This document shows positions 1-64,000 of a stretch of 64,000 bases of DNA, one piece after another; position 1 is the stretch's first letter; the number at the start of each line of letters is the position of its first letter. Both the position numbers and the translations under genes were made by a program. The notes beneath the pieces are model-generated. The model saw only the letters and a list, made by a program, of their open reading frames with translations. It made no database searches and had not been told where the DNA came from. The DNA lies in the sequence record NC_019405.1; one strand, written 5' to 3'.

Positions 1-779
1 GGGCTCTGGGCGAAGTTTTGTGGGACTACTATGACTTGCATTATTTCAAGCGCAAGCGGTCCGAGTGGAAGTACCAAAGATTTGCTTTGGTTTATCAACA
101 ACTTGCCGACGCGGCCTCGGACACCTCCATCGCGTCCAAGTTTCAGACCTACGATCACCTGCCCCACCTGGAGCCGAAGGTGCTCAAGGCCCGGCTTGAC
201 GCGGGTCACGCCGACGAGCGCGGGCGGCCGATTCCGGACCGCAAGGAGCACTTCCGGCGGGTGGTGGTCAGCGTCGACTCGGCCAACAAGCCCGGCGCCC
301 GCAACGACTACAGCGTCGCCCAGGTCTGGGGGGAGACCCACGCCCGCAAGCACTACCTGATCTACCAGGAGCGCAAGAAGGTCGACATCACCGGCCTGAC
401 CGAGATGATCGAGCGGGTGGCCAAGCGCTACGAGGTCGACGCCATCCTGGTCGAAGACAAGGGCAACGGCACCGCCTACATCCAGGCGCGGGGCCAGACC
501 GACAGCCAGCGGCGGCTCGCCCCGGCCCCGATCGAGGCGATCCAGGTCCCGAGCACCTATTCCAAGGAGTTCCGCTTCAACGAGATCGTCCCGATGATCG
601 AGGCCGGCGAGGTCTTCCTGCCGGGCAAGGCCCCGTGGCTCGACCTGCTGATCCGCGAAATCGGTCAGTTCCCCGAAGGCGCCCATGACGACCAAGTCGA
701 CGCCATGACGCAGTACCTCCGCTGGGCCAAGTCCAAGCGCACGCGGTTCGGCGCGCGCAAGGTCGGCTCGATGGGCTGA
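1..779 (+). CDS. terL: Terminase large subunit, C-terminal nuclease domain (5' truncated)
   Basis: VDSANK, ILVEDKGNG and FPEGAHDDQVDAMTQ motifs of the RNase H-like TerL nuclease; frame is open from the window start. Confidence 0.93.
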   Translation, partial: ALGEVLWDYYDLHYFKRKRSEWKYQRFALVYQQLADAASDTSIASKFQTYDHLPHLEPKVLKARLDAGHADERGRPIPDRKEHFRRVVVSVDSANKPGARNDYSVAQVWGETHARKHYLIYQERKKVDITGLTEMIERVAKRYEVDAILVEDKGNGTAYIQARGQTDSQRRLAPAPIEAIQVPSTYSKEFRFNEIVPMIEAGEVFLPGKAPWLDLLIREIGQFPEGAHDDQVDAMTQYLRWAKSKRTRFGARKVGSMG

Positions 780-852
780 CGAGGCCCGTTAACCACGTTT
801 GTTAACCTCCGCCGGGGCCTTAACCCTAACACGGCGAGGGTTAACAGGTCCA

Positions 853-981
853 GGGACCCTTCGAAATTAACCTTTCGGGGACCCTGGGAAATCGTAAGGC
901 GGGGACCCTGGCCATTTTCCGGCTGGGGACCCTGGCAAATTCATCGCCGGGGACCCTCCGAAATTCATCCTCGGGGACCCT
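853..981 (+). repeat. Six GGGACCCT boxes with 24-25 bp periodicity
   Basis: GGGACCCT at 853, 878, 902, 926, 950, 974, most followed by GAAAT/CAAAT. Confidence 0.9.
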
Positions 982-1001
982 GGCAAATCAAGGAGCCGGC
1001 G

Positions 1002-1193
1002 ATGGCCGAATTTCTCGCCCTGATCCCCAACCTCGCGCCGTTCCTGGCCTGGGGAATCCTCCTCTGGATCGCCGCCGAGGTGGTCTGGAGCGTCTGCCTC
1101 TGGGTCTATGGCCTGCGGACCCTGTTCAAGCTGCACCGCGACGATCTGGCCGAGGCGATCAGCTTCGAGCGGGCGCTCAGCCCCTTCGACTAG
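1002..1193 (+). CDS. Small membrane protein (63 aa)
   Basis: AAGGAG RBS; hydrophobic helix. Confidence 0.75.
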   Translation: MAEFLALIPNLAPFLAWGILLWIAAEVVWSVCLWVYGLRTLFKLHRDDLAEAISFERALSPFD

Positions 1194-1276
1194 GCGCGGC
1201 CTGCCGACCTAAGTCACAGACTGTAGGTTTCGTGACAAGGTAGGATATTTCACAACGATTTCAAGGGCTTATACCT

Positions 1277-1540
1277 ATGACGATCCGACACTACCTCCAC
1301 GATCTGGCCGTCCGTTTCGTCGTTTTGGGGTGGATTTTTGCCAAAAAGCCCCGAAAAACCGCTCCAAAAGGGCAAAATTTTCAGCCCCATCCGCCGGCCC
1401 TGGTCGACTGGGACCACCGCTGGCTCTATCTGGCGGCCGGTACTGGGCTGACGGCGGTCTGGCTCTGCTTCAGATTCGTTGGTCCAAGTCAAGACCCCTC
1501 GACCGCCCCGCCGCCAAGTCATAGACCGTGGGCTTCGTGA
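1277..1540 (+). CDS. Hypothetical membrane protein (87 aa)
   Basis: ORF with two hydrophobic stretches; AT-rich 5' part. Confidence 0.5.
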   Translation: MTIRHYLHDLAVRFVVLGWIFAKKPRKTAPKGQNFQPHPPALVDWDHRWLYLAAGTGLTAVWLCFRFVGPSQDPSTAPPPSHRPWAS

Positions 1541-1585
1541 CCAGATCACGCTTCCGTTACCGCTCCAGCCCTTGTGAGGCCTCGG

Positions 1586-1690
1586 ATGTTCGCCTTTCTC
1601 CGCCGGCTCAGCCTCGCCGCCGTCCATGGCGTGCTCTGGGCGATCCTCCTGGCGATGCTCGCCCTGGGCGGCCCGCGCCGCGCGCCCTAA
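1586..1690 (+). CDS. Small hydrophobic peptide (34 aa, MFAFLRRLSLAAVHGVLWAILLAMLALGGPRRAP)
   Basis: GAGG upstream; single TM-like helix; not in the ORF track. Confidence 0.5.
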   Translation: MFAFLRRLSLAAVHGVLWAILLAMLALGGPRRAP

Positions 1691-1770
1691 AGCGTCATAT
1701 CTGACGCCTAAAGCCCTCTAAGGGCTCATCTGTGAGACATTCAACGCCCTCGTGTTCCTCTGAACGCGGG

Positions 1771-1905
1771 GGCGTTTTGACGTCCGAGCGTTTTGACGCG
1801 GGCGCATTTTCGACTTGACGCGCGAGCGTTTTGACGCGGGCGCATTTTTGATTCGACGGGCGAGCGTTTTGACGTCCGAGCGTTTTTCAACTTGACGTCG
1901 TTTCA
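1771..1905 (+). repeat. Imperfect direct repeats (GA)GCGTTTTGACG
   Basis: About 5 copies interleaved with GCGGGCGCATTTT units. Confidence 0.85.
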
Positions 1906-1920
1906 TTTACCGCGAGCGCC

Positions 1921-2105
1921 TTAGGGTTAACGCCGGCCGCCGAGCCCTGGGGCGATTTACCACCACCGCGTTAACCTAACGCCTGTTAACCTATCGGTTG
2001 TTAAGGTTAACGCCCCGTTAGGGTTAACGCCCCTTAACCCTGCGCCCGTTAAGGTTAACGCGCCCCGGCCCAGGCGCCGCCCGGCCCTACCCGTTAACCC
2101 TAACC
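1921..2105. repeat. Dense cluster of GTTAAC/TTAACC half-sites
   Basis: About 10 TTAA cores in 185 bp of otherwise GC-rich non-coding DNA. Confidence 0.8.
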
Positions 2106-2170
2106 GCCCGACCCCCGCGCCCAGGCCATACCCGGTAGGGCCTGACGGCCCTACCGGGTATGCCCCCGCG

Positions 2171-2288
2171 CCCCGGCGGAGGCCAGGGACCGCCCCGGCG
2201 GAGGCCAGGGACCGCCCCGGCGGAGGCCAGGGACCGCCCCGGCGAGGGCCAGGGACCGCCTCGGCGAGGGCCAGGGACCGCCTCGGCG
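2171..2288 (+). repeat. 22-bp tandem repeat CCCCGGCGGAGGCCAGGGACCG x5.4
   Basis: Units start at 2171, 2193, 2215, 2237, 2259, 2281 (partial). Confidence 0.95.
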
Positions 2289-2303
2289 CTTTTTCGCGCC
2301 CCG

Positions 2304-2335
2304 TTTACCTTTTGTTAACTTCTGGCCTCTAGGGT
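2304..2335 (+). promoter_or_regulatory. CtrA-box early promoter 1
   Basis: TTTA-CCTTTTG-TTAA, 10 nt, CTAGGGT. Confidence 0.7.
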
Positions 2336-2383
2336 CGCCCTTGTCCCCGCCGCACTCCCGCGCCGGGCAAGGAGCTTCCCGCC

Positions 2384-2569
2384 ATGGTCCCCGACTCGAT
2401 CATGAACCCCCGCGACCACTTCCACCGCCTGCGCGAGGAAACCGCCCGCGCTCTGGTCGAGACGTTCGCCGAAACCGACCCCGGCGAGGACTACCGCGCC
2501 GAGGAAAAGGCCGGCGCGTGGGTTGTCGCCTATTACGACGCGGCGGGCGAATTCGTCGCCTATCTCTAG
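2384..2569 (+). CDS. Hypothetical early protein (61 aa)
   Basis: AAGGAG RBS downstream of promoter. Confidence 0.75.
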   Translation: MVPDSIMNPRDHFHRLREETARALVETFAETDPGEDYRAEEKAGAWVVAYYDAAGEFVAYL

Positions 2570-2593
2570 CCGCCTTCGCCCCCTGGCGCCGCG

Positions 2594-2626
2594 TTAACGG
2601 TTTGTTAACATATCGGCGCCAGGGTC
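2594..2626 (+). promoter_or_regulatory. CtrA-box early promoter 2
   Basis: Perfect TTAA-N7-TTAA (TTAA-CGGTTTG-TTAA) followed by CCAGGGT. Confidence 0.8.
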
Positions 2627-2668
2627 GCCCTAGCCCGGCGCGTCGCCGCGCCTTCGGAGAAAACCGCC

Positions 2669-3472
2669 ATGCTCTACACCCCCGCCGCCCGCCGCCTTCG
2701 CGCCTATCGCGAAACCGCCGCGAAGAACGCCGAAATTCACGCCCGGCCGCACATGTCCGGCAACGTCGCCGGCTATAACGAGTCGGTTTGGCCGACGACG
2801 GCGCTAGGCGTCGCCGCCAAGGCTGGCGCCTTCAAGCGCCCCGAAACCGCCGGCAACTGGTCGGAAGATCGCAAGGCCTATTACGCCCCCGCGTGGCCGG
2901 CCGGCTGGCGCGTGCTGGGCACGGCCGAAGAGGTTTGCCGCAAGGAAGGTTCGCGCCGGGTGGAACATTCCGGATGGTACACGACGCCCGACGACTACAG
3001 CGCCACCCTTTCGGGCTATGTGCTGCAAATCCCCGCCCGCGACGGCCGCCCGCAATACGTCGCCGGAACCGCCCATAGTGAATGGGACGGGGTGACCCTT
3101 TACCCCGCCGACCGTTTCGACAACCCGCTAGACGCGGCGAGCGCCGCCGACCGTCACGCCGAACGCGACGCCGAAGAGGAACGCGAATATCAAACCGCGT
3201 GGCAAGCGGGCCAGCGCTACGCCGAACTCGGCGCCGAAGCCAAGGAGGCCCGCAAGGAAGCGCTGGCGATCCTCGCCGAACGCCGCAAGGTCAAGGGGCT
3301 GGAAACCCCCGCCTTGTGCGGCGCGATCCGGGCGCAAGTTGAGGCCCTGCTAAGCCGGATCGAAGAGGCGCGCGCCTCGCGCGCCAAGCTCAAGGAAGGC
3401 GAGGACTCGCGCCTCATGTTCTACCCCTCCGCCCGCATGGTCGCGGCCTTCAATGACGGGGCGGCCGGGTGA
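2669..3472 (+). CDS. Hypothetical early protein (267 aa)
   Basis: GGAG RBS; protein-like composition. Confidence 0.85.
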   Translation: MLYTPAARRLRAYRETAAKNAEIHARPHMSGNVAGYNESVWPTTALGVAAKAGAFKRPETAGNWSEDRKAYYAPAWPAGWRVLGTAEEVCRKEGSRRVEHSGWYTTPDDYSATLSGYVLQIPARDGRPQYVAGTAHSEWDGVTLYPADRFDNPLDAASAADRHAERDAEEEREYQTAWQAGQRYAELGAEAKEARKEALAILAERRKVKGLETPALCGAIRAQVEALLSRIEEARASRAKLKEGEDSRLMFYPSARMVAAFNDGAAG

Positions 3473-3678
3473 AGGTCGCCCGCGACGCCTTCGCCGTGTT
3501 CTGGACCCTCCCCGCCGGAGGCGTCCAGTTTCACGCCGACATGAAACGGGCGCTTTACCCGACCGCCCGCGACGCCGCCCGCGCTTTTAGCGCCATGTTC
3601 CCCCGTGACCGGGTCCGGAGCGTCCGCGACGCCTCCGGCCGCTTCCTGGCCTTCAAGGAGTCCGCCCCGTGCGCCTGA
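3469..3678 (+). CDS. Hypothetical early protein (69 aa)
   Basis: GTGA overlap with upstream stop. Confidence 0.65.
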   Translation: MKVARDAFAVFWTLPAGGVQFHADMKRALYPTARDAARAFSAMFPRDRVRSVRDASGRFLAFKESAPCA

Positions 3679-3950
3679 TCAGCTACAACGTCAACGGAAC
3701 CGGCTTTAAGGGCGGGTCCGCCGCCCCCGTCCCGTGTCCCGCCCTCGCCGGCCACGCCGACGACGCGGGGCTATGGGTTCCCGACCGTGAAGCCGTCGCC
3801 GCCATGCTCCCGCATCGCTGGCGCGCCGCCTTCGCCCGCGCGGCGTTTTGGTATGACGCCCGCGACAACAAAAAGCCTTGCCGCGCCGACCTCTACGACG
3901 CGCGCGGCCGGTACCTGACTCAGGTCTGGGCGCATCCGGTTTTCGCCTGA
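3669..3950 (+). CDS. Hypothetical early protein (93 aa)
   Basis: AAGGAG RBS, GTG start. Confidence 0.7.
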   Translation: MRLISYNVNGTGFKGGSAAPVPCPALAGHADDAGLWVPDREAVAAMLPHRWRAAFARAAFWYDARDNKKPCRADLYDARGRYLTQVWAHPVFA

Positions 3951-3979
3951 CCAGACGCCCCGGAAGATTTTCCGGGGCG

Positions 3980-4011
3980 GTAACCTTTTGTTAACTTCTG
4001 GCCTCTAGGGT
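3980..4011 (+). promoter_or_regulatory. CtrA-box early promoter 3
   Basis: GTAA-CCTTTTG-TTAA, 10 nt, CTAGGGT; preceded by hairpin GCCCCGG-AAGATTTT-CCGGGGC. Confidence 0.75.
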
Positions 4012-4069
4012 GACTTTCGCCGCCGGGCAATCCCGCCCGCCGGACCCTCTTTCAAGGATTGCTCCCGTC

Positions 4070-5122
4070 ATGACCTCTCATTCCATGGTCGCGCACCGTT
4101 GGGCGCAGGACGACGAGAACGGCCGCACCGCGCGCGGCTTCAACATGTATTTCGAGCGCTACGGACGCGGCGCCGACCGCGTCAACGTGATTTTTTCCTA
4201 CGGGACTCACTTCCCGGCCGCCGCCTTCGTGACCGATGCGCACGGCCGCCGCGTGGTCCTCTACACGACGCACCGCCGGAGCGTTTCGACCGCGAAACAC
4301 CTTTCGCATATCCGTTGGGCTATCCCGTCGGGCGTGCCGGTGTTTTCCGTGCCGAACGTGTCGCGGATGCACAAGCCGGGCGGCGCGGGCGACTTCCACG
4401 GGGACAACCTGCGCGCCTATATCGAGAGCGCCGCCGGCCTCGCCGAAAAGGCCAAGCGCGCCCGCGTCTACGGCCCTTGGTTGCTTAGCCAAGCCCGCGA
4501 CCAACTCGCCGAAGCGCAACGCTACGCCGACGCCTTCAAGGTCAAGGGCTTCAAGGTCCCGGCCTTGGAAGACGTCGCCGGCCAATGGGCGAAGATGACG
4601 GCCGCCAAGGCGCGGGCCGAAGCCAAGGCCCGCAAGGAAGCCGAAAAGCGAGCCCGCGAAGCCCGTGAAGCCGAACGGCTCGCCGACGCCGAAGCCTTCG
4701 CCGCGTGGATGCGCGGCGAGCGCCAGAGCGCCCCGTTTAGCTACCGGGTGCGCGATGACGGGACCGTCTATCTTCGCCGCTTCCGGGGCGTGGTCCGCGA
4801 CCTGCGCAGTCAAGAGCGCGACGGCTCGCGCGTCGATGAACTGCAAACCTCGCAAGGCGCGGCCGTGCCGTGGGAACACGCGGTAAAGGCCTTCCGGTTC
4901 ATCAAGCTTTGCCGCGAACGCGGCGAGAGCTTCCACCGCAACGGCCGGGTGATTCGCGTCGGACACTTCCAAGTTGACGCGATCAGCCCGCAAGGCGACA
5001 TGACGGCCGGTTGCCACCGGTTCGCGTGGGATGAAATCGAACGCCTCGCCAGGGCCGAAGGGGTTTTCGACCTCCCCGCCGCCGCCGACGCCGTCGAAAC
5101 CCGGCAAGCCGAACCGGCCTAA
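4070..5122 (+). CDS. Hypothetical early protein (350 aa)
   Basis: AAGGA RBS; VAHRWA...IFSYGTHFP motif of a kind seen in phage early proteins; central coiled coil. Confidence 0.85.
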   Translation: MTSHSMVAHRWAQDDENGRTARGFNMYFERYGRGADRVNVIFSYGTHFPAAAFVTDAHGRRVVLYTTHRRSVSTAKHLSHIRWAIPSGVPVFSVPNVSRMHKPGGAGDFHGDNLRAYIESAAGLAEKAKRARVYGPWLLSQARDQLAEAQRYADAFKVKGFKVPALEDVAGQWAKMTAAKARAEAKARKEAEKRAREAREAERLADAEAFAAWMRGERQSAPFSYRVRDDGTVYLRRFRGVVRDLRSQERDGSRVDELQTSQGAAVPWEHAVKAFRFIKLCRERGESFHRNGRVIRVGHFQVDAISPQGDMTAGCHRFAWDEIERLARAEGVFDLPAAADAVETRQAEPA

Positions 5123-5177
5123 GCCCGCCCGACCCTCCAGCGCCCCGGCTCCCCGCCGGGGCGCTTTCGTGTACGCG

Positions 5178-5209
5178 GTAACCTTTTGTTAACTTCTGGC
5201 CTCTAGGGT
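5178..5209 (+). promoter_or_regulatory. CtrA-box early promoter 4
   Basis: Identical to promoter 3 (67-bp repeat 3977-4043 = 5175-5241). Confidence 0.75.
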
Positions 5210-5257
5210 GACTTTCGCCGCCGGGCAATCCCGCCCGCCGGCCAAGGATCGCAGACC

Positions 5258-5557
5258 ATGAATCTTTTCGTTGTCGCCATTGACCCCGCCCTCATCCCTT
5301 CGGCCGCCGGCTTCGTGGTCGCCTCCCCCTACGGGTGCGGCAAGTGGCGCGCGTGCGTCGGGAGCGAGGCGGACATGATCGCGCTTCGCGACAAGATGCG
5401 CCGCGCGCACCCGGCCCCGGAAGGCTACAGCGTCCAGCCCCTGGCGTCGTTCCTGGCCTATCTCGAAACGGTCGGTGAAAGCCCCTATGACCGGTTCCGC
5501 GCCCATGACGCCGCCGCCCGCATCCTTGACACCCTGACGACTCATCTCGCCGCCTAG
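5258..5557 (+). CDS. Hypothetical early protein (99 aa)
   Basis: AAGGA RBS after promoter. Confidence 0.8.
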   Translation: MNLFVVAIDPALIPSAAGFVVASPYGCGKWRACVGSEADMIALRDKMRRAHPAPEGYSVQPLASFLAYLETVGESPYDRFRAHDAAARILDTLTTHLAA

Positions 5558-5614
5558 CCCCTTCTCGCCCCCGGCGCGCGGCCGGGGGCGCTTTCCTCGA
5601 AAGGATCGCCGACC

Positions 5615-5983
5615 ATGACAACCCGTCTTATCGCCGTGCGCGGCCCGACCGCCGCCGAACTCGCCGACCCGTCCAGCCGCGCGGGCGGCGCCGAAGTCGT
5701 TTTCGAGCGCCGCGACCGCGAAGGCCGCACGCGCCTTGTGTTCGCCTCGACCTGCTACGGCTCATATCAGCAATGGGGCGAAACCCGCGACGTGCTCGCC
5801 GACAACGTCGAGGCGGTCACGCTCTGGGCCGAAGGCATGGCGGCCGTTGCCGCCCTCATCGACGAGAGCGACGACGACGACGCGCCCGACTGGGACGCCG
5901 TCACCGATGGAATCGCCTCCTTTGATCACGCCCGCGCCATGGACGGGGAAAACCCGGTCATGCGCGACGACGGGGAGGCGTGA
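5615..5983 (+). CDS. Hypothetical early protein (122 aa)
   Basis: AAGGA RBS. Confidence 0.8.
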   Translation: MTTRLIAVRGPTAAELADPSSRAGGAEVVFERRDREGRTRLVFASTCYGSYQQWGETRDVLADNVEAVTLWAEGMAAVAALIDESDDDDAPDWDAVTDGIASFDHARAMDGENPVMRDDGEA

Positions 5984-5986
5984 GCC

Positions 5987-6406
5987 GTGCGCACAACCAA
6001 GGCTCAACGCTTCGCCGCCATCGCCTTTGACGCCCTCGCCAAGGCCCTAAGCGAGCCGCGCCAAGCCGTCGCCCGCGTGACCAAATGGGAGGGCGCGGGC
6101 CATAGCTTCGCCAACCTCCAGCGCGATTATGAGCGATACGGCCCCGGCGCCCGCTCATGGTTCGGCCGGGCTGAAATGCGCTTCTTTGGGACGCGCCTAG
6201 AGGCCGCGCCGCTGGACTTCCCGGCGCTGGCCTGCACCCTCTTTCTGACCTCCGAAACCCCGCCCGGCGCCGGCCGGGTCTGGACCCTTCGCGCCTATGT
6301 CTGGGCTTCGGCCGATATCACCACGCTAACCCATGGCGACGAAACCGACGCGGCGACCGCGCAAGCGGCCTTTGACCTGCTTTGGCGGGTTCTCGCCGCC
6401 CGGTAA
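5987..6406 (+). CDS. Hypothetical early protein (139 aa)
   Basis: GGAGG RBS, GTG start. Confidence 0.75.
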   Translation: MRTTKAQRFAAIAFDALAKALSEPRQAVARVTKWEGAGHSFANLQRDYERYGPGARSWFGRAEMRFFGTRLEAAPLDFPALACTLFLTSETPPGAGRVWTLRAYVWASADITTLTHGDETDAATAQAAFDLLWRVLAAR

Positions 6407-6434
6407 CCTTTTGTTAACTTCTGCCCGCTAGGGT
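6403..6434 (+). promoter_or_regulatory. CtrA-box early promoter 5
   Basis: GTAA-CCTTTTG-TTAA, 10 nt, CTAGGGT. Confidence 0.75.
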
Positions 6435-6482
6435 CTTCTTGCGGCCGGGCAATCCCGCCCGGCCGCCCAAGGATTGGACCGC

Positions 6483-6755
6483 ATGACCCGCGCTCAAGCC
6501 CTCGCCGAAATGAACGCCCTTCCCGGTATCATCGCCTCTTTTGAGCGCGAGACGGGCGAATATCGCGTGACCCTGCGCTTTGGCCCGCTCCCCATGGGGC
6601 GTGGCGCTCAAGACTGGATGAACAAGCGCCGCGAAGCCGTCGCCAGCTACAGCGACGACAAGGCCGACGCCCTGGCCACCGCCCGCGACATGTCCGCCCG
6701 TTGGGAGGCGATGAACGCCGAAGAGCGTTCGCGCCTCTATCACAACCCCGCCTAA
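6483..6755 (+). CDS. Hypothetical early protein (90 aa)
   Basis: AAGGA RBS. Confidence 0.75.
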   Translation: MTRAQALAEMNALPGIIASFERETGEYRVTLRFGPLPMGRGAQDWMNKRREAVASYSDDKADALATARDMSARWEAMNAEERSRLYHNPA

Positions 6756-6821
6756 AGCCCCGCGCGCCGCCCTGGCCTTCGCCGGGGCGGCTCCCTCAAC
6801 CCCTCGCAAGGATCGCACCCC

Positions 6822-7106
6822 ATGACCGCCCGTAAGCCCCTGACCAAGGAACAAAAGGCCCGCCGCCGCGCGACCCGTCGCGCCGCCCGCCTCAACTGGT
6901 CGGATGAGCGCCGCGCCCGCGAATTCGAGCGTCAAGCCCGCTTCTTCCTAATGATCGCCACCCGCGCCCAAGGCGCCGGCCAAGGCCAGGAAGCCGCCCG
7001 CCTCGCCACGGTCGCACAACGCAAGGTGACAAACTGGCGCATGGCGCAGGCCTGCGCCCGGATTAACGCCCTGGCCGTGCATCCTTGGGCGGGGGTCGCC
7101 TCCTAA
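6822..7106 (+). CDS. Basic hypothetical early protein (94 aa)
   Basis: AAGGA RBS; Arg/Ala-rich. Confidence 0.75.
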   Translation: MTARKPLTKEQKARRRATRRAARLNWSDERRAREFERQARFFLMIATRAQGAGQGQEAARLATVAQRKVTNWRMAQACARINALAVHPWAGVAS

Positions 7107-7288
7107 TGGCCCGCCGCGTCCGCTACATGCCGTCCGAAGCTCTGGACCTCGCCGACGCGCTCGGCGAGGGGCTGGACCTCGTTAAGGCGATGAGCGAGGC
7201 CCGCCGCGCGGGCGCGCCTATCGCCGACACCCTCGCCGCCCTCGAAGACTGGGCTTTAACCGCCGTCAACCTCATAGAAGAGGACTAA
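7106..7288 (+). CDS. Hypothetical early protein (60 aa)
   Basis: TAATG overlap. Confidence 0.65.
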   Translation: MARRVRYMPSEALDLADALGEGLDLVKAMSEARRAGAPIADTLAALEDWALTAVNLIEED

Positions 7289-7293
7289 ACCCA

Positions 7294-7476
7294 ATGACGC
7301 ACCCTCACGCCCTGGCGCTGATCGCCCTCGCCGAAAAGGTGTTGCCGCTTACCCGGCTGCACCCGCTCGACCAACGCGCCGCCGCCGTCGACCTAATCGG
7401 CGACCTCTACGCCCTCGCCGACTCCATTGACGCCACCCCGCAAGCCGCCGCCCTGGCGCAACCGAAGGCCGCCTAA
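7294..7476 (+). CDS. Hypothetical early protein (60 aa)
   Basis: GAGGA RBS. Confidence 0.7.
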   Translation: MTHPHALALIALAEKVLPLTRLHPLDQRAAAVDLIGDLYALADSIDATPQAAALAQPKAA

Positions 7477-7479
7477 GCC

Positions 7480-8070
7480 ATGAACCCGAACCGCTACCGC
7501 CTCGCGCCCCGCGACCGCTTCAGCCGCGAGCTTGCCGAAACGCTCTATCAGGCGGCCGAAGCCGTCGCCCGCGTGATTCCGCTAGTGCCGGAGTCCGTCC
7601 CCGATGAGCGCCGCGCGCTGGGCAAGGTCCGCGCCGACCTGCTAACCCATAGCGCCGGCGCCCTTGTTCCCAAGCCGCCGGCCGCCGTGCTCGCAACCCT
7701 CGTTTGGGTTGTCGAGATGGCGCAAGATCGCGCGACCAACGCCGATTTCAACACCGCCCAAGAGGGACTCGACGAACACGAGTCCCTAGCCTTTGTCGCC
7801 GACTGGCTGGAAGCCGAAGGCCAGGACGTGACGCCGATTCGCAACGCGCAACCGTCCGCCGACGCCCTGGCCGAACTCGCCGCCCGTCGCGACGCCGAAC
7901 AAGAGGCGCTAGACGCCTTGGAGGCCGCCGCCCTGGCCGAAGCGCCGGGCGACGTGATCACCGAAGCCTTGCGCCCCTATCTGGGCGCCACCCTGGCCGA
8001 AAACCACGCCGACGACGTGCTAGACGCCCTCACGCGCGCCGGCTTCCAAATCACCCGCAAGGAGGCTTAA
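7480..8070 (+). CDS. Hypothetical early protein (196 aa)
   Basis: Helical, in operon. Confidence 0.8.
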   Translation: MNPNRYRLAPRDRFSRELAETLYQAAEAVARVIPLVPESVPDERRALGKVRADLLTHSAGALVPKPPAAVLATLVWVVEMAQDRATNADFNTAQEGLDEHESLAFVADWLEAEGQDVTPIRNAQPSADALAELAARRDAEQEALDALEAAALAEAPGDVITEALRPYLGATLAENHADDVLDALTRAGFQITRKEA

Positions 8071-8074
8071 GACC

Positions 8075-8653
8075 ATGTCCCGCGCCGTTTCCACCTTCGC
8101 CACCCCTGAAAAGCTCATCGGGGGTTACCTCATGTCGGCGGCCCGTCACGGGGCCATGACCGAAGCCGCCGAAGTCATCGCCACCCTAGAGGCGGCCGGC
8201 TATGTGATCGCCCGCCGCCGCGACGTCTTCACCGATGAGGGCGAGAAGCTGGGCGACCTGTTGGCGGCGCTTTATGACGCCGTCCCGAACTACGCCGTAA
8301 GATCGCAGCGCCTCGCCGACGCCCTCAAGCCGGCGCGAGACTACGTCTATCAGCCCCGGTTCCGGGTCAAGCTGGACGCCGCGCCCGGCGCGCGCCTGAC
8401 CGACTGCGACACGGGCGCAACGGTCTATTTCCAGCCGGGCGACGACGCCGACGCCTTCCGGGCCGAATTCGCCCCGTGGGTTCACGACGCCAATGTGACG
8501 GCCGAAGGCGCGGCCCTGGCCTCGATGATGAACCCGACGGCCGAAGAGTATTTCAGCGCCAGCGGGGAAGATGACGACTTGCCCGGCGCGCTTTCCGCCT
8601 TCGATTCCGCCGGCTCCGGCCAAAGACTGGGCTACGTTCGCCCGCCTCGCTAA
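8075..8653 (+). CDS. Hypothetical early protein (192 aa)
   Basis: AAGGAGG RBS. Confidence 0.8.
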   Translation: MSRAVSTFATPEKLIGGYLMSAARHGAMTEAAEVIATLEAAGYVIARRRDVFTDEGEKLGDLLAALYDAVPNYAVRSQRLADALKPARDYVYQPRFRVKLDAAPGARLTDCDTGATVYFQPGDDADAFRAEFAPWVHDANVTAEGAALASMMNPTAEEYFSASGEDDDLPGALSAFDSAGSGQRLGYVRPPR

Positions 8654-8763
8654 GTCATCATTCCTACCGTCTATGACTTGTCACCGGCCGAAGTCTTACC
8701 CGGTGACAGTCTGGGCAAGTAAAGCTCACTCTGGATTTTATGACTTAGCGCAAAGGATTGAAA

Positions 8764-8838
8764 TTGCTCGAAAAATTCCTAGAAGCTCACAAAGTCGTTT
8801 TCTGGCTGCTCTTGCTGGCCTGTTTGTGGCGCTTTTAA
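8764..8838 (+). CDS. Candidate 24-aa membrane peptide (MLEKFLEAHKVVFWLLLLACLWRF)
   Basis: AAGGA RBS 6 nt before TTG; amphipathic plus hydrophobic segment; AT-rich island. Confidence 0.4.
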   Translation: MLEKFLEAHKVVFWLLLLACLWRF

Positions 8839-8867
8839 CGGTTTGTTAACCCCTGGCCCTCTAGGGT
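8835..8867 (+). promoter_or_regulatory. CtrA-box early promoter 6
   Basis: Perfect TTAA-CGGTTTG-TTAA, 11 nt, CTAGGGT. Confidence 0.8.
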
Positions 8868-8921
8868 CGAATTCCCGGCGCGGCAATCCCGCCGCCCCGG
8901 CCTTCCTTCGGAGCTTCCAAA

Positions 8922-9368
8922 ATGTTCGCTTCCGTGACCCTTCCCGCCCATGACGCCCAAGGCCTGAGCCTCGAAACCGTCCACATGGTTTTCGCCCGCG
9001 AACTGGCGCAACATTTCGACCACGTGATTTCCGCCCCCGTGGTCGAAAGCTGGCGCGACGAGGAAACCGGCGCCGACCACGCGCAAGCCGCCGTTTGCTT
9101 CACCGTCTCGGCGACCCCGGCCGCGTGGGAAGCCAAGGGCGGGCGCCTCGCGCGCCGGCTGGAAAACCTCGCCGCGCGCTATGCCGCCGACTGTGACGCC
9201 CCGGCCCTGACTGTCACCCATTGCGACGGGCAAACGGTCTATGTCGGCGCTCTGGAAGCCCTGGCGCGCCCCGCTCCGGTGCAAGGCCCGACCCGCGACG
9301 CGGACCCGGCTTTCCTCCCCCGCCAGCGTGAGGACAAGGCCGCCCGCTTCGATCGCCTGACCGCCTAG
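8922..9368 (+). CDS. Hypothetical early protein (148 aa)
   Basis: GGAG RBS after promoter. Confidence 0.8.
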   Translation: MFASVTLPAHDAQGLSLETVHMVFARELAQHFDHVISAPVVESWRDEETGADHAQAAVCFTVSATPAAWEAKGGRLARRLENLAARYAADCDAPALTVTHCDGQTVYVGALEALARPAPVQGPTRDADPAFLPRQREDKAARFDRLTA

Positions 9369-9386
9369 CCCCTGGCCTTCCCCTAG

Positions 9387-9420
9387 CGCACCGCCCCTAG
9401 AAAGGCGGTGCGCTTTTCTG
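9387..9420 (+). terminator. Rho-independent terminator
   Basis: GCGCACCGCC/GGCGGTGCGC stem plus TTTT. Confidence 0.75.
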
Positions 9421-9426
9421 TGTCTG

Positions 9427-9459
9427 TTTACTTGTTGTTAAGGAATAGCCTGCTAGTGT
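9427..9459 (+). promoter_or_regulatory. CtrA-box early promoter 7
   Basis: TTTA-CTTGTTG-TTAA followed by CTAGTGT. Confidence 0.6.
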
Positions 9460-9510
9460 CCCCTTGTCGGCGGACGCATCCCGCGCCCGCCCCTCTCTGG
9501 ATCGCTCCCC

Positions 9511-9903
9511 ATGGCCCGCCCTTCTGACCTGCTCAACGTCAACGCCGCCCGCGTCCTGGCTTGCCTTGAGCCTATCGCCGCCGCCGCTAAGACCGCCCCG
9601 GCCGCCGACCGCGCCGCCCTTTCCTACCTGCTCGACGCTGGCGAGTATGTCGCCGCGTGGCGCCGCAACCTCACGGAAACCGACCGCCGCAAGGCCTATG
9701 GCGCGGCCTGCGCCGCCGAAGCCCTGGCGCTCGCCAACGCCTATCAGCCCGCCACCCTGCAAGGCGGCGCCGTCCGCCGCGCTCTGGGCGCCTATGCCGC
9801 CGCCCTAAAGGTCCTGCTAGACGGGGAGCCGGTTAAGGCGGTCCGCGCCGCCGAAGGCGCGGCGCTTTCGGTCCGCGCTCGCTACGCCAACACCCGCCTT
9901 TAA
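9511..9903 (+). CDS. Hypothetical early protein (130 aa)
   Basis: GGA RBS; Ala-rich helical. Confidence 0.8.
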   Translation: MARPSDLLNVNAARVLACLEPIAAAAKTAPAADRAALSYLLDAGEYVAAWRRNLTETDRRKAYGAACAAEALALANAYQPATLQGGAVRRALGAYAAALKVLLDGEPVKAVRAAEGAALSVRARYANTRL

Positions 9904-9931
9904 CCTCTTGTTAACACCCCCCGGCTATGGT
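9900..9931 (+). promoter_or_regulatory. CtrA-box early promoter 8
   Basis: Perfect TTAA-CCTCTTG-TTAA followed by CTATGGT. Confidence 0.75.
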
Positions 9932-9957
9932 CGGGGGGTCGCAAGGAGACACCCGAC

Positions 9958-10152
9958 ATGACCCGTTCCGGCCCCGCCTCGCTCCTGACCCCGCAAGCCC
10001 GCTTCTCGTCGCCGCGCGTCCTGATCCTTCCGGGCGCGGCTCCCATGCCGATTCGCCAGCCGCGCGGCCTTTGCGCCGTCGAGTGCGTCGCCCTTGGCGT
10101 GACGCTGGGCGCGGCGCTCTACCTCGCCGCCCGCGTGTTCGGTCTGGTCTGA
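9958..10152 (+). CDS. Small protein with C-terminal TM helix (64 aa)
   Basis: AAGGAG RBS. Confidence 0.7.
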   Translation: MTRSGPASLLTPQARFSSPRVLILPGAAPMPIRQPRGLCAVECVALGVTLGAALYLAARVFGLV

Positions 10153-10597
10153 CCAGACCCCCGCCCCGGCCCTACCGGTAAGGCCGGGGGTGTGTCCCAT
10201 AATGAGACACCCCCCGCCACCTAGTATCTTTTTTGATTCGGAGGGACCCAAAGGCCCCCTACGTTAACCATTTTTGGCGGCGCCCCCCGGCGCCTACGGA
10301 TCATTTTGAAAAATCGCGTTGACAAAACCAGCAATCAACGTCAAGGATCGTGACGTCGAGCAGCCCCGCCCGACACGGGCGGCCCGCCCCCCATTCGCCG
10401 CCCGACGGCCCCATCCCTGACGTCCACCGGGGGTGGGGCCTTTTCATTTTCCAGCCGGGGACCCAAGGCCCCCTGGCTTTGTAAATCGGATCGCCAAAAG
10501 GTCCCTCCAAAAATTTTCAAAACCAGAAACGACCGGTTGACACTTCCAGACTTGGCTTCTAAGTGTTGCTCGACGACACGCAATCGAGGAGCCCGTC

Positions 10598-11344
10598 ATG
10601 ACCGACGACATCGCCGCCGCCACCCCGCTGACCAAGTTCACGCCCTACGACTGGCGCGGCTATATCGAGTTCCCCGCCACGCTCGATCTGGCCAAGCTGG
10701 TCCAGGCCGTCTACGCCCGCTCGGTCCCCAGGGGCCTGGGCTTCCTCCACTTCGCCCCCGGCGATCTGGACGAGGGCCGCGTCACCACCGCCATCTATGA
10801 CGCCCAGGAGCGCTTCACCGAGGCCGAAGCCCAGTCGGCGCTCGACTTCAACGGCGAGCCCCGCGACAGCCGTCACCGCTTCTTCGATTTCGACTATGTC
10901 GACGGCCGGGCGGTGAAGTTCAACCTCTACCGCGATCTCAACGACCGCCGCTTCTACTGCCAACTCGACTGGTATGACCATTCCGAGTACGACGTCTTCG
11001 ATCTGGTCGCCTCCCTGCGCGACCTGTCCGACGACGCCACCAAGGCCTATCTCGACGCGGTCGCCGCCGCCAAGGCCCAGAAAAAGGCCGACGAGTTCGC
11101 CGCGACCGAAGCGCGCGCCCTCCTCCTGGTCCGCGCCCTGAAAAACGTCATGGGCGGCTCGGAGACCATCCCCCGCGAGGAGTTCTATCGCCGCTATGGC
11201 GGCAAGCCGAGCGTCATGTACGCCGCCGACGCCCAGGATCGCCCCTATTTCGACTACGCGTTCAACCGCGACCACACCATCGTCACCGTCCGGCCGGACG
11301 AGGGCGGCGAGGCCCTCTACGCCCGCGACGCCGTCCCGGCCTGA
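10598..11344 (+). CDS. Hypothetical protein (248 aa)
   Basis: GAGGAG RBS; TTGACA promoter at ~10548. Confidence 0.85.
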   Translation: MTDDIAAATPLTKFTPYDWRGYIEFPATLDLAKLVQAVYARSVPRGLGFLHFAPGDLDEGRVTTAIYDAQERFTEAEAQSALDFNGEPRDSRHRFFDFDYVDGRAVKFNLYRDLNDRRFYCQLDWYDHSEYDVFDLVASLRDLSDDATKAYLDAVAAAKAQKKADEFAATEARALLLVRALKNVMGGSETIPREEFYRRYGGKPSVMYAADAQDRPYFDYAFNRDHTIVTVRPDEGGEALYARDAVPA

Positions 11345-11348
11345 TCCC

Positions 11349-11576
11349 ATGAGCGACGAACGCGGCCCCGGCCACACCAAGTTCTACGCCTCCGAGGACG
11401 GCAAGCACGTCATGCGCTGCCTGAACAACGACCCGGCCTGGGTCAGTCCGGTCGTCCATGACGAGGCCCCACTGCCGGCCTGGAAGATCGCCTCGATGTT
11501 GCAGGACGCCTATAATCTCGGCAAGCGCGAGCAGCAGGAGATCATCCGCCGCGCCCTTGGAGTTCCCGGACGATGA
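11349..11576 (+). CDS. Hypothetical protein (75 aa)
   Basis: In operon, typical codon use. Confidence 0.7.
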   Translation: MSDERGPGHTKFYASEDGKHVMRCLNNDPAWVSPVVHDEAPLPAWKIASMLQDAYNLGKREQQEIIRRALGVPGR

Positions 11577-12247
11577 CCGAACTGTCCCTTGGCGAGCGCT
11601 ATGCGCGCGAGGCCCTGGCGCTCGCCCTGTTTGGCCAGCGCCGCACGTCCTCGTCGATCGGCGGCGCCTCGACCGCGCTCTGGCACGAGATCGCGCCCCA
11701 GCAGCGCGGAAGCTGGCGCGAGCAGGCCGATCGCCTCGTCGCCGAGCAGGCGGGGGACCCCACGGCCGTCACCAAGGACCAGAAGCGCAAGCTGGAGCGC
11801 TGGGAAGGCGAACTGCTCGCCCTGGCCAGCGGCCTGGACCCGGACGGCTATCACGACGCCAAGGACCACCGCGCCGATCGCGACATCGCCTCCTATTACC
11901 AGGAGATGCAGCCCTACGACTACAAGCTCTCCAACGAGGTGCTGCTGAACGCCCACTCGCACGCCGACGCCCTGGGCCTGGACCTCCCGGCCTTTCCGAC
12001 CGACTACTTCTCGCCCCAAGCGGTCGAGTCGGTCAGCCGGCGCGTCCTGACCGACTGGGAGGCCTGCGTCATGGCCGTGTCGCAGAAAGACATCCCGCGC
12101 CGCTACGAGAACTACAAGTTCTCCGTCCCCTTCGCCTTCCGCTTCACCGAAGAGACCCTGGCCCTCTTCAACGCCGTCATTCCCCTGGGAACCGACCGCG
12201 ACGTCCCCAACCGCACGCCGGCCGACAACAAGAGGTACCCCGCCTGA
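11573..12247 (+). CDS. Hypothetical protein (224 aa)
   Basis: ATGA overlap. Confidence 0.8.
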   Translation: MTELSLGERYAREALALALFGQRRTSSSIGGASTALWHEIAPQQRGSWREQADRLVAEQAGDPTAVTKDQKRKLERWEGELLALASGLDPDGYHDAKDHRADRDIASYYQEMQPYDYKLSNEVLLNAHSHADALGLDLPAFPTDYFSPQAVESVSRRVLTDWEACVMAVSQKDIPRRYENYKFSVPFAFRFTEETLALFNAVIPLGTDRDVPNRTPADNKRYPA

Positions 12248-12519
12248 TGCGCCGTCTCGCCATCCTGACCCTCGCCGCGATCACCCTGACTGCCTGCGCC
12301 GAGCAGACCAAGGTGGACGATCAGGTCTACGCCACGCTGGAGAACGGCTGCGTCGTCCACAAGATCGTCCGCCAGGAGAAGGGCAGCATGTTCGTCGAGG
12401 AGGTCTTCACCACCGTCTGCCCGAACGGGGCGACCCGGACGGAGTGGGAGACGACCAAGATGGTTGGCAAGACGGTGACCGTCGAAAAGCACGCCACCGA
12501 AACCCCGGCGGTGCGCTGA
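12247..12519 (+). CDS. Putative lipoprotein (90 aa)
   Basis: Signal peptide MRRLAILTLAAITLTAC with lipobox LTAC. Confidence 0.75.
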   Translation: MRRLAILTLAAITLTACAEQTKVDDQVYATLENGCVVHKIVRQEKGSMFVEEVFTTVCPNGATRTEWETTKMVGKTVTVEKHATETPAVR

Positions 12520-12629
12520 TGGAGGCGTGCTTGCAGAACACGCACGACTGGGTCGTCGCCCTGTTCGCGGGGATCATCGCGGGCGCGGCGCTGATCAAGC
12601 TCGTCGAACGCTTGTTTGGAAAATACTGA
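12519..12629 (+). CDS. Small membrane peptide (36 aa)
   Basis: TGATG coupling on both sides; TM helix. Confidence 0.55.
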   Translation: MEACLQNTHDWVVALFAGIIAGAALIKLVERLFGKY

Positions 12630-13165
12630 TGACCGCCGCCCTGACCCTCGCCCGCCGCTTCACCCCTACCGACCTCTCCGGGGCGATGAAGATGGTCGCC
12701 CCTTACGGCATCCTGGCCGATCCGCGCGCCGCCAGCCTCGCCGGAACCATGGGGATGGCCTCGGGCGACGCCCGGCACGAAGACACAATCCTGGGCCTCA
12801 AGGTCCTGCTGTTCAAGAACGTCCCAGTCTGGACCGAGGCGGCGCTGACCCTGGCGCCCGAGCCGCCGCTGGGCGAGGTCCTGCGCTTTCTGATCCTCGG
12901 CCGCGCGGCCCACACCAAATTCATCGCCCGCCGGGCCGAGGCCTGGGGCTGGCGCGAGCAGTACGACCCGATGTTCGCCACGCCCGAGAACTACTGCGCC
13001 CTGCGCGACCAGTTCCAGGCCGACTTCCCCGAGCGCCACTTTGGCGGGACCCACGGACTGAACAAGCAGGGCCTCGCCGATCTCCTGGCCCGCGACGACG
13101 TCTTGGATGTCCAGTTCCACGTCCCCGCCGCCCCGGCCGACGCCATCGAAGACTTCAACCCGTAG
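12629..13165 (+). CDS. Hypothetical protein (178 aa)
   Basis: TGATG overlap. Confidence 0.8.
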   Translation: MTAALTLARRFTPTDLSGAMKMVAPYGILADPRAASLAGTMGMASGDARHEDTILGLKVLLFKNVPVWTEAALTLAPEPPLGEVLRFLILGRAAHTKFIARRAEAWGWREQYDPMFATPENYCALRDQFQADFPERHFGGTHGLNKQGLADLLARDDVLDVQFHVPAAPADAIEDFNP

Positions 13166-13172
13166 GCGTAAC

Positions 13173-13544
13173 ATGAGCGTCAACTACTATATCGAGCGCG
13201 CCGTCCGGGCGCCGGAGAAAGGCTTCGTCCAGGTCCGCCACATCGGGCAGTGGGCCAACGGTCGTTTCCTCTTCCAGGGCGAGACCTTCCGGACGACGCG
13301 GGCGTGGCGCGATTATCTCCGGACCCTGACGGACGACGAGCGCATCGCCAGCGAGAACGGCGTCGTCATGACCCCGAACGAGTTCTGGACCATGGTCGGC
13401 CAGACCCTGGCCAACGACACCACGCTCGACTACGCTCTGAACGTCGCCCAGGGCTTCGAGCAGTATAGCCTCGCGCGCGGCTTCCTGGAGGGACGCTACT
13501 GGATGGACGGCCCCTTCGCCTTCACCAGCAACGAGTTCCATTGA
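13173..13544 (+). CDS. Hypothetical protein (123 aa)
   Basis: In operon. Confidence 0.75.
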   Translation: MSVNYYIERAVRAPEKGFVQVRHIGQWANGRFLFQGETFRTTRAWRDYLRTLTDDERIASENGVVMTPNEFWTMVGQTLANDTTLDYALNVAQGFEQYSLARGFLEGRYWMDGPFAFTSNEFH

Positions 13545-13969
13545 TGCCCGGATTTTTCGCCCGCCTGCTTTACCGGATCGCCGGCGTCGCCCCGATTAAC
13601 ACGCCCAAGACCGCCGCCCTGGTCGCGGCGGTCTGGTGGACGACCCGGATGAACATCGACGCCGCAGTCGACCCTGGCACGAGCGATGCGGAAAAGCTCC
13701 AACTGGCCGACGCCTTCCAGGACGAGCTTTGCCGGCTGATCGACGGGCGCCTGGGGCGGATCGGCAAGCGTTCCGAGGGGCTGGCGATCGACTTTGACTA
13801 CACGCCCGACCCGTTGCTGGCCGAGGCCCTGCGCAAGGCCGGCGTCTCGCGCAGCGTCTGGAGCGATCTGTGGCTCAACAAGACCCGCATGGTCGTCCAG
13901 TCCCACCAGATCAGCGTCAAGCCCGGACTGGCGGGCCAGCGCTACACCATCCCCATCGGAGAGGCCTGA
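13544..13969 (+). CDS. Hypothetical protein (141 aa)
   Basis: TGATG overlap. Confidence 0.75.
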   Translation: MPGFFARLLYRIAGVAPINTPKTAALVAAVWWTTRMNIDAAVDPGTSDAEKLQLADAFQDELCRLIDGRLGRIGKRSEGLAIDFDYTPDPLLAEALRKAGVSRSVWSDLWLNKTRMVVQSHQISVKPGLAGQRYTIPIGEA

Positions 13970-14271
13970 TGCCCTACTACCGCAAGAAGCCCGTCGTGAT
14001 CGAGGCGATCACCTTCGACGACCTCGTCGCCCACGGGATCGCCGAGTACAAGGCCGGGCGGGGGAACTACGTCAACGGCATGCCCTGGTCGTTCGACTAC
14101 AAGGGCCAGCGGATCACCCACGAGGACGACGACACCTATCTGATCCCGACTCTGGAGGGGACCATGACCTTCAGCCGAGGCGCGATGCTGATCACCGGGG
14201 TCCAGGGCGAAGTCTACCCGTGCGCGATGGACATCTTCGAAGCAACCTACGAGCGCGTGGAGGCCCCGTGA
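13969..14271 (+). CDS. Conserved phage protein, YRKKPVVIEA / TLEG / GEVYPC family (100 aa)
   Basis: Recognisable widespread phage motif; function unknown. Confidence 0.85.
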   Translation: MPYYRKKPVVIEAITFDDLVAHGIAEYKAGRGNYVNGMPWSFDYKGQRITHEDDDTYLIPTLEGTMTFSRGAMLITGVQGEVYPCAMDIFEATYERVEAP

Positions 14272-14537
14272 GCAAGTCCCAGCCCAGCAAGGCCGAACTG
14301 ATGGCGGTCGGCGAGCGCAAGCACGAGACCTGCCGCTACGGCCGCCTGACCGAGATGTGGACCACCAACCTCGTCACCAACAAGGAGACGGCGGGCGTGG
14401 CGCCGCTCTGCACCTTCGATCCGCCCGGCGATCTCCCGCCGGCCCTCAAGCGGGTCTGGGGCGGCATCATCGACCTGGATCGCGACTGCGCCGTCTGTCT
14501 CGCCCACCGCGAGGTCCCGCTGGAGCCGCTGCCGTGA
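14268..14537 (+). CDS. Hypothetical protein (89 aa)
   Basis: GTGA overlap. Confidence 0.65.
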   Translation: MSKSQPSKAELMAVGERKHETCRYGRLTEMWTTNLVTNKETAGVAPLCTFDPPGDLPPALKRVWGGIIDLDRDCAVCLAHREVPLEPLP

Positions 14538-14827
14538 AATCCTGGGACCACCGCGTCTTCTGCCCTTGCGGCCACAATGACGAGCACTATGGCGGCGATC
14601 CGGCCCTGGCCGGGTTCTGGTACAAGAACGACGTCTGCCCCCGCTGCGCCACGCGCGGCGACCGCTGGCGCGTCTTCACCGTCCGCTGGGTCTCGAAGGC
14701 CAAGCTCTGGGCGCCGTGGACCTGGGGCCGGGGCTATTGGGAGGTCGACACCGGCGAGGGCCGCAAGCCCCTGACCGAGGTCTGGCCGGTGCTCGCCGGC
14801 AAGGAGGCGATCCATGCCGAAATCTGA
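14534..14827 (+). CDS. Zn-ribbon-like protein (97 aa)
   Basis: CPCG...CPRC. Confidence 0.7.
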   Translation: MKSWDHRVFCPCGHNDEHYGGDPALAGFWYKNDVCPRCATRGDRWRVFTVRWVSKAKLWAPWTWGRGYWEVDTGEGRKPLTEVWPVLAGKEAIHAEI

Positions 14828-15215
14828 GGTCGACGCCGTCCTTGACGCGGCCTTCCCGCCGCTGGTCAAGGTCTGGACCTACGACAAGGCCCCGCGCTAC
14901 CGCGCCAAGCGAGTCCTGCGCATGGAGCACCACGCCGCCCCGAGGACCGTCTGGGTCGTCGGCCGGCGCCTGCCGCTCCCCTGGCTCAACCTCTACTGGC
15001 CGCTGCGCTACTGGTATGTCGAGCCGGGCGAGAAGCCCGTCAAGCTCGCCGCCCAGTTCAGCACCCCCGAGGCCGCCGCCCAGTTCATCGCCACCCAGCC
15101 GGACTTCTTCCCTCACCGCCCGGCCGTGCGCCTGGATGATGTCCACTACTTCACCCAGCGGGGCGATCCGGCCATCCTTGGAACCCTCAAGCCCCGCAAG
15201 GAGCGTGTCTTTTGA
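14814..15215 (+). CDS. Hypothetical protein (133 aa)
   Basis: AAGGAGG RBS. Confidence 0.75.
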   Translation: MPKSEVDAVLDAAFPPLVKVWTYDKAPRYRAKRVLRMEHHAAPRTVWVVGRRLPLPWLNLYWPLRYWYVEPGEKPVKLAAQFSTPEAAAQFIATQPDFFPHRPAVRLDDVHYFTQRGDPAILGTLKPRKERVF

Positions 15216-15877
15216 GCATCCGGATCGGCGAGCGCCACCTCGAATACACCACCGACAAGGTCTACTGGCTCCCGCGCGGCTATTCCAAGCGGAGCGGCCG
15301 GTATGTCTACCCGCACCAAGGCTGGTCGTGGACCGAGTGGCGCTCGGAGGTCACCGACACCTACGAGACCCTGGAGCGCGCCCAGCAGGCGATCTCCGGC
15401 GGCTATCTCAAGGACATGATCAAATCCCAGGAGATCGTCGACATCGTCATCCTCCAGGTCCGCACGGTCCGGGAGATCGTCGAGGACCGCACCATCGTGG
15501 CCCATGACCTCGCCGGCAAGCCGCTCGACCGGGCCGAGCCGTCGGTGAGCGCCCAGGGTCATGTCCTGGAGCCGGGCGCCTATGTCTTCCTCAACTATGA
15601 CGGCGACGCGGACCCGACCACCTATGCGGTCTATGGCAAGGTCCTGGCCATCCACGAGGACCGCGTCAGCCTGTGGGTGGTCAACGGGGCCTGGACCATG
15701 GTCCTGACCGCCGCCGACGGGACCTTGCGGGTCGCGCCCGAGAGCCACGGCCCCGCCGGGCGCGAGGTCTTCATCCTCTATGCCGGCGAGCCGCCCAACC
15801 CCTTGACCGGGTCGGACTTCTACACCGCCCAGTTCAACGCCTATCTCAAGTTGCGCGGCCTGGAAGACGCCGCCTGA
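15212..15877 (+). CDS. Hypothetical protein (221 aa)
   Basis: AAGGAG RBS, TTG start, overlap. Confidence 0.75.
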   Translation: MSIRIGERHLEYTTDKVYWLPRGYSKRSGRYVYPHQGWSWTEWRSEVTDTYETLERAQQAISGGYLKDMIKSQEIVDIVILQVRTVREIVEDRTIVAHDLAGKPLDRAEPSVSAQGHVLEPGAYVFLNYDGDADPTTYAVYGKVLAIHEDRVSLWVVNGAWTMVLTAADGTLRVAPESHGPAGREVFILYAGEPPNPLTGSDFYTAQFNAYLKLRGLEDAA

Positions 15878-15885
15878 AGGACATC

Positions 15886-16497
15886 ATGACCGACTCGCCT
15901 CTTCACCCGACCGACCGCGCGATCCTCGACCTCCTCCAGGAGGAGGCCGCCGAGACCCTGCTGGAATTCGCCCCGGTGATCGCCCGGCTGGTCAAGATCG
16001 CCTCCAAGGTCAAGCGCTTCGGCAACGGGACCAACCCGTTCGATCCGGGCGCCAAGCCCAACTTCGAACTCCTCGAAGACGAGATCGGCGACCTGGAGGC
16101 CCTGGTCGACCTCCTGACCGAGCGCGGTCTGATCTCGCGCGAGCGGATCGCCGCCCGCAAGGTCTGGAAGCGTGGCATGCTCAAGACCCACGGGACGCTG
16201 CCCGAGGACGCCTTCTCGGCCGAGAACCTCCCGCCGCCCACCGTGCAGGGCCTTGACCTGGACCCGTCCAACCCCATTGTCGCTCTGGCGGCGCACGTCC
16301 GCAACGGCGGCTACACCGCCCTCTTTGGCGGTCACGCCCCGTCGGCCGAGCCGCCCGATCCGGGCAAGCCGCTCTACATCCGCTACATCGACAGCCAGTC
16401 GATCCATTCCAACCGCTTCCTGGCCTGGGAAGAACTGAGCCGCACCGACCGCCAGCGGTGGAACGACGCGGCCAAGGCCGGCAAGATCGCCCCGTAA
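15886..16497 (+). CDS. MazG-like NTP pyrophosphohydrolase-fold protein (203 aa)
   Basis: LQEE..E...KVKRFG...N.ELLEDEIGDL pattern. Confidence 0.65.
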   Translation: MTDSPLHPTDRAILDLLQEEAAETLLEFAPVIARLVKIASKVKRFGNGTNPFDPGAKPNFELLEDEIGDLEALVDLLTERGLISRERIAARKVWKRGMLKTHGTLPEDAFSAENLPPPTVQGLDLDPSNPIVALAAHVRNGGYTALFGGHAPSAEPPDPGKPLYIRYIDSQSIHSNRFLAWEELSRTDRQRWNDAAKAGKIAP

Positions 16498-16507
16498 CGA
16501 GGACCCC

Positions 16508-17077
16508 ATGACCCAGCTTCTCCCCGACACCCTCTATGTGACGTCCCAGGACCTGCCCGAGGGTCCCGTCTACAGCGCCACGACCCAAGAAGGCCTGTCC
16601 GGCGCCGTGCGCTACACGCGGTTCGATCACGACCAGCATATCAAGGCCGCTCAAATGCTTCTGGCCGGCGCCACGATCCACGAGGCCCACGGGCAGTACG
16701 GCATCGCCGCCGGTCTGAAGGCGGCCGTGACCGAGGCCGGCGTCAACATCGTCGGCGAGGCCACCGACATCCTCAAGGCCCAGGAACTGACGATCGCCCA
16801 GATGCGTCGCCAGCGCAACGACCTCCTGGTCGCCAACAACCACTATCTGGCCGACGCCCGCGCCGCGCGGGCAGGCGAGCCGTCCCCGCCGGTGACCCCG
16901 GAGGTCGCCGACGCCATCCGGGCGATCGGGATCGACGCCCTTCAGCGCAAGGCCAAGGACTACCTGGAGGACTACGAGTACCGGGGCGAGTTCGGGACCT
17001 TCCAGCCCGGTCCGCAGGAACGGATCGTGCTCGACGATCTCCTGCAAGGCTTCCTGGCCCTGATCACCGAGGCCTGA
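16508..17077 (+). CDS. Hypothetical protein (189 aa)
   Basis: GAGGA RBS. Confidence 0.8.
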   Translation: MTQLLPDTLYVTSQDLPEGPVYSATTQEGLSGAVRYTRFDHDQHIKAAQMLLAGATIHEAHGQYGIAAGLKAAVTEAGVNIVGEATDILKAQELTIAQMRRQRNDLLVANNHYLADARAARAGEPSPPVTPEVADAIRAIGIDALQRKAKDYLEDYEYRGEFGTFQPGPQERIVLDDLLQGFLALITEA

Positions 17078-17078
17078 C

Positions 17079-17306
17079 ATGGACGAAGCGGCCATCCGAG
17101 AGGAGTTCGAGCGCCGGATGTTGACGCTGATGCGCAACGCCCCGCCCGGCTATGTCCAAGCCGCGCTGGAGCGCCGGCCGGATGGACGCTACGTCCAGAT
17201 GACCATCCAGCGCAACTACCGCCACTTCCGGATCGGCTTCGAGATGGGCTACATCGCCCGCGCCAAGGACGACGCCCTGAAGGGCATGAAGAAGGCGAAG
17301 TCATGA
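17079..17306 (+). CDS. Hypothetical protein (75 aa)
   Basis: GAGG RBS. Confidence 0.7.
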   Translation: MDEAAIREEFERRMLTLMRNAPPGYVQAALERRPDGRYVQMTIQRNYRHFRIGFEMGYIARAKDDALKGMKKAKS

Positions 17307-17518
17307 CTCCCTACGCCTACTATCTTCCGGCTTTGCGCCGGATTCGGCACGCGCTGCACGATATCCGTGATCGCGGCATCCGGTCCTGGGCCGCGATCCA
17401 GTACAAATTCCTGGAGAACCGGCTGCGCGATCAATGCCCGACGGAGGCTGACATCGCCAATCTCGAACTGCACATGACCGATGAGGATCGTGCGCGCGGA
17501 CAACTGGCGGCGGCATGA
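17303..17518 (+). CDS. Hypothetical protein (71 aa)
   Basis: ATGA overlap. Confidence 0.6.
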   Translation: MTPYAYYLPALRRIRHALHDIRDRGIRSWAAIQYKFLENRLRDQCPTEADIANLELHMTDEDRARGQLAAA

Positions 17519-17733
17519 TCCCCTACGATCTGCGCCAGCAGCATGACGAGTGGGGCAACGCCGAGCACCTCCTGTCGCCGCTCGACGCGGGCAAGCTGCG
17601 CGACAACGACTGGCGCCGCGTCTCGGGCGATTGCGTCTGCGCGGTCTGTGGCAAGCTCTACTACGACCACCCGCCCGTCCTGGGCGCGCTCTGGCTCAAC
17701 CGCATCTGCGATGGGAACTTGGTGAAGCTCTGA
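17515..17733 (+). CDS. Hypothetical protein with CxC..C Cys cluster (72 aa)
   Basis: ATGA overlap. Confidence 0.7.
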   Translation: MIPYDLRQQHDEWGNAEHLLSPLDAGKLRDNDWRRVSGDCVCAVCGKLYYDHPPVLGALWLNRICDGNLVKL

Positions 17734-17900
17734 TGAAGGACGACAAGGGCATCAAGGCCGCCTTCAGCCTGATCGGGGCGATCGCCCTGATCATCATCCT
17801 GTCGACGATCTTCCTCGGAGTCGCGCGGCGCTATGGCTGGACCGAGCCGAAGCTGGACCTGAATCTGGACCCGCCCGAAACTGTGAGGCCCATTCGATGA
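17733..17900 (+). CDS. Small membrane protein (55 aa)
   Basis: TGATG overlap; TM helix. Confidence 0.65.
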   Translation: MKDDKGIKAAFSLIGAIALIIILSTIFLGVARRYGWTEPKLDLNLDPPETVRPIR

Positions 17901-18103
17901 ACAATCCCGACGGCGTTCTGATCAAGACCTGGGAGGTCCACTGCCGGGCCTGCCAGGAACCCTATCTGGGCATCCGGGGCGACATGTCCCAGGCCCAGGC
18001 GGAGCTTCGCAAGATGGGCTGGCGCACGCGCGGCGGGCGCTGGGTCTGCGCGGTCTGCGAGCCGGGCGTGCCGATCGGCCACCGGTGGACAGATGAGCCC
18101 TGA
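17897..18103 (+). CDS. Small Zn-finger protein (68 aa)
   Basis: CRAC...CAVC. Confidence 0.7.
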   Translation: MNNPDGVLIKTWEVHCRACQEPYLGIRGDMSQAQAELRKMGWRTRGGRWVCAVCEPGVPIGHRWTDEP

Positions 18104-18194
18104 ATGACTTACCTATCGTCCATATAGGGCCATTACGCCTTACCTGTAAGGCGCCCGGAAATGGGCTAGTCGCGGCCCCAAGCCCTCTGGAGGG

Positions 18195-18398
18195 CTACTT
18201 TTCCATGAATTTCCGCACCTGGAGGTAGCGCCCAAGCAAGTCGTGCAGCACCTCCGCCTCCCGGAGCGTGATGATCTGCTCGCCGAGCGACGTCGGCCCC
18301 TCTAGGGCTACGAGGACCTGATCGTCGACCGCATCCTCGATCGTCACCACGATGGGATTGCCGAGTTCGTTGATGAACGCCTTCTGAAGCTGCCGCAC
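18195..18398 (-). CDS. Hypothetical protein (67 aa)
   Basis: AAGGAG RBS inside the end of the upstream minus-strand gene. Confidence 0.7.
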   Translation of the reverse strand: MRQLQKAFINELGNPIVVTIEDAVDDQVLVALEGPTSLGEQIITLREAEVLHDLLGRYLQVRKFMEK

Positions 18399-18402
18399 GG
18401 TG

Positions 18403-19158
18403 CTACTCCTTGAGGTAGCCGGCGGCGATCGCCTCGGCCCTGGTGTCGGCTTTGCTCAGGACCGAATAGCCCCGCGCCTGGATGAAACGGACGTCCTCGT
18501 AAAGCTGGACCTCCAGCTTGCCGTCGAGCGCGATGCGCCCCAGCCGAACGGGCGAGGCCACGAACGGCGCCGGCTCTCCGCCCTTCCAGACATTGATCTC
18601 GACCTCGCCGCGATCGGCCGTCGCCACCACCAGCGAGGCGTGGCCGCCGATCCAGTTGGGATTCCAGATTTCCAGCCACATCGTGTCGCCGCCCGCGCCG
18701 GCGTCGGCCAAGCGGCGCGCCAGCGTCAGGGCGTAGTCCTCGCAGTCGCCGCAGAAGGCGTTTTCGGCCCAAAAATCGCCCTTTTGGTACATCGTGCGGT
18801 CGGAAGTGTACTGAAAAGTGCTCCTGAGCGCCTTGTCTTGCTCAAAAACCTCTGAAAATGCCAATTTTTGCCCCTTCCTGACCTCGCAGAGGGGATTTTT
18901 GGCCCATTTTTCGCAGAAAACCCGCAGATCGGGGATCGCCACCGCCACTTCGCCGCCATAGGCGGGCGTCTCGTCGCCCGAGCCGCTGGATTTCGGGTCG
19001 GCGGGGCATTGGTGGTCGACGGCGGCCGGCGCGGTGACGAACGGCAAGTCCTGGCCCGGCGCGGCGAGGGAAAGAGCGCTCCAGGCGAACCAGCCCAGGG
19101 TGCCAAACAGGATCGTTGCGATCGCGACGACGACAAGCCAGAAACGCATGATCGACAC
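18403..19158 (-). CDS. Transglutaminase-like cysteine peptidase (BTLCP/C93, LapG-like), exported
   Basis: N-terminal signal/TM; GDCEDYALT...L...G and GHASLVV catalytic motifs. Confidence 0.8.
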   Translation of the reverse strand: MSIMRFWLVVVAIATILFGTLGWFAWSALSLAAPGQDLPFVTAPAAVDHQCPADPKSSGSGDETPAYGGEVAVAIPDLRVFCEKWAKNPLCEVRKGQKLAFSEVFEQDKALRSTFQYTSDRTMYQKGDFWAENAFCGDCEDYALTLARRLADAGAGGDTMWLEIWNPNWIGGHASLVVATADRGEVEINVWKGGEPAPFVASPVRLGRIALDGKLEVQLYEDVRFIQARGYSVLSKADTRAEAIAAGYLKE

Positions 19159-19278
19159 CCCTTAAGTGTCATTAACCATGACACAAGATGTCGTGAATCG
19201 CAACATTCGCGCATAAGAAGAGCCCCGCCTGTCGTGATTCCAGGCGGGGCTCGTGCTGCTTAGGAGAAACAGAAGAGA

Positions 19279-19310
19279 AGAGGTCGATCCCTGGGTGGCG
19301 GATCAACCTC
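19279..19310 (-). terminator. Terminator of the minus-strand minigene transcript
   Basis: GAGGTTGATCC/GGATCGACCTC stem then U-rich tract on the minus strand. Confidence 0.65.
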
Positions 19311-19318
19311 TCGACAGT

Positions 19319-19330
19319 TTACTTGAGCAT
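19319..19330 (-). other. Minigene ATG CTC AAG TAA (Met-Leu-Lys)
   Basis: AAGGAAGGAG 6 nt upstream; TTGACG-17-TAGCTT promoter at 19421-19393. Confidence 0.5.
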
Positions 19331-19452
19331 ACCGGTCTCCTTCCTTGGTCTGGTCTGTCCGGCGGCCTTGCGCGGCCCCTTGTGAAGATTTGAAGCTAAA
19401 CCGGCAACGAAACGGCGTCAAGACCTAAATGTGCTGATTCACGACTTCGAAT

Positions 19453-19468
19453 GTCGTGAATCTTGACA
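19453..19468 (+). promoter_or_regulatory. GANTC/-35 promoter motif before portal
   Basis: GTCGTGAATCTTGACA; inverted copy GATTCACGAC just upstream. Confidence 0.7.
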
Positions 19469-19576
19469 ACCGGGCGTTAACCATGCCATTTTCCCGCCTA
19501 CCTGCCCCACCGGTAGGGCCTCCAACGTCAACTTGGGGAGGATGCGTGCGTCCTCCCCTCCTTCTCCGGGCGCCGC

Positions 19577-21475
19577 ATGGCCGGTCAGACGCCGAACTCC
19601 CTGAACATCTCGCGGGTCGCCCGCGCGACCTCGCAGGCCATCTATCTGGTCACCCATCCTGAGTACCAGCACTGGCGCTCGGAGTGGACCAAGCTGCGCG
19701 ACGTCCTGGCGGGTCAGCGCGAGATCAAGCGCAAGGGCGAGGCCTATCTGCCGGCCATGAAGGGCGCCGACAAGGACGACTACAAAATCTACCTGGAGCG
19801 GGCGACCTTCTTCAACATGCTCGCCCAGACGCGCGATGGCATGACCGGCATGGTCTTCCGCCGCGACCCGTCGATCAAGAACCTGCCGCCCAAGTTCAAG
19901 GACGCCGTGCGGCGCTTCGCCAAGGACGGCTCCTCGCACGCCACTTTCGCCAAGGCGGTCCTGTCGGACCAGTCGGGCATTGGCCGCTACGGCGTCCTGG
20001 TCGACGTCACCGATTCCCCGGTCCGCAACGCCCAGCCGTCAAGCTTCGCGGTCGGCTACGCGGCCGAAAACATCCTCGACTGGGACGAGGTGGTCGACAC
20101 CGCCGGCTTCTATGTCCCCAGCCGCGTCCTGCTGCGCGAATTCGTCCGCGACCTGCGCTGGAAGAGCGACATCGAGCCCCTGACCACCGCCAAGGCCCGC
20201 AAGGCGCGCGCCGAGGCCCTGGCCTCCGGCTCCTCGTCCAGCCCCCTGGTGCGCCAGACCGCCCGCACCCTGGGCGGCTACAGCTACATCACCGTCTATC
20301 GGGAACTGAAGCTCGAAGAGATCGAGTGGCCGTCCGGCGAGGTCAAGCCCGCCTACGTCCAGTACCTCTACGAAGAAGACCCCGAGTCGACGCCGATCGC
20401 CCGCCTCGTCCCCAATGTCCGGGGCGAGCCGCTCGACTTCATCCCCTTCAAGTTCTTCGGCGCCTCGGGCAACACCGCCGACGTCGAAAAGCCGCCGCTG
20501 CTCGACATCTGCGACCTCAACCTGTCGCACTACCGCACCTACGCCGAACTCGAATACGGCCGCCTGTTCACCGCCCTGCCGGTCTATTACGCGCCGGGCA
20601 CCGACAGCGAGGGCACGGGCGAATACCACATCGGCCCGAACATGGTCTGGGAAGTCCCGCAGGGCTCCGAGCCGGGCATCCTGGAATATACCGGCCAGGG
20701 CCTGAAGGCCCTCGAAACCGCCCTCAACGACAAGGAGCGGCAGATCGCCGCGATCGGCGGTCGGATGATGCCCGGCGCCTCCAAGTCGGTGTCGGAGAGC
20801 AACAACCAGACGACCCTTCGCGAGGCCAACGAGCAATCGCTGCTCCTCAACATCATCCAGGCCTGCGAGGCGGGGATGACCGACGTCGTCCGCTGGTGGC
20901 TGATGTGGCGCGACGTGCCGCTCGCCGAGACCCAGGACCTGCGCTACGAGATCAACACCGACTTCCTGTCGACGCCGATCGGCGCGCGCGAGATGCGGGC
21001 GATCCAGCTTATGGCCAACGACGGCCTGCTGCCCGACCCGGTCTTCTACGAGTACATGCGCAAGGCCGAGGTCATCTCCTCGGACATGACCTTCGAGGAG
21101 TTCCAGGAACTGCGCGCCGATCCGGATTCGTTCATCAACAACCCGGACGCCCAGGCCCGCCAGCGCGGCTTCACCAACCGCAGCCAGGAACTCGAACAGA
21201 CCCGCATGGCGCGCGAGGCCGACTTCACCCAGCAGAAGATCGACATCCAGGAGCGCGCGGTCGCCGTCCAGGAAGGTCACGCCGAAGTCGCCCACGCCGT
21301 CGGTTCGACCTCGGTCTCGGCCTCGCGCAAGCTGGGCGATCCCGAGCAGGCCAAGCCGGCGCAGGCCGAGGCCGCCCAGATCGCCAACCAGCGCCGTCAG
21401 ATCAGCAACGCCGCCGCGACCCCGCCGGCGGCGCCGGGCGCTCCCCCCGCCCCGAACCCGAGGACCGCCCGATGA
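19577..21475 (+). CDS. Portal protein (632 aa)
   Basis: DUF4055-like portal pattern (W...RD...G...K..GEAYLP, YL.RA.F.N, PPLLD.C.LNL.HY); size and context. Confidence 0.88.
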   Translation: MAGQTPNSLNISRVARATSQAIYLVTHPEYQHWRSEWTKLRDVLAGQREIKRKGEAYLPAMKGADKDDYKIYLERATFFNMLAQTRDGMTGMVFRRDPSIKNLPPKFKDAVRRFAKDGSSHATFAKAVLSDQSGIGRYGVLVDVTDSPVRNAQPSSFAVGYAAENILDWDEVVDTAGFYVPSRVLLREFVRDLRWKSDIEPLTTAKARKARAEALASGSSSSPLVRQTARTLGGYSYITVYRELKLEEIEWPSGEVKPAYVQYLYEEDPESTPIARLVPNVRGEPLDFIPFKFFGASGNTADVEKPPLLDICDLNLSHYRTYAELEYGRLFTALPVYYAPGTDSEGTGEYHIGPNMVWEVPQGSEPGILEYTGQGLKALETALNDKERQIAAIGGRMMPGASKSVSESNNQTTLREANEQSLLLNIIQACEAGMTDVVRWWLMWRDVPLAETQDLRYEINTDFLSTPIGAREMRAIQLMANDGLLPDPVFYEYMRKAEVISSDMTFEEFQELRADPDSFINNPDAQARQRGFTNRSQELEQTRMAREADFTQQKIDIQERAVAVQEGHAEVAHAVGSTSVSASRKLGDPEQAKPAQAEAAQIANQRRQISNAAATPPAAPGAPPAPNPRTAR

Positions 21476-21798
21476 GCTACCTCCTGTCGCCCTACAAGGC
21501 CCCCGAGCCCGAAGTGGTCGCCGCCCACGCCAAGACCCTCCTGGCCCAGCAGGGCTACAGCGCCCGTGACGCGCTGATCGGGCGCTGCCAGGAAGCGAGC
21601 GTTGATCTGGCCCGCACCGCCGGCCTGAACGTCGCCGAGGCCGCCGAGGTCGGCGAGGAGATCGCCAACTTGCAGCGGCTGGTCGCCGAACTGACCGCCA
21701 CCCAAGCCAAGCTGGAGGCCGAGGGCCGCAGCGCCTACGAAGCCGCCGCCCTCAACGCCGCGACGGCCGTCTATCTGTCGCGCGGCCTGACGCCGTAA
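21472..21798 (+). CDS. Hypothetical protein (108 aa)
   Basis: ATGA overlap with portal. Confidence 0.75.
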   Translation: MSYLLSPYKAPEPEVVAAHAKTLLAQQGYSARDALIGRCQEASVDLARTAGLNVAEAAEVGEEIANLQRLVAELTATQAKLEAEGRSAYEAAALNAATAVYLSRGLTP

Positions 21799-21817
21799 CC
21801 CTAGCTTGCAGAGTAAC

Positions 21818-21997
21818 ATGCCCTCGCGCTACGATTCCCTTGAAGACCTGATGCACGACCTCGATCACGAGGGCATCGTGGACGATGGCTTTGGCGAACT
21901 GGACGAGGAGGACCTGTCCCTTCTCACCCCGCCGGGCAAGAAGACCGCGCCCGCGCCGGCCGCCAAGAAGCGGGGCCGCCCCAAGAAAGCGACCTGA
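21818..21997 (+). CDS. Small acidic/basic protein (59 aa)
   Basis: Ends in an AT-hook-like KKRGRPKK. Confidence 0.65.
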   Translation: MPSRYDSLEDLMHDLDHEGIVDDGFGELDEEDLSLLTPPGKKTAPAPAAKKRGRPKKAT

Positions 21998-22236
21998 TGC
22001 GCCACGCCTCCGCTCGCTGGAACGTCCTGACCGTCCGCCTGGACGACGTCGCCCACTGGGTCGACGAGGTCGACGTGGTCATCACCGATCTGGAGACGGG
22101 CGAGCACCCGCGCGGCGAGGACGGCGAGTTCCTCCCCATTCTGTCGGCGACCCCCGAAACCATCACCCTCTATAACGGCCACGCCATCGCCGGCCGCTAC
22201 GAGATCACCTCCAGCCTTGAGGCGCCCCGTGTCTGA
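21997..22236 (+). CDS. Hypothetical protein (79 aa)
   Basis: TGATG overlap. Confidence 0.65.
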   Translation: MRHASARWNVLTVRLDDVAHWVDEVDVVITDLETGEHPRGEDGEFLPILSATPETITLYNGHAIAGRYEITSSLEAPRV

Positions 22237-22402
22237 GACGACCCTGATCGGCGATCCGAACGCCGAGCGGACCATCGAGGTCCTGGCCATGCACCCCGAC
22301 GAGGCCGCGAGCTTCGTTCCCACGCCCGAGCAGGCCGCCAAGATCGCGGCGGGCGACATGATCATCGGGATCATCCGCTACGGTCCGCCGCCAACGTCGT
22401 GA
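22229..22402 (+). CDS. Hypothetical protein (57 aa)
   Basis: GAGG RBS, GTG start. Confidence 0.55.
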   Translation: MSETTLIGDPNAERTIEVLAMHPDEAASFVPTPEQAAKIAAGDMIIGIIRYGPPPTS

Positions 22403-22450
22403 ATCTTGACACGCCATGTCAGGTGTGATGACGTAGCCCTCGTTAACCAC
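22396..22450 (+). promoter_or_regulatory. GANTC/-35 promoter, extended type
   Basis: GTCGTGAATCTTGACAC...ATGTCA-N7-TGAC...CTCGTTAACCA. Confidence 0.7.
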
Positions 22451-22462
22451 GAGGGCTTTTCC

Positions 22463-22720
22463 ATGACCACCGCCGTCGACATCCAAGCCGCCGGGCACAA
22501 CCTGATCGTCTACCTGACGGACATCTATGTCGTCGACGGCGAAGCCCAGGAGCGCGACTCCATCGAGTTCGTCCGCAAGGGCGCCAAGCGGACCTTCCAC
22601 GTTCACCAGACCCGCGACCTCTATGTGACCGAGGTCCGCGACGCCGAGACCGATCTCAACGCCCTGATCGACGCTGGCGACGAGGCGGCGGCCCGCCAGT
22701 ACATCGCCGAGGCGACTTAA
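22463..22720 (+). CDS. Hypothetical protein (85 aa)
   Basis: GAGGG RBS. Confidence 0.75.
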   Translation: MTTAVDIQAAGHNLIVYLTDIYVVDGEAQERDSIEFVRKGAKRTFHVHQTRDLYVTEVRDAETDLNALIDAGDEAAARQYIAEAT

Positions 22721-22911
22721 GTTCATAGCGGCGCCGATTGCCCAGCGGGCGCATGCCGGACACGCGCTGGGAAACCAAATCGGCCGCGATGCGCGCGAGG
22801 GCTTTTTTGATGCAGGCCTAGCGCGTCAACAGGTGGCGCCGGCTCCTGGGTTCCAGGGGTTCCTTTCAACCTGAATCGCGGCAAGTCCGGGCTCCTTTCC
22901 CAGAGGGCTCC

Positions 22912-23490
22912 ATGAGCGACGATTTCGACAAGCGTTTCGACGAGATGAAGGCGGCCCTGGACGGCGTCGCGCCGGGCCAGCTTCGGCTCCCCTTCCCCGG
23001 ATCGGCCTCGGCTTCGGCCGAGGAGTTGATCCGCCGCTTCTCGGCCCTCAATCCCGCCCCGGCCTTCGTGCTCGGGGCGGCCGTCAAGCTCTCGGACGCC
23101 CCGCCCGAGCCGCTGCTGCGCGACGGCCACGCCGACGAGGTCTTCGTCGACCTGCCGTTCGACCACAAGACGGTGGCCGACTGCAAGGCCAAGTTCGTCG
23201 ACAGCCACAAGGTTCTCCAGGGCTTTTCGGGCGGGGCGGTCGAGGAAGCGGCGCCCAAGATCACGATCCAGGTCTATCTCAAGAACGGGCAGGTGCGCGA
23301 GTACGACGTCGACACCCAGGCCGCCGCCCGCGAGCACGCCTACGAGATCATCCAGACCGGCTACCGCGCCGTCGACGAGGCCGACCCCACCGTCCTGACC
23401 CACTGGCCGCCGCACGAGATCAAGAAGGTCAAGATCAAGGCGCCCGCGCCGTGGACGACCCGCTTTTTCGACCGCGTGCGGGGCACCTGA
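22912..23490 (+). CDS. Hypothetical protein (192 aa)
   Basis: GAGGG RBS. Confidence 0.8.
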   Translation: MSDDFDKRFDEMKAALDGVAPGQLRLPFPGSASASAEELIRRFSALNPAPAFVLGAAVKLSDAPPEPLLRDGHADEVFVDLPFDHKTVADCKAKFVDSHKVLQGFSGGAVEEAAPKITIQVYLKNGQVREYDVDTQAAAREHAYEIIQTGYRAVDEADPTVLTHWPPHEIKKVKIKAPAPWTTRFFDRVRGT

Positions 23491-23726
23491 TGACCACCGC
23501 GTTCGACGCCGTCCTCGCCCGGATCGAGTCCGGCGAGCCCTTTACCTATGCCGGCCTGAGCGCGGTCAACGACGCGGCTGGCGGGAACGAGGCGCGCGAC
23601 CGGCTGGCCGACCGCACGATCCAGAAGTACCGCCGCAAGGGCTGGATCACCTTCACCCGCGAGGGCCGCTACGTGGTCTGGCGTCCGACGCCGGCCGGCG
23701 CCGCCCAGTTCAACCTCCAAGCTTAG
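23490..23726 (+). CDS. Small winged-helix-like protein (78 aa)
   Basis: TGATG overlap; RTIQKYRRKGWITF...W..TPAG wHTH-like pattern. Confidence 0.65.
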   Translation: MTTAFDAVLARIESGEPFTYAGLSAVNDAAGGNEARDRLADRTIQKYRRKGWITFTREGRYVVWRPTPAGAAQFNLQA

Positions 23727-23736
23727 GAGCCCGTCC

Positions 23737-24120
23737 ATGTGCGTTGTTTCCGCCGTGATGGACTACGGCCGCCGGCAATGGCCCGACCTGATGGGGCCGG
23801 GCGGTCCGACCATCGTGCCGGGCGTGGATCAGCCCTGGTTCGAGATCGTCTCGCCCGGCCTGCCCCCGGCCCCGGTTCACCCCAAGCCCAAGGTCCCGAC
23901 TCGCGCTGAGATCGAGGCTTTCCGCCGGCTGGTCCAGGCCGCCAATGAATTCGACCAGCAGACCGGCCAGCCCCACTGCGAGGACCCCGAGAAGATCAAG
24001 CTGCTCGACGCGATCAACAAGCTGGCCGATCGCCTCGACGCCATCGAAAAGCGTCTCGCCGCCCAGGACAGCGCCGACGCCGAGGACGCGGCGGCGATCA
24101 CCGCCTCGGTCGAGACGTGA
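23737..24120 (+). CDS. Hypothetical protein (127 aa)
   Basis: AGGAG RBS. Confidence 0.75.
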   Translation: MCVVSAVMDYGRRQWPDLMGPGGPTIVPGVDQPWFEIVSPGLPPAPVHPKPKVPTRAEIEAFRRLVQAANEFDQQTGQPHCEDPEKIKLLDAINKLADRLDAIEKRLAAQDSADAEDAAAITASVET

Positions 24121-24362
24121 GCGTCTTCGATCTCCCGGCCGACGGCTTTGATCGCCGCAAGCCACTCTACCGGGTCTTCAACATCGACGGCGAGAAGCAG
24201 TGGTGGACGGTGATCGCCGCCCTCAACGCGCCGGGCCGCCGCTGCACCAAGCAGGAGGCCATGGGCTGCGAGGACTATGTCGCCGCCCATGCCTGGGCCG
24301 AGCACTTCTGGAACTGTTACGCCGCCACTGGCAAGGCGACCATCTACGAGAGCACGCGATGA
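24117..24362 (+). CDS. Hypothetical protein (81 aa)
   Basis: GTGA overlap. Confidence 0.65.
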   Translation: MSVFDLPADGFDRRKPLYRVFNIDGEKQWWTVIAALNAPGRRCTKQEAMGCEDYVAAHAWAEHFWNCYAATGKATIYESTR

Positions 24363-24643
24363 AACTCACCGTCAGCGGTCAGGACATGAGCGGGACCGAG
24401 ACCGTCTATCTGATGCTGGTCCCCCGCGTGGGCGTGCGCCTGGAGAGCGACAAGCCCGTCACCCTGACCTTCGATCCGCTGCCCGGCGCGGCCGGCGCCG
24501 TCAGGGTCGATCCCAAGACCCCCCTGACCCTGGCCGAGAACCCCAAGCCGAGCGAACTGCGGCTGCTGCCGGCCGGCGCCGAGCAGGTCTTCTACCTCAA
24601 CGCCAATGGCCGCTGGATGGTGACCTTCAGGGAAGAGCCGTGA
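24359..24643 (+). CDS. Hypothetical protein (94 aa)
   Basis: ATGA overlap. Confidence 0.7.
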   Translation: MKLTVSGQDMSGTETVYLMLVPRVGVRLESDKPVTLTFDPLPGAAGAVRVDPKTPLTLAENPKPSELRLLPAGAEQVFYLNANGRWMVTFREEP

Positions 24644-24879
24644 AACCGGCCCAGCCCATGCCCAACGGCATGCCGTTCGGGCGCGACGGCTTCCCGCGCG
24701 TCGAGAAGATCGACGCGGTGCGCAACATCGTCACCTTCCATACCGGCGAGACGGCCCCGATCACCAGTTACCTCGCCGGCGGCGAGGAGGTCGGCAACCC
24801 GCTGCGCGCCCAGGTCATCGTCTGCGGCCCCTATCGCGGCAAGTGGCTGGTCATTCCGGTCGAGGAGGGTGACATTTGA
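24640..24879 (+). CDS. Hypothetical protein (79 aa)
   Basis: GTGA overlap. Confidence 0.65.
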   Translation: MKPAQPMPNGMPFGRDGFPRVEKIDAVRNIVTFHTGETAPITSYLAGGEEVGNPLRAQVIVCGPYRGKWLVIPVEEGDI

Positions 24880-25115
24880 GCCGCCCCCGCAGCGTCACCG
24901 AAGTCCTCTGCGACGACTTCCGCGCCCTCCTGACCACGGGCTTCTACGTCACCGACGAGCATGGCGAGGTCCATGGACCGGGCACCCCGCTGGGCGATGC
25001 GGCCCTGGCGGCGACCAAAGCGTGGCGCGGCGATCTCTGGAAGGCCTTCCGCCCGATCGACGACAGCATGTGCCCGGTCCGCGTCCACGAGCGCGAAGCC
25101 GCCAAGCGTCCATGA
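24876..25115 (+). CDS. Hypothetical protein (79 aa)
   Basis: GAGGAGG RBS, TTGA overlap. Confidence 0.65.
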   Translation: MSRPRSVTEVLCDDFRALLTTGFYVTDEHGEVHGPGTPLGDAALAATKAWRGDLWKAFRPIDDSMCPVRVHEREAAKRP

Positions 25116-25483
25116 CCCATCGTCCCTCGGCCTATCTCCGGACCCCGCCGATGCGCTATCCCGGCCCTTCCGGCTTCGACGAACGGCTGCACCGGGCCGA
25201 CGGGCGCGCGACGCGGCTTTTGGTCGCGCCGCATCTGGCCTGGGCGCTCCACCAGCTACGGCGCTATGGTTCGCCGATCGACTGGCTCTTGCCGGCGACG
25301 CGCGAGGGCCTCGTCGCGCCGGGCGATCGCCCATTCGGCCAGAAGACGGTGCGTCTCAAGCTCGGCCGCCGGCGGCTGACCCGCCTGGGCGACTACCTCG
25401 AATACATGCAGTTCGCGAGTGATGTGGACCTTGCAACCTACAAGCAGTGGCTGAAGGAGACGCCGATTTTTCCGGTGTCGTGA
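25112..25483 (+). CDS. Hypothetical protein (123 aa)
   Basis: ATGA overlap. Confidence 0.65.
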   Translation: MTHRPSAYLRTPPMRYPGPSGFDERLHRADGRATRLLVAPHLAWALHQLRRYGSPIDWLLPATREGLVAPGDRPFGQKTVRLKLGRRRLTRLGDYLEYMQFASDVDLATYKQWLKETPIFPVS

Positions 25484-25530
25484 TTCTTGACACCCTATGT
25501 CGTCTGTGGTGACATCCGCTCGTTAACCAT
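25477..25530 (+). promoter_or_regulatory. GANTC/-35 promoter, extended type (paralogue of 22396)
   Basis: GTCGTGATTCTTGACAC...ATGTCG-N7-TGAC...CTCGTTAACCA. Confidence 0.7.
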
Positions 25531-25894
25531 GACGGGCTCCCTGATGATCCGCCTGACCAAATCCCAGCACTACACGAACACGGCGGAGAACGACCGTAGC
25601 TGGTACCTCGATCCGGGCCTGACCTTCGAGGTCCACGGCCTGCCGCCCGTCAAGCCGGAGCAGAAGATTGGCTACCCGGACGCCGGCGCCCTGGTCTGTG
25701 TGAATGGCGAGGCCCACTATGTCGACGAGGATGTCGAAACCATCCTCACCTTGATCAAGATCGCGCGGAACCCGCAGCGCTATCGACTGGCGACGGACGA
25801 GGGGAAGCTGATCGCCCACGAGGACCTGATCTACCTCGGCTACTCGGACGGCTCGTTCGATTACGGCCTGATGGGCGAGGAGCGCTACCAGTGA
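25529..25894 (+). CDS. Hypothetical protein (~121 aa; start uncertain)
   Basis: ORF directly after promoter. Confidence 0.7.
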   Translation: MTGSLMIRLTKSQHYTNTAENDRSWYLDPGLTFEVHGLPPVKPEQKIGYPDAGALVCVNGEAHYVDEDVETILTLIKIARNPQRYRLATDEGKLIAHEDLIYLGYSDGSFDYGLMGEERYQ

Positions 25895-26571
25895 TTGGCA
25901 ACCTCATCGCGCTTCGTCAGAACGAAGCCCTGGCCCTGGCGCGCGGCGTGCTGTCGAGCCCCGATCCGGTCGGTCACATCACCCGCAAGCTGGCCCAGGC
26001 CCTGGTTGACGAAGCCGCGCTCTACGAGGACCGGCGCCTCGCCTTCATGCACCCTTCGATCCTCTGCGCCAACGGTGAGTATTACGACTTCACCGATCCG
26101 GACGCCTTTTCCTGGGACATCGAGGTGATCGCCGCCGGCCTGCGCGCCCCGCGCTTCACCGCCCAGACCCGGAGCCTGGGGACCTATTCGATCCTCCAGC
26201 ACTCGGTCCTGGCCAGCTACATCGTCCCCAAGGGCTTCGAACTGGAGGCCCTGCTGCACGACGCCCAGGAGAGCGTGCTCGGCGACAAGGCCACGCCGTT
26301 CAAAATCCTCCTGCCTGACTACAAGCACTACGAGGACGCGGCCGAGCGCGCCGTGCGGCGCAAGTACGGCCTGCCCGAGACGATGTCGCGCGAGGTCAAG
26401 CACGCCGACGTCGTCATGCTCGCCACCGAGAAGCGCGACATCATGCCCAACCCCGAGGACGAGTGGGAAATGCTCAAGGATATCAAACCCTTGGACTTCC
26501 CGATCGAGGTTTGGGACGTCGAGCACGCCCGCAAGGTCTTCCTCGACCGCTTCGCCGATCTGACGGCCTGA
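25891..26571 (+). CDS. HD-domain phosphohydrolase (YfbR/5'-deoxynucleotidase-like)
   Basis: RF...YSILQHSVL...ALLHDAQE...GD..TP.K motif. Confidence 0.85.
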   Translation: MIGNLIALRQNEALALARGVLSSPDPVGHITRKLAQALVDEAALYEDRRLAFMHPSILCANGEYYDFTDPDAFSWDIEVIAAGLRAPRFTAQTRSLGTYSILQHSVLASYIVPKGFELEALLHDAQESVLGDKATPFKILLPDYKHYEDAAERAVRRKYGLPETMSREVKHADVVMLATEKRDIMPNPEDEWEMLKDIKPLDFPIEVWDVEHARKVFLDRFADLTA

Positions 26572-26610
26572 CGTCCGCTCCTGACGTAGAACGATACGAG
26601 AACATCCGCT

Positions 26611-27135
26611 ATGCGCCATGTCACCCTCACCCTGGATGGTCCGATCGCCGTCGGCAAGTCGCGGCTGCTGCGCACCATCGCCTTCGCCCTGGAGAAGACC
26701 TATCCGGGCAAGTTCGCCTTCACCGGCGACGTGGTCGACTGCGCGCCCCTGGCGGTCAACACCATCGAGCCGATGACCATCACCGTGGTCGAGAAGACCG
26801 ACGGCCGCGCCTATCCCGTGACCCAGGCCGCGCTCTTGAGCGCCGAGGCGGCGCGTGAACTGACCGCCGGCCTGACCAGCGACGAACTCGTGGCCGAAAT
26901 CTCCAAGGCCGTCGGCGCCGCCGCCCGCGCCGGCCTGAGCCGCGCGGTGATCGGCAAGGACATCGTGCGCGGGGTCTCCGACTGGAACGGCGACGCCAAC
27001 GACACCGTGATCGGCCGGGCCGCCAAGCAGGCCCGCGCCGCCGGCTACGCGGTCAAGAAGGGCATGGATGGCGACCTCGTCATCGAGTGGAAGACCAAGG
27101 TCGCTCCGCCCTTCGCCGGCTATCTGGACCGCTGA
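26611..27135 (+). CDS. Hypothetical protein (174 aa)
   Basis: N-terminal GPIAVGKS resembles a P-loop; otherwise unknown. Confidence 0.75.
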   Translation: MRHVTLTLDGPIAVGKSRLLRTIAFALEKTYPGKFAFTGDVVDCAPLAVNTIEPMTITVVEKTDGRAYPVTQAALLSAEAARELTAGLTSDELVAEISKAVGAAARAGLSRAVIGKDIVRGVSDWNGDANDTVIGRAAKQARAAGYAVKKGMDGDLVIEWKTKVAPPFAGYLDR

Positions 27136-27139
27136 GCCG

Positions 27140-27343
27140 ATGTCGACCCGCATCCAGCCGCATGACCTTCGCCTCCAGTCGGCGATCGCCGACTTCCACG
27201 AGCGCAACCTGATGTGCCCGGAGCCGGACTGCGACTGGGGCGTGATCGAGACCGGGGAAGAGGACCCCGACACCTGCATCCCCATCACCAAGACCTGTCC
27301 GGTGTGCGCCGGCCGGGGCTTCCTGCCGAAGAAGGCCGCCTGA
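27140..27343 (+). CDS. Zn-finger protein (67 aa)
   Basis: CPEPDC...CPVCAGRG (DnaJ-like CxxCxGxG). Confidence 0.7.
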   Translation: MSTRIQPHDLRLQSAIADFHERNLMCPEPDCDWGVIETGEEDPDTCIPITKTCPVCAGRGFLPKKAA

Positions 27344-28401
27344 TGACCGACGTCTACGCCCCCGATCTCTGCATCTACCATGGCAACTGCGCCGACGGGT
27401 TCACCGCCGCCTGGGCGGTCTACCGCCGCTTCGAGGGCGCGGTGCAGTTCCTGCCCGGCGTCTACGGCCGCCAGATCAACGACGACGTCGTGCTGGGCCG
27501 CCACGTCCTGCTGGTCGACTTCTCCTTCAAGAAGGAGGAGTTGAAGCGCATCGCCCAGATCGCCGCCTCGGTGACCATCATCGACCACCACAAGTCGGCG
27601 GCCGAGGACCTCAAGGACTTCATCGTCTCCGAGGCGCTGATGGACCTGACCCCGGCCGAATACGCCGAACTCTGCCATTTCGCCGGGCGCCTGCCGATCC
27701 GCGCCCTGTTCGACATGGATCGCTCGGGCGCGGGCATGACCTGGGACTTCTTCCACCGTGACACCCCGCGCATGAAGATCATCGACTATGTCGAGGACCG
27801 CGACCTGTGGCGCTTCGACCAGGAAGGCTCGCGCGAGGTCTCGGCCTACATCTTCGCCCACGACTACCGCTTCGACAACTGGGACGCCCTGGCCGGCGAG
27901 ATCGAGATCGACCTCCCGACGGTGATCGCCGCCGGCGCGGCGATCGAGAAGAAGCACCACAAGGACATCGGCGAGCTTCTGCGCCAGACCCAGCGCGAGA
28001 TGATCATCGGCGGCTACCGCGTGCCGGTCGCCAACATGCCCTACACCCTGGCCAGCGACGCGGCCAACAAGATGGCCTCCACCCCGCGCGCCGACGGCAC
28101 CCTGCCGGCCTTCGCCGCCTGCTACTTCGACAACAACGCCGGCAAGCGGGCCTTCTCGCTGCGGGCGATCGACGGCGGCGCCGACGTCTCGCAGATCGCC
28201 AGTCAGTACGGCGGCGGCGGGCACGCCAAGGCCGCCGGCTTCTCGGCCGACCAGGGCTGGGAGGGCGAGGGCGACGAGGCCTATGACGCGTGGCTGAAGA
28301 CCAGGGTCGCCGCCAGCATCGCCGAACTGGAAGCCGGCAAGGGCATCCCCGGCGAACTGGTCGAGGCCGAGTTCGCCAAGCGCCGGGCGGGGACGGCGTG
28401 A
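27343..28401 (+). CDS. DHH/DHHA1 phosphoesterase with C-terminal PaaA2-like extension (352 aa)
   Basis: YHGNCADG, VDFS, IDHH, DRDLW and GGGGHAKAAG motifs. Confidence 0.88.
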   Translation: MTDVYAPDLCIYHGNCADGFTAAWAVYRRFEGAVQFLPGVYGRQINDDVVLGRHVLLVDFSFKKEELKRIAQIAASVTIIDHHKSAAEDLKDFIVSEALMDLTPAEYAELCHFAGRLPIRALFDMDRSGAGMTWDFFHRDTPRMKIIDYVEDRDLWRFDQEGSREVSAYIFAHDYRFDNWDALAGEIEIDLPTVIAAGAAIEKKHHKDIGELLRQTQREMIIGGYRVPVANMPYTLASDAANKMASTPRADGTLPAFAACYFDNNAGKRAFSLRAIDGGADVSQIASQYGGGGHAKAAGFSADQGWEGEGDEAYDAWLKTRVAASIAELEAGKGIPGELVEAEFAKRRAGTA

Positions 28402-28574
28402 CCGAGACCCGCACCCGGATCGCCAAGGCCGTCCACACCCTCGTCAAGGTGCTGACCGCGCCCGACGTCCCGGACGAACTGACCAAGAAGCTCGTCCTCG
28501 CCGATATCAAACGCGCCCGCTGGGAACTCCAGGAGATCGAGCGCATCTGCCAACAGGAGATCGCCGGTGGCTGA
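28398..28574 (+). CDS. Hypothetical protein (58 aa)
   Basis: GTGA overlap. Confidence 0.6.
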   Translation: MTETRTRIAKAVHTLVKVLTAPDVPDELTKKLVLADIKRARWELQEIERICQQEIAGG

Positions 28575-29043
28575 TCTGACGATCAATCTCGACGCCCTGC
28601 CGGCTCCGCCCGAGCCGCCGGCCTACGATTTCCGGGACGATCAAAACCTCGTCCCCCGCGCCCGGATAATCGCCGACGGCCTCCTGGCCGGCCGCCACAT
28701 CCTCCACGGCGACGAGCACACCCTGGCGCGCGCCGTGATCGTGCTGCTGGAGGAGCGGGAGAAGAAGACCAATTCGCCCTGCACCCTGATCGTCGTCGAG
28801 GGCGTGGTCGAGCGCGATCGGCTGCAAAAGCTGCTCGATCCGACCACCAAGGCCTTCCATGTCATCACCCCGATGCAGCGCGGCGAGGCCACGCGGGGCC
28901 GGCGCTATGCGGCGATCTTCGTCCGCTATCCCTCGGCCGCGTGGTTCGACGCCAAGAACGTCGAGACCCACCAGTTCCAGGCCTGGGAACGCGAGCACCT
29001 CTTTCCCCGCCTCCTCAAGGGCGGTCACTTCCAGCACATCTAG
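28567..29043 (+). CDS. Hypothetical protein (158 aa)
   Basis: AGGAG RBS, GTG start. Confidence 0.75.
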   Translation: MADLTINLDALPAPPEPPAYDFRDDQNLVPRARIIADGLLAGRHILHGDEHTLARAVIVLLEEREKKTNSPCTLIVVEGVVERDRLQKLLDPTTKAFHVITPMQRGEATRGRRYAAIFVRYPSAAWFDAKNVETHQFQAWEREHLFPRLLKGGHFQHI

Positions 29044-29049
29044 GACCCC

Positions 29050-29214
29050 ATGCAACAGCCCGAAACCATCACCGTCGACGTCCAGCCGGCCGAAGTCCCC
29101 GCGCCCAAGCCGCGCCCGCGCGCCAAGGTCCACGAGCCCCAGCGGTTCAACACCTTCAAGGCCGCCCTGTTCGGCACCACGTCCCTGATCCAGATCACCC
29201 GCTACGCCGGATGA
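29050..29214 (+). CDS. Hypothetical protein (54 aa)
   Basis: AGGA RBS. Confidence 0.6.
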   Translation: MQQPETITVDVQPAEVPAPKPRPRAKVHEPQRFNTFKAALFGTTSLIQITRYAG

Positions 29215-29480
29215 ACCCCTCCCGCCGCCGCGCGATGCTGGCCCAGATCGAGACCTGCAAGCAGTCGAGCTTGGTCGTCGAGGAGGCGACCAAGCACTGG
29301 CGGCGCGATTACGAGGCCTATCACCACGTGATGGTCTCCGGGCAGGTGGGACGCTATTCCGACGAGGCCATGAAGGCGCTTACCCTCCAGGCCTCCGCCA
29401 CCTATGAGGCCCTTCTGGACGCGCTCCGTGTACACGCCAACAACCTCGAACGCCTGCGTTCGCTGCGAGGCCATTTCTGA
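29211..29480 (+). CDS. Hypothetical protein (89 aa)
   Basis: ATGA overlap. Confidence 0.65.
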   Translation: MNPSRRRAMLAQIETCKQSSLVVEEATKHWRRDYEAYHHVMVSGQVGRYSDEAMKALTLQASATYEALLDALRVHANNLERLRSLRGHF

Positions 29481-29920
29481 TGCGCTACTACCTCGACACC
29501 GAGTTCAATGGCTTTGGCGGGGAGTTGATCTCCCTGGCCCTGGTCCGCGAGGACGGCAAATGGCTGTACCTCGTCTACGAGACGCCCAAGGCGGTCGATC
29601 CGTGGGTCGCCGAGAACGTGATCCCGATCGTTCACCTGCCGGGCCTGCTGCCGATCCACGTCTCCCACGAGGCGGGGGCGGAATTCCTCGCCCAGTTCCT
29701 GGCGGGCGACGACGCGGTCGAGATCATCACCGACTGGCCCGACGACATCCGCTACTTCTGTCAGGCGATCATCGCCGGCCCCGGCATGCTATCGCCCATG
29801 GTCCCGAATCTGAAGTTCTCCATGGTGCGGACCGACGCCTACCCGACCACCTTGCCGGGCGCGGTGCAGCACAACGCCGTCTGGGATGCGCGCGCCCTGC
29901 GCCACCTCATGCTCTCGTGA
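29480..29920 (+). CDS. DEDDh 3'-5' exonuclease (Rv2179c-like exoribonuclease)
   Basis: YLDTEF...LISLALV, WP.D, HNA.WDARAL. Confidence 0.85.
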   Translation: MRYYLDTEFNGFGGELISLALVREDGKWLYLVYETPKAVDPWVAENVIPIVHLPGLLPIHVSHEAGAEFLAQFLAGDDAVEIITDWPDDIRYFCQAIIAGPGMLSPMVPNLKFSMVRTDAYPTTLPGAVQHNAVWDARALRHLMLS

Positions 29921-30450
29921 GGCCCACGGCTCGGTGCCGGCGCAAGAAGCCGGCGCGCAACTTCCGGATGATGGCGGCGACCTCGACCACGAGCGTCGCC
30001 ACCCACCGCACCTATCCGGGCAAGCTGATCGCCCCGGCGCCGGGCCACTGCCGCTGGTGTACTGGCCCCATCCTCAAACCGGACGGCTCGATCAACCGCC
30101 GCAAGACCTTCTGCTCGCAGGTCTGCGTCTCCCACTACCTGCTGCGCGCCGATCCCGCCGAGATGCGCCGCCACGTCTTCTTCCGCGACCAGGGAGTCTG
30201 CGCTGCTTGTAAAAAGAGATGGCTCTACCTTGACGATAGTGGCTGGCAGGCCGACCACATCGAGCCCCTCTTCCTGGCCTTCGGGGACCTCGCCTACTGG
30301 GAGCCGGAGAACGTCCAGGTCCTCTGCACCGACCCGTGTCACAAGCAAAAATCGGCCGACGACATGCGCAAGTACGGCTTCGTGCTCAAGCTGACCCGCG
30401 AGCGCAAGCAGCCCGAAAAGCGGCGGCGGTTAGCCGAAAGACTATCTTGA
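29917..30450 (+). CDS. HNH endonuclease with N-terminal Zn ribbon
   Basis: RD...C..C...WQADHIEP...N.Q.LC..CH..KS; start uncertain (29917/29968). Confidence 0.85.
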   Translation: MRPTARCRRKKPARNFRMMAATSTTSVATHRTYPGKLIAPAPGHCRWCTGPILKPDGSINRRKTFCSQVCVSHYLLRADPAEMRRHVFFRDQGVCAACKKRWLYLDDSGWQADHIEPLFLAFGDLAYWEPENVQVLCTDPCHKQKSADDMRKYGFVLKLTRERKQPEKRRRLAERLS

Positions 30451-30464
30451 GTCAAGCGCGATCT

Positions 30465-30505
30465 GTCGTGAATCTTGACATTCGGCGAATTTTTTGCTAG
30501 GTTCC
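30465..30505 (+). promoter_or_regulatory. GANTC/-35 promoter for the head operon
   Basis: GTCGTGAATCTTGACA-16-CTAGGT. Confidence 0.7.
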
Positions 30506-30608
30506 CCAGCATCCCGATAGAGGTTGGCACATCCCGACGCCGCCAGCCGTCTCGCAACGCGACGGGTCGTCGCCCATACCACGGGGTCCGTGGGTAGAGA
30601 GAAACTGT

Positions 30609-31400
30609 ATGCCTGTTCTGTCCTACGATACGCTCGACATGGTCCCCGAGGGCCTGCGCGAGTTCGCGAAGCAAGTCGACGGCAGCGAGAAGTTCCAAGT
30701 GAACGTCGTCAGCGCCGCGAAGATCGACGAGTTCCGCGACAACAACATCAAGATTTCGAAGGAGCGTGACGCGCTCCTGGAGAAGGTGGCCCGGCTGGAG
30801 CCGATCGTCGGCGAAGACCCGGACGCCTTCAGCGCCAAGCTGACGGAACTGCAAGCGATCGCCCAGCGCGTCGCCGACGGTGACCTGAAGGAAGGCCGCG
30901 CCCTCGAAGAAGCGCTCCAGAAGCGCACCGAGGAGATGCGGAAGCAGTACGACGACCGTCTCCAGCAGACGGGCAAGGAACGGGCCGCGTGGCAGTCCAA
31001 GCACGATGAACTGGAGCGCCGGTTCAAGCAGTCGCTGGTCAGCAACGCGATCACCGCCGCCGCGATGGCGCAGGGCTCGGGCATCGACCCGACCGCGATC
31101 ACCGAGGTGGTTCGCTCGGGCCTGGACGTGTTCAAGGCCGACGATCAGGGCCGTCTGACCCCCTATGTGGGCGACGCTCCGCTCTACGGCGCCGACGGTG
31201 TCACGCCGATGACGCCGAAGGAATGGCTGCAAAAGCTGAAGGAGGAGAAGCCGTTCTTCTTCCTCAACAGCAGCGGCGGCGGGGCCGGCGGCGACAAGAC
31301 CAAGACGGTTCACGGCGTCACGCCGGAGCGTCTGAAGGGCATGTCGGCGGCCGAGCGTCTGGCCATCGCCAATGGCGAGAAGTCGGCGCGGCTGCGCTAA
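30609..31400 (+). CDS. Probable capsid scaffolding protein (263 aa)
   Basis: Long coiled coil ending PFFF..SSGGGAGG, directly upstream of MCP. Confidence 0.7.
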   Translation: MPVLSYDTLDMVPEGLREFAKQVDGSEKFQVNVVSAAKIDEFRDNNIKISKERDALLEKVARLEPIVGEDPDAFSAKLTELQAIAQRVADGDLKEGRALEEALQKRTEEMRKQYDDRLQQTGKERAAWQSKHDELERRFKQSLVSNAITAAAMAQGSGIDPTAITEVVRSGLDVFKADDQGRLTPYVGDAPLYGADGVTPMTPKEWLQKLKEEKPFFFLNSSGGGAGGDKTKTVHGVTPERLKGMSAAERLAIANGEKSARLR

Positions 31401-31564
31401 GTCACGAAACCCTGGTTTCGTGATCTGATCTAGGCCCCTCGGGGCGGAGTTGCCGGGCTCTCTTGCAAAAGCCCGGACCGATTTCGCCCGCACGGGCCAG
31501 AGCTTGAGCGCCGATCCTGGCGATCGCTCGAACAAGTCAAGTCACGAAACTCTGGTTTCGTGAC
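31401..31564. promoter_or_regulatory. Two GTCACGAAAC-N4-GTTTCGTGA(C/T) palindromes before MCP
   Basis: 31401-31424 and 31541-31564. Confidence 0.75.
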
Positions 31565-31663
31565 AAGAGAATTCCCTCGGTGACGGCCGGTCGACCGAGG
31601 GGCAGACCGAGACGGGGTCCGTCTCTCAACCAGACCGGTGCGAACACCAAGAGGAGCAAGCCA

Positions 31664-32599
31664 ATGGCTGCTGTGACCCTGCTGCAAGCGTCCGAAATGG
31701 CGCTCGGCAACGACGAAGTCAAGCGCGCCGCGATCATCGAACTTTTCGCGACGCCCGACATCCTGCGCGTGATCCCGTTCCTGGACATCCAGGGCGGCGC
31801 GTACACCTACCTGCAAGAAGGCCAGCTCTCGGGCGTCGCCTTCCGGGGTATCAACGAGTCCTACGACACGTCGACCGGCGTGATCAACCCGCAAGTCGAG
31901 CGCCTGCGCATCGTCGGCGGTGACCTGGACGTCGACAAGTCCCTGCTGAAGACCCACGGCGCCAACGTGCGTTCGCAGCAGGAGCGCATGAAGGTCAAGG
32001 CCCTGAGCCTGTACCTCGCCGGCAAGATCATCAACGGCGACTCGGAAGCCGACCCCCGCGAGTTCGACGGTCTGCGCAAGCGCATCACCGGTTCGCAACT
32101 GTTCCCGGCCGGCGCGACCGCTGGCGGTGACGCCCTGTCGCTGGCCATCCTGGACGAAGCCATCGACGCGGTCGACGGCGCCACGCACCTGATCATGTCG
32201 AAGCGCATGCGTAACCTGCTCGCGCAGTCGGCCAACAACCCCAACGTCACCGGCTACGTGACCTGGGACAAGGACGAGTTCGGCATGCGCGTGATGCGCT
32301 ACGCTGACCTGCCGATCCTGGTCACCGACTACGACGACAAGAACCAGCAGGTCATCGACTTCAACGAAGCCTGCCCTGGCGGCGGCTCGGCGGTCGGCAC
32401 CTCGATCTACGTCGTCAACATCGGCGACGAAGGCGTGGTCGGCCTCCAGAACGGCGTCATGGAGATCGAAGACCTCGGCGAGATCGACGCCAAGCCGGTT
32501 CTGCGCACCCGCGTTGAATGGCTGGTCTCGCTGGCCGTCCTGAGCGGTCGCTCCGCCGCTCGCGTCTGGGGCATCAAGAAGGCCGCCGTCACCCGCTAA
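31664..32599 (+). CDS. Major capsid protein (311 aa)
   Basis: GAGGAG RBS; HK97-fold-like pattern (FRGINESY, GGDLDVDK, FDGL.KR); highly biased codons. Confidence 0.9.
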   Translation: MAAVTLLQASEMALGNDEVKRAAIIELFATPDILRVIPFLDIQGGAYTYLQEGQLSGVAFRGINESYDTSTGVINPQVERLRIVGGDLDVDKSLLKTHGANVRSQQERMKVKALSLYLAGKIINGDSEADPREFDGLRKRITGSQLFPAGATAGGDALSLAILDEAIDAVDGATHLIMSKRMRNLLAQSANNPNVTGYVTWDKDEFGMRVMRYADLPILVTDYDDKNQQVIDFNEACPGGGSAVGTSIYVVNIGDEGVVGLQNGVMEIEDLGEIDAKPVLRTRVEWLVSLAVLSGRSAARVWGIKKAAVTR

Positions 32600-32676
32600 G
32601 GGTGATGGCTCAGGGGGCTCCTAGCCCCCTGACCTTCCTGGTCCTCTCCACCCCCATCTAAGCAGGAAATCCCCAG

Positions 32677-33123
32677 ATGGAATCCAAGATTCGTCACCAG
32701 TACGACGCGCTCCTGGCGCTTCAGCCGGTCGGCACCGCTGCGGTGACCGCCGACGGCTCGTCGGTCAACGCCGTCGACATCTACCGCATCGCCAACGGTC
32801 GCGGCGACGTCGCCGGCCGTTACGGCATCGGCTCGTTCGACATCGTGTTCTACTTCAAGGCGGCCACCACCGGCGGCGCGACCCCGGAGACGTACACGAT
32901 CAACGTCGTGACCACCGACGCCGCTGGCGCCAACCCCGTGGTGCAGGAGACCTTCACGGTCGAAAGCAACATGATCGGCGACCCCTACGTCCTGGCCTTC
33001 CACCCGGCTTCGCTGAAGCTGAAGGACGCCGACGCGGCCAAGGTGAAGCTGACCATCGACGTGGCCGGCACCGCGCCGTCGCTCGACTTCTACGCCTTCG
33101 TGGCTCCGCACTCGCACCAGTAA
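32677..33123 (+). CDS. Minor capsid / decoration protein (148 aa)
   Basis: Follows MCP, biased codons, terminator after; matches phiCbK-type gene order. Confidence 0.7.
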   Translation: MESKIRHQYDALLALQPVGTAAVTADGSSVNAVDIYRIANGRGDVAGRYGIGSFDIVFYFKAATTGGATPETYTINVVTTDAAGANPVVQETFTVESNMIGDPYVLAFHPASLKLKDADAAKVKLTIDVAGTAPSLDFYAFVAPHSHQ

Positions 33124-33160
33124 TGGGCGAGCCGGGTTCCCGGCGTTCGGTCAAAGTCAA

Positions 33161-33190
33161 CCCCCGGACCCTGGTCCGGGGGTTTTCTTT
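33161..33190 (+). terminator. Rho-independent terminator
   Basis: CCCCGGACC/GGTCCGGGG plus TTTTCTTTT. Confidence 0.8.
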
Positions 33191-33314
33191 TGGTCGCTAT
33201 GGCCCAGAAATGTCGTGAATCTTGACACAAGGGCCGTTTCATGCCAGAAGTCAAGTCTCTTTTGAGCGCGGCATAGAAGGGCCGTGCCGGTCTCCCCCGA
33301 AACGGAAAATCCCC

Positions 33315-33701
33315 ATGAGCAACAAGAACCTCGTGCCCGTCTACTCGCCGGAAGGCAAGAAGGAACTGCACACCCGCCTGAACGCCTACGACCTCGTCAA
33401 TGGCGCCGGCTGGACCTGGAAGCCGGGCATCGAGACCACGCCGGCCGCGATCCCGCCCTACCGCGCTCCGGCCGTCGGCGCTGAACCGGCCCAAGCCGTG
33501 CTGGATCGCGCCGGTCACCGCAACGATCGCACCCTGACCGAAGTGGTCGGCGACGAAGCCGAGGCCGACGCTGATCTGGACGCCGCCGAGGACGAAGTCG
33601 TCGAGGACGCCGCCGACGAGGCTCCGGTCGCCGAAGAAGCCCCCGCCGCTCCTGCCGCCCCGGCGGCGCGCGGTCGTGGCCGTAAGCCCACGGCGGCCTA
33701 A
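33315..33701 (+). CDS. Hypothetical protein, acidic tail (128 aa)
   Basis: After GANTC promoter at 33212. Confidence 0.8.
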   Translation: MSNKNLVPVYSPEGKKELHTRLNAYDLVNGAGWTWKPGIETTPAAIPPYRAPAVGAEPAQAVLDRAGHRNDRTLTEVVGDEAEADADLDAAEDEVVEDAADEAPVAEEAPAAPAAPAARGRGRKPTAA

Positions 33702-33704
33702 GCC

Positions 33705-33986
33705 ATGGTGGAACTCGGCTACTTCAGCAAGACCTGGGTCGTGGACGTCACCTCGACCTCCGACGTCTTCCCCAACCCCGGCAACGGGCAGACCTTCATG
33801 CTGCGCGCCGACCGCAAGATTCACCTCGCGCGGTCGGTGGACAACAACGCCGAGGCCACCACGGGCGACTGCCTCCTCCTGGCCGACGAGCCCGCCAGCT
33901 TCGCTATGGAAGTCGGCGGCTCGATCGCCTTCATCCTGGCCGCCGGCGAGACCGACGGCAAAATCTTCATCACCCAGGTGAACTAA
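33705..33986 (+). CDS. Putative virion structural protein (93 aa)
   Basis: Beta-rich, in structural operon. Confidence 0.75.
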   Translation: MVELGYFSKTWVVDVTSTSDVFPNPGNGQTFMLRADRKIHLARSVDNNAEATTGDCLLLADEPASFAMEVGGSIAFILAAGETDGKIFITQVN

Positions 33987-33989
33987 GCC

Positions 33990-34382
33990 GTGGCGAACCA
34001 GTCCTACAAGCTGCACGACGTGATCATCGCCTACGTCAAGGCCAGCAACCCGGAACTCGGGTTGCTGACCGCCGCCCCGAACCCGGACGGCACCGGCGTG
34101 GTCGAGCCCAACAGCGTCTTTGGCTACGGACGTCAACCCATCGCGTTTGGCACGACCGTGCGCATGACCGGCGTCGACGCCGGCAAGTCCTCGATCTCCA
34201 ATACCGTGCCGATCGTCTTCGGCCCGACCGTCACCGACGGCTGGCCGACGGTCACCCACTGGGGCGTGTTCGACGAGAACGGCGACCTGCTCGACTACGG
34301 CCCGCTGCCGGCGACCCGCACCCTGCCGGTCGGCGACTCGATCTCGTTCGGTGTGGGGGCGGTGCAACTCCGCTACGCCTAA
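33990..34382 (+). CDS. Fibre/baseplate-type structural protein (130 aa)
   Basis: GY.RQ.I.F...NT..I.F...W.TVTHW.VFD...G.LL.YG.L pattern. Confidence 0.75.
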   Translation: MANQSYKLHDVIIAYVKASNPELGLLTAAPNPDGTGVVEPNSVFGYGRQPIAFGTTVRMTGVDAGKSSISNTVPIVFGPTVTDGWPTVTHWGVFDENGDLLDYGPLPATRTLPVGDSISFGVGAVQLRYA

Positions 34383-34385
34383 GTC

Positions 34386-36329
34386 ATGGCCCGCGTCTGG
34401 ACCGCACGCGCTGGCGCCCTGGTCCGCTCCGAAGCGGTCCTGGTCTCCAATCTCCAGCAGGCGACCGAGTTCGTCGGCGAGATCGCGTTCGACGCCACCC
34501 TCAAGCCGTATTCGGGGCAGTCCTCCGCCATCGTCGCCGAGTTCGGCCTCGATGGCGACTCGGTCTGGTGGCCGGGCTATCCGGTCGCGTTCGATCCGCC
34601 GTTCCTGATCATCGGCGAGTTCGGACTGAGCCTGTCGAAGGGCGCCTCGTCGATCTTCCCGTTCGAGTTCGATCGGGGCATCGACGACAAAACCTCCCTG
34701 GTCCAGGCCCTGAACGACGCCGGCTACACGGGCGGCGGGGGCGGCACGCCCTTCGACGACAGCTTCGACATCGTCCTGAGCGACGGTGACGAGGATGTCT
34801 CGCAAGGCGCCCTGGACCTCACCGGCCTGTCGGTCGGCGAGTCGATCGTCAATCTCGACGTCCTGCTCGGCAAGCTCATCCCGCCGATGCCGCCGGCCTT
34901 CCCGAACGGCACGCTGTCGATCAGCAACACCGCCGGCAACGACCCGCGACTGGCGAGCGGCTTCACCGACAATATCGGCTCGGGCCTGACGGCGGGGACC
35001 TCGGTCACCCGCATCACCGCCGCCGGCGTTTCGACCTTCGCCTTCAACGACGTCGGTCCGGGCAATGACGGCGTCCTCCAGGCCCTGCTCAACGGCGCGG
35101 TCGCCGCCACCCGCACCCTGACTGGCGCCGACGAGGGCAACTATTCGGGTCTGGTGATCGCCGACCAGAAGGACTACCCGACCGACCGGCCGGGCTTCTG
35201 GAAGTCGATGGACGTCAGCCTCAACCTCCTGGCGGTCCCGGTCGGGGTCGACAAGATCAGGCTCAACCATACGGCGGCGGGCCAGACCAACGAGGCGGTG
35301 TTCATCCGCGACACCCTGACGGCGGTCCCGACTGTGAGCGCCGGCAGCGTCGTCCAGGAAAACGCCGGCACCCTGGCCTATTCGTCAGGCGTGCCCCATT
35401 ATGGCACCGGCGCGACCCTGACGGTGGGCCTGTCGTTCAACAACCTCGCAGGGGAGACCTATTACGGCGGCACGGACCCGGTGACGATCTCCGGCTCCAA
35501 TTCGATCATGTCGAACAAGACGCTGAGCTACGGCGCGATCGGGTTCACCACGCCATTCGCGCGCAACACCACCGCCGCCCAGGCGATCACCCCGCAGTCG
35601 GTCGCCATCGACGGCACCAACGTCCACACCTCGGGCGTGATCCAGGGCACGGCGCGCAACGTCAACGGGGCTTCGGCCACGGTGACCCTGTCCTCGACGG
35701 TGATCCTGGTCAAGCGCGGAACGGCGACCGGCAAGCTCGACGAGCTTTCGATCCCGGTTTCGGGCATGGGCTCGACGCCCAACGGCCTCAACGCCACCCG
35801 CGTCGGACTGGGCGCGGGCGACACCCCGGCCGGCACGCCTCAGTCCTGGGACCAGACCGCCGCTCTGGCGACCCACGAAGCCGCCTGCGTGGCCGGGATC
35901 ATCGGGCACAACACGACCAACTACGCCACCGGCTACCTCCCGCAGGGACCCAATCTCTCGGTGGGCCGGACCGGGGCGCAGTACATCACCCTGTCGTTCA
36001 AGCGCGCGGCGCGCTCGACCTTCCGGATCGCGCTTTCTGGCTCCTACGCCGGCTGCTGGATCAAGCTGCCCGGCGTGTCGACCGCCCAGCCCAACGCCCC
36101 GAACGGCTGGTGGAACGCGTTCCAGGCCTATGACGGCGCCGGCATCCCCGGCGAGGCGGGCGATCCGAACGCCGGCTGCGCCCTCGGGGCGGTCATGAAC
36201 GGCGCCTCGGGCACGTTCCAGATCACCTTCGGTACGGAGTCCTCGACCAACGCGACCAACAACGAAATCCTGGTCCGCCTGAAGTTCAACTCCGGGCAGA
36301 CGCTCACCGCGCTGTCGTTCACGAACTAA
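34386..36329 (+). CDS. Putative virion structural protein (647 aa)
   Basis: Thr/Gly/Ser-rich beta protein. Confidence 0.85.
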   Translation: MARVWTARAGALVRSEAVLVSNLQQATEFVGEIAFDATLKPYSGQSSAIVAEFGLDGDSVWWPGYPVAFDPPFLIIGEFGLSLSKGASSIFPFEFDRGIDDKTSLVQALNDAGYTGGGGGTPFDDSFDIVLSDGDEDVSQGALDLTGLSVGESIVNLDVLLGKLIPPMPPAFPNGTLSISNTAGNDPRLASGFTDNIGSGLTAGTSVTRITAAGVSTFAFNDVGPGNDGVLQALLNGAVAATRTLTGADEGNYSGLVIADQKDYPTDRPGFWKSMDVSLNLLAVPVGVDKIRLNHTAAGQTNEAVFIRDTLTAVPTVSAGSVVQENAGTLAYSSGVPHYGTGATLTVGLSFNNLAGETYYGGTDPVTISGSNSIMSNKTLSYGAIGFTTPFARNTTAAQAITPQSVAIDGTNVHTSGVIQGTARNVNGASATVTLSSTVILVKRGTATGKLDELSIPVSGMGSTPNGLNATRVGLGAGDTPAGTPQSWDQTAALATHEAACVAGIIGHNTTNYATGYLPQGPNLSVGRTGAQYITLSFKRAARSTFRIALSGSYAGCWIKLPGVSTAQPNAPNGWWNAFQAYDGAGIPGEAGDPNAGCALGAVMNGASGTFQITFGTESSTNATNNEILVRLKFNSGQTLTALSFTN

Positions 36330-36338
36330 GGGACGGCC

Positions 36339-37037
36339 ATGGCGATCAACAGCACTGAACTCGTCGACCGGCTGATCAAGCTGGTCGCCTTCGGGGTCAC
36401 CAAGACCGGCAAGGCGTCCGACAAGTCCGGCTCGAACGAATCGATCCCTTCCCCGACCGTGGTGTTCCCCGAGAACATCTGGAACGAGAAGGGCCTGCTC
36501 CCGGCCCTGCCGCCGGCGGCCGACACGCCTCAGGTCAAGGTCTATTCGGGCGCCACGCGCATCCGGGCGACCGCCGACCCGACCGCCCAGCCCAACGAGA
36601 CGTGGCTGGCGACCTCGACCTATGGGACGCCGTCGACGCGGCTGACCAACTTCATCGCTCCCTCGGTGGGCGGCTCGGGCTACGCGGCCCGCGTCTTCAT
36701 CGGGGACCCCAACACCGGCCCGGCGGCCCGTATCTTCCCCGACACCACGGGCGAGGAATGGACCTTCGACTATATCGCCGGCGTCCTCAACTTCCCGACC
36801 GCCGTGCCGGGCTCCAAGACCGCCACGATCGGCACGGGGTCCGTCAGCATCGCGGCCAACGGTATCTATCTCGAACTCTACCGCTACATCGGGGCCACCG
36901 GCGGCGGCGGAGGCGGGGTCGACCCCGGCAGTCTCGGCACCATGGCCTACCAGGACGCCGACGCGGTCGACATCACCGGAGGCGACATCAGCAACGTCGT
37001 CTTCACCAACGTCACCATCGACGGTGGAACCTTCTAA
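36339..37037 (+). CDS. Putative virion structural protein (232 aa)
   Basis: Ends LGTMAYQDADAVDITGG, a fibre-like motif. Confidence 0.8.
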   Translation: MAINSTELVDRLIKLVAFGVTKTGKASDKSGSNESIPSPTVVFPENIWNEKGLLPALPPAADTPQVKVYSGATRIRATADPTAQPNETWLATSTYGTPSTRLTNFIAPSVGGSGYAARVFIGDPNTGPAARIFPDTTGEEWTFDYIAGVLNFPTAVPGSKTATIGTGSVSIAANGIYLELYRYIGATGGGGGGVDPGSLGTMAYQDADAVDITGGDISNVVFTNVTIDGGTF

Positions 37038-37057
37038 CCCCCCAGGAGCCCTGAACC

Positions 37058-37474
37058 ATGGCCTCTCTCGTCTACAACTCCATGCTGCACGATCTGGTCA
37101 ATGGCGACATCGCCTTTGACACCGACACCTTCAAGGTGATGCTGGTGACCTCGGCCTACACGCCGAACAAGGACACTCACACCCGCAAGAACCAAGTCAC
37201 CAACGAGGTGACCGGCGCGGGCTACACCGCCGGCGGTCAGACCTCGGCCGTGACCATCACGCCCGACACCGCCAACGACCGCGAGGACCTGTCCTTCGCC
37301 ACGGTCACCTGGACCAGCGCCACCATCACCGCCCGCGCGGCCGTGATCTACAAGGACACCGGCACGGCCACGACCTCGCCGCTGATCGCCTATGTCGACT
37401 TCGGCACGGACGTGTCGTCGACCAACGCGAACTTCGCCGTGTCGTTCTCGTCGCCGCTGCGCTTCCAGAACTAA
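37058..37474 (+). CDS. Putative virion structural protein (138 aa)
   Basis: DT.KVMLV...NEV.G.GYTAGG conserved phage structural pattern. Confidence 0.85.
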   Translation: MASLVYNSMLHDLVNGDIAFDTDTFKVMLVTSAYTPNKDTHTRKNQVTNEVTGAGYTAGGQTSAVTITPDTANDREDLSFATVTWTSATITARAAVIYKDTGTATTSPLIAYVDFGTDVSSTNANFAVSFSSPLRFQN

Positions 37475-37481
37475 GCCCTAA

Positions 37482-37505
37482 GTCACGATCCCATAGGATC
37501 GTGAC
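37482..37505. promoter_or_regulatory. Perfect palindrome TAAGTCACGATCC-CATA-GGATCGTGACTTA
   Basis: GTCA-N16-TGAC family, before the giant fibre gene. Confidence 0.75.
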
Positions 37506-37548
37506 TTAGTCCGCCTCCTCGTCTCCGCCGCCTCAAGGGTCCTTCGCG

Positions 37549-40500
37549 TTGGTCGATATCGTCGCCGGCACGCCTGTGTCCGTCTCCTATTCGGGGGCGT
37601 CGACGACCTATGTCGCGGCGGAAACGGGCTTGATGACCGTCCACCTGTGGGGTGGCGCGGGCGCGGGCGGCTACTACGCCAACGGCTCGGGCAACGCCAA
37701 CAAGTATGGCGGCGCGGGCGGCTACGCCACCCTTAACTTCCTGGTCAAGGAAGGCGATGTCCTGACCATCGAGGTGGGGCAAGGTGGGCAGGTCCCTACG
37801 GGATCGGGAACGACCGTAACCGCAGGCGGCGCCGGCGGTTGGCCCGACGGCGGCTATGGCGGTAAATCGACCAGTGCGTGGGTTGGCCTGGGCGGCGGCG
37901 GTGGCTCGACCCGCCTCTACCGTAATGGCGAACTGATCGGCGTCGCCGGCGGCGGCGGCGGCGCGACCGGCTTCTACAACGGTGGCAATGGCGGCGGCAT
38001 GGTCGGTCTGGCCTCCGCCGATGCCTCGTCGGGGGCTGGAGGCACCCAGAGCGCGGGTGGCGTCGCCGGCTCGGGCACCCTGGCGATCCAATCCGGTCAG
38101 GGGTTCCAAGGTGGGCGCGGTGGCACGACCGCCTCGACCGCTCATGCCTATGCCGGCGGCGGCGGCGGCGGCGGCCTCTATGGTGGCGCCTCCAACGGCG
38201 GCGGCTCCGGCGCCCATGGCTCGGGCGGCGGCGGTTCGGGCTACATCAACCAGAACCTCCTCTATTCCGGCCGTCTCCAGGCGGGCCGCATCGACGCGCT
38301 CGGCGTGCCGTTCGATGTCGCCGGCATCCGCCCGGCTGGCGTCGCCGAGGGCGGCACGGGTCCGACGGTCGCGAGCACCGGCTGGGGTTCGATCACGCCG
38401 GGCGGTAATGGCTTCGCCTATCTCTCTCTGACCTCCGTGGCCTCGGCGACGGCCTTCCCGACCTCGGGCACGACCACGCTCGCCTATAGCGGCGCCCGGC
38501 AGGTCTACACCGTCACCCAGCTTTCGACCGTCGACATCGAGATGTGGGGCGGCGGCGGTGGCGGCGGCTTCTACACCTCCGGCGGAGCCTCCCCGCGCTA
38601 TGGCGGCGCGGGCGGCTACACCAAGTTCACCAAGGTCCTGTTCCCCGGCGATATCGTCGAGATCGAGGTCGGTCAGGGCGGTCAGGCCCCGACCGGGGTC
38701 GGCGGCAATATCGGTGGCTTCGGCGGCTGGCCCAACGGCGGCGACGGCGGACGCTCGTCGGTCAATTCCGCCACCAATTTTGGCGGCGGCGGCGGCTCGA
38801 CCAACATCTATGTCAACGGACGCCTGCTCGGCGTCGCCTCGGGCGGCGGCGGCGCGACCGGCTTCTATAACGGCGGCAATGGCGGTGGCAAGTGGGGGCT
38901 TGCTGACGCCGCTGCCGCGTCCGGCACGGCAGGCACCTGGGCGTGCGACAACAGCACCAGCACCGGTCTGGCGCGCGGCTTCTTCCTGCGCGGCGGCCAT
39001 GGTTCGCCGAATGAATCGCGTGACGTCGCCCACCCCAACGCGGGCGCGGGCGGCGGCGGCGGCTACTGGGGCGGCGGCGGCGCGCGCGGCGGCTCGGGCA
39101 CCCATGGCGCGGGAGGCGGCGGCTGCGGCTTCATCAACGGTGACCTGACCTGGAACCGCGACTACCAGTGGGGTACGCAAGGCACCGGCCAGCCCTATAC
39201 GGGCGGCGCCTATGCCGCTGGCGTGGGCGTGGGCGGCACCTGCGGCAACACCGCCGGCACCACGAGCAACGGCGGCGACGGCCAGATCGTCTTCACCGTC
39301 ACGGCCGCCAGCACCGCGACCCTGCCGACCGACAAGAACGCCCTGACCTATACCGGCGCGGTGCAGCACTATGTCGCCCCGTCCGCCGGCGTCATCGACC
39401 TGAAGATGTGGGGGTCTGGCGGCGGCTCGGGCGTGCGCACCTCGGGCACGCCCGGTCGTGGCGGCGGCGGTGGCTGCACGCTGGTCCCCTTCGTGCCGAT
39501 CAAGGCGGGGGACATCATCACCTTCGCCGTGGGGCAAGGTGGTCGCGGCGCGGTCGATGCCAACTCCATCTCACCCGGAGGCTGGCCCAACGGCGGCTAT
39601 TCGGGTCCCTCGGCCTCGGCCGGTGGTGGCGGCGCCAGCCTGTTCTATGTCAATGGCGAGCTTGTCGCGGTCGCTGGCTCCGGCGCGGGCGCCGGTATCT
39701 CCAACGGCGGGTTCCCCGGTGGTTCGGCTTCGTGCGATCCCGGCTACGTTAACTTCACCTCCCACGGCGGCACCCAGACCACGGCGGGCTGGTGCCCCAC
39801 GCGCGTGCTCGAAGGCACCACCTATGGCACCTACATGCTGGCCGGCGACGGCCAGATCGATGGCGTCGCTCCCAACAACGTCAACGTCAACACAGGCGGC
39901 GGCGGCGGCGGCGGCTATTATGGCGGCGGCGGCAACGCCACTAACTCCAGCCGCTATTGGGGCGGCAACGGTGGCTCGGGCTACATCAATCCCAAATATA
40001 CCGGTACGATCACTGGCGCGTCGAGCGCGCTTGCCGCCAACAACACCGATCCTGACTATGTCGCCGGCGTCGGTGTCGCCGGTGTCGGCTCGACGACCTA
40101 TAACAACCCTGTCACCAATGGCGGTGACGGTCAGATCGTCTTCACCTACGAAATCCCGCCCAATCTGGTCGAAAGCCTGACCACGGCGGTGCCGGTCGAC
40201 GGAACGGTCAAGACCTACATCGTCGGCGCTGACGGTAACCTCGTGCTCGACCTGTGGGGCGGCGGCGGCGGCGCGGCGACCATGCTGGCCGCCGGCGGCA
40301 GCGAGCGCGGCGGCGGCGGCGGTTATGTGGGGGGCACCATTCCGGTCACGGCCGGACAGATCATCCGGTTCTATAATGGTCGTGGCGGCGGCGGTGGGGT
40401 CTATACCAGCGGCACGGCCACGGCCCTGGTAGGCACGGGCGGACCTGGAGGTTGGCCGGATGGTGGGGCCGGGGGCTATTATGCCGGGGCGGCGCCGTCG

Positions 40501-43500
40501 ACCAACGGCATCCTCGCGGGCGCCGGTGGTGGCTCTTCGCGGGTCTATATCGATGACCAACTGATCCTGGTGGCCGGCGGCGGCGGCGGCGGCGGCGATG
40601 GCACCGGCACCCGCACGCCCGGCGGGGGTGGCGGCCTGACTGGTGGCAATTCGGATATTCCCTCGGGCCAAAACTTTGGTGCCACGCAGATTCGTGGCGG
40701 TTATAACAGCAACCGACCGACCGACCCGGTCACGACCGGTGGTCTCTTCCGGGGCGGCGCGGGCTACGTCTCGGGGGGCTCGAACAGCATCAGCGCCACC
40801 TCGCCCGGCGGCGGCGGCGGCGGCGGTCTGTTCGGCGGCGGCGGCTCGGGCAACTCCACGATCTACATCGGCGGCGCTGGTGGCTCGGGCTTCATCTTTG
40901 ATGGCCTGACGCTCTCGAAGACCGATCCTTTCCGCGCCGAAGTCATTGCCCAGATGACCTTCGAGACGGGTGGCGTCATCGACGACGGCCGTCAGCGCGA
41001 AATTCTGCCGGTCGACACCGCGCCGACGGCGGTCACCACCTCGCCCAAGTACGGCGCCTATTGCGGTAACTATCCCGGCAGCGGTCATACCACTATGACT
41101 GTGCCGGCCTTCGGCCTGCAAAACTTCACGATCGAGGCGTGGTTCAGCCCCAACTCGCTGTCCAGCGGCGTCCTGTTCGCCTATGGTAACAGCGGCGTCG
41201 GTGGCTTCTCCCTGCACTATAACGTCAACACCCTGACCCTGCGCCACAACGGCGACACGGCCACCGACCTGACTTGGGCCGACACCGCTCGCGTCGCCAA
41301 CGTCTGGGCGCACTACGCCGTCGTCCGCGACATGGCCGGCACCCGCGTCTACAAGGACGGGCGGCTGGTGATGACCTATGTCAACTCGATCGGCACCAGC
41401 TTTACCGCCACGCAACTGACCCTGGCCAACTATACGGGGGCAGCGGGTAATAGCACGCGCTTCACCGGCCGGATCGACGAGTTCCGCGCCACCCTGGGCG
41501 CATGCCGCTACGTCAAGCCGTTCACGCCGTCGTCGTTTGCGGCGGTGTCGACTTCTGTCCCGACCCTGACGACCATCACCCAAGCCCCGCAAGGCTCGTC
41601 GGGCACCGCCGCCAACAACGGCTCGGCGAAATATATTGCCGGACGGGGCATGGGCGCCCTGACGCGTCTCACGGCTGGCACCGCTCCATCGGGCGGCGAC
41701 GGTCAGATCAGTTATTTCATCGCCACCTCCACGGTCTCGGCGGCGGGGCCGATCGGCACGGTCATCGTCTCGGGTCTGACCGACGCCGCCGCCGGCGCCT
41801 TCTATCCCCTCCCGCCGGTGGGTTCGGTCGTCGTCGAGCCTTATAGTGGCGCGCGCGTAAACTACGAGGTCACCGAAGCCGTCGGCGCGCGGATCAAGGT
41901 CGAGATGTGGGGCGGCGGCGGCGGCGGCAGTTCGGCCAACACCACCCTGACCACCAACGGCGGTGGCGGCGGCGGCTACACCGTCATCGAACTCGACCTT
42001 GTTCAGGGCGATCGGATCACCGTCCAGACGCCGTCGGGCGGCGCGGGCGGCGTCAACGCCGGTAGTGGCTCGGCGATCAACCTCGGTGGTTATCCCGACG
42101 GCGGTGACGGTTATCGGCCGGCCTTCACGGCGCTCAACTGCGGTGGCGGCGGCTCGGCGCGTCTGTGGGCGCAAGGCAATCTGGCGGCCGTCGCCGGCGG
42201 CGGCGGCGGCGCGGCCTATGGCGGCGGCGCCTATGACTTCCCTGGCGGCGCGGGCGGCGGCAACCTCGGCGGCCCCGGCGCCTATGACGGCGTCAACGCC
42301 CCCTTCCCCAATGGCGGCGGCACCCAGGTCGCGGGCGGCGCGGGTACGGCCAACGGCGTCAATGGGACGTCGCTGCAAGGCGGGCACGGCGGCACCGTTT
42401 CGGGGATCGCCAACAACGGCTGCGGCGGCGGCGGCGGCTATTATGGCGGCGGCGGCGGCGGCGCCTATAAGTCGGGTGGCGGCGGCTCGGGCTACGTCAA
42501 CACGGGCCTGCCGGGCTACCGCACGGGCTCCACCACGGGCGGCTCGGGCAACTTGCCGGCCGGCATGTCCTCGCCCAACTACGTTTCGGGCATTGGCGTC
42601 GGCTCGAACGGCAAGGGCGGGGCGTTCACCAACGGCGGCAACGGCCGGATCGTCATCTCGGTCATCACCCCGACGCCGGGCAACGCGTCGGGCTCGATCG
42701 GCACCGTCAACGTCTCGGGCCTGAACAATTTCGGTCTGTTGATCGGCGTTCCGACCGGGCCGCTCGACACCATCGACGTCGTTGTTCCGGTCGGCGTCTC
42801 GGGCCAGCCCGGTTTCGCCGAAGGCCCGCTGACCACCATTGGCGTCGGCCCGGCCGAGACGATTCCCCGGGCCCAGGCGATCGTCATCGTCCCGATCAAC
42901 GATCAGACCTCGATCCTGATCGAACCGCCGATCAACGCGCCACTGGAGGTCCCTGGCGACGGGATCGGCGAGCTTGACACGATCCTCGTCTCGCCGTTCG
43001 ATTCGACCCAGACGGCGGGTGTCGCCTTCGATGTGGCGGACCTGCCGACCATCATCCTGACCGCGCCCGAGGGCGAGGCGGTCGAGATTCCCCCGGTCTT
43101 GACGTCCGGCGATATCGGCACGGTCGTGGTCACCACGCCCGAGGCGACGACCCAGATCATTCCGCCGGTCGAGACCAGCGGGGCCATCGGCACCATCACC
43201 GTGGTGACGGTGACGGGCGAGGCGTCGTGGAATAACAACGTCTCGGCCTCGGGCGATATCGGCACGATCACCCTCGCCGCGCCGACCGCCGACGCCGTGG
43301 GCGACGATCTAGCCATGGGCGATATCGGCACGATCACGGTGATCGCGCCCGAGGGCGTGGCGCTCCAGGACGCCGCCGTCGCGGCCGACATCGGCACCAT
43401 CTCGGTCTATCCGATCGAGGGTGGTCAACCCGGCGACGCGGTCGGCGACATCCCCTATATTCAGGTGGTCACGCCGGGCGCGACGGTCAACGCCTCGTCG

Positions 43501-45948
43501 GGCGACGACATCTCGCTCTACGCCGATATCGGCACGATCTATGTCCTTCAGGTCTACGGCCAGGGCTTCTGGATTTCCGAGGACAACTACGTCCACGCCC
43601 TGCCGGACCCGCTGATCGTCAGCATCACCGCCGCGCCGCAAGCCTCGGCGCGCGGCGACGTCCATATCGTCCAGCCGCTGCCGACCATCGTCGTCACCGC
43701 GCCGGTCCCGGTCGCGGCCGGTAATGCCCTGGCCGACGCCTATACGGGCGATTTCATCATCCTGGTCGCCGCGCCGGTTCCGCAAACGGAACTGAACGCG
43801 AACGTCAACGTGGCGATGCCGCCGCCGATCGTCATCAACGGCAATGACGCGGAAGCCTCGCTTGACGTCACCGTCCCGTTCAGCGACACGGCGGTGTTCA
43901 TCACCGGCCCCGAGGCTCTGGGTCTGGGCTTCCACGGGGCGGACCTTGGTCCGCCGATCGTGGTCACGCCGCCGCAGGGCGGTCCGGAGATTTCGGTCGA
44001 AATCTTTGTCGATCCCGGCACGATCCTGGTGGAGGCCCCGCGCTTCCACTATATCCCGCCGATCACGGTTCTGCCGCCCGAAGGCGTGGCGCTCGACGCC
44101 AAGTCGGCCGAGGCCTCCGGTGATCTCGGCACCATCACCATCGGGGTCCCGACCGGCGGCTACCAAGCCAACGTCGCCATCAACCTGCCGCTGCCGACGA
44201 TCTTCGTCAACGTCCCGCAGGTCATGGTCTTCGCCTCGGTCGCCGTCTCGGGCGACATCGGGACGATCACCCTCACCCCGCCGGCCGCCACCCTGACCAC
44301 CGGCGCGGACGCGGCCTTCACCCTGCCCGGCCCGATCGTCGTCACCGCGCCCGAGGCGACGGCGACGGCGGGCACGGCGGCGGCGACCTCCGGCGCCCTG
44401 ACCACGATCACCCTGACCCCGCCTGAGGGTTCGGTCTCGACCGGCGCGGCGGCGGCGACCTCGGGCGCGATCGGCACGATCCTCGTCTCGCCGTTCGACG
44501 GCAGCGTCTTCATCTCCTATCCGGGCAATGCGTCGGGCGCGATCGGCACGATCGTCGTCACGCCGCCGGCCGCGACCGTCTCCAACGGCCGCAACCTGTC
44601 GATCGCCCTGCCCGGCCCGATCATCGTCACCCCGCCTGCGGCCCAGCCTCAGGCTGGCGCGGCGCTCTCCGGCGACATCGGTACGATCGTCGTCACCAGC
44701 CCGGATGGTCAGGGCACCGGCGACACCGTGCTGGCCTCGGGCGCGATCGGCACGATCGTCGTCACCACCCCGGACGGCGCGGCGACCGGGCGGGGCCTGG
44801 GCACGGGCGCGATTGGCACGATCGTCGTCACTCCGCCGGCCGCGACCCTGACCACCGGCGCCAACAAGGCCGCCGCCCTTCCCGGCCCGATCATCGTCAC
44901 CCCGCCGGTCGGCGTGGGCCGCGTCCCCGCCGCCGGCGCGGGCGATCTAGCGACGATCACCATCACCAGCACGCCTGAAGCCACCCTTTCGGTGGGCCAG
45001 GACATCGCTGGTCAGATCGGCACGATCAGCATCATCCCGCCCGAGGCGCTGCCGCAGGGCTCGGTGTTCGTCGACCCGACCGACGAAATGGTCGTGCAGG
45101 TCCTGCCCCCGCAGGCCATCCTCTTCCGCGAGGCCACGGTCATCGTCGGCTTCCCGACGGTCTATCTGGTCGCGCCCGAGGCGATCACCTATTCGCTGGC
45201 CGAATTCGCCTCGATCACCCTGCTGCCGCCGGACGCCTATGTCGACGTCCCGCTCCCGCTGGGCAAGAACCGCATCCGCTACCGCCGCAACACCACCGCC
45301 GGCCGCGCCCCGACCAGCCTGCGGCCCAACGAGATCGCCCTGAATGAGACCGACGGCTTGCTGTTCACGCGCGACGGCGCCGGCGCGGTCAAGGCCACCC
45401 CGCTGGGCTTCCTGACCGGCGCGGGCGTGCCGCCGCCGATCACCGACAACGGCAAGGTCCTGTCGGGCGGCCTGTCCTGGGAGACGCCGAACACCCGCTA
45501 CCTCCTGCCGGTCCGCAACGCGCCGCCGGCCGGCGCGCGCATCGCCCTGGGCGAGGGCGTGGTGGGCGTCACGACCTTCACCCCGACGGTCGACGTCACC
45601 TACACGCGCCCGTTCTTCGTGGCCAAGACCATCGACATCCAGGCGCTGTCGGTCGACGTGGTGGGTGCCGCCGCCGCCACCGCCGAACTGGGCCTGATCG
45701 GCTGGTCCCTGACGGGCGTCCCCGGCGCGACCCTGGCGCTCGGCACGGTCAGCACCGCGACTACCGGCGTCAAGACGGCGACCGGCACGGCCGTGACCTT
45801 GACGCCGGGCTGGTACGCCTCCACCTTCAAGGTCACCGGCGCGGCGGGGGCGTCGTTCCGGGCTCCGACCGCACCGACGGCGATCGCGCCGGACCTCACC
45901 GTGACGCCGGGCGCCCCGGCGCCGGTCATGGCAGACCTGGAGGCCTAA
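37549..45948 (+). CDS. Giant Gly-rich / LamG lectin-like fibre protein (2799 aa), candidate head-filament or fibre component
   Basis: Repeated .MWGGGGGG Gly-rich domains; LamG/concanavalin segment (FTIEAWF...HYAVVR...G.IDEFR); ~20-aa GDIGTIxV repeats; C-terminal attachment motif. Confidence 0.88.
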   Translation: MVDIVAGTPVSVSYSGASTTYVAAETGLMTVHLWGGAGAGGYYANGSGNANKYGGAGGYATLNFLVKEGDVLTIEVGQGGQVPTGSGTTVTAGGAGGWPDGGYGGKSTSAWVGLGGGGGSTRLYRNGELIGVAGGGGGATGFYNGGNGGGMVGLASADASSGAGGTQSAGGVAGSGTLAIQSGQGFQGGRGGTTASTAHAYAGGGGGGGLYGGASNGGGSGAHGSGGGGSGYINQNLLYSGRLQAGRIDALGVPFDVAGIRPAGVAEGGTGPTVASTGWGSITPGGNGFAYLSLTSVASATAFPTSGTTTLAYSGARQVYTVTQLSTVDIEMWGGGGGGGFYTSGGASPRYGGAGGYTKFTKVLFPGDIVEIEVGQGGQAPTGVGGNIGGFGGWPNGGDGGRSSVNSATNFGGGGGSTNIYVNGRLLGVASGGGGATGFYNGGNGGGKWGLADAAAASGTAGTWACDNSTSTGLARGFFLRGGHGSPNESRDVAHPNAGAGGGGGYWGGGGARGGSGTHGAGGGGCGFINGDLTWNRDYQWGTQGTGQPYTGGAYAAGVGVGGTCGNTAGTTSNGGDGQIVFTVTAASTATLPTDKNALTYTGAVQHYVAPSAGVIDLKMWGSGGGSGVRTSGTPGRGGGGGCTLVPFVPIKAGDIITFAVGQGGRGAVDANSISPGGWPNGGYSGPSASAGGGGASLFYVNGELVAVAGSGAGAGISNGGFPGGSASCDPGYVNFTSHGGTQTTAGWCPTRVLEGTTYGTYMLAGDGQIDGVAPNNVNVNTGGGGGGGYYGGGGNATNSSRYWGGNGGSGYINPKYTGTITGASSALAANNTDPDYVAGVGVAGVGSTTYNNPVTNGGDGQIVFTYEIPPNLVESLTTAVPVDGTVKTYIVGADGNLVLDLWGGGGGAATMLAAGGSERGGGGGYVGGTIPVTAGQIIRFYNGRGGGGGVYTSGTATALVGTGGPGGWPDGGAGGYYAGAAPSTNGILAGAGGGSSRVYIDDQLILVAGGGGGGGDGTGTRTPGGGGGLTGGNSDIPSGQNFGATQIRGGYNSNRPTDPVTTGGLFRGGAGYVSGGSNSISATSPGGGGGGGLFGGGGSGNSTIYIGGAGGSGFIFDGLTLSKTDPFRAEVIAQMTFETGGVIDDGRQREILPVDTAPTAVTTSPKYGAYCGNYPGSGHTTMTVPAFGLQNFTIEAWFSPNSLSSGVLFAYGNSGVGGFSLHYNVNTLTLRHNGDTATDLTWADTARVANVWAHYAVVRDMAGTRVYKDGRLVMTYVNSIGTSFTATQLTLANYTGAAGNSTRFTGRIDEFRATLGACRYVKPFTPSSFAAVSTSVPTLTTITQAPQGSSGTAANNGSAKYIAGRGMGALTRLTAGTAPSGGDGQISYFIATSTVSAAGPIGTVIVSGLTDAAAGAFYPLPPVGSVVVEPYSGARVNYEVTEAVGARIKVEMWGGGGGGSSANTTLTTNGGGGGGYTVIELDLVQGDRITVQTPSGGAGGVNAGSGSAINLGGYPDGGDGYRPAFTALNCGGGGSARLWAQGNLAAVAGGGGGAAYGGGAYDFPGGAGGGNLGGPGAYDGVNAPFPNGGGTQVAGGAGTANGVNGTSLQGGHGGTVSGIANNGCGGGGGYYGGGGGGAYKSGGGGSGYVNTGLPGYRTGSTTGGSGNLPAGMSSPNYVSGIGVGSNGKGGAFTNGGNGRIVISVITPTPGNASGSIGTVNVSGLNNFGLLIGVPTGPLDTIDVVVPVGVSGQPGFAEGPLTTIGVGPAETIPRAQAIVIVPINDQTSILIEPPINAPLEVPGDGIGELDTILVSPFDSTQTAGVAFDVADLPTIILTAPEGEAVEIPPVLTSGDIGTVVVTTPEATTQIIPPVETSGAIGTITVVTVTGEASWNNNVSASGDIGTITLAAPTADAVGDDLAMGDIGTITVIAPEGVALQDAAVAADIGTISVYPIEGGQPGDAVGDIPYIQVVTPGATVNASSGDDISLYADIGTIYVLQVYGQGFWISEDNYVHALPDPLIVSITAAPQASARGDVHIVQPLPTIVVTAPVPVAAGNALADAYTGDFIILVAAPVPQTELNANVNVAMPPPIVINGNDAEASLDVTVPFSDTAVFITGPEALGLGFHGADLGPPIVVTPPQGGPEISVEIFVDPGTILVEAPRFHYIPPITVLPPEGVALDAKSAEASGDLGTITIGVPTGGYQANVAINLPLPTIFVNVPQVMVFASVAVSGDIGTITLTPPAATLTTGADAAFTLPGPIVVTAPEATATAGTAAATSGALTTITLTPPEGSVSTGAAAATSGAIGTILVSPFDGSVFISYPGNASGAIGTIVVTPPAATVSNGRNLSIALPGPIIVTPPAAQPQAGAALSGDIGTIVVTSPDGQGTGDTVLASGAIGTIVVTTPDGAATGRGLGTGAIGTIVVTPPAATLTTGANKAAALPGPIIVTPPVGVGRVPAAGAGDLATITITSTPEATLSVGQDIAGQIGTISIIPPEALPQGSVFVDPTDEMVVQVLPPQAILFREATVIVGFPTVYLVAPEAITYSLAEFASITLLPPDAYVDVPLPLGKNRIRYRRNTTAGRAPTSLRPNEIALNETDGLLFTRDGAGAVKATPLGFLTGAGVPPPITDNGKVLSGGLSWETPNTRYLLPVRNAPPAGARIALGEGVVGVTTFTPTVDVTYTRPFFVAKTIDIQALSVDVVGAAAATAELGLIGWSLTGVPGATLALGTVSTATTGVKTATGTAVTLTPGWYASTFKVTGAAGASFRAPTAPTAIAPDLTVTPGAPAPVMADLEA

Positions 45949-45952
45949 GACC

Positions 45953-46621
45953 ATGCCGACCAACATCAACATGGCGCCGGACACCACCCTGCTGGCCGAC
46001 ATCCTCCTCAATGGCGGGGCTGGCGCGCCGGCGGACCTGGAGGATGGCGAACTCTATATCGACGAGGCGGGCCGCAAGCTCTATGTTGAGACCGTGGTCG
46101 GCGTCCAGGCCATTCCGCTCGACGTCGGCTATGTCCCGCGCCGTCCCAGCGGCACGCCGCTCGATTACGTGGTCAACAAGACCGAGACCGGGGCCGAGTG
46201 GGGACCGCTGGAAGGCGGGGCCGGTGGCTCGCCGTTCGACGCGGCCGAGTTCCGCATCCCCGGCTTGGCTCCCACGGGCCTGGACACGGTTGCCATGCCC
46301 GGCGCCTCCGGAGGCCTGGGCCTGTTCGAGATGCCGATCCAGGACGTGCTCCTGAGCATCCGCGTACACGCCTCGGCGGGCGCGGGGTCCGTGACCGTGG
46401 CGCTCTATCCGTACAACGGCTCGCTCGGCTCGCTGATCTTCACTCAGACCCTGACCTTCGCCGCCCCCGAGGCCCAGGTCGTGCCCGTGTCCCAGCCCCT
46501 GACGCCGGGCGTCTACGCCTGGGTCTGGACCGGGACCGACGGCCTGACCCTCGACGCGATCAAGGGCTCGCTCCCGTGGGCGACGCGCGAGCAAACCCAT
46601 CCCGTGGCGATGAAGTTCTAA
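45953..46621 (+). CDS. Fibre-associated protein (222 aa)
   Basis: N-terminal PADLEDGELYID motif. Confidence 0.8.
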   Translation: MPTNINMAPDTTLLADILLNGGAGAPADLEDGELYIDEAGRKLYVETVVGVQAIPLDVGYVPRRPSGTPLDYVVNKTETGAEWGPLEGGAGGSPFDAAEFRIPGLAPTGLDTVAMPGASGGLGLFEMPIQDVLLSIRVHASAGAGSVTVALYPYNGSLGSLIFTQTLTFAAPEAQVVPVSQPLTPGVYAWVWTGTDGLTLDAIKGSLPWATREQTHPVAMKF

Positions 46622-46623
46622 CG

Positions 46624-47400
46624 ATGGCGATCCAGAACCCCCATTCCACCACGCCCGGCGCCATGCCGCACCTGACGCCCGGCGAGATCGGCGTCAACAA
46701 GGCCGACGACATCCTCTGGTTCCGCTCGCAGGGGCGCCGCGTGCCGATCATCCTGAGCGACCTTGACCGCGCCCCGCCGGCGGACGGCTATGTCGGCGCG
46801 CCCCTGACCCTGGTGGACGGCGCGCCGGCCTGGAACGTCAAGCTCTTGCCGTCCTCGATCGTCTCCGGCGCGGTCAAGGTCGATCTCCCGCCCGCCGCCG
46901 GGCTACACGCCGTGCCGAGCGTCCTGCTCCAGGGCCTGGGGGCCGATCGCGCCCTGGCGGCCAATGATCTGGACCTCACCCCCTTCTATGTCCGCTCCGA
47001 CTCCATCACCCTGACCCATCTGGCCTTCAGCGTGCGCTCGGCGGGCGCGCCGGCCATGCGCGTGGGGATCGTCGACAGCTTCGGCGTCGTCCAGGCCGAC
47101 ATCCTGGTCGCCGCGCCGGTCGTGGGGGCCAATGTCGTGGCTCTCTCGCCGGTCCTGACTCTCCAGCGCGGCGTCTACCGCACCATCCTGGCGACGACCG
47201 GGGCGGTGACCGTGGGGATCGCCACGGGCGCGCGCATGGAGCAGGGCTGGGACATCATCGCCGACGCGCCGTCGTTCATCCGGGGCTACAGCGGCAGCAA
47301 GAACACCGGCGGCGGTATCGGGAGCCTGCCGGCGCTGACCCCGCGCCGCGATCCCACGCCGGGCCAGGATCACGCCGTCCTCCTGCGCTGGACGGCGTGA
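46624..47400 (+). CDS. Fibre-associated protein (258 aa)
   Basis: N-terminal STTPG.MP.LTPGEIGVN motif; C-terminus similar to the end of the giant protein. Confidence 0.8.
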   Translation: MAIQNPHSTTPGAMPHLTPGEIGVNKADDILWFRSQGRRVPIILSDLDRAPPADGYVGAPLTLVDGAPAWNVKLLPSSIVSGAVKVDLPPAAGLHAVPSVLLQGLGADRALAANDLDLTPFYVRSDSITLTHLAFSVRSAGAPAMRVGIVDSFGVVQADILVAAPVVGANVVALSPVLTLQRGVYRTILATTGAVTVGIATGARMEQGWDIIADAPSFIRGYSGSKNTGGGIGSLPALTPRRDPTPGQDHAVLLRWTA

Positions 47401-47462
47401 ATCTTGACACTCGGTCGAAATACGGTTAACCTGCGCGCTCATCTGGAGTTTCGAGCGCCATC

Positions 47463-47741
47463 ATGGCCGAGCTTGTCCGCATCTATCACCCCGAGACGAA
47501 CGAGCCGTTCGACGTGATCCCGTCGACCGCCGAACGTCTGCGCCTGGGTCAAGGTCTGGACGGTCTGGTGTGGCTCTCGCAGCCCTTCTCCCGCGCCGCT
47601 GCCGAAGAGCCGGCGCCGGAAGCCCCCAAGGGGCGAGGTCGTAAGCGCGTCGCCGCGCCCGTCTCGGACGAAGCCGAAGCCGAAGCCGAAGACGATGGCT
47701 GGCGTGACGCGCCGACCGAGGACGCTTCCGAAGCCGCGTAA
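47463..47741 (+). CDS. Hypothetical protein (92 aa)
   Basis: After GANTC promoter at 47394; GGAG RBS. Confidence 0.8.
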   Translation: MAELVRIYHPETNEPFDVIPSTAERLRLGQGLDGLVWLSQPFSRAAAEEPAPEAPKGRGRKRVAAPVSDEAEAEAEDDGWRDAPTEDASEAA

Positions 47742-47785
47742 GGCGCTTCCCCGTCCACTCTGCTGAAATTCGGTCTCAGTCCCAT

Positions 47786-47861
47786 GTCGGTCTAGCTCAT
47801 GGGGTAGAGCGGCGGTCTCCAAAACCGCGCGTGGCAGGTTCGAGTCCTGCGACCGGCGCCA
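47786..47861 (+). tRNA. tRNA-Trp(CCA)
   Basis: GCGGT-CTCCAAA-ACCGC arm, TTCGA loop, encoded CCA. Confidence 0.9.
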
Positions 47862-47866
47862 TTTCC

Positions 47867-47941
47867 GCGTCCATCGTATATGGGTTATTGCTTCGCGTTG
47901 CCAACGCGACGAACCGGGTTCGAGTCCCGGTGGACGCTCCA
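47867..47941 (+). tRNA. tRNA-Gly(GCC)
   Basis: TCGCG-TTGCCAA-CGCGA. Confidence 0.9.
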
Positions 47942-47947
47942 ATCCAG

Positions 47948-48021
47948 GCGGATATAGCTCAAAGGGAGAGCTACTGCCTTCCAAGCAGAAGATGCGGGTT
48001 CGAGCCCCGCTATCCGCTCCA
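47948..48021 (+). tRNA. tRNA-Gly(TCC)
   Basis: CTGC-CTTCCAA-GCAG, U73. Confidence 0.9.
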
Positions 48022-48080
48022 AAATTTTCTTCCACGACAAGCTTGACAGCCGTCGAGATTTGTGAGAGCCTTCAACCATT

Positions 48081-48143
48081 ATGACGCACCTCCTGACCCG
48101 TTACGAACGCGAGGCCACCGGCCTCGATACCACCACCGCCTAA
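48081..48143 (+). CDS. Candidate leader peptide (MTHLLTRYEREATGLDTTTA)
   Basis: Immediately after TTGACA...TGTGAGAGCC promoter; overlaps alternative hairpins. Confidence 0.45.
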   Translation: MTHLLTRYEREATGLDTTTA

Positions 48144-48177
48144 AAGCGGTTCTGGTAACCGAGGCCTTTTGTCATGT

Positions 48178-48255
48178 GGCCCGGTCGTCTAGCGGTTTGC
48201 AGGATTCGTGACTTTCAATCACGAGAGCGGAGTTCGAGTCTCCGTCGGGCCTCCA
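48178..48255 (+). tRNA. tRNA-Glu(TTC)
   Basis: CGTGA-CTTTCAA-TCACG. Confidence 0.9.
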
Positions 48256-48277
48256 CCCCAAAGCCTCCTCTGAGCTT

Positions 48278-48352
48278 GGTGCGTTCGTATATCGGTCAAT
48301 ACTCCGGATTGTCGATCCGGCAAGAGGGGTTCGATTCCCCTACGCACCGCCA
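48278..48352 (+). tRNA. tRNA-Asp(GTC)
   Basis: CCGGA-TTGTCGA-TCCGG. Confidence 0.9.
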
Positions 48353-48362
48353 GGGCTTTTCC

Positions 48363-48521
48363 ATGCCGCTCCAGTCGGGTTCGAGCGACGCCGTCGTCTC
48401 GCACAACATCGCCAAGCTGATCGACGAGGGCTACTCCAGGGAGCAGGCCGTGGCGATCGCCCTCTCCCAGGCGCGCAAGCCGCGCCGTCCGAAGGTCTCG
48501 CGCGGCTCGCGCCGGCGCTGA
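48363..48521 (+). CDS. Small conserved phage protein (MPL..G.S..V.S.NI..L..EG...[11 protein letters not shown] family, 52 aa)
   Basis: Recognisable small basic phage family. Confidence 0.8.
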
Positions 48522-48591
48522 CCTCGCCTCGCTAATGCAACCCAGGTTCCCGGCCTCATCGTGAGGCCGCCTGCGGTCGCGCGAGGCTTCC

Positions 48592-48816
48592 ATGACCTTT
48601 CTTGATCTTCGTTCGCAGTCGAGCGCCGTGCTCCTGCGCCATGTGTCTTCCCGATCCCCGATGGCGGAAGCGGCTCGCACCGAGTTGCTGACCCGAGGCC
48701 TCGTCCCGCTCCTCACGCGGCACAACGGCTGGCGCCTCGCCCCGAGCGAGCCCTTTCCGCAGCATCTCATCCCGCGCCCCGATCCGCTCGCGAGGTTCAC
48801 GTGGCGGGCGGGATGA
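48592..48816 (+). CDS. Hypothetical protein (74 aa)
   Basis: GAGG RBS. Confidence 0.45.
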   Translation: MTFLDLRSQSSAVLLRHVSSRSPMAEAARTELLTRGLVPLLTRHNGWRLAPSEPFPQHLIPRPDPLARFTWRAG

Positions 48817-48837
48817 GAGCCGTCTACAGACTATAGA

Positions 48838-49335
48838 CTAGAAAGTTTGGGCCTGGAACGCCCCCATAATGATGCCCGGAGAGGCATGTTCGATGAGCCA
48901 GTGGCGCCCCATCCAGCGAAGGAAGGCGGACAATGGCGTAATGTCTTCAGCGCCAGTCTCTTGATCGAAGGGCAAGATCGCGGACAAGCGAATCTCAAGG
49001 ATTCTACCATAGCTGTTGATGTTCGGATCAGGAGCGGTTGGATAGTAGAACAAAGGAGCGTGATAGATCGCCGGAGCCTGTGCTATGAGCTTAATGGGAG
49101 GCACTTGTATCGGCTCCTGATCCGCCATCGGGAAGGCGATCTTGGAGAACGTCAGGAGGAGGGTATCGCCGATCTTTTCACCGGGAGCGATAACACCCCA
49201 GCGATAATCGGCCGGCCCCGGAGGCGTTCCTGTCTCGGAGAAGGGCTCGGGAATGACATTGACGAGGCTCTCCCCATTCGGGTTCACGAACTCCGCCTTG
49301 TCGAAAGTCGCCGCGCGCAGGATTTTGTAGGACAT
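48838..49335 (-). CDS. Hypothetical protein, lower GC, inverted (165 aa)
   Basis: AGGAG RBS on the minus strand; atypical codons. Confidence 0.65.
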   Translation of the reverse strand: MSYKILRAATFDKAEFVNPNGESLVNVIPEPFSETGTPPGPADYRWGVIAPGEKIGDTLLLTFSKIAFPMADQEPIQVPPIKLIAQAPAIYHAPLFYYPTAPDPNINSYGRILEIRLSAILPFDQETGAEDITPLSAFLRWMGRHWLIEHASPGIIMGAFQAQTF

Positions 49336-49539
49336 AAGCTGCTCCTAAGGTTGAGACGTCCCATCGCTATCGGATTCGGTCCTCGGCTGACAGTGAATAT
49401 TTTTCTCACGACGTGCTTGACATTCGTTTGAAGTTGTGAGAGCCTGTCCAACGTCACGGATCACGACACTCCTCGGAGTGCAAAAGCGCGATCCTTCGTT
49501 ATTCCCAGGCCGCCAGCGGGCGGCCGTTCGAGAGCTATC

Positions 49540-49677
49540 ATGTTCGCCTTGTCGCATAACAGCCTGAGCACGAAAGCCGCCTCCCCGGCGTCGCTTTCGC
49601 TTGCCCCGCTGGCGACGGCCACGAAGCCCTCGACCAAGCCGACCACCTCGGCCTCGCACTCGACGGATCACCTCTAG
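49540..49677 (+). CDS. Candidate small Ala/Ser/Thr-rich peptide (45 aa)
   Basis: GAGAG RBS; lies between promoter 49417 and terminator 49744. Confidence 0.4.
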   Translation: MFALSHNSLSTKAASPASLSLAPLATATKPSTKPTTSASHSTDHL

Positions 49678-49742
49678 GGTATCTCGTCTCGGGTGCAGGC
49701 CTTGGAGCCGCACCCGCTACCAACATCCTGTTGACCTAGCGC

Positions 49743-49780
49743 AAGGCGGCTCCCAGCAAGGAGACCGCCTTTTCTTTTTC
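49743..49780 (+). terminator. Rho-independent terminator
   Basis: AAGGCGG-CTCC-CAGCAA-GGAG-A-CCGCCTT plus TTCTTTTT. Confidence 0.75.
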
Positions 49781-49791
49781 GCGTTGATCAT

Positions 49792-49867
49792 CGGGGTGTA
49801 GCTCAGTCGGTAGAGCGCTCGGTTCGGGACCGAGAGGCCGTGGGTTCGAGTCCCGCCACCCAGACCA
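49792..49867 (+). tRNA. tRNA-Pro(CGG)
   Basis: CTCGG-TTCGGGA-CCGAG. Confidence 0.9.
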
Positions 49868-49874
49868 ACGCCAT

Positions 49875-49949
49875 CGGGATGTAGCTCAGCGGTAGAGCGC
49901 GCGGCTGGGGGCCGCGAGGCCGCAGGTTCGAGACCTGCCACCCCGACCA
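49875..49949 (+). tRNA. tRNA-Pro(GGG)
   Basis: CGCGG-CTGGGGG-CCGCG. Confidence 0.9.
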
Positions 49950-49954
49950 ACAAC

Positions 49955-50027
49955 GCTGCTGCGCCTGGATTGGCGCCGGCCCCTTGGTATGGGGAAGTAG
50001 AAGGTTCAATTCCTTCCGGCAGCACCA
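49955..50027 (+). tRNA. tRNA-Thr(GGT), atypical D arm
   Basis: CCCC-TTGGTAT-GGGG; GCTGCTG/CGGCAGC acceptor. Confidence 0.75.
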
Positions 50028-50032
50028 ACAAC

Positions 50033-50102
50033 GCCGATGCCTCTAGGAGGGAACGTCTTTCGTAATGACGTCAGGTGGGTGCGATCCCCACTTTCGGCTC
50101 CA
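50033..50102 (+). tRNA. Degenerate tRNA-Thr(CGT)-like element
   Basis: GCCGA/TCGGC acceptor plus CCA; ACGTC..TTCGTAA..GACGT arm; T loop GTGCGAT. Confidence 0.5.
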
Positions 50103-50139
50103 TCAAGATGATCGAGGAGAGATCGTAGACGAAACAAAT

Positions 50140-50226
50140 GGATGTGTCACCTCAGTGGCGAGAGGACCGGGCTCTTAATCCGGCAGCGAAAGCTCATCGT
50201 GGGTTCGAGTCCCACCACATCCTCCA
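50140..50226 (+). tRNA. tRNA with Lys(CTT) anticodon and long variable arm (87 nt)
   Basis: CCGGG-CTCTTAA-TCCGG; V arm AGC-GAAA-GCT. Confidence 0.85.
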
Positions 50227-50232
50227 AACTAT

Positions 50233-50323
50233 GCACGAGTGACCCGAGCGGCGAAGGGCGTCGACTTTTAATCGACTAGGCGTCCGCGCCTCACCGAGGG
50301 TTCGAGTCCCTCCTCGTGCTCCA
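50233..50323 (+). tRNA. tRNA with Lys(TTT) anticodon and long variable arm (91 nt)
   Basis: GTCGA-CTTTTAA-TCGAC; V arm AGGCG..CGCCT. Confidence 0.85.
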
Positions 50324-50329
50324 GGTTGT

Positions 50330-50413
50330 GCGAAAGTGGCGGAACGGCAGACGCACTGGTCTCAGGTACCAGCGACTTCGGTCATGAGGGTTCGAATCCC
50401 TCCTTTCGTACCA
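50330..50413 (+). tRNA. tRNA-Leu(CAG)
   Basis: CTGGT-CTCAGGT-ACCAG, type II. Confidence 0.9.
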
Positions 50414-50420
50414 ACGACAT

Positions 50421-50505
50421 GCCGGTCTGGCGGAAATGGCAGACGCAGTGGCTTCAAGTCCCACCGCCTTCGGGCGTCCCGGTTCGAGGCCGGGGACCGG
50501 CACCA
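50421..50505 (+). tRNA. tRNA-Leu(CAA)
   Basis: Loop TTCAAGT, type II. Confidence 0.88.
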
Positions 50506-50510
50506 TTTGA

Positions 50511-50599
50511 TGCGAAGTGGCGGAACTTTGGTAGACGCACCGGCATGAGAGGCCGGCGCCCTTCGGGGCGTGAGGGTTCGAGTCCCTTCTTCGCGACCA
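50511..50599 (+). tRNA. tRNA-Leu(GAG)
   Basis: CCGGC-ATGAGAG-GCCGG, type II. Confidence 0.85.
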
Positions 50600-50606
50600 A
50601 TATCAT

Positions 50607-50678
50607 GCCGGACGGCGCAGGCGCGCGGGGGAGGTTGTGTCCCTCCTTGGCTCCGATCGTTACGGAGGTTCGGTTCCA
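50607..50678 (+). tRNA. Degenerate tRNA-His(GTG)-like element
   Basis: GCCGGAC/GTTCGGT acceptor plus CCA; GGAGG-TTGTGTC-CCTCC; CTCCG-ATCGTTA-CGGAG T arm. Confidence 0.55.
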
Positions 50679-50682
50679 TTAC

Positions 50683-50753
50683 GGGGTATGCGCAGGGCGC
50701 AGGCATCCTTTGCAAGGAAGTCGGGGTGGGTTCGAGTCCCACATACTCCACCA
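50683..50753 (+). tRNA. tRNA-Ala(TGC), reduced D arm
   Basis: G3.U70 acceptor; loop TTTGCAA. Confidence 0.75.
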
Positions 50754-50757
50754 ACAT

Positions 50758-50845
50758 GGTAGGTTGGCTGAGAGGCCGAAGGCGCCCGTTTCGAAAACGG
50801 GAGGACCGCAAGGTTCCGTGGGTTCGAATCCCACACCTACCTCCA
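50758..50845 (+). tRNA. tRNA-Ser(CGA)
   Basis: CCCGT-TTCGAAA-ACGGG, type II, U73. Confidence 0.9.
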
Positions 50846-50849
50846 ACAT

Positions 50850-50937
50850 GGATGTATGGCTGAGAGGCCGAAGGCGCCCGCTTGGAAAGCGGGTGAACCG
50901 CAAGGTTCCGTAGGTTCGAATCCTACTGCATCCGCCA
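50850..50937 (+). tRNA. tRNA-Ser(GGA)
   Basis: CCCGC-TTGGAAA-GCGGG, type II. Confidence 0.9.
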
Positions 50938-50941
50938 ACAG

Positions 50942-51028
50942 GGTAGGTGGTTCCGGCCTGGGGCCGGACCCGGTTGCTAACCGGCCGGAGCCGCAAGGCT
51001 TGGGGTTCGATTCCTCCTCCTACCGCCA
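50942..51028 (+). tRNA. tRNA-Ser(GCT), probable 8/4 fold with extended D stem
   Basis: CCGG-TTGCTAA-CCGG; D stem TCCGGC/GCCGGA. Confidence 0.8.
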
Positions 51029-51340
51029 TTTCGGTGTTGACACCCGCAACGCGGCCTGTCATACGTCACGACAGAGCGAACACCCCCCGGCCGGGTTTGT
51101 TGTCATACCGGGTCGTCACGCCCCGTCGGGGCTCTAGTAGCTCTTCGTGTGGAGTTTTCCGCCTCCCTCCCAGACAAGGAGGCGGACCCAACCAACATCG
51201 CGATCTCCCGTGATCGTCGGCGACGGGCGCCGTCAGAGACCTTTGCCTGCGCGGCTCCGCTGCGGCCCTGGTCTCGTCCCGACCAAATTTTTTCGTCGTG
51301 GTGCTTGACACTGCGAAACTGTTCTGCTAGGGTTCACGTC

Positions 51341-51439
51341 ATGAGCAAGACCTATCGTCAATTTGTGCGCCAGATTCAGGTCGTCCGGAATATCCGGGCG
51401 GGCCGCTCGCGCATGGCTGACGAAGGGTTCCGGGACTAG
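51341..51439 (+). CDS. Candidate near-leaderless small protein (32 aa, MSKTYRQFVRQIQVVRNIRAGRSRMADEGFRD)
   Basis: ATG 6 nt after TGCTAGGGT -10 of a TTGACA promoter; terminator 51468-51501. Confidence 0.45.
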   Translation: MSKTYRQFVRQIQVVRNIRAGRSRMADEGFRD

Positions 51440-51540
51440 GTCCCACTCCACGTTCAACCAGTTTCGCGAAGGCCCGCCTGGACACCCAGGCGGGCCTTTT
51501 CGCATTTCAGCTTCAGATCACGGAGATCGCCAACAGACAC

Positions 51541-51625
51541 GGATGCTTAAAGCTGGAGGGCTCCAGCCGGGGACTGTAAATCCCCTCTCTTCGGAGGAGT
51601 GGTTCGATCCCACAAGCATCCACCA
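51541..51625 (+). tRNA. tRNA-Tyr(GTA), 8/4 fold with 6-bp D stem
   Basis: GGATGCTT/AAGCATCC acceptor; GTGG/CCAC T stem; GGGGA-CTGTAAA-TCCCC. Confidence 0.85.
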
Positions 51626-51630
51626 ACCAC

Positions 51631-51706
51631 GGACTCGTAGCTCAGCAGGTAGAGCGCCGGCTTGAAACCCCGGAGGTCGGAGGTTCGATTCCTCCCGTTT
51701 CCACCA
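51631..51706 (+). tRNA. tRNA-Phe(GAA)
   Basis: Loop TTGAAAC; two acceptor mismatches. Confidence 0.8.
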
Positions 51707-51711
51707 ACAAC

Positions 51712-51787
51712 GCCCGATGAGCCAGATGGGAAGGCGCCGCCGTGACATGGCGGGATTGAGAAGGTTCGATTCCTTCATCAGGCACCA
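51712..51787 (+). tRNA. tRNA-Val(GAC)
   Basis: CCGCC-GTGACAT-GGCGG. Confidence 0.8.
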
Positions 51788-51789
51788 AT

Positions 51790-51865
51790 GCAAGTGTAGC
51801 TCAGTCGGTAGAGCAGCGGACCGATAATCCGCCTGTCCCTGGTTCGAGTCCAGGCATTTGCACCA
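51790..51865 (+). tRNA. tRNA-Ile(GAT)
   Basis: GCGGA-CCGATAA-TCCGC (C33). Confidence 0.85.
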
Positions 51866-51872
51866 ATTCTGA

Positions 51873-51947
51873 TGTGGCATAGCTCAGGGGTAGAGCGCGC
51901 GCTTGATAAGCGTGAGGTCGGGGGTTCGAAGCCCTCTGCCACTACCA
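51873..51947 (+). tRNA. tRNA-Ile(GAT), second copy
   Basis: CGCGC-TTGATAA-GCGTG. Confidence 0.85.
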
Positions 51948-51980
51948 GTTTCCAGGCCGGCGGAGATGCGCCGGACCTGA

Positions 51981-52056
51981 TGGCGTTTAGCATAGTGGGA
52001 GTGCAGGGGTGTCACATACCTCGATCGAACTGGTTCGATTCCAGTAACGCCAACCA
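51981..52056 (+). tRNA. tRNA-Val(CAC)
   Basis: GGGGT-GTCACAT-ACCTC. Confidence 0.8.
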
Positions 52057-52061
52057 ATCGT

Positions 52062-52135
52062 TGAGGGTTCGTCTAACGGTAGGACGGCTGGGTCTGGTCC
52101 AGCTAATCTAGGTTCGAGTCCTAGCCCCTCATCCA
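52062..52135 (+). tRNA. tRNA-Gln(CTG)
   Basis: GCTGG-GTCTGGT-CCAGC. Confidence 0.85.
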
Positions 52136-52142
52136 AGCTTGT

Positions 52143-52216
52143 TCTCGGGTGGTCTAATGGTAAGACATCTGGTTTTGGTCCAGAGGATTGGGGTTCGATT
52201 CCTTGGCCGAGAACCA
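52143..52216 (+). tRNA. tRNA-Gln(TTG)
   Basis: TCTGG-TTTTGGT-CCAGA. Confidence 0.85.
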
Positions 52217-52231
52217 ACTATTTGAGTTTAT

Positions 52232-52306
52232 TCCAGTCAATGCACAAGGTGTGCAGCGGCACTGTTAATGCCTGTGAGCCCGGTTCGATTCCGGGGTCTG
52301 GAGCCA
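52232..52306 (+). tRNA. tRNA-Asn(GTT)
   Basis: GGCA-CTGTTAA-TGCC. Confidence 0.85.
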
Positions 52307-52332
52307 ACACGTCGGCCTCGGCCGGCACATGC

Positions 52333-52415
52333 GCCCTGGTAACCGAGGGGGATTACGAATCCCTTAGTCGTAGCAGGAGTTGAAAAGGGTGGTTCGAATC
52401 CACTCCAGGGTGCCA
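52333..52415 (+). tRNA. D-armless tRNA-Arg(ACG)-like element with ~23-nt variable loop
   Basis: GCCCTGG/CCAGGGT acceptor plus GCCA; GGGA-TTACGAA-TCCC; GGTGG-TTCGAAT-CCACT. Confidence 0.65.
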
Positions 52416-52422
52416 AATTCAT

Positions 52423-52505
52423 AGCGCGCAGGCCGAGCAGGATCATCGTCAGGCGTCGCCCTCCGAAGGCGAAGAGGCCCGGTTCGAGTCCGGGGCGCGC
52501 TGCCA
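52423..52505 (+). tRNA. tRNA-Arg(CCG) with enlarged D loop
   Basis: TCGCC-CTCCGAA-GGCGA; AGCGCGC/GCGCGCT acceptor. Confidence 0.75.
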
Positions 52506-52508
52506 TTC

Positions 52509-52586
52509 GCGCGGGTAGCTCAATGGACCCAGAGCAGCCGTCTTCCACACGGAAGGTTGGGGGTTCGAATCCCTCCCCGTGCGCCA
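52509..52586 (+). tRNA. tRNA with Gly(TCC) anticodon, G3.U70 pair and G73
   Basis: GCGCGGG/CCCGTGC acceptor; CCGT-CTTCCAC-ACGG. Confidence 0.75.
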
Positions 52587-52949
52587 AACTTGACGGGCGA
52601 TGCCGAATCGCTCAGCTTCCCGATTGGCTCTCGATGGGCCGCCACTGCACGCCGCCGGCGCCCTCCCGGTACAAGGAGGGGCGCACGTCGGCGACGTTCC
52701 AACCCAGTTCCGGACGATCTTCGAACGCGGCCTGCCGTGGAGGGGTGCTGGAAGGGCCGGGGTTGTGGAAACCGTCGAGCATCTCCTACTCCGGATCGGG
52801 CCTCCTGGGGGCTCCTCCGGTCAACCAGGGCCTGACCCGACCCCGGAGATGCGCCGTCTACGATCACCCAGGACCGTCCTGGCGGTGGAAAGGGTCTGAA
52901 ATTTTTCTGGCGCTGATGTGTTGACACTCCTCGGAGGCTCGGCTAAAAC

Positions 52950-53052
52950 CAGCAGCGTCAGAGCGGCGTTGGACCACGAGGTCCGCCGCGAGCTTCTGCG
53001 TTGTCGTCAGGAACGGCCCGCCAGCAATCCCGCTGGCGGGTCGTTTCGTTTT
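52950..53052 (+). ncRNA. Candidate ~100-nt small RNA
   Basis: TTGACA (52921)/GCTAAA promoter, long hairpin, terminator CCCGCCAGC-AATCCC-GCTGGCGGG plus T-tract; no ORF. Confidence 0.5.
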
Positions 53053-53172
53053 GGGCGCAATGCGACGTTCAGTCCAACCATGGGTAGTGTCATGAATCTT
53101 GACTTTCGGCTCTTATTCCGGTAGCTTTCCCGACATCAGCAAACGCTCACAAGTCGGGGACCGAGAGCCGTC

Positions 53173-53589
53173 ATGTCGCAAGACCACAACGGCTCGTCCT
53201 CGGGCCAAGAACGCATCTACCAGAAACTGGATGAGCTTGGCTCCATGCACGCGCGCACCCGTGAAGATATTGCCCGCATCCAGGAGATGATGCGAGCCGT
53301 CGGTTCGTCGCAGGAGCGGATCGAAAAGCGCCAGGACCATTTCGAGCGCGAAATCTGGCGTGAGATGGAAGACCGCGCCGCGCGCACGAGCGCCCAACTC
53401 GACGAAATCAAGAGCCACACCAACCTGCGCATCGAGGAGATCGAGGCCAAGGTCGACACGATCCGCGAGGAGCGGATCGCCGAAAAGGCCCAGTGGCGCG
53501 GCCCCGAGAAGGCCATCGCCGCCCTGGTCGCCGTCGCCGGGGCCATCGCCGCCTTCGCCACCATCCTCACTTTCCTGAAGGGACACTAG
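53173..53589 (+). CDS. Coiled-coil protein with C-terminal TM helix (138 aa), possible holin-like
   Basis: GAGAG RBS; after GANTC promoter at 53089. Confidence 0.8.
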   Translation: MSQDHNGSSSGQERIYQKLDELGSMHARTREDIARIQEMMRAVGSSQERIEKRQDHFEREIWREMEDRAARTSAQLDEIKSHTNLRIEEIEAKVDTIREERIAEKAQWRGPEKAIAALVAVAGAIAAFATILTFLKGH

Positions 53590-53696
53590 GATTTATAGTC
53601 AAGCTTGGGTGCCTGCGGCCAGAAGTCGCGCTTCTTGACACCCGATCTGGGCCGGCATAACCATAGGGCCATCATTCCTGGGTGGAGTTTTCCCTA

Positions 53697-53903
53697 ATGG
53701 CTGTCGCGCTTACTGTCGTCTCGGTTGAGACCGAATCTACCATCCAAGGTGTTGACCCCGACGCGGCGCATGTCCGCCTGATCGAGGTCCTGCATACCGC
53801 CGCAGAAGCGGGTCTTGGGGAAATGACGTTGGAAGTCAAAGCGGAGATCGCGGCGCTGCTCCAGCAGGCGTCCGTGGAACTCTCCCACTGCCGGCCGGTG
53901 TAG
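53697..53903 (+). CDS. Hypothetical protein (68 aa)
   Basis: GGAG RBS; TTGACA promoter at 53635. Confidence 0.65.
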   Translation: MAVALTVVSVETESTIQGVDPDAAHVRLIEVLHTAAEAGLGEMTLEVKAEIAALLQQASVELSHCRPV

Positions 53904-53937
53904 GGGTCCCGTAAATCGCCATCCCAGAGGGAGCGAC

Positions 53938-54804
53938 GTGTCCGAGTCTGCTGAGTTCAACCCGCTCGACCAAAATCAGTTCCCTCCTCGCCTCACCAAG
54001 GCTGCTGCGCGACAGGCGCGGCGCCAGGAGCGCAGCCAGAAAAAGGACCCCACGGCCAACAAGCCGAACTACAAGGCGCTCGAAGCCAAGACCGAACGCC
54101 AACGGCGCTATATCCAGGCCCTCAAGGCCGGTGAAAGCGTCATCGCTATTGGTGGGGCCGGCACGGGGAAGACCTATATCCCGTCCCGGCTCTTCGCCAA
54201 GAAGCTGATCGAAGCGAAGATCGAACGCCTGATCATCGCCCGCGTCACCGCCTCGCGCCCCAAGCACGCCCTGGGCTTCCTGCCCGGCAAGCTGGAAGCC
54301 AAACTCGCCCCGTGGCTCGTCCCGGTGATCGAGGGCGTCAAGGCCGAGATGAACGCCCAGACCTACACCCAGTTGCAGGAAGCCGGCAAGATCGAGTTCG
54401 CCTCGTTCGAGCATATGCGGGGCCGGACCTTCGCCGAGTGCTGCGTCCTCCTCGACGAGGCGCAGAACGCCGACTACAAGGACCTGAAGATGGTCCTGAC
54501 CCGCTGGGGCGAGAACGCCCAATACGCGGTCACCGGCGACGTCGACCAGATCGACGTCGACGATTCGGGCCTGGAGACGGTCGTCGACATCGTCGAGACC
54601 CACGACATCCCGATCCACGTGATCGAGTTCACCGACGAGGATGTCGTCCGCTCGCCCATGGCCAAGGCCTGGGTCAAGGCGTTCTCCGCCCACGAGGGCA
54701 AGGACGGACGGACGCGGCGCTTCCATCGCCCCACTGTCAGGAATCTTGACGTCTTGCCGGCTTTTATCGATAATGGCCGAGTCACGAAACCCGTGGCGTC
54801 GTGA
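53938..54804 (+). CDS. phoH: PhoH-like ATPase
   Basis: GGAGTGKT, LGFLPGKLEAK, MRGRTF, LLDEAQN, GDVDQID, DVVRS. Confidence 0.95.
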   Translation: MSESAEFNPLDQNQFPPRLTKAAARQARRQERSQKKDPTANKPNYKALEAKTERQRRYIQALKAGESVIAIGGAGTGKTYIPSRLFAKKLIEAKIERLIIARVTASRPKHALGFLPGKLEAKLAPWLVPVIEGVKAEMNAQTYTQLQEAGKIEFASFEHMRGRTFAECCVLLDEAQNADYKDLKMVLTRWGENAQYAVTGDVDQIDVDDSGLETVVDIVETHDIPIHVIEFTDEDVVRSPMAKAWVKAFSAHEGKDGRTRRFHRPTVRNLDVLPAFIDNGRVTKPVAS

Positions 54805-54821
54805 CAAAGACGTAGCGCACC

Positions 54822-55343
54822 ATGGCCTTCACCTTCGTTGTTGAGACTGGCGCCGGGGACCCGGCCGCGAACTCGTACTGCGACGTGCAGTTCGCGGACG
54901 ACTACATCTACGCCAATGTCTACGCCAACACCGCCTGGGACGCGCTGGATCAGGATGGCAAGGAACGCTTCCTGGTCCGGGCGTCCAAGTACCTCGACCG
55001 CACGATCGCCTGGGCCGGGGAGAAGGTCGACGAGGATTCCGGCCTGCGCTGGCCGCGCGCCGGGGTCTACGACATCGACGGCTTCCTGATCCCCAGCGAC
55101 GCGATCCCGCAGCAACTCATGGAGGCCACCGCCGAGATGGCGGCGGCCCTCATGAACAACGACTGGACCTCGCCGCAGACCACGCGCGGCATGAAGGAAA
55201 TCCAGGTCGACGTCATCGAACTGAAGTTCGACAGCGAAATCCAGCGCGGCTCCATGCCCGACATCGTCATGTCGATCCTCGAAGGTCTGGGGGTCGTCAA
55301 GACCGGCACCCGCCCGGCCTTCAAGAAGATCATTCGCCACTAA
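54822..55343 (+). CDS. Head-tail connector/adaptor (DnaT-like domain family)
   Basis: VETG.G...ANSY..V..AD.Y, L.RAS.YLD, L.WPR, IP..L..A.AE.A. Confidence 0.8.
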   Translation: MAFTFVVETGAGDPAANSYCDVQFADDYIYANVYANTAWDALDQDGKERFLVRASKYLDRTIAWAGEKVDEDSGLRWPRAGVYDIDGFLIPSDAIPQQLMEATAEMAAALMNNDWTSPQTTRGMKEIQVDVIELKFDSEIQRGSMPDIVMSILEGLGVVKTGTRPAFKKIIRH

Positions 55344-55735
55344 TGGCCCTCGAAGCCTTCATCCGTTCCCAGGTCGTCATCGCCTTCAACCAGCTTGACG
55401 ACATCGCCAAGCGCTGGACCTACGTCCAACGCTCGGGCGATCCGGTGCGTGATGTCGAGAGCGGCGTGACCACCTATCCTTCCACCGAGATCGTCATTCC
55501 CAAGGCGGTCAAGGTGCGGTTCAAGAAGGACGAGAAGGACGCCCACGGCCAGACCCTGGTGGGCGAGAAGGTCCTGTTCCCCCGCGTCTTCCTGCCGGGC
55601 GACTTCGAGACCGCGACCTCCGACTACCTCGTCGACCAGAACGACATCATCTGGGAGATCATCAGCGACCTGGGTGACCCGGCCTCGGCGCTGGCGATGT
55701 TCCAGGTCCGCAGCACGCGGAAGAAGACCCCGTGA
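55343..55735 (+). CDS. Head closure / stopper-type protein (130 aa)
   Basis: Position after adaptor; beta-rich. Confidence 0.65.
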   Translation: MALEAFIRSQVVIAFNQLDDIAKRWTYVQRSGDPVRDVESGVTTYPSTEIVIPKAVKVRFKKDEKDAHGQTLVGEKVLFPRVFLPGDFETATSDYLVDQNDIIWEIISDLGDPASALAMFQVRSTRKKTP

Positions 55736-56205
55736 AGTCGGGCGGAGCCAAGCTCAGCTTCTACACCGACGGGAACCTGGAGGCGGCGTTCAAGCGCTTC
55801 TTCGCCACCGCCGAGAAGCGCTATGACGAGCGGGCCGATCGCCTGCTGATCAAGCTGAACGAACTGATCCTGGCCCGCACCCCGGTGTGGGAAGGCGACA
55901 CCATCCACAACTGGCGCTGGTCGACGCGCGCCCCGGACATGCGCCACGAGGCCCCGCTCGACAATGGCGATCCGGGCCGCACGAGCGAGATGGACCTGGG
56001 CCAGGAGCCGCGCCGCCGCGTCAACGAGACGCGCCCCCGCCAGTCGCTGGCCGGCGCTCTGCGCGCCAAGGAGCCGATCGACATCTATCTGACCAACACC
56101 GCCGAGAGCGCGGTCGATCTCGAATACGGCCTGCTCCCGACCAGGGCGCAGAGCCGAAACAAGATGGGGATGGTCCGAATCTCGATTAAAGAGGTGTTCG
56201 GATGA
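55732..56205 (+). CDS. Neck/tail completion protein (HK97 gp10-like position, 157 aa)
   Basis: RTPVW.G...NW, Y.TN..E...LEYG. Confidence 0.7.
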   Translation: MKSGGAKLSFYTDGNLEAAFKRFFATAEKRYDERADRLLIKLNELILARTPVWEGDTIHNWRWSTRAPDMRHEAPLDNGDPGRTSEMDLGQEPRRRVNETRPRQSLAGALRAKEPIDIYLTNTAESAVDLEYGLLPTRAQSRNKMGMVRISIKEVFG

Positions 56206-56276
56206 TCCCCGCCTTCATCATCCTGCCGCGCGTCTATCTCGCCGCGTGGCTGTCGTTTTGGCTGGGAGAGGACTGA
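56202..56276 (+). CDS. Coupled 24-aa hydrophobic peptide (MIPAFIILPRVYLAAWLSFWLGED)
   Basis: ATGA overlap upstream and TGATG overlap downstream. Confidence 0.55.
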   Translation: MIPAFIILPRVYLAAWLSFWLGED

Positions 56277-56731
56277 TGCTCGAACACGACATGCTCCGGC
56301 AAGTCCTGGAGCAGCAGGCCGTCGCCGCTGCCCCGACGATCGGGCTGAAGCTGAACTTCGACAACTCCGAATTCGTCCAGCCCAAGGACGGTGCGCACTG
56401 GGCTGAGTTCTGGGTCCAGACGGGCAACACCGTGCCCTGCGAGGTCGCTGGCCCGCGCGGCTACGAAAAGACCTCGGGCCTGATCCAGTTCACGCTCAAG
56501 GCCCCTGAGGAAGAAGGCAACGGCGCGATCCTCAAGAAGGCCGGCGCGCTCAAGAAGGTCTTCAACCGCCGCCAATGGGTCGTGCCGCCGGACGGCTATG
56601 TCACTCTCGACCCGATCTCGGTCCAGTCGCACGGCAAGCCGATCGACGGCTTCTATAATGTCGTGGTCTGGGCGACCCTCTGGTTCCACCACCGCGATCC
56701 CGACGCCGACGATCGCTGGATTCGCGGTTGA
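56276..56731 (+). CDS. Tail terminator protein (DUF4128-like, 151 aa)
   Basis: FDN..F..P....W, G..Q......G.G pattern; precedes the tube gene. Confidence 0.75.
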   Translation: MLEHDMLRQVLEQQAVAAAPTIGLKLNFDNSEFVQPKDGAHWAEFWVQTGNTVPCEVAGPRGYEKTSGLIQFTLKAPEEEGNGAILKKAGALKKVFNRRQWVVPPDGYVTLDPISVQSHGKPIDGFYNVVVWATLWFHHRDPDADDRWIRG

Positions 56732-56874
56732 CCGCGTCTTTCACACCGGCTAAGGTCGTGAATCTTGACATTTCCCAAAGTCTAGGGTAGGGTCACCACA
56801 CTTGCGATGCAGGGCCGGGTCGGCACGCTCGCTGACCCCCTTTTGTCACAAAACCGTGGATTGGTGACCTGCCC

Positions 56875-58707
56875 ATGGCTGCATCGTTCTTCGCCGACTC
56901 CAACCGCGCGCGGATGCGCTACATCAAGGAGAACAACGTTGTCTGGGGCGTGACCCCCGCCAGCGGCGTCTCCCGTGAACTGCGGTACACCGGCTCCACC
57001 GTCAACGCCCAGAAGGACACGACCCTCTCGGAAGAAATCCGTGCTGACCGCATGGTGTCCGAGATCGTCGAAGTCGCCGCGCGCACGACGGGCGAAATCA
57101 ACATCGAATTCTCGGCCGGCTCGCACGACGACCTGCTGGAAGCTTTCATGTACGGCGCCTGGACGCGCCCGATGACCTTCGACTCGGTCCAAGGCGTCTC
57201 GCTCGAATGGGCTGACACCGACACCCTGTACGTCAAGGGCAAGAACGTCACGCCCTACTTCTTCGCCGGCCGTCGCGTCCGCACCCAGGGCTTCGTCAAC
57301 GTCGCCAACAACGGCTACTGGCAGATCGCCACGATCACCTTCAACGCCGGCGCCAACCGCACCGAAATCAACATGTCGACGTCGACCGCTGTCGCTGAGC
57401 GCGGCACGGCCTACTCGGCGCTCTACGACGCCAACGACGTCATCGTCCTGAACAACACCGCCATCCGCGCCGGCACCGCCGGCGAGGCGGCGTTCGACTC
57501 CAACGGCACCAACGCTTTCGCTGCGGCGATCGCGGCGGGCCAACTGTCGGTCGGTCAGAAGATTTTCGTCGAAGGCCTGGGCTTCGAGACCGGTACGGTC
57601 GTCCTGGCTGGTCTGCCGACCGCCGGCGCTCGCGTCCAGGTCAGCGATGGCGTCAAGACGGTTCCCTTCCAGTTCGGCGGTTCGGCGGCTCAGCCGACCG
57701 TGGTCGTCGCCCTCGGCGCCGACGAGACGGAGACCGCTCAGAATCTCGCCGATGCGATCAACAAGCTGCGCGTGCGCAAGCAACTGGAAGTCGGGGCCTC
57801 GGCCGCGACCGGCACCGTCACCCTGCGCAACCTGCTGGTCACCGGCGGCTCGATCATCGAGACCGTGGCCGACGCCAACGTCACCGTGACCAACTTCTCG
57901 GGCGGCGACGCCTCGCTGCGCGGCGTGTTCACGATCGAAGCGCTGACCGACGACAAGATCACGGTCAACCCCGCGCCCGCGACCCTGGATAACTCGACCA
58001 TCAAGGTCAACATCAAGGGCTCGATGCTCCGCAACCCGTTCGACCCGGACGTGATCACGGCGCAGTCGTTCACCTTCGAGACCGGCTTCGAGGATGTCGA
58101 CCAATACTATCTCGCCGACGGCATGCGGATCGGCACGATCGCGCTGAACATCGCCGCCAACTCGATCCTGACGGGCTCGTTCGGTCTGCAAGGCCGCGCC
58201 TCGACCCGCCAGAACACCTCCAAGCTCGGCGAAGCGCCCTACACCGCGCTCCAGACGACCGCGACGCCCGTGGCCAACGCCACCGTCAACGTCGGCAAGA
58301 TCGCCATGAACGGCGAAGAACTGTCGACCGCCGTGCAGTCGATCGCCATCAACGGCACGAACAACCTGCGTGACCAGATGGCCGTGGGCTACAAGTTCCC
58401 CGCCGGCATCGGCGCGGGCCGCATGGAAATCTCCGGCTCGCTGGTCGCCTACTTCGCCGACGGCAACCTGTGGGACAAGTTCATCAACCACGAGACCGTC
58501 TCGGTGAGCTTCCCGCTGACCGACGTGCTGGGCAACCACTACGAGTTCACGATCCCGGCGGCGAACTTCTCGACCGACACCGTGAACCCGGCCGGCGGCA
58601 ACCAGGACATCATGGAGAACCTGGAATACACCGCCAAGCGCGACCCGGTCACCGACTGCCAGTTCCAGATCGACCGCTACTCCTCGATCTTCGCGAACAC
58701 GAACTAA
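56875..58707 (+). CDS. Major tail tube protein (610 aa)
   Basis: SNRA...YIKE, S.EIR.DR.V..., NNLR...AVG, G..EISGS...YF.D; inserted accessory domains. Confidence 0.88.
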   Translation: MAASFFADSNRARMRYIKENNVVWGVTPASGVSRELRYTGSTVNAQKDTTLSEEIRADRMVSEIVEVAARTTGEINIEFSAGSHDDLLEAFMYGAWTRPMTFDSVQGVSLEWADTDTLYVKGKNVTPYFFAGRRVRTQGFVNVANNGYWQIATITFNAGANRTEINMSTSTAVAERGTAYSALYDANDVIVLNNTAIRAGTAGEAAFDSNGTNAFAAAIAAGQLSVGQKIFVEGLGFETGTVVLAGLPTAGARVQVSDGVKTVPFQFGGSAAQPTVVVALGADETETAQNLADAINKLRVRKQLEVGASAATGTVTLRNLLVTGGSIIETVADANVTVTNFSGGDASLRGVFTIEALTDDKITVNPAPATLDNSTIKVNIKGSMLRNPFDPDVITAQSFTFETGFEDVDQYYLADGMRIGTIALNIAANSILTGSFGLQGRASTRQNTSKLGEAPYTALQTTATPVANATVNVGKIAMNGEELSTAVQSIAINGTNNLRDQMAVGYKFPAGIGAGRMEISGSLVAYFADGNLWDKFINHETVSVSFPLTDVLGNHYEFTIPAANFSTDTVNPAGGNQDIMENLEYTAKRDPVTDCQFQIDRYSSIFANTN

Positions 58708-58857
58708 GGGCTTAGTCACGATTCCCCCGAATCGTGACAGCCCCACCCGCTTCCCCCGATAGACCAAAGTCCCCAGGACAGAAGTCTCAGCGCTGAGCAG
58801 GGCCGCCCGGAAATCGGGGCCGGGCGGCCCACCCTCCCCGATACGGAATCCCCGAAC

Positions 58858-59286
58858 ATGACCGACAAGATCAAGATCGACATGCTGGACCTCTTCTCGA
58901 CCGATCGCGAGTCGGAAGAAGCGGGCGTCTGGATTTACCTGGACGAGGCCGAGCAGACCGGTTTCAAGATTCGCGCCCTGGGCGCCAAGGCGGTCCTCGA
59001 CCTGCGCGAGGAACTGACCAAGAAGTACCAGTCTCTGATCCGCGCGGGCGGCAAGCTCCCGGACGAGAAGGTCGAGGAAATCAACCTGAAGGTCATCGCC
59101 GGCGGCGTGCTGGCGGACTGGAAGGGCATCATCGTCGGCGGCGAGGAAATCCCCTACAGCGCCGAGGCGGCCTATACGGTCCTGAGCAACCCGAAGCTGG
59201 GCAAGATGTCCGCCTTCATCGCCCAGCACTCGATGGACGCCCAGAACTATCGCGACGACGCCCGTGAGGACGCCGCAAAAAACTAA
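58858..59286 (+). CDS. Tail assembly chaperone (142 aa)
   Basis: F.TD...EE.GVW, A..VL.DWKG; ends at slippery A AAA AAC TAA. Confidence 0.85.
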   Translation: MTDKIKIDMLDLFSTDRESEEAGVWIYLDEAEQTGFKIRALGAKAVLDLREELTKKYQSLIRAGGKLPDEKVEEINLKVIAGGVLADWKGIIVGGEEIPYSAEAAYTVLSNPKLGKMSAFIAQHSMDAQNYRDDAREDAAKN

Positions 59287-59753
59287 CGGCGGCTCTGGAG
59301 TTCACGCTCAGCCAGAAGCACGGGGGCAGCGGGCGCGTCAAGTCGGCGGCCCGCGCCCCCAATGCCGAATCGCCTGACGACTGGCTGGCGCGGATCAAGG
59401 CTCAGAACTCCGGCCCTCCGCCGAGCGCGGACGACGAGTTCGACCTGAACGCAGAGCCGAAGGGGATTGAGCCCTATCCGGACCTTCTGTGGGTCTGGGA
59501 CGGTTTCTGGCGCCTCTCGAACAAACGCCCCAACGGCATGTCCGGCCCGATGCGGATTCCGACCTCGGAGATCGAGGCCTTCACCCGCATCCGGCGCTGG
59601 GACTACGCCAAGAGCAACGAATTCCTGTTCTACGTCGACATGATGGACGAGGTCTACATGGCCCACGTCGCCAAGGTCCTCGAAGAGCAGGAGCGCCAGC
59701 GAGAAACCGCCGCCAACAAGCCCCCGATCCACAATAAGCGGGGCCGCCGATAG
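58858..59753 (+). CDS. Tail assembly chaperone -1 frameshift extension (G-T type)
   Basis: Heptamer AAAAAAC at 59277-59283; the -1 frame is open to TAG 59751-59753. Confidence 0.85.
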
Positions 59754-59758
59754 GATCA

Positions 59759-62700
59759 ATGGACAGCGAAGCCCTCAAGCTTAAGATCGATTCCTCGCAA
59801 GCGCGTACCGACCTGGACGCGCTTGCGAAGTCCCTCGACCGCGCGTCCAAGGCCGCCGGCGCCATGCAGTCGAACCTCGCCAAGGGGGTCGACAAGTCCA
59901 ACGAGGCCCTGTCGCGCGGGGCCAAGAACATCGAGAAGTTCGCCCGCGTCACGGCGGAACTCTCGAAGGTCAAGCTGTCGGGCGACCCCGCCAAGCAGTT
60001 GACCGAATTCGCCAACGCCGTCTCGGCCGTGGCGCGCGCGCGCGAGATCAGCGCCGCCAAGCTCAATGGCCTGTCGAAGTTCGTCCAGGTCGGCGCGGCT
60101 ATCTCCAAGCTGCGGTTCACCGGCGAGTCCTTCTCGGGCCTGCACGCCCTGACCCAGGCGATGGACGAAGCCGGCCGCGCCCGCGCCGTCAGCGCCGCCA
60201 AGCTCAAGTCGTTCGTCGACTACATGGAAGTCGCCGCGCGCGCCTCGCGCCTGCGCTTCTCCTCCCAGACCTCCGAAGCCCTGAAGTCCCTGGCCAGCGC
60301 CATGGACGCGGTCGCGCGCTCGCGCGTGGTCAGCCCCCAGAAGCTGGCGGCCTTCAAGGAACTCTTTGCCACCCTGGCCACCGCCAAGGGCGTGCCGAAC
60401 GCGGGCGCGATCGCCCGCGACCTCGACACCATCGCCGGGGCCGCCTCGCGCGCCGCCAAGGCCATGGCGGAACTCAAGGGCGCGCGCTCGGGCATGGGCT
60501 CGATGCGGGCCTCGGGCGGAGCCGCCAGCGGGGGCGGCGGGATCGCCTCGGGAGCCTCCTCCAACGTCAAGCGCTTCAACGAGGAAGTCGCCAAGGTCAA
60601 GGGCCACACCGACAACGCCGCCAAGGGCGTCGACGGGCTTGGCAAGGGCCTGGGCCTCCTGACCGGCCGCTTCAACCTCTCCTATCAGGCGGGCACGCTG
60701 TTCTCGGCGCTGTTCTCGTCCTTCACCTTCGGCCAACTGGTCAAGGGCATCTACGACACCACGGTCTCGTTCCAGAAGCTGAACAAGGCCATGCTGTTCG
60801 TCACCGGCACCTATGCCGGCGCGCACAAGGCGACGCAGGACTTCATCGACATCTCGGTGCAACTGGGCGCGTCCGTCGAGGACAACGCCGACGCCTACTC
60901 GCGCTTCGCCATCTCGTCGGCCGCCGCCGGCCTGAAGCTGGCCGACGTCAACAAAATCTACAAGTCCACCCAACTTGCCCTGACCGCCGTCGGCGCCAAT
61001 AGCGAGCAGGTCGGCTACGCCTTCTACGGCCTGTCGCAGGCCATGGCGAAGGGCAAGATTTCGTCCGAAGAGTTCAACCGCCAGATCGGCGAGCAAATCC
61101 CCGGCAACGCCCAGGCGGGCGCACGCGCCCTGTCCAAGCTGACCGGGCAGCAGAAGTCGGTCGCCGATCTCTTCGACGAGATGCGCAAGGGCACGCTCCA
61201 GTCGGCGCCGTTCCTGAAGGCCTGGGCCGACGAGATCAACCGCATGTTCGCCCCGCTGCTGCCGGAGGCCGAAAAGCGCCCTGACTTCCAACTGAACAAG
61301 CTCAAGACCGCCTTCTCGCTGTGGAAGAAGGAAGTCGGCCAGTCGCAGTTCATCGGCGCCCTGACCACCCAGTTCAAGAAGCTCTCGGACATGCTGATCG
61401 TGGTCGAGGGTGACCACTATGTCCTGACCGAGCGGGGGCGCAAGCTCGCCGATTCGTTCGGCAAGGGACTGGCCCAGGCCGTCAACATCCTCGGCAACGC
61501 CCTGGCGTGGCTGGCGGACAACCTCGACAAGGTCGTCGCCGTGATCAAGGTGGTTGGCGCCCTGGCGATCGGCAACGAGTTCGCCAAGTGGGGCCGGCAG
61601 GTCGCGGCCTTCGCCGACAACATGCTGGGCGTCAAGCGGGCGATCGAGGAAGTCTCGGCCGCCGAGACCGCCGCCTCGGGCAAGCGCGCGGTGACCTCCA
61701 AGGCTGGGGCGGTCAACGCCGTCTCGACCGTGGCGTCCGACCGCATGGCGATGGCGACCAACCGCACCCGTAACGCGGTGATGGGCGGCACCTTCGTCGC
61801 CAATGCCGTGGCTCCTGCCGTGCGTCAGTCGCCGCAGTTCTCGCAACTCTCCTACCTGACCGGCAACCCGACCTCGCCCACGCGGGGCGCGCCGACGTTC
61901 GGCCGTCGCCAGCCCTATACCGGCACCATGACCTTCGACGCGCGCCCGACGGGCCGGGCCGGAGGCATGGGCGGCCTGTTCGCCGCCATGGGCTCGGGCG
62001 CGGCGACCGCCGCCACCGGAGCCTTCACGGGCCTGCGCAAGGCGCTCAACGTCCTGCCCGGCGTCGCCCTGGCGGGGGCCGTCGCCCTGGCGATCTTCGG
62101 CAACAGCATCACCAAGCTGAACGACAAGGCCGTCTCGTACAACAACATCGCCGCCGGCGCCCTGGGCACGGTGGGCGACGAGATCGGCAACGGCATGACC
62201 GGGCTGATCAACGGCATCCGGGGCCTGTTCGGCGCCCAGCAGAAGGCCCAGGGCACCGGCGACTGGCTGGTGGACCTCTCGGCGACGCTGATCGTCTTCG
62301 GCAAGGCCATCTTCACCCTGGCGACCACGCTCGGTAAAATCCTCGGTACGCTGATGGCCAATGTCATCATCCCGTGGATCGAATTGGGTCAGAAGCTGGC
62401 GTCGGGCGATCTGAAGGGCGCGGCGGCCAAGTCCGGTGAAGTCCTCATGGGTCAACTGGGCAAGGGTAACCGCGAGCGCTGGGCCGAACTGGGCAAGGAA
62501 CTGGGCAAGGACTGGGGCAAGGCCCTGGACTACGCGGGCACGCGCCAATCGATCGTCAATGGCGCCCTGAAGTCGGCGGCCGGCGACAGCGCCGCCCAGC
62601 AGGGGGCCAACGCCGCCGAGAAGATGACCGAGGCGGCCCTGGCGCAGATGAAGGCCGCCGACCAGCAGGCCCTCGCCGCCGCCGACCTGAAGGACGCCAC

Positions 62701-64000
62701 GGCGAACTTCAAGAAGGACCTGGAGCCGCTCAACTTCAACGACCTCTTCAAGCGCGCCTCCGCCCTGGCCGATGGCAGCTTCGCACGCACCGCCGCCGCA
62801 TCCAAGCCGGGCGGCGTGATGGCGCCGCCGGCCGTGGCGACCCAGCAAACCGCCGCCGCCGTCAAGGCGACCATCGCCTCGATGGGCGATCGCGTGTACG
62901 CGACGGCCGGACAGCACCTCGGTCAGACCGAAACCAAGGACGCCGCGTCCCTGCAAGCCTACTTCAAGGCCAACGGCGTCACCATCGACCCCAAGAAGCT
63001 CTCCTGGTGCGCGGCCTTCGTCAATGCCGTCCTGGCCCAGAACGGGCTCTCGGGCTCGGGCTCGCTGGCGGCCTCGTCCTTCAAGGACTACGGTGACGAG
63101 GTCTCGCGCACCGACGCCCGCAAGGGCGACATCGTCGTCCTCAAGCCTCAGGCGGCGGGCGCGACCGGTCACGTCGGCTTCCTCGACGGCTTTGACCGCC
63201 ACGGCAACGTGCGCGTCCTGGGCGGCAACCAGGGCGCGGCCGGCGGCGGCGGCGTCAACGTCTCGACCTTCGCCTCCAATCAGGTCGTCTCCTTCCGCCG
63301 CACGGGCAGCGGCGGGGCCTCCAACTTCCTGGGCGGCGGGATCACCGAGGCCCAGGGCGAAGAAGGCGGCTCGCGCTACGAGCGCCGGATGAACGCCTTC
63401 AAGGCGCTCGGGACGATCACCGGCCAAGCCTCGCCGGCCGCCGACGCCCTGGCCGACTACCAAGGCAACCTCGAAAAGCTGCGCGACATCATCGTCTCGG
63501 AAGAGAAGCTGATGAAGGACGTCGGAGGCGACGGCCAGTCGTTCTTCAACAAGACGAACCTGGAAGCCCTGGTCGCCGCCCAGAAGAAGTGGAACCGCTC
63601 GATCGTCGAGGCGCTCAACCCGATCGCCAAGGAAGCCCGGAGCCTCTCCGAGGCCAACGACGTCCTGCAACTGCGCGCCAAGGGCCTGTCGCAGGAAGCC
63701 GACTGGCAAGAGCGCCTGACCGAACTGCGCAACTCCGGCATCAATGTCGACCTGATGCAGGACGAGGCCAAGTGGACCCAGTACCTGAACGAGTTGAAGA
63801 AGCAGGGCCTGGAGATCGACGTCAAGGCCCTGCAACTGAAGCCGGACGAACTGCGCTACCAGCAAGGCCGCGCCGAGGCGCTCCAGGCCGAACTCGACCT
63901 GACCAAGGCGCTGAACGACGCCAAGCTGGCGGGCATCGCCCGCACCGGCTCCAGCTACGACCGCACCCTGTCGGGCCTCGTCGCCGGCAAGGGCCGCGAC
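59759..64000 (+). CDS. Tape measure protein (3' truncated) with internal NlpC/P60-type peptidoglycan hydrolase domain
   Basis: Ala-rich helices; FYGLSQAMAKGKISSEEFNRQIGEQIPG TMP motif; SWCAAFVNAVL...GDIVV...GHVGF...LGGNQ at ~62900-63305 in the same frame. Confidence 0.92.
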   Translation, partial: MDSEALKLKIDSSQARTDLDALAKSLDRASKAAGAMQSNLAKGVDKSNEALSRGAKNIEKFARVTAELSKVKLSGDPAKQLTEFANAVSAVARAREISAAKLNGLSKFVQVGAAISKLRFTGESFSGLHALTQAMDEAGRARAVSAAKLKSFVDYMEVAARASRLRFSSQTSEALKSLASAMDAVARSRVVSPQKLAAFKELFATLATAKGVPNAGAIARDLDTIAGAASRAAKAMAELKGARSGMGSMRASGGAASGGGGIASGASSNVKRFNEEVAKVKGHTDNAAKGVDGLGKGLGLLTGRFNLSYQAGTLFSALFSSFTFGQLVKGIYDTTVSFQKLNKAMLFVTGTYAGAHKATQDFIDISVQLGASVEDNADAYSRFAISSAAAGLKLADVNKIYKSTQLALTAVGANSEQVGYAFYGLSQAMAKGKISSEEFNRQIGEQIPGNAQAGARALSKLTGQQKSVADLFDEMRKGTLQSAPFLKAWADEINRMFAPLLPEAEKRPDFQLNKLKTAFSLWKKEVGQSQFIGALTTQFKKLSDMLIVVEGDHYVLTERGRKLADSFGKGLAQAVNILGNALAWLADNLDKVVAVIKVVGALAIGNEFAKWGRQVAAFADNMLGVKRAIEEVSAAETAASGKRAVTSKAGAVNAVSTVASDRMAMATNRTRNAVMGGTFVANAVAPAVRQSPQFSQLSYLTGNPTSPTRGAPTFGRRQPYTGTMTFDARPTGRAGGMGGLFAAMGSGAATAATGAFTGLRKALNVLPGVALAGAVALAIFGNSITKLNDKAVSYNNIAAGALGTVGDEIGNGMTGLINGIRGLFGAQQKAQGTGDWLVDLSATLIVFGKAIFTLATTLGKILGTLMANVIIPWIELGQKLASGDLKGAAAKSGEVLMGQLGKGNRERWAELGKELGKDWGKALDYAGTRQSIVNGALKSAAGDSAAQQGANAAEKMTEAALAQMKAADQQALAAADLKDATANFKKDLEPLNFNDLFKRASALADGSFARTAAASKPGGVMAPPAVATQQTAAAVKATIASMGDRVYATAGQHLGQTETKDAASLQAYFKANGVTIDPKKLSWCAAFVNAVLAQNGLSGSGSLAASSFKDYGDEVSRTDARKGDIVVLKPQAAGATGHVGFLDGFDRHGNVRVLGGNQGAAGGGGVNVSTFASNQVVSFRRTGSGGASNFLGGGITEAQGEEGGSRYERRMNAFKALGTITGQASPAADALADYQGNLEKLRDIIVSEEKLMKDVGGDGQSFFNKTNLEALVAAQKKWNRSIVEALNPIAKEARSLSEANDVLQLRAKGLSQEADWQERLTELRNSGINVDLMQDEAKWTQYLNELKKQGLEIDVKALQLKPDELRYQQGRAEALQAELDLTKALNDAKLAGIARTGSSYDRTLSGLVAGKGRD

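Follow-up and report, generated by a model that had tools for sequence, protein, structure and literature searches.

Two adjacent tRNA genes of the Caulobacter phage phiCbK combine lysine anticodons with class II bodies, i.e., with a long, helix-forming variable arm, and they belong to a large family of long-arm tRNA-Lys genes found in phage tRNA arrays. To our knowledge, the textbook view reserves the long variable arm in bacteria for the Leu, Ser, Tyr, and Sec tRNAs. The window, i.e., the whole stretch of 64,000 nt that was analyzed, is the left 64 kb of the phage genome (NC_019405 / JX100813, positions 1-64000, with identical coordinates).

The annotation of the genes is already known: GenBank labels both as tRNA-Lys (D865_gt008 for CUU and D865_gt009 for UUU), and Gill et al. 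(2012) listed both without comment and took the phiCbK tRNAs as codon supplements (PMC3556154). What appears to be new, judging from the sequences, is phage tRNA-Lys with class II architecture as a large family. We found no description of class II Lys tRNAs in phages in the full-text literature, phage tRNA and defense papers included and subscription journals mostly outside, and the phiCbK RNA-seq paper makes no mention of tRNA.

Anatomy and array setting of the two genes

The features of the two genes and of the run that contains them are as follows.

49792..51028, + strand: tRNA run containing both Lys genes (ARAGORN, including the relaxed threshold; GenBank)
50140..50226, + strand: tRNA-Lys(CUU), D865_gt008, 87 nt including the encoded CCA, class II body (ARAGORN, Rfam, GenBank)
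50147..50149, + strand: acceptor-to-D connector TCA of the CUU gene, comprising U8, one inserted nucleotide, and A9 (Infernal alignment)
50174..50176, + strand: anticodon CTT of the CUU gene in a canonical 7-nt loop, CTCTTAA (ARAGORN, Infernal)
50184..50198, + strand: variable region of the CUU gene, 15 nt, with 1 nt, a 3-bp helix AGC/GCT, a GAAA loop, and a 4-nt tail CATC (fold anatomy, compensatory changes)
50223..50226, + strand: discriminator U73 and encoded CCA of the CUU gene (sequence anatomy)
50233..50323, + strand: tRNA-Lys(UUU), D865_gt009, 91 nt including the encoded CCA, class II body (ARAGORN, Rfam, GenBank)
50240..50242, + strand: acceptor-to-D connector TGA of the UUU gene, 3 nt (Infernal 1-nt insertion after U8)
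50267..50269, + strand: anticodon TTT of the UUU gene in the loop CTTTTAA (ARAGORN, Infernal)
50277..50295, + strand: variable region of the UUU gene, 19 nt, with 1 nt, a 5-bp helix, a 4-nt loop, and a 4-nt tail CACC (fold anatomy)
50320..50323, + strand: discriminator U73 and encoded CCA of the UUU gene (sequence anatomy)

Both genes have a 7-bp acceptor stem, a 3- to 4-bp D stem (CCTC/GAGG in the CUU gene), G18G19, a 5-bp anticodon stem, U33, A37, a 5-bp T stem, and a normal T loop. On Rfam RF00005, the CUU gene scored 51.5 bits and the UUU gene 45.2 bits, against a gathering score of 29, and the full model (1-71) was covered. A first-pass annotation, made from the sequence, had described them as two Lys-anticodon tRNAs with long-arm bodies of 87 and 91 nt, and ARAGORN, Rfam, and GenBank agree with it. 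Their variable regions of 15 and 19 nt, with helices of 3 and 5 bp, are of the class II kind (longer than 10 nt and helix-forming), and both anticodons carry the U35 and U36 of Lys. The U73 and the 3-nt acceptor-to-D connector that had been pointed out are seen in both genes; Infernal independently put a 1-nt insertion after U8 in each, with three unpaired nucleotides before the D helix and one after it. The acceptor pairs G1-C72, G2-C71, and A3-U70 are present in the CUU gene as claimed, together with C11-G24, and the UUU gene has G1-C72, C2-G71, and A3-U70.

Two other readings of the genes were rejected. An ochre-type TTA anticodon register would need a closing C-C mismatch in the stem, and in a tRNA-Sec or allo-tRNA fold (8/4, 9/3, or 8/5, with a 6-bp D stem for Sec) the eighth acceptor pair cannot form, the genes being 7/5. 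The Rfam tRNA-Sec model gave no match on the two Lys genes.

ARAGORN called 24 tRNA genes between 47.8 and 52.6 kb of phiCbK. The run at 49792..51028 reads Pro, Pro, Thr-like, Lys, Lys, three Leu, Ala, Ser, Ser, and Ser(GCU)-like, with both Lys genes 6 to 8 nt from their neighbors and 6 nt between the CUU and UUU genes. Annotated terminators bracket the run (49745-49769 and 51465-51502). No tRNA-repair genes adjoin the array, whose flanks encode a lectin-like protein, PhoH, and head-tail proteins.

The label of the UUU gene depends on the record. Identical or nearly identical sequences are labeled tRNA-Ser ("codon recognized: UCG") in Ccr32 (L002:3034-3124) and Ccr29, tRNA-Lys in most records, and are unannotated in several (JX163858, S2L, and RBC phages among the records compared). 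Neither ARAGORN nor Infernal reproduced the Ser, codon UCG label of Ccr32 and Ccr29. That one gene carries the label tRNA-Lys, tRNA-Ser, or none is a warning to annotators.

Many other tRNAs of the phiCbK array are structurally odd. Unannotated, aberrant tRNA-like genes with CCA ends lie at 49955-50027 (Thr(ggt)), 52333-52415 (Arg(cct)), and 52423-52505 (Arg(ccg)); in phiCbK, ARAGORN called all three at the relaxed threshold only, and a counterpart of the Thr(ggt) gene was called at normal settings in Karma, Rogue, BL10, and BL57. Near 50602-50690 there is a degenerate His-like sequence. At 50942-51028 there is an unannotated 87-nt tRNA-Ser(GCU)-like gene with an encoded CCA, again called by ARAGORN at the relaxed threshold only; its D arm is tRNA-Sec-like (by eye, a stem of about 6 bp and a 4-nt loop), and it scored 44 bits on the Rfam tRNA-Sec model, below the gathering score of 47.

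At 52509-52586, phiCbK has a gene that is called as tRNA-Gly(tcc) and whose orthologues in Karma, Rogue, BL10, and BL57 are tRNA-Arg(tct). Aligned together, the five sequences have a mean column identity of 97%; what sets phiCbK apart is a T-to-C change at anticodon position 36 plus two changed bases in the variable loop. The gene is thus an Arg-type body bearing a Gly anticodon, which explains why phiCbK has been reported as the sole member without an Arg tRNA, and it is a better mistranslation candidate than the Lys genes.

Orthologues and the wider long-arm family

The same array slot, after Pro (in some phages also Thr) and before three Leu, holds an 87- to 91-nt Lys tRNA in many relatives: Karma, Swift, and Magneto (Shapirovirus); Rogue, BL10, and BL57 (Poindextervirus); Colossus and PW (Colossusvirus); BL9 (Bertelyvirus); and the Brevundimonas phages Gurke and Kikimora. 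The occupied slot spans four Caulobacter-phage genera of the Dolichocephalovirinae as well as Brevundimonas phages. Between phiCbK and Gurke, the CUU gene shows 11 differences. Eight of these combine into four fully compensatory pairs, half of them in the anticodon stem and half in the variable-arm helix; the other three are unpaired, and no pair is disrupted. The arm helix of the CUU gene is AGC/GCT in phiCbK, GAC/GTC in Gurke, and GGAC/GTCC in Colossus, and the UUU orthologues in Rogue, Karma, and BL57 keep the arm as a 4-bp version. An assembly artifact, which the first-pass annotation had named as grounds for giving up its interpretation, and gene decay are excluded, because the Gurke differences are compensatory or unpaired and break no pairs; an arm helix maintained by compensatory change, both in orthologues and in the wider family described below, goes far beyond chance. 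The Brevundimonas phage Domovoi and three relatives (L011:4418-4508) have an unannotated homologue of the CUU gene with 76.9% identity and A73; its T loop is deviant, ARAGORN did not call it, and it may be a decaying copy.

We defined a long-variable-arm tRNA-Lys family by a Lys anticodon loop, an arm of 3 to 5 bp, usually with a GNRA tetraloop, a tail of 3 to 4 nt, a position within a tRNA array, and a body that remains similar when the anticodon is masked. Both phiCbK genes have these properties. BLAST with the CUU gene found long Lys tRNAs in Ruegeria, Rhodobacter, Mesorhizobium, Xanthomonas, and Microcystis phages and also long tRNA-Asn in Erwinia phages; against plasmids, it gave one marginal partial match. 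IMG/VR was scanned with two patterns. The first required the CUU loop and the T loop plus an arm loop GAAA and hit 47 viral contigs, each with an ARAGORN Lys(ctt) call of at least 83 nt. The second required no more than a UUU loop spaced from the T loop as in class II tRNAs; it hit at least 119 stretches, and a long Lys tRNA was called in 60 of the 114 new loci among the matches listed. The two scans together gave at least 132 distinct long Lys tRNAs in at least 105 loci besides the window, with a locus GC content of 24 to 62%.

The architecture is stereotyped. Among the matches listed, the arm usually has one 5′ nucleotide, 3 to 4 bp, a tetraloop, and a 3- to 4-nt tail; the loop is most often GAAA, also where the pattern left it free, and the tail is most often CACC, CATC, or CAAC. 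Among the matches listed, 134/134 long Lys tRNAs have the anticodon loop CTCTTAA or CTTTTAA; it is altered in 4/27 class I phage Lys tRNAs of the first sample. Of the 134 listed, 103 have A73 and 29 have U73. The register with a 1-nt-longer connector occurs in 37/132 long Lys tRNAs versus 2/75 class I Lys tRNAs among the matches listed.

An ungapped alignment of 39 members (38 distinct sequences) was examined for covariation against 500 shuffles. Each of the three core arm pairs showed four to five pair types and 16 to 19 double-sided changes, with at most 2 of the 38 sequences unpaired. Pairing over the whole structure was 92.7%, versus 65.7% in the shuffled alignments (none of the 500 attained 92.7%) and 33 to 46% with partners slid, and the observed value was reached by 0/500 shuffles on four of five whole-structure measures and by 1/500 on the fifth. 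The arm helix and the structure are under active maintenance by compensatory change.

In 185,579 bacterial and archaeal species genomes, the first pattern had only nine matches, all of them inside arrays in which 6 to 18 tRNAs span no more than 8 kb; at least one of the nine is a phage contig binned into a MAG. The lineage is confined almost entirely to phage-type tRNA arrays. The long-arm Lys tRNA is a common part of such arrays over a GC range of 24 to 62%, selected, and near-absent from cellular chromosomes. In an isolate genome, a Thalassospira xianhensis contig (L067:5509-5596) has a chromosomal tRNA array with a long tRNA-Lys(UUU) whose acceptor stem and U73 are exactly those of the phiCbK CUU gene and whose D arm and variable arm differ. 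An annotated 87-nt tRNA-Lys(UUU) of the Erwinia phage pEp_SNUABM_01 (L015:1325-1411) owes its length to a large D-loop insertion and not to a variable arm, and ARAGORN did not call it.

Phage arrays also contain long-arm tRNAs with Asn, Trp, Cys, Thr, or Ile anticodons and, now and then, with others. Examples are L005:1038-1123, L010:617-702, L015:62-148 and 1474-1559, and L016:753-838, with more in L017, L022, L035, L037, L043, L047, L056, and others. Over two samples, and among the matches listed, the long-arm share was 13/56 for Asn, 12/35 for Cys, and 9/44 for Trp. On these long-arm isotypes, N73 is G in 7/7 Asn and 4/4 Trp, mostly U in Cys, and A in Ile; in the two long-arm His tRNAs, it is C in one and A in the other. 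Because the N73 of long-arm isotypes mostly follows the rule of their own anticodon, the arm behaves as an add-on to tRNAs that keep their identity. The long Thr(UGU), Ile(UAU), and Asn(GUU) tRNAs are each one anticodon change from Lys. In the masked-anticodon comparison described below, the next-best profiles for the CUU gene were long-Thr (37.9 bits) and long-Asn (28.9 bits). These sequences suggest that the anticodon may have shifted within one long-arm lineage.

Charging of the two tRNAs

Lys identity lies in the anticodon plus A73, and Leu and Tyr identity require A73 (PMC9976931). Both phiCbK genes have U73 and thus depart from the A73 rule of the E. coli class II LysRS, as they do from the A73 of tRNA-Leu and tRNA-Tyr. 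The rules for class I LysRS, derived from Borrelia only, make U35 and U36 decisive and A73 marginal (PMC9976931), and Caulobacter encodes a class I LysRS (PMC1475646). U73 would be no obstacle to lysylation, since N73 is marginal for an enzyme of this class. The first-pass annotation had flagged U73 as anomalous; the base is there as described, yet it is recurrent, being found in every long Lys tRNA from alphaproteobacterial genome contexts except one with C73. Class I tRNA-Lys of bacteria and phages resemble the phiCbK genes in their anticodons and anticodon loop, and most long forms share their A73. They differ from the phiCbK genes in having a 4- to 6-nt variable loop, a 2-nt connector, and A73 (27/27 in the first sample) in place of U73.

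Both tRNAs are, in our judgment, quite probably charged with lysine. Profile HMMs of 26 isotype groups, built without phiCbK relatives and with the anticodon masked, placed long-Lys first for both genes. The CUU gene scored 54.9 bits on long-Lys, versus 24.4 on Tyr and 24.0 on Ser, and the UUU gene scored 22.3 bits on long-Lys versus 17.2 on Ser. The Ser (42 to 49 bits) and Leu (23 to 53 bits) genes of phiCbK, used as controls, were classified correctly. Pairwise global alignment to the nearest isotype gave mixed best matches with low scores, and the masked profiles were used instead. If the long-arm Lys tRNA of phage arrays does carry lysine, both LysRS classes tolerate a class II body.

The first-pass annotation had proposed that the CUU gene could insert Ser at AAG. 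For such a mistranslator, SerRS would read the long arm together with G1-C72, G2-C71, and A3-U70 and would place Ser at AAG and perhaps at AAA. Ser identity indeed depends on how large the arm is and how it is oriented, together with G1-C72 and G2-C71, the anticodon being irrelevant (Giege and Eriani 2023; PMC9976931), with G73 a moderate determinant and the tertiary shape read by E. coli SerRS (PMC9976931). The CUU gene has these three acceptor pairs. Its acceptor had been called almost identical to that of the neighboring tRNA-Ser(GGA); the likeness is real but modest, at 5/7 identical base pairs versus at most 4/7 for two other, unrelated tRNAs of the array, and it is suggestive at most. 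Neither gene has G73, a weak criterion since 16/88 phage tRNA-Ser among the matches listed have U73, and U73 also occurs in phiCbK's own tRNA-Ser(CGA). The Ser label in Ccr32 and Ccr29 is a further point in favor of Ser, although neither program reproduced it.

Other features speak against Ser insertion. The UUU gene has C2-G71, and G2-C71 occurs in 50/134 long Lys tRNAs (about 37%) versus 85/88 phage tRNA-Ser among the matches listed. Phage tRNA-Ser arms mostly have 4 to 7 bp and a 3′ tail of 0 to 2 nt, as against 3 to 4 bp and a tail of 3 to 4 nt in long Lys tRNAs, and both phiCbK genes lack a Ser-type arm, with a 4-nt tail each (3 bp in CUU and 5 bp in UUU); the geometry is that of tRNA-Tyr, and E. 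coli SerRS reads the shape. The masked profiles favor long-Lys, and N73 tracks the anticodon on the other long-arm isotypes. The phage's use of AAG is normal, at 2.79% of codons in the 36 window ORFs with GC3 above 0.75, and both Walker-A lysines found in the window are encoded by AAG. We therefore regard a Ser-inserting role as improbable, although some partial cross-serylation of the CUU gene may occur, given its Ser-like G1-C72, G2-C71, A3-U70, and C11-G24. The earlier interpretation was thus supported in part: its serine half did not hold up, and its other half, i.e., nuclease evasion by rebuilt Lys tRNAs, is plausible and fits the distribution of the family.

The precedent behind the Ser idea comes from elsewhere. 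Nematode nev-tRNAs and bacterial allo-tRNAs have class II bodies with unexpected anticodons and are charged according to the body. Their identity elements remain those of Leu or Ser, and in allo-tRNAs the acceptor/T helices are 8/4 or 9/3. The phiCbK genes resemble them in combining a long arm with an anticodon outside Leu, Ser, and Tyr, but differ in being 7/5, in their short, Tyr-like arm, and in U73, and the family as a whole lacks the Ser acceptor pairs. Allo-tRNAs are mentioned in PMC7590224.

The class II body might also attract LeuRS or TyrRS, a reading to which we give almost no credence. The arm does have the geometry of phage and bacterial-type tRNA-Tyr (1 nt, 3 bp, a tetraloop, and a tail of 3 to 4 nt), U35 is common to the Tyr anticodon, and most long Lys tRNAs elsewhere have A73 among the matches listed. 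However, tRNA-Tyr has GUA and A73, and the CUU gene scored 24.4 bits on its masked profile versus 54.9 on long-Lys; masked Tyr and Leu scores were low in general. Both window genes carry U73 in place of the required A73 (PMC9976931), which is found in 42/43 phage Leu and 11/11 phage Tyr tRNAs.

Possible roles of the variable arm

Taken as a whole, the observations are best explained, with a chance that we put slightly above even, by functional, Lys-charged elongator tRNAs whose arm is an anti-determinant. Both tRNAs would serve as phage elongators reading AAG and AAA and would be charged with lysine by the host class I LysRS, which would read mainly U35 and U36. The variable arm leaves the core at nt 44 to 48, directly beside the 3′ strand of the anticodon stem, and together with the 1-nt-longer connector it would form a structural anti-determinant against host factors that attack tRNA-Lys. 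PrrC-, RloC-, PARIS-AriB-, or Schlafen-type anticodon nucleases are candidate attackers, and the phage would keep decoding Lys codons while the host tRNA-Lys is cut.

tRNA-Lys is the most frequent nuclease target known and a preferred target of several defense nucleases: PrrC cuts the anticodon loop, the PARIS nuclease AriB cuts near nt 41, and the Schlafen nuclease RorSlfn5 cuts at 30/31 (PMC11555353; PMC13056530). Phage-borne Lys tRNAs rescue infection from PrrC170 and PARIS; the known cases are a T5 tRNA-Lys variant against PARIS and the tRNA-Lys of SP15 and other phages against PrrC170 (PMC11555353; PMC13056530). Like these, the phiCbK genes are Lys tRNAs of a lytic phage in a tRNA cluster and would presumably keep up Lys decoding. 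The T5 and SP15 effect has been ascribed to expression level or to sequence and loop differences, with no mention of a long arm (PMC11555353; PMC13056530). Unlike them, as far as their descriptions go, the phiCbK genes have a class II arm and a longer connector, and they are known from sequence alone.

The restriction to viruses, the coexistence with class I forms, the 134/134 canonical anticodon loops, and the retention of the UUU gene would all fit a shielding arm. Read from the distribution alone, a protective role of the arm falls somewhat short of an even chance, and the low-frequency long arms on isotypes not known as nuclease targets count against it. More tentatively, the arm may be a portable shield, with phages recasting vulnerable tRNAs of one or two isoacceptors, chiefly Lys and also Asn, Cys, Trp, Thr, and Ile, into a class II shape that tRNA-directed host nucleases would refuse and cognate synthetases would accept; this is possible but doubtful. 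If the shield reading is true, it would represent a new kind of RNA-level counterdefense, and the rule that limits class II tRNAs of bacteria and their viruses to Leu, Ser, Tyr, and Sec would have a widespread natural exception. If the arm does block nucleases, it would provide a sequence-level marker for phage-tRNA counterdefense that can be counted in genomes and tracked in tRNA sequencing.

A serious rival, although we consider it unlikely, is that these are ordinary codon-supply Lys tRNAs and that the arm is an inherited scaffold, neutral and spread with mobile arrays, with no defense role. This agrees with the reading of Gill et al. 2012 (PMC3556154) and with the AAG share given above; the family is old and horizontally transferred, and other tRNAs of the array are odd too. 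Given these odd neighbors, relaxed constraint is a possible contributor. However, the arm helix is held by compensatory change, and the family is nearly absent from cellular chromosomes. AAA accounts for only 0.20% of codons (24/11,793) in the same 36 ORFs, yet the UUU gene is conserved across phiCbK-like phages, and codon supply alone explains it poorly. Among the matches listed, and in the stretches fetched, 53/106 loci with a long Lys tRNA also hold a class I Lys tRNA, in 29/106 with the same anticodon, and this coexistence suggests a non-redundant role.

We consider a non-translational role highly improbable. In that case, the two RNAs would deliver no amino acids; they would serve as tRNA-shaped decoys, binding or titrating a host nuclease or a different tRNA-binding factor, or would give rise to regulatory fragments. 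The unusual body, with its extra connector nucleotide and extra arm, and the several aberrant tRNA-like neighbors would suit such a role, as would the Domovoi-type Brevundimonas homologue, with its deviant T loop, that escapes ARAGORN. Against this, the 7-bp acceptor, G18G19, the anticodon loop with U33 and A37, the T loop, and the encoded CCA are all intact in the phiCbK genes, and purifying selection acts on every helix.

Follow-up and report, generated by a model that had tools for sequence, protein, structure and literature searches.

Caulobacter phage phiCbK probably carries, within its tRNA array, a genuine and unannotated class II tRNA-Tyr(GUA) gene whose sequence folds with an 8-bp acceptor stem and a 4-bp T stem (8/4) and has a 6-bp D stem like that of tRNA-Sec. 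The window analysed here comprises 64,000 nucleotides, bases 1-64000 of the phiCbK genome (NC_019405/JX100813), to which 47000-53000 is 100% identical at matching coordinates, and a cloverleaf tRNA with a GUA anticodon can be read on its + strand at 51541-51625 (Table 1). Pairing of the same kind recurs, with compensatory changes, in distant phages and in a few bacterial chromosomes, and an ordinary role in decoding tyrosine codons is the best-supported reading of the sequence.

Structure of the gene

All eight acceptor pairs are Watson-Crick, and the acceptor and T stems together form a 12-bp branch (8+4) in which the 3' acceptor strand abuts the T stem. The initial annotation had described a perfect 8-bp acceptor, a 4-bp T stem (GTGG/CCAC) and a D stem (GCTGGA/TCCAGC) that closes a 4-nt loop, and all three are present. 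It had also pointed out that canonical 7/5 pairing would need an A-A mismatch, and A51598 ('position 49') would indeed face A51614 under that reading. The MFE structure is exactly the 8/4 cloverleaf, at -36.4 kcal/mol (z = -3.0 against dinucleotide shuffles, 1 of 200 being as good), and it pairs U51548 (position 8), whereas U8 is free in canonical tRNAs. The gene has the 8+4 split of the 12-bp branch, the tRNA-Sec-like D arm and the long variable arm of the 8/4 architecture; the free U8 and 3-4-bp D stem of a canonical 7/5 cloverleaf are absent.

The anticodon GUA, at 51576-51578, reads UAC and UAU. Its loop contains U33 and A36-A37-A38, and a 7-nt loop with U33 and A37 is a feature of bacterial tRNA-Tyr. 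The first acceptor pair is G1-C72 (G51541-C51621). A single nucleotide, C51568, separates the D arm from the anticodon arm; it faces U51586, so that the phiCbK anticodon stem has 5 bp and lacks the sixth pair of the 8/4 type.

Table 1. Features of the candidate tRNA-Tyr gene of phiCbK and of the hairpin that precedes it, in window coordinates.
Feature	Position	Strand	Details
Annotated rho-independent terminator hairpin	51465-51502	+	38 nt upstream of tRNA-Tyr; marks the start of the sub-cluster
Acceptor, 5' strand	51541-51548	+	GGATGCTT (RNA GGAUGCUU), 8 nt; from sequence and MFE fold
Linker, acceptor to D stem	51549-51551	+	AAA; 3 nt, canonical 2
D arm	51552-51567	+	6-bp stem GCUGGA (51552-51557)/UCCAGC (51562-51567), tetraloop GGGC
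Anticodon arm	51569-51585	+	5-bp stem GGGGA/UCCCC, loop CUGUAAA (51574-51580)
Variable arm	51586-51598	+	UCUCUUCGGAGGA, 13 nt, class II; 4-bp stem UCUC/GAGG with UUCG loop, then A51598
T arm	51599-51613	+	4-bp stem GUGG (51599-51602)/CCAC (51610-51613), canonical T loop UUCGAUC
Acceptor, 3' strand	51614-51621	+	AAGCATCC (RNA AAGCAUCC), 8 nt; abuts the T stem
Discriminator and encoded CCA	51622-51625	+	A73 at 51622; CCA at 51623-51625

Detection and annotation

Neither ARAGORN nor the Rfam tRNA model (RF00005) makes a call at 51541-51625; across the array at 47.7-52.6 kb they find 24 and 21 tRNAs, respectively. The Rfam tRNA-Sec model (RF01852) aligns end to end with 51541-51621; the match, at 42.4 bits (E = 1.3e-7 in a search of 201 nt), falls short of the model's gathering score, 47. 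A tRNA-Sec identity was rejected because the anticodon is GUA and not UCA, the branch has 12 bp and not 13, and the score lies below the gathering score. The element lacks annotation in NC_019405, in Ccr32 and in each of the 26 Caulobacter phage records where it occurs, and the phiCbK genome paper reports no Tyr tRNA in phiCbK-like phages (Gill 2012). The record of a model phage would thereby be corrected, in that phiCbK-like phages do appear to carry a Tyr tRNA gene. More generally, standard finders systematically miss a recurrent lineage, which implies that Tyr is under-counted in surveys of phage tRNA repertoires. Other irregular tRNAs of the same arrays are probably missed by these finders as well.

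Conservation in Caulobacter phages

The element is present in 26 Caulobacter phage records by blastn. In Rogue and CcrBL10 (Poindextervirus), similarity to phiCbK starts exactly at G1 and stops after the CCA. Shapirovirus and Poindextervirus copies are identical at 80 of 82 nt, in genomes with an overall identity of only ~63% (Gill 2012). The two nucleotides that differ compensate each other, turning the A31-U39 pair into G31-C39 in Rogue and CcrBL10. In the copy of Caulobacter phage RBC63 (L009:105-185), the 5' side of the anticodon stem is one nucleotide shorter (GGGG rather than GGGGG), a deletion that is either a sequencing error or the mark of a damaged copy. Both the eighth pair of phiCbK (U-A) and its A-A combination at 49/65 are identical in the closest homologues, so the choice between 8/4 and 7/5 rests on more distant relatives.

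The 8/4 fold in distant relatives

The two folds differ in one point: the nucleotide that follows the 3' strand of the T stem pairs with position 8 in the 8/4 fold and with position 49 in the 7/5 fold. A scan of viral contigs with the pattern CTGTAAA...GTGGTTCGANNCCAC returned 124 GUA tRNA-like matches, 99 of them unique; the search patterns fix the anticodon, and its constancy in this metagenomic set is no evidence. Each sequence was anchored on the seven acceptor pairs common to both folds and sorted by D-arm type only, long-D sequences having a stem of at least 5 bp and a loop of at most 7 nt, while the N8-N65 pair was ignored. Among long-D sequences, N8 can pair with N65 in 28/32 (A8-U65 in 11, U8-A65 in 9 and G8-C65 in 8), and A predominates at position 49. 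Of the 63 canonical-D sequences, 57 fall in the 7/5 class and 50 have U8.

A covariance model (R1) was built from five sequences, and 31 family members, 30 of them distinct, were placed in an alignment (A6); plain MAFFT alignments (A2 and A3) were excluded from pair counts because the 5' ends of some sequences were shifted. In A6, which was built from the 8/4 structure and leans toward it, the eighth acceptor pair is kept in 27 of 29 sequences (U-A 10, A-U 9, G-C 8, unpaired 2), and the alternative 49-65 pair forms in 13/29 and is unpaired in 16/29. RNAalifold, which was left to predict a structure from A6 by itself, yields an acceptor of 8 bp, a T stem of 4 bp and a D stem of 5 bp that shows covariation. 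The D stems of relatives are extended to 5-6 bp with compensatory changes, the linker is AAA in 23 of 31 rows (the others have UCA, AUA, GCC or a different short sequence), and a sixth anticodon-stem pair (A6 columns 34-52) forms in 23 of 30 relatives. All seven loci found in the genome scan (see below) pair N8 with N65; the pattern used for that scan fixed A49 and left position 8 free.

Pair counts, sorting by D arm alone, RNAalifold and the seven genome loci together point to 8/4, not 7/5, as the conserved fold, and together with the MFE structure they bear out the original description of an 8/4 tRNA with a Tyr (GUA) anticodon. The same gene might instead fold as 7/5 in the canonical manner, tolerating an A49-A65 mismatch, keeping U8 free for a U8-A14 interaction and simply having a longer D stem. 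This is very unlikely. U8 is the canonical residue, the 49-65 pair is possible in 13/29 sequences and those of the 'both' class fit either fold; against this, position 8 changes to A or G in step with its partner, which becomes U or C, and A persists at position 49, where it would face C or A in 16/29. A 7/5 fold would also leave 4 nt between acceptor and D stem and has no A14 to offer in a 4-nt D loop, and both the MFE and RNAalifold calculations select 8/4.

Distribution

Compensated acceptor stems occur in Rhodobacter phage RcXuper, Erythrobacter phage EliS-L02, Sinorhizobium jumbo phage Phosso and Cellulophaga phage Calle_1, as well as in Parvularcula chromosomes and MAGs, and relatives are also found in many uncultured viral contigs. 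The RcXuper acceptor (GGGUGGGU...ACCCACCC; L003:2494-2578) is fully compensated, and this copy shares with phiCbK the AAA linker, GUA anticodon, GUGG/CCAC T stem and A73-CCA end. In EliS-L02 (L132:1501-1584), the acceptor GGGUAGGU...ACCUGCCC occurs together with a T stem that covaries, GUAG/CUAC. Position 8 pairs as A8-U in Phosso, whose T stem is GUUG/CAAC, and as U8-A in Calle_1. The discriminator A73 is shared by every relative listed.

Two of these phages show further details of gene arrangement. In RcXuper, a gene for an RlaP-family RNA-repair nucleotidyltransferase (1312-2301; Pfam PF10127, E 1.9e-10) precedes the unannotated 8/4 tRNA-Tyr (2494-2578), which is followed after 1 nt by an irregular annotated tRNA-Tyr(GUA) at 2580-2670. 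In Calle_1 (L142), the 8/4 tRNA-Tyr match at 295-376 (R1 score 69.5 bits) shares 45 nt with an annotated tRNA-Ser(TGA) at 332-421; one call or the other is probably mistaken.

A narrow pattern applied to one genome per species, in 185,579 species, gave 7 loci. Two lie in the chromosomes of Parvularcula dongshanensis (L137:4123-4206, + strand) and P. oceani (L139:5902-5985, - strand), among MoaA, esterase and alcohol-dehydrogenase genes, which is a chromosomal housekeeping context. The Parvularcula copies have C1-G72, a first pair of the archaeal/eukaryal type, and ARAGORN does not call them. The other five loci are MAG contigs, several with tRNAs nearby. A BLAST search of cultured phages with an L016-type variant gave no match. 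A DNA pattern based on the D arm recovered, from viral contigs, the known Caulobacter phages and two further contigs (L010 and L011) that are chance matches and not tRNA-like.

The form is a minority one. The share of ~30% 8/4 sequences in the first scan reflects enrichment by the GUGG/CCAC T stem and is not a true frequency. In a broader sample of phage GUA tRNAs with any T stem, 95 unique sequences could be classified, 82 of them as 7/5 and none as exclusively 8/4, with only a handful ambiguous. Judged from these sequences, the 8/4 tRNA-Tyr family is recurrent, yet accounts for a small minority of phage tRNA-Tyr genes. The initial annotation had allowed that the gene might prove to be a common, already described form: it does recur, in other phages and in Parvularcula, but it is not common among phage tRNA-Tyr genes, and no description of the Tyr version was found.

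Relationship to known tRNAs

Phage 8/4 tRNAs have a precedent in the (8/4) tRNA-Ser and tRNA-His of tRNA clusters in alpha-proteobacterial phages (Mukai 2017, NAR 45:2776, PMC5389517). The phiCbK tRNA-Tyr resembles them in its 12-bp branch of 8+4, its long D stem with a tetraloop and its long variable arm, and both are near-misses of the Rfam tRNA-Sec model. It differs from them in having GUA with a Tyr set (A73, G1-C72) rather than a Ser (G73/U73) or His set, and in an anticodon stem of 5 instead of 6 bp. With canonical class II tRNA-Tyr (7/5) it shares GUA in a CUGUAAA loop, A73, G1-C72, the long variable arm and the T loop, whereas its 8-bp acceptor, paired position 8, 4-bp T stem and 3-nt linker set it apart, as does a D arm with a 6-bp stem and 4-nt loop in place of 3-4 bp and a large loop. 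Its best Rfam match, tRNA-Sec (RF01852), has the same 8-bp acceptor, 6-bp D stem with tetraloop and long variable arm, but a branch of 13 bp (8/5). With 12 and not 13 bp in its branch, the phiCbK tRNA should be a substrate of EF-Tu rather than SelB.

The claim that no 8/4 Tyr tRNA had been described stands in so far as full-text literature searches and a 2020 review of non-canonical tRNAs yielded no description of a natural one; the architecture itself is not new and is known for phage tRNA-Ser and tRNA-His (PMC5389517). The main text of Mukai 2017 (PMC5389517) names Ser, His, Cys and Sec, not Tyr, and its supplement with phage clusters may draw one. With the phiCbK gene, tyrosine would join Ser, His, Cys and Sec among the specificities for which a natural 8/4 cloverleaf is known.

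Genomic context, transcription and codon use

Five nucleotides (ACCAC) separate the CCA end from tRNA-Phe, which starts at 51631; spacing of 5-8 nt and encoded CCA are the same across the rest of the array. tRNA-Tyr heads a tightly spaced sub-cluster, Tyr-Phe-Val-Ile-Ile-Val-Gln-Gln. A sigma-70 promoter scan of 50900-53200 found none, including between the upstream hairpin and tRNA-Tyr. With a terminator-like hairpin upstream and no promoter of sigma-70 type, transcription would need read-through or an unrecognised promoter. Hairpins annotated as rho-independent terminators occur 10-40 nt upstream of three tRNA sub-clusters (48120-48166, 49745-49769 and 51465-51502), and no promoter was recognised between hairpin and tRNA at any of the three. 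These hairpins may be leaky terminators or processing signals.

Tyrosine codons make up 3.3% of the 11,503 codons in 58 annotated phiCbK CDS (window positions 10598-47400), with 230 UAC and 145 UAU. UAU thus accounts for 39% of Tyr codons (145/375) in these CDS. Other codons that end in U or A are rare in this genome of 66% G+C, AGU being 7% of AGY and AAA 9% of AAR. The giant gp076 uses UAU 59 times and UAC 35 times.

Function

Bacterial TyrRS, as known from E. coli and T. thermophilus, relies on an identity set of G34-U35-A36, A73, G1-C72 and a class II variable arm. The phiCbK gene carries the full set: GUA, A73, G1-C72 and a variable arm of 13 nt. The best-supported role is that of an ordinary elongator tRNA, on an unusual scaffold, that would supply Tyr-tRNA during infection. 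It would be transcribed together with the array, trimmed at its 5' end by RNase P and at its 3' end to the encoded CCA, and charged with tyrosine by host TyrRS, as the presence of the bacterial Tyr identity set suggests. Acceptance by EF-Tu and the ribosome is to be expected because acceptor and T stems add up to the canonical 12 bp and because other 8/4 tRNAs translate in E. coli. Mukai 2017 (PMC5389517) showed that tRNAs of the 8/4 and 9/3 types support efficient translation in E. coli. The 8/4 tRNA-Tyr would then decode UAC and UAU. An 8/4 Tyr tRNA would imply that TyrRS, EF-Tu and the ribosome all accept this body plan, which could be useful for orthogonal tRNA design. The scaffold itself is most likely explained by its G+C-rich extended D stem, which would give a self-stabilised core independent of tertiary pairs of the U8-A14 type. 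Host enzymes that recognise tRNA-Tyr in its canonical form would also be presented with a different core.

Other accounts of the gene fit the evidence less well. That it is a decaying tRNA pseudogene, or a functionless leftover of array duplication, seems extremely improbable: the silence of tRNA finders, the 'pseudo' flags that tRNAscan gives to other phiCbK array members in Ccr32 and the deletion in the RBC63 copy are what decay might produce, but every stem is intact, distant phages as well as chromosomal loci among housekeeping genes retain the architecture, and identity of 80/82 nt persists between genomes that are only ~63% identical, with a compensatory pair as the sole two differences. 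Hardly any probability attaches either to an allo-tRNA-type missense tRNA, charged by SerRS (or by LeuRS via A73), that would place Ser or Leu at Tyr codons. Most described 8/4 allo-tRNAs do accept Ser whatever the anticodon (Mukai 2017, PMC5389517). The anticodon is also ignored by SerRS and LeuRS, which under this reading would charge the tRNA-Sec-like body with its long variable arm. The phiCbK gene, however, has A73 and not the G73/U73 of Ser-type allo-tRNAs, so that the Ser identity set is incomplete; its variable-arm stem has only 4 bp and is longer in phiCbK's own 8/4 tRNA-Ser (50942-51027); and the gene carries every element of the bacterial Tyr identity set. The canonical D-loop tertiary elements on which Leu identity relies are absent from the phiCbK tRNA.

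An anti-defence role deserves separate consideration. tRNA-Tyr is a proven target of anti-phage nucleases in E. coli, which makes a divergent phage tRNA-Tyr a test case for escape by body plan. The initial annotation had named Tyr tRNA as a target of retron effectors, and this is correct for Retron-Eco7, whose PtuAB cuts E. coli tRNA-Tyr in the variable loop (PMC11555353; PMC12673091); the link to phiCbK is by analogy only. T5-like phages escape Retron-Eco7 by means of their own tRNA-Tyr, for which an altered variable loop is required (PMC11555353; PMC12673091). Like the T5/SP15 tRNA-Tyr, that of phiCbK is phage-encoded, lies in a tRNA-rich region and has a body that differs from host tRNA-Tyr (PMC11555353; PMC12673091); the T5/SP15 molecules are described as differing in the variable loop, with no 8/4 fold, and their anti-defence role is experimental and from E. 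coli. By extension, the phiCbK gene could be primarily an anti-defence RNA, that is, a nuclease-resistant substitute or decoy for host tRNA-Tyr against PtuAB or Septu-like systems, for which codon supply would be secondary. The T5-like precedent against Retron-Eco7 (PMC11555353; PMC12673091) favours this, and so does RcXuper, where the 8/4 tRNA-Tyr adjoins both an RlaP-family RNA-repair nucleotidyltransferase gene and a second tRNA-Tyr. The proposal is nevertheless very improbable, since Ser and His specificities use the same scaffold in the same arrays and since Parvularcula copies lie among housekeeping genes, where counter-defence makes little sense. To our knowledge, no system that targets tRNA-Tyr is known for Caulobacter, which also counts against it, and we know of nothing there that is comparable to the T5/SP15 anti-defence tRNA-Tyr. 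The Parvularcula copies argue against a purely anti-defence function. A wider version of the idea, by analogy again, is that the whole 8/4 tRNA-Tyr lineage is a dedicated counter-defence scaffold of alpha-proteobacterial and Bacteroidota phages; burial of position 8, remodelling of the D/variable-arm core and shortening of the T stem would leave it chargeable by TyrRS and invisible to nucleases directed at canonical tRNA-Tyr (PtuAB, Septu-like or others), and sibling 8/4 tRNA-Ser and tRNA-His would evade theirs likewise. We consider this unlikely, and an elongator tRNA on an unusual scaffold remains the preferred reading.

Other irregular tRNA-like elements in the array

An unannotated 8/4 tRNA-Ser(GCU) lies at 50942-51027 (+), with G73, an 8-bp acceptor that includes one U-U, and a 4-bp T stem. 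Its long D stem and long variable arm, and a score of 44 bits with Rfam tRNA-Sec, are of the type of the phage (8/4) tRNA-Ser of Mukai 2017. Two unannotated elements sit between tRNA-Pro and tRNA-Lys: a clean cloverleaf at 49955-50027 (+) with anticodon GGU (Thr) and encoded CCA, and an irregular element at 50034-50104 (+) that has a CGU loop, carries UGCGAUC as its T loop and gives no signal of folding (z = -0.14). phiCbK-like phages were reported to lack a Thr tRNA (Gill 2012).

The annotated 'tRNA-Lys' genes with CUU and UUU (50140-50226 and 50233-50323, +) measure 87 and 91 nt and combine a long variable arm with U73. This class II body and Ser-like identity set are odd for lysine tRNAs. 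Further irregular tRNA-like elements occur on the + strand at 50607-50680, 52331-52415 and 52423-52509. One irregular element is CCG-like; phiCbK was reported to have no Arg tRNAs, and CcrBL10 has a tRNA-Arg (CCG), a possible homologue, annotated just upstream of the last tRNA of its array. Another carries ACG in its anticodon loop, and the tRNA-Sec model gives it 22.7 bits. The third resembles tRNA-His(GUG); ARAGORN detects the homologue of this element in Rogue and CcrBL10 but makes no call in phiCbK.
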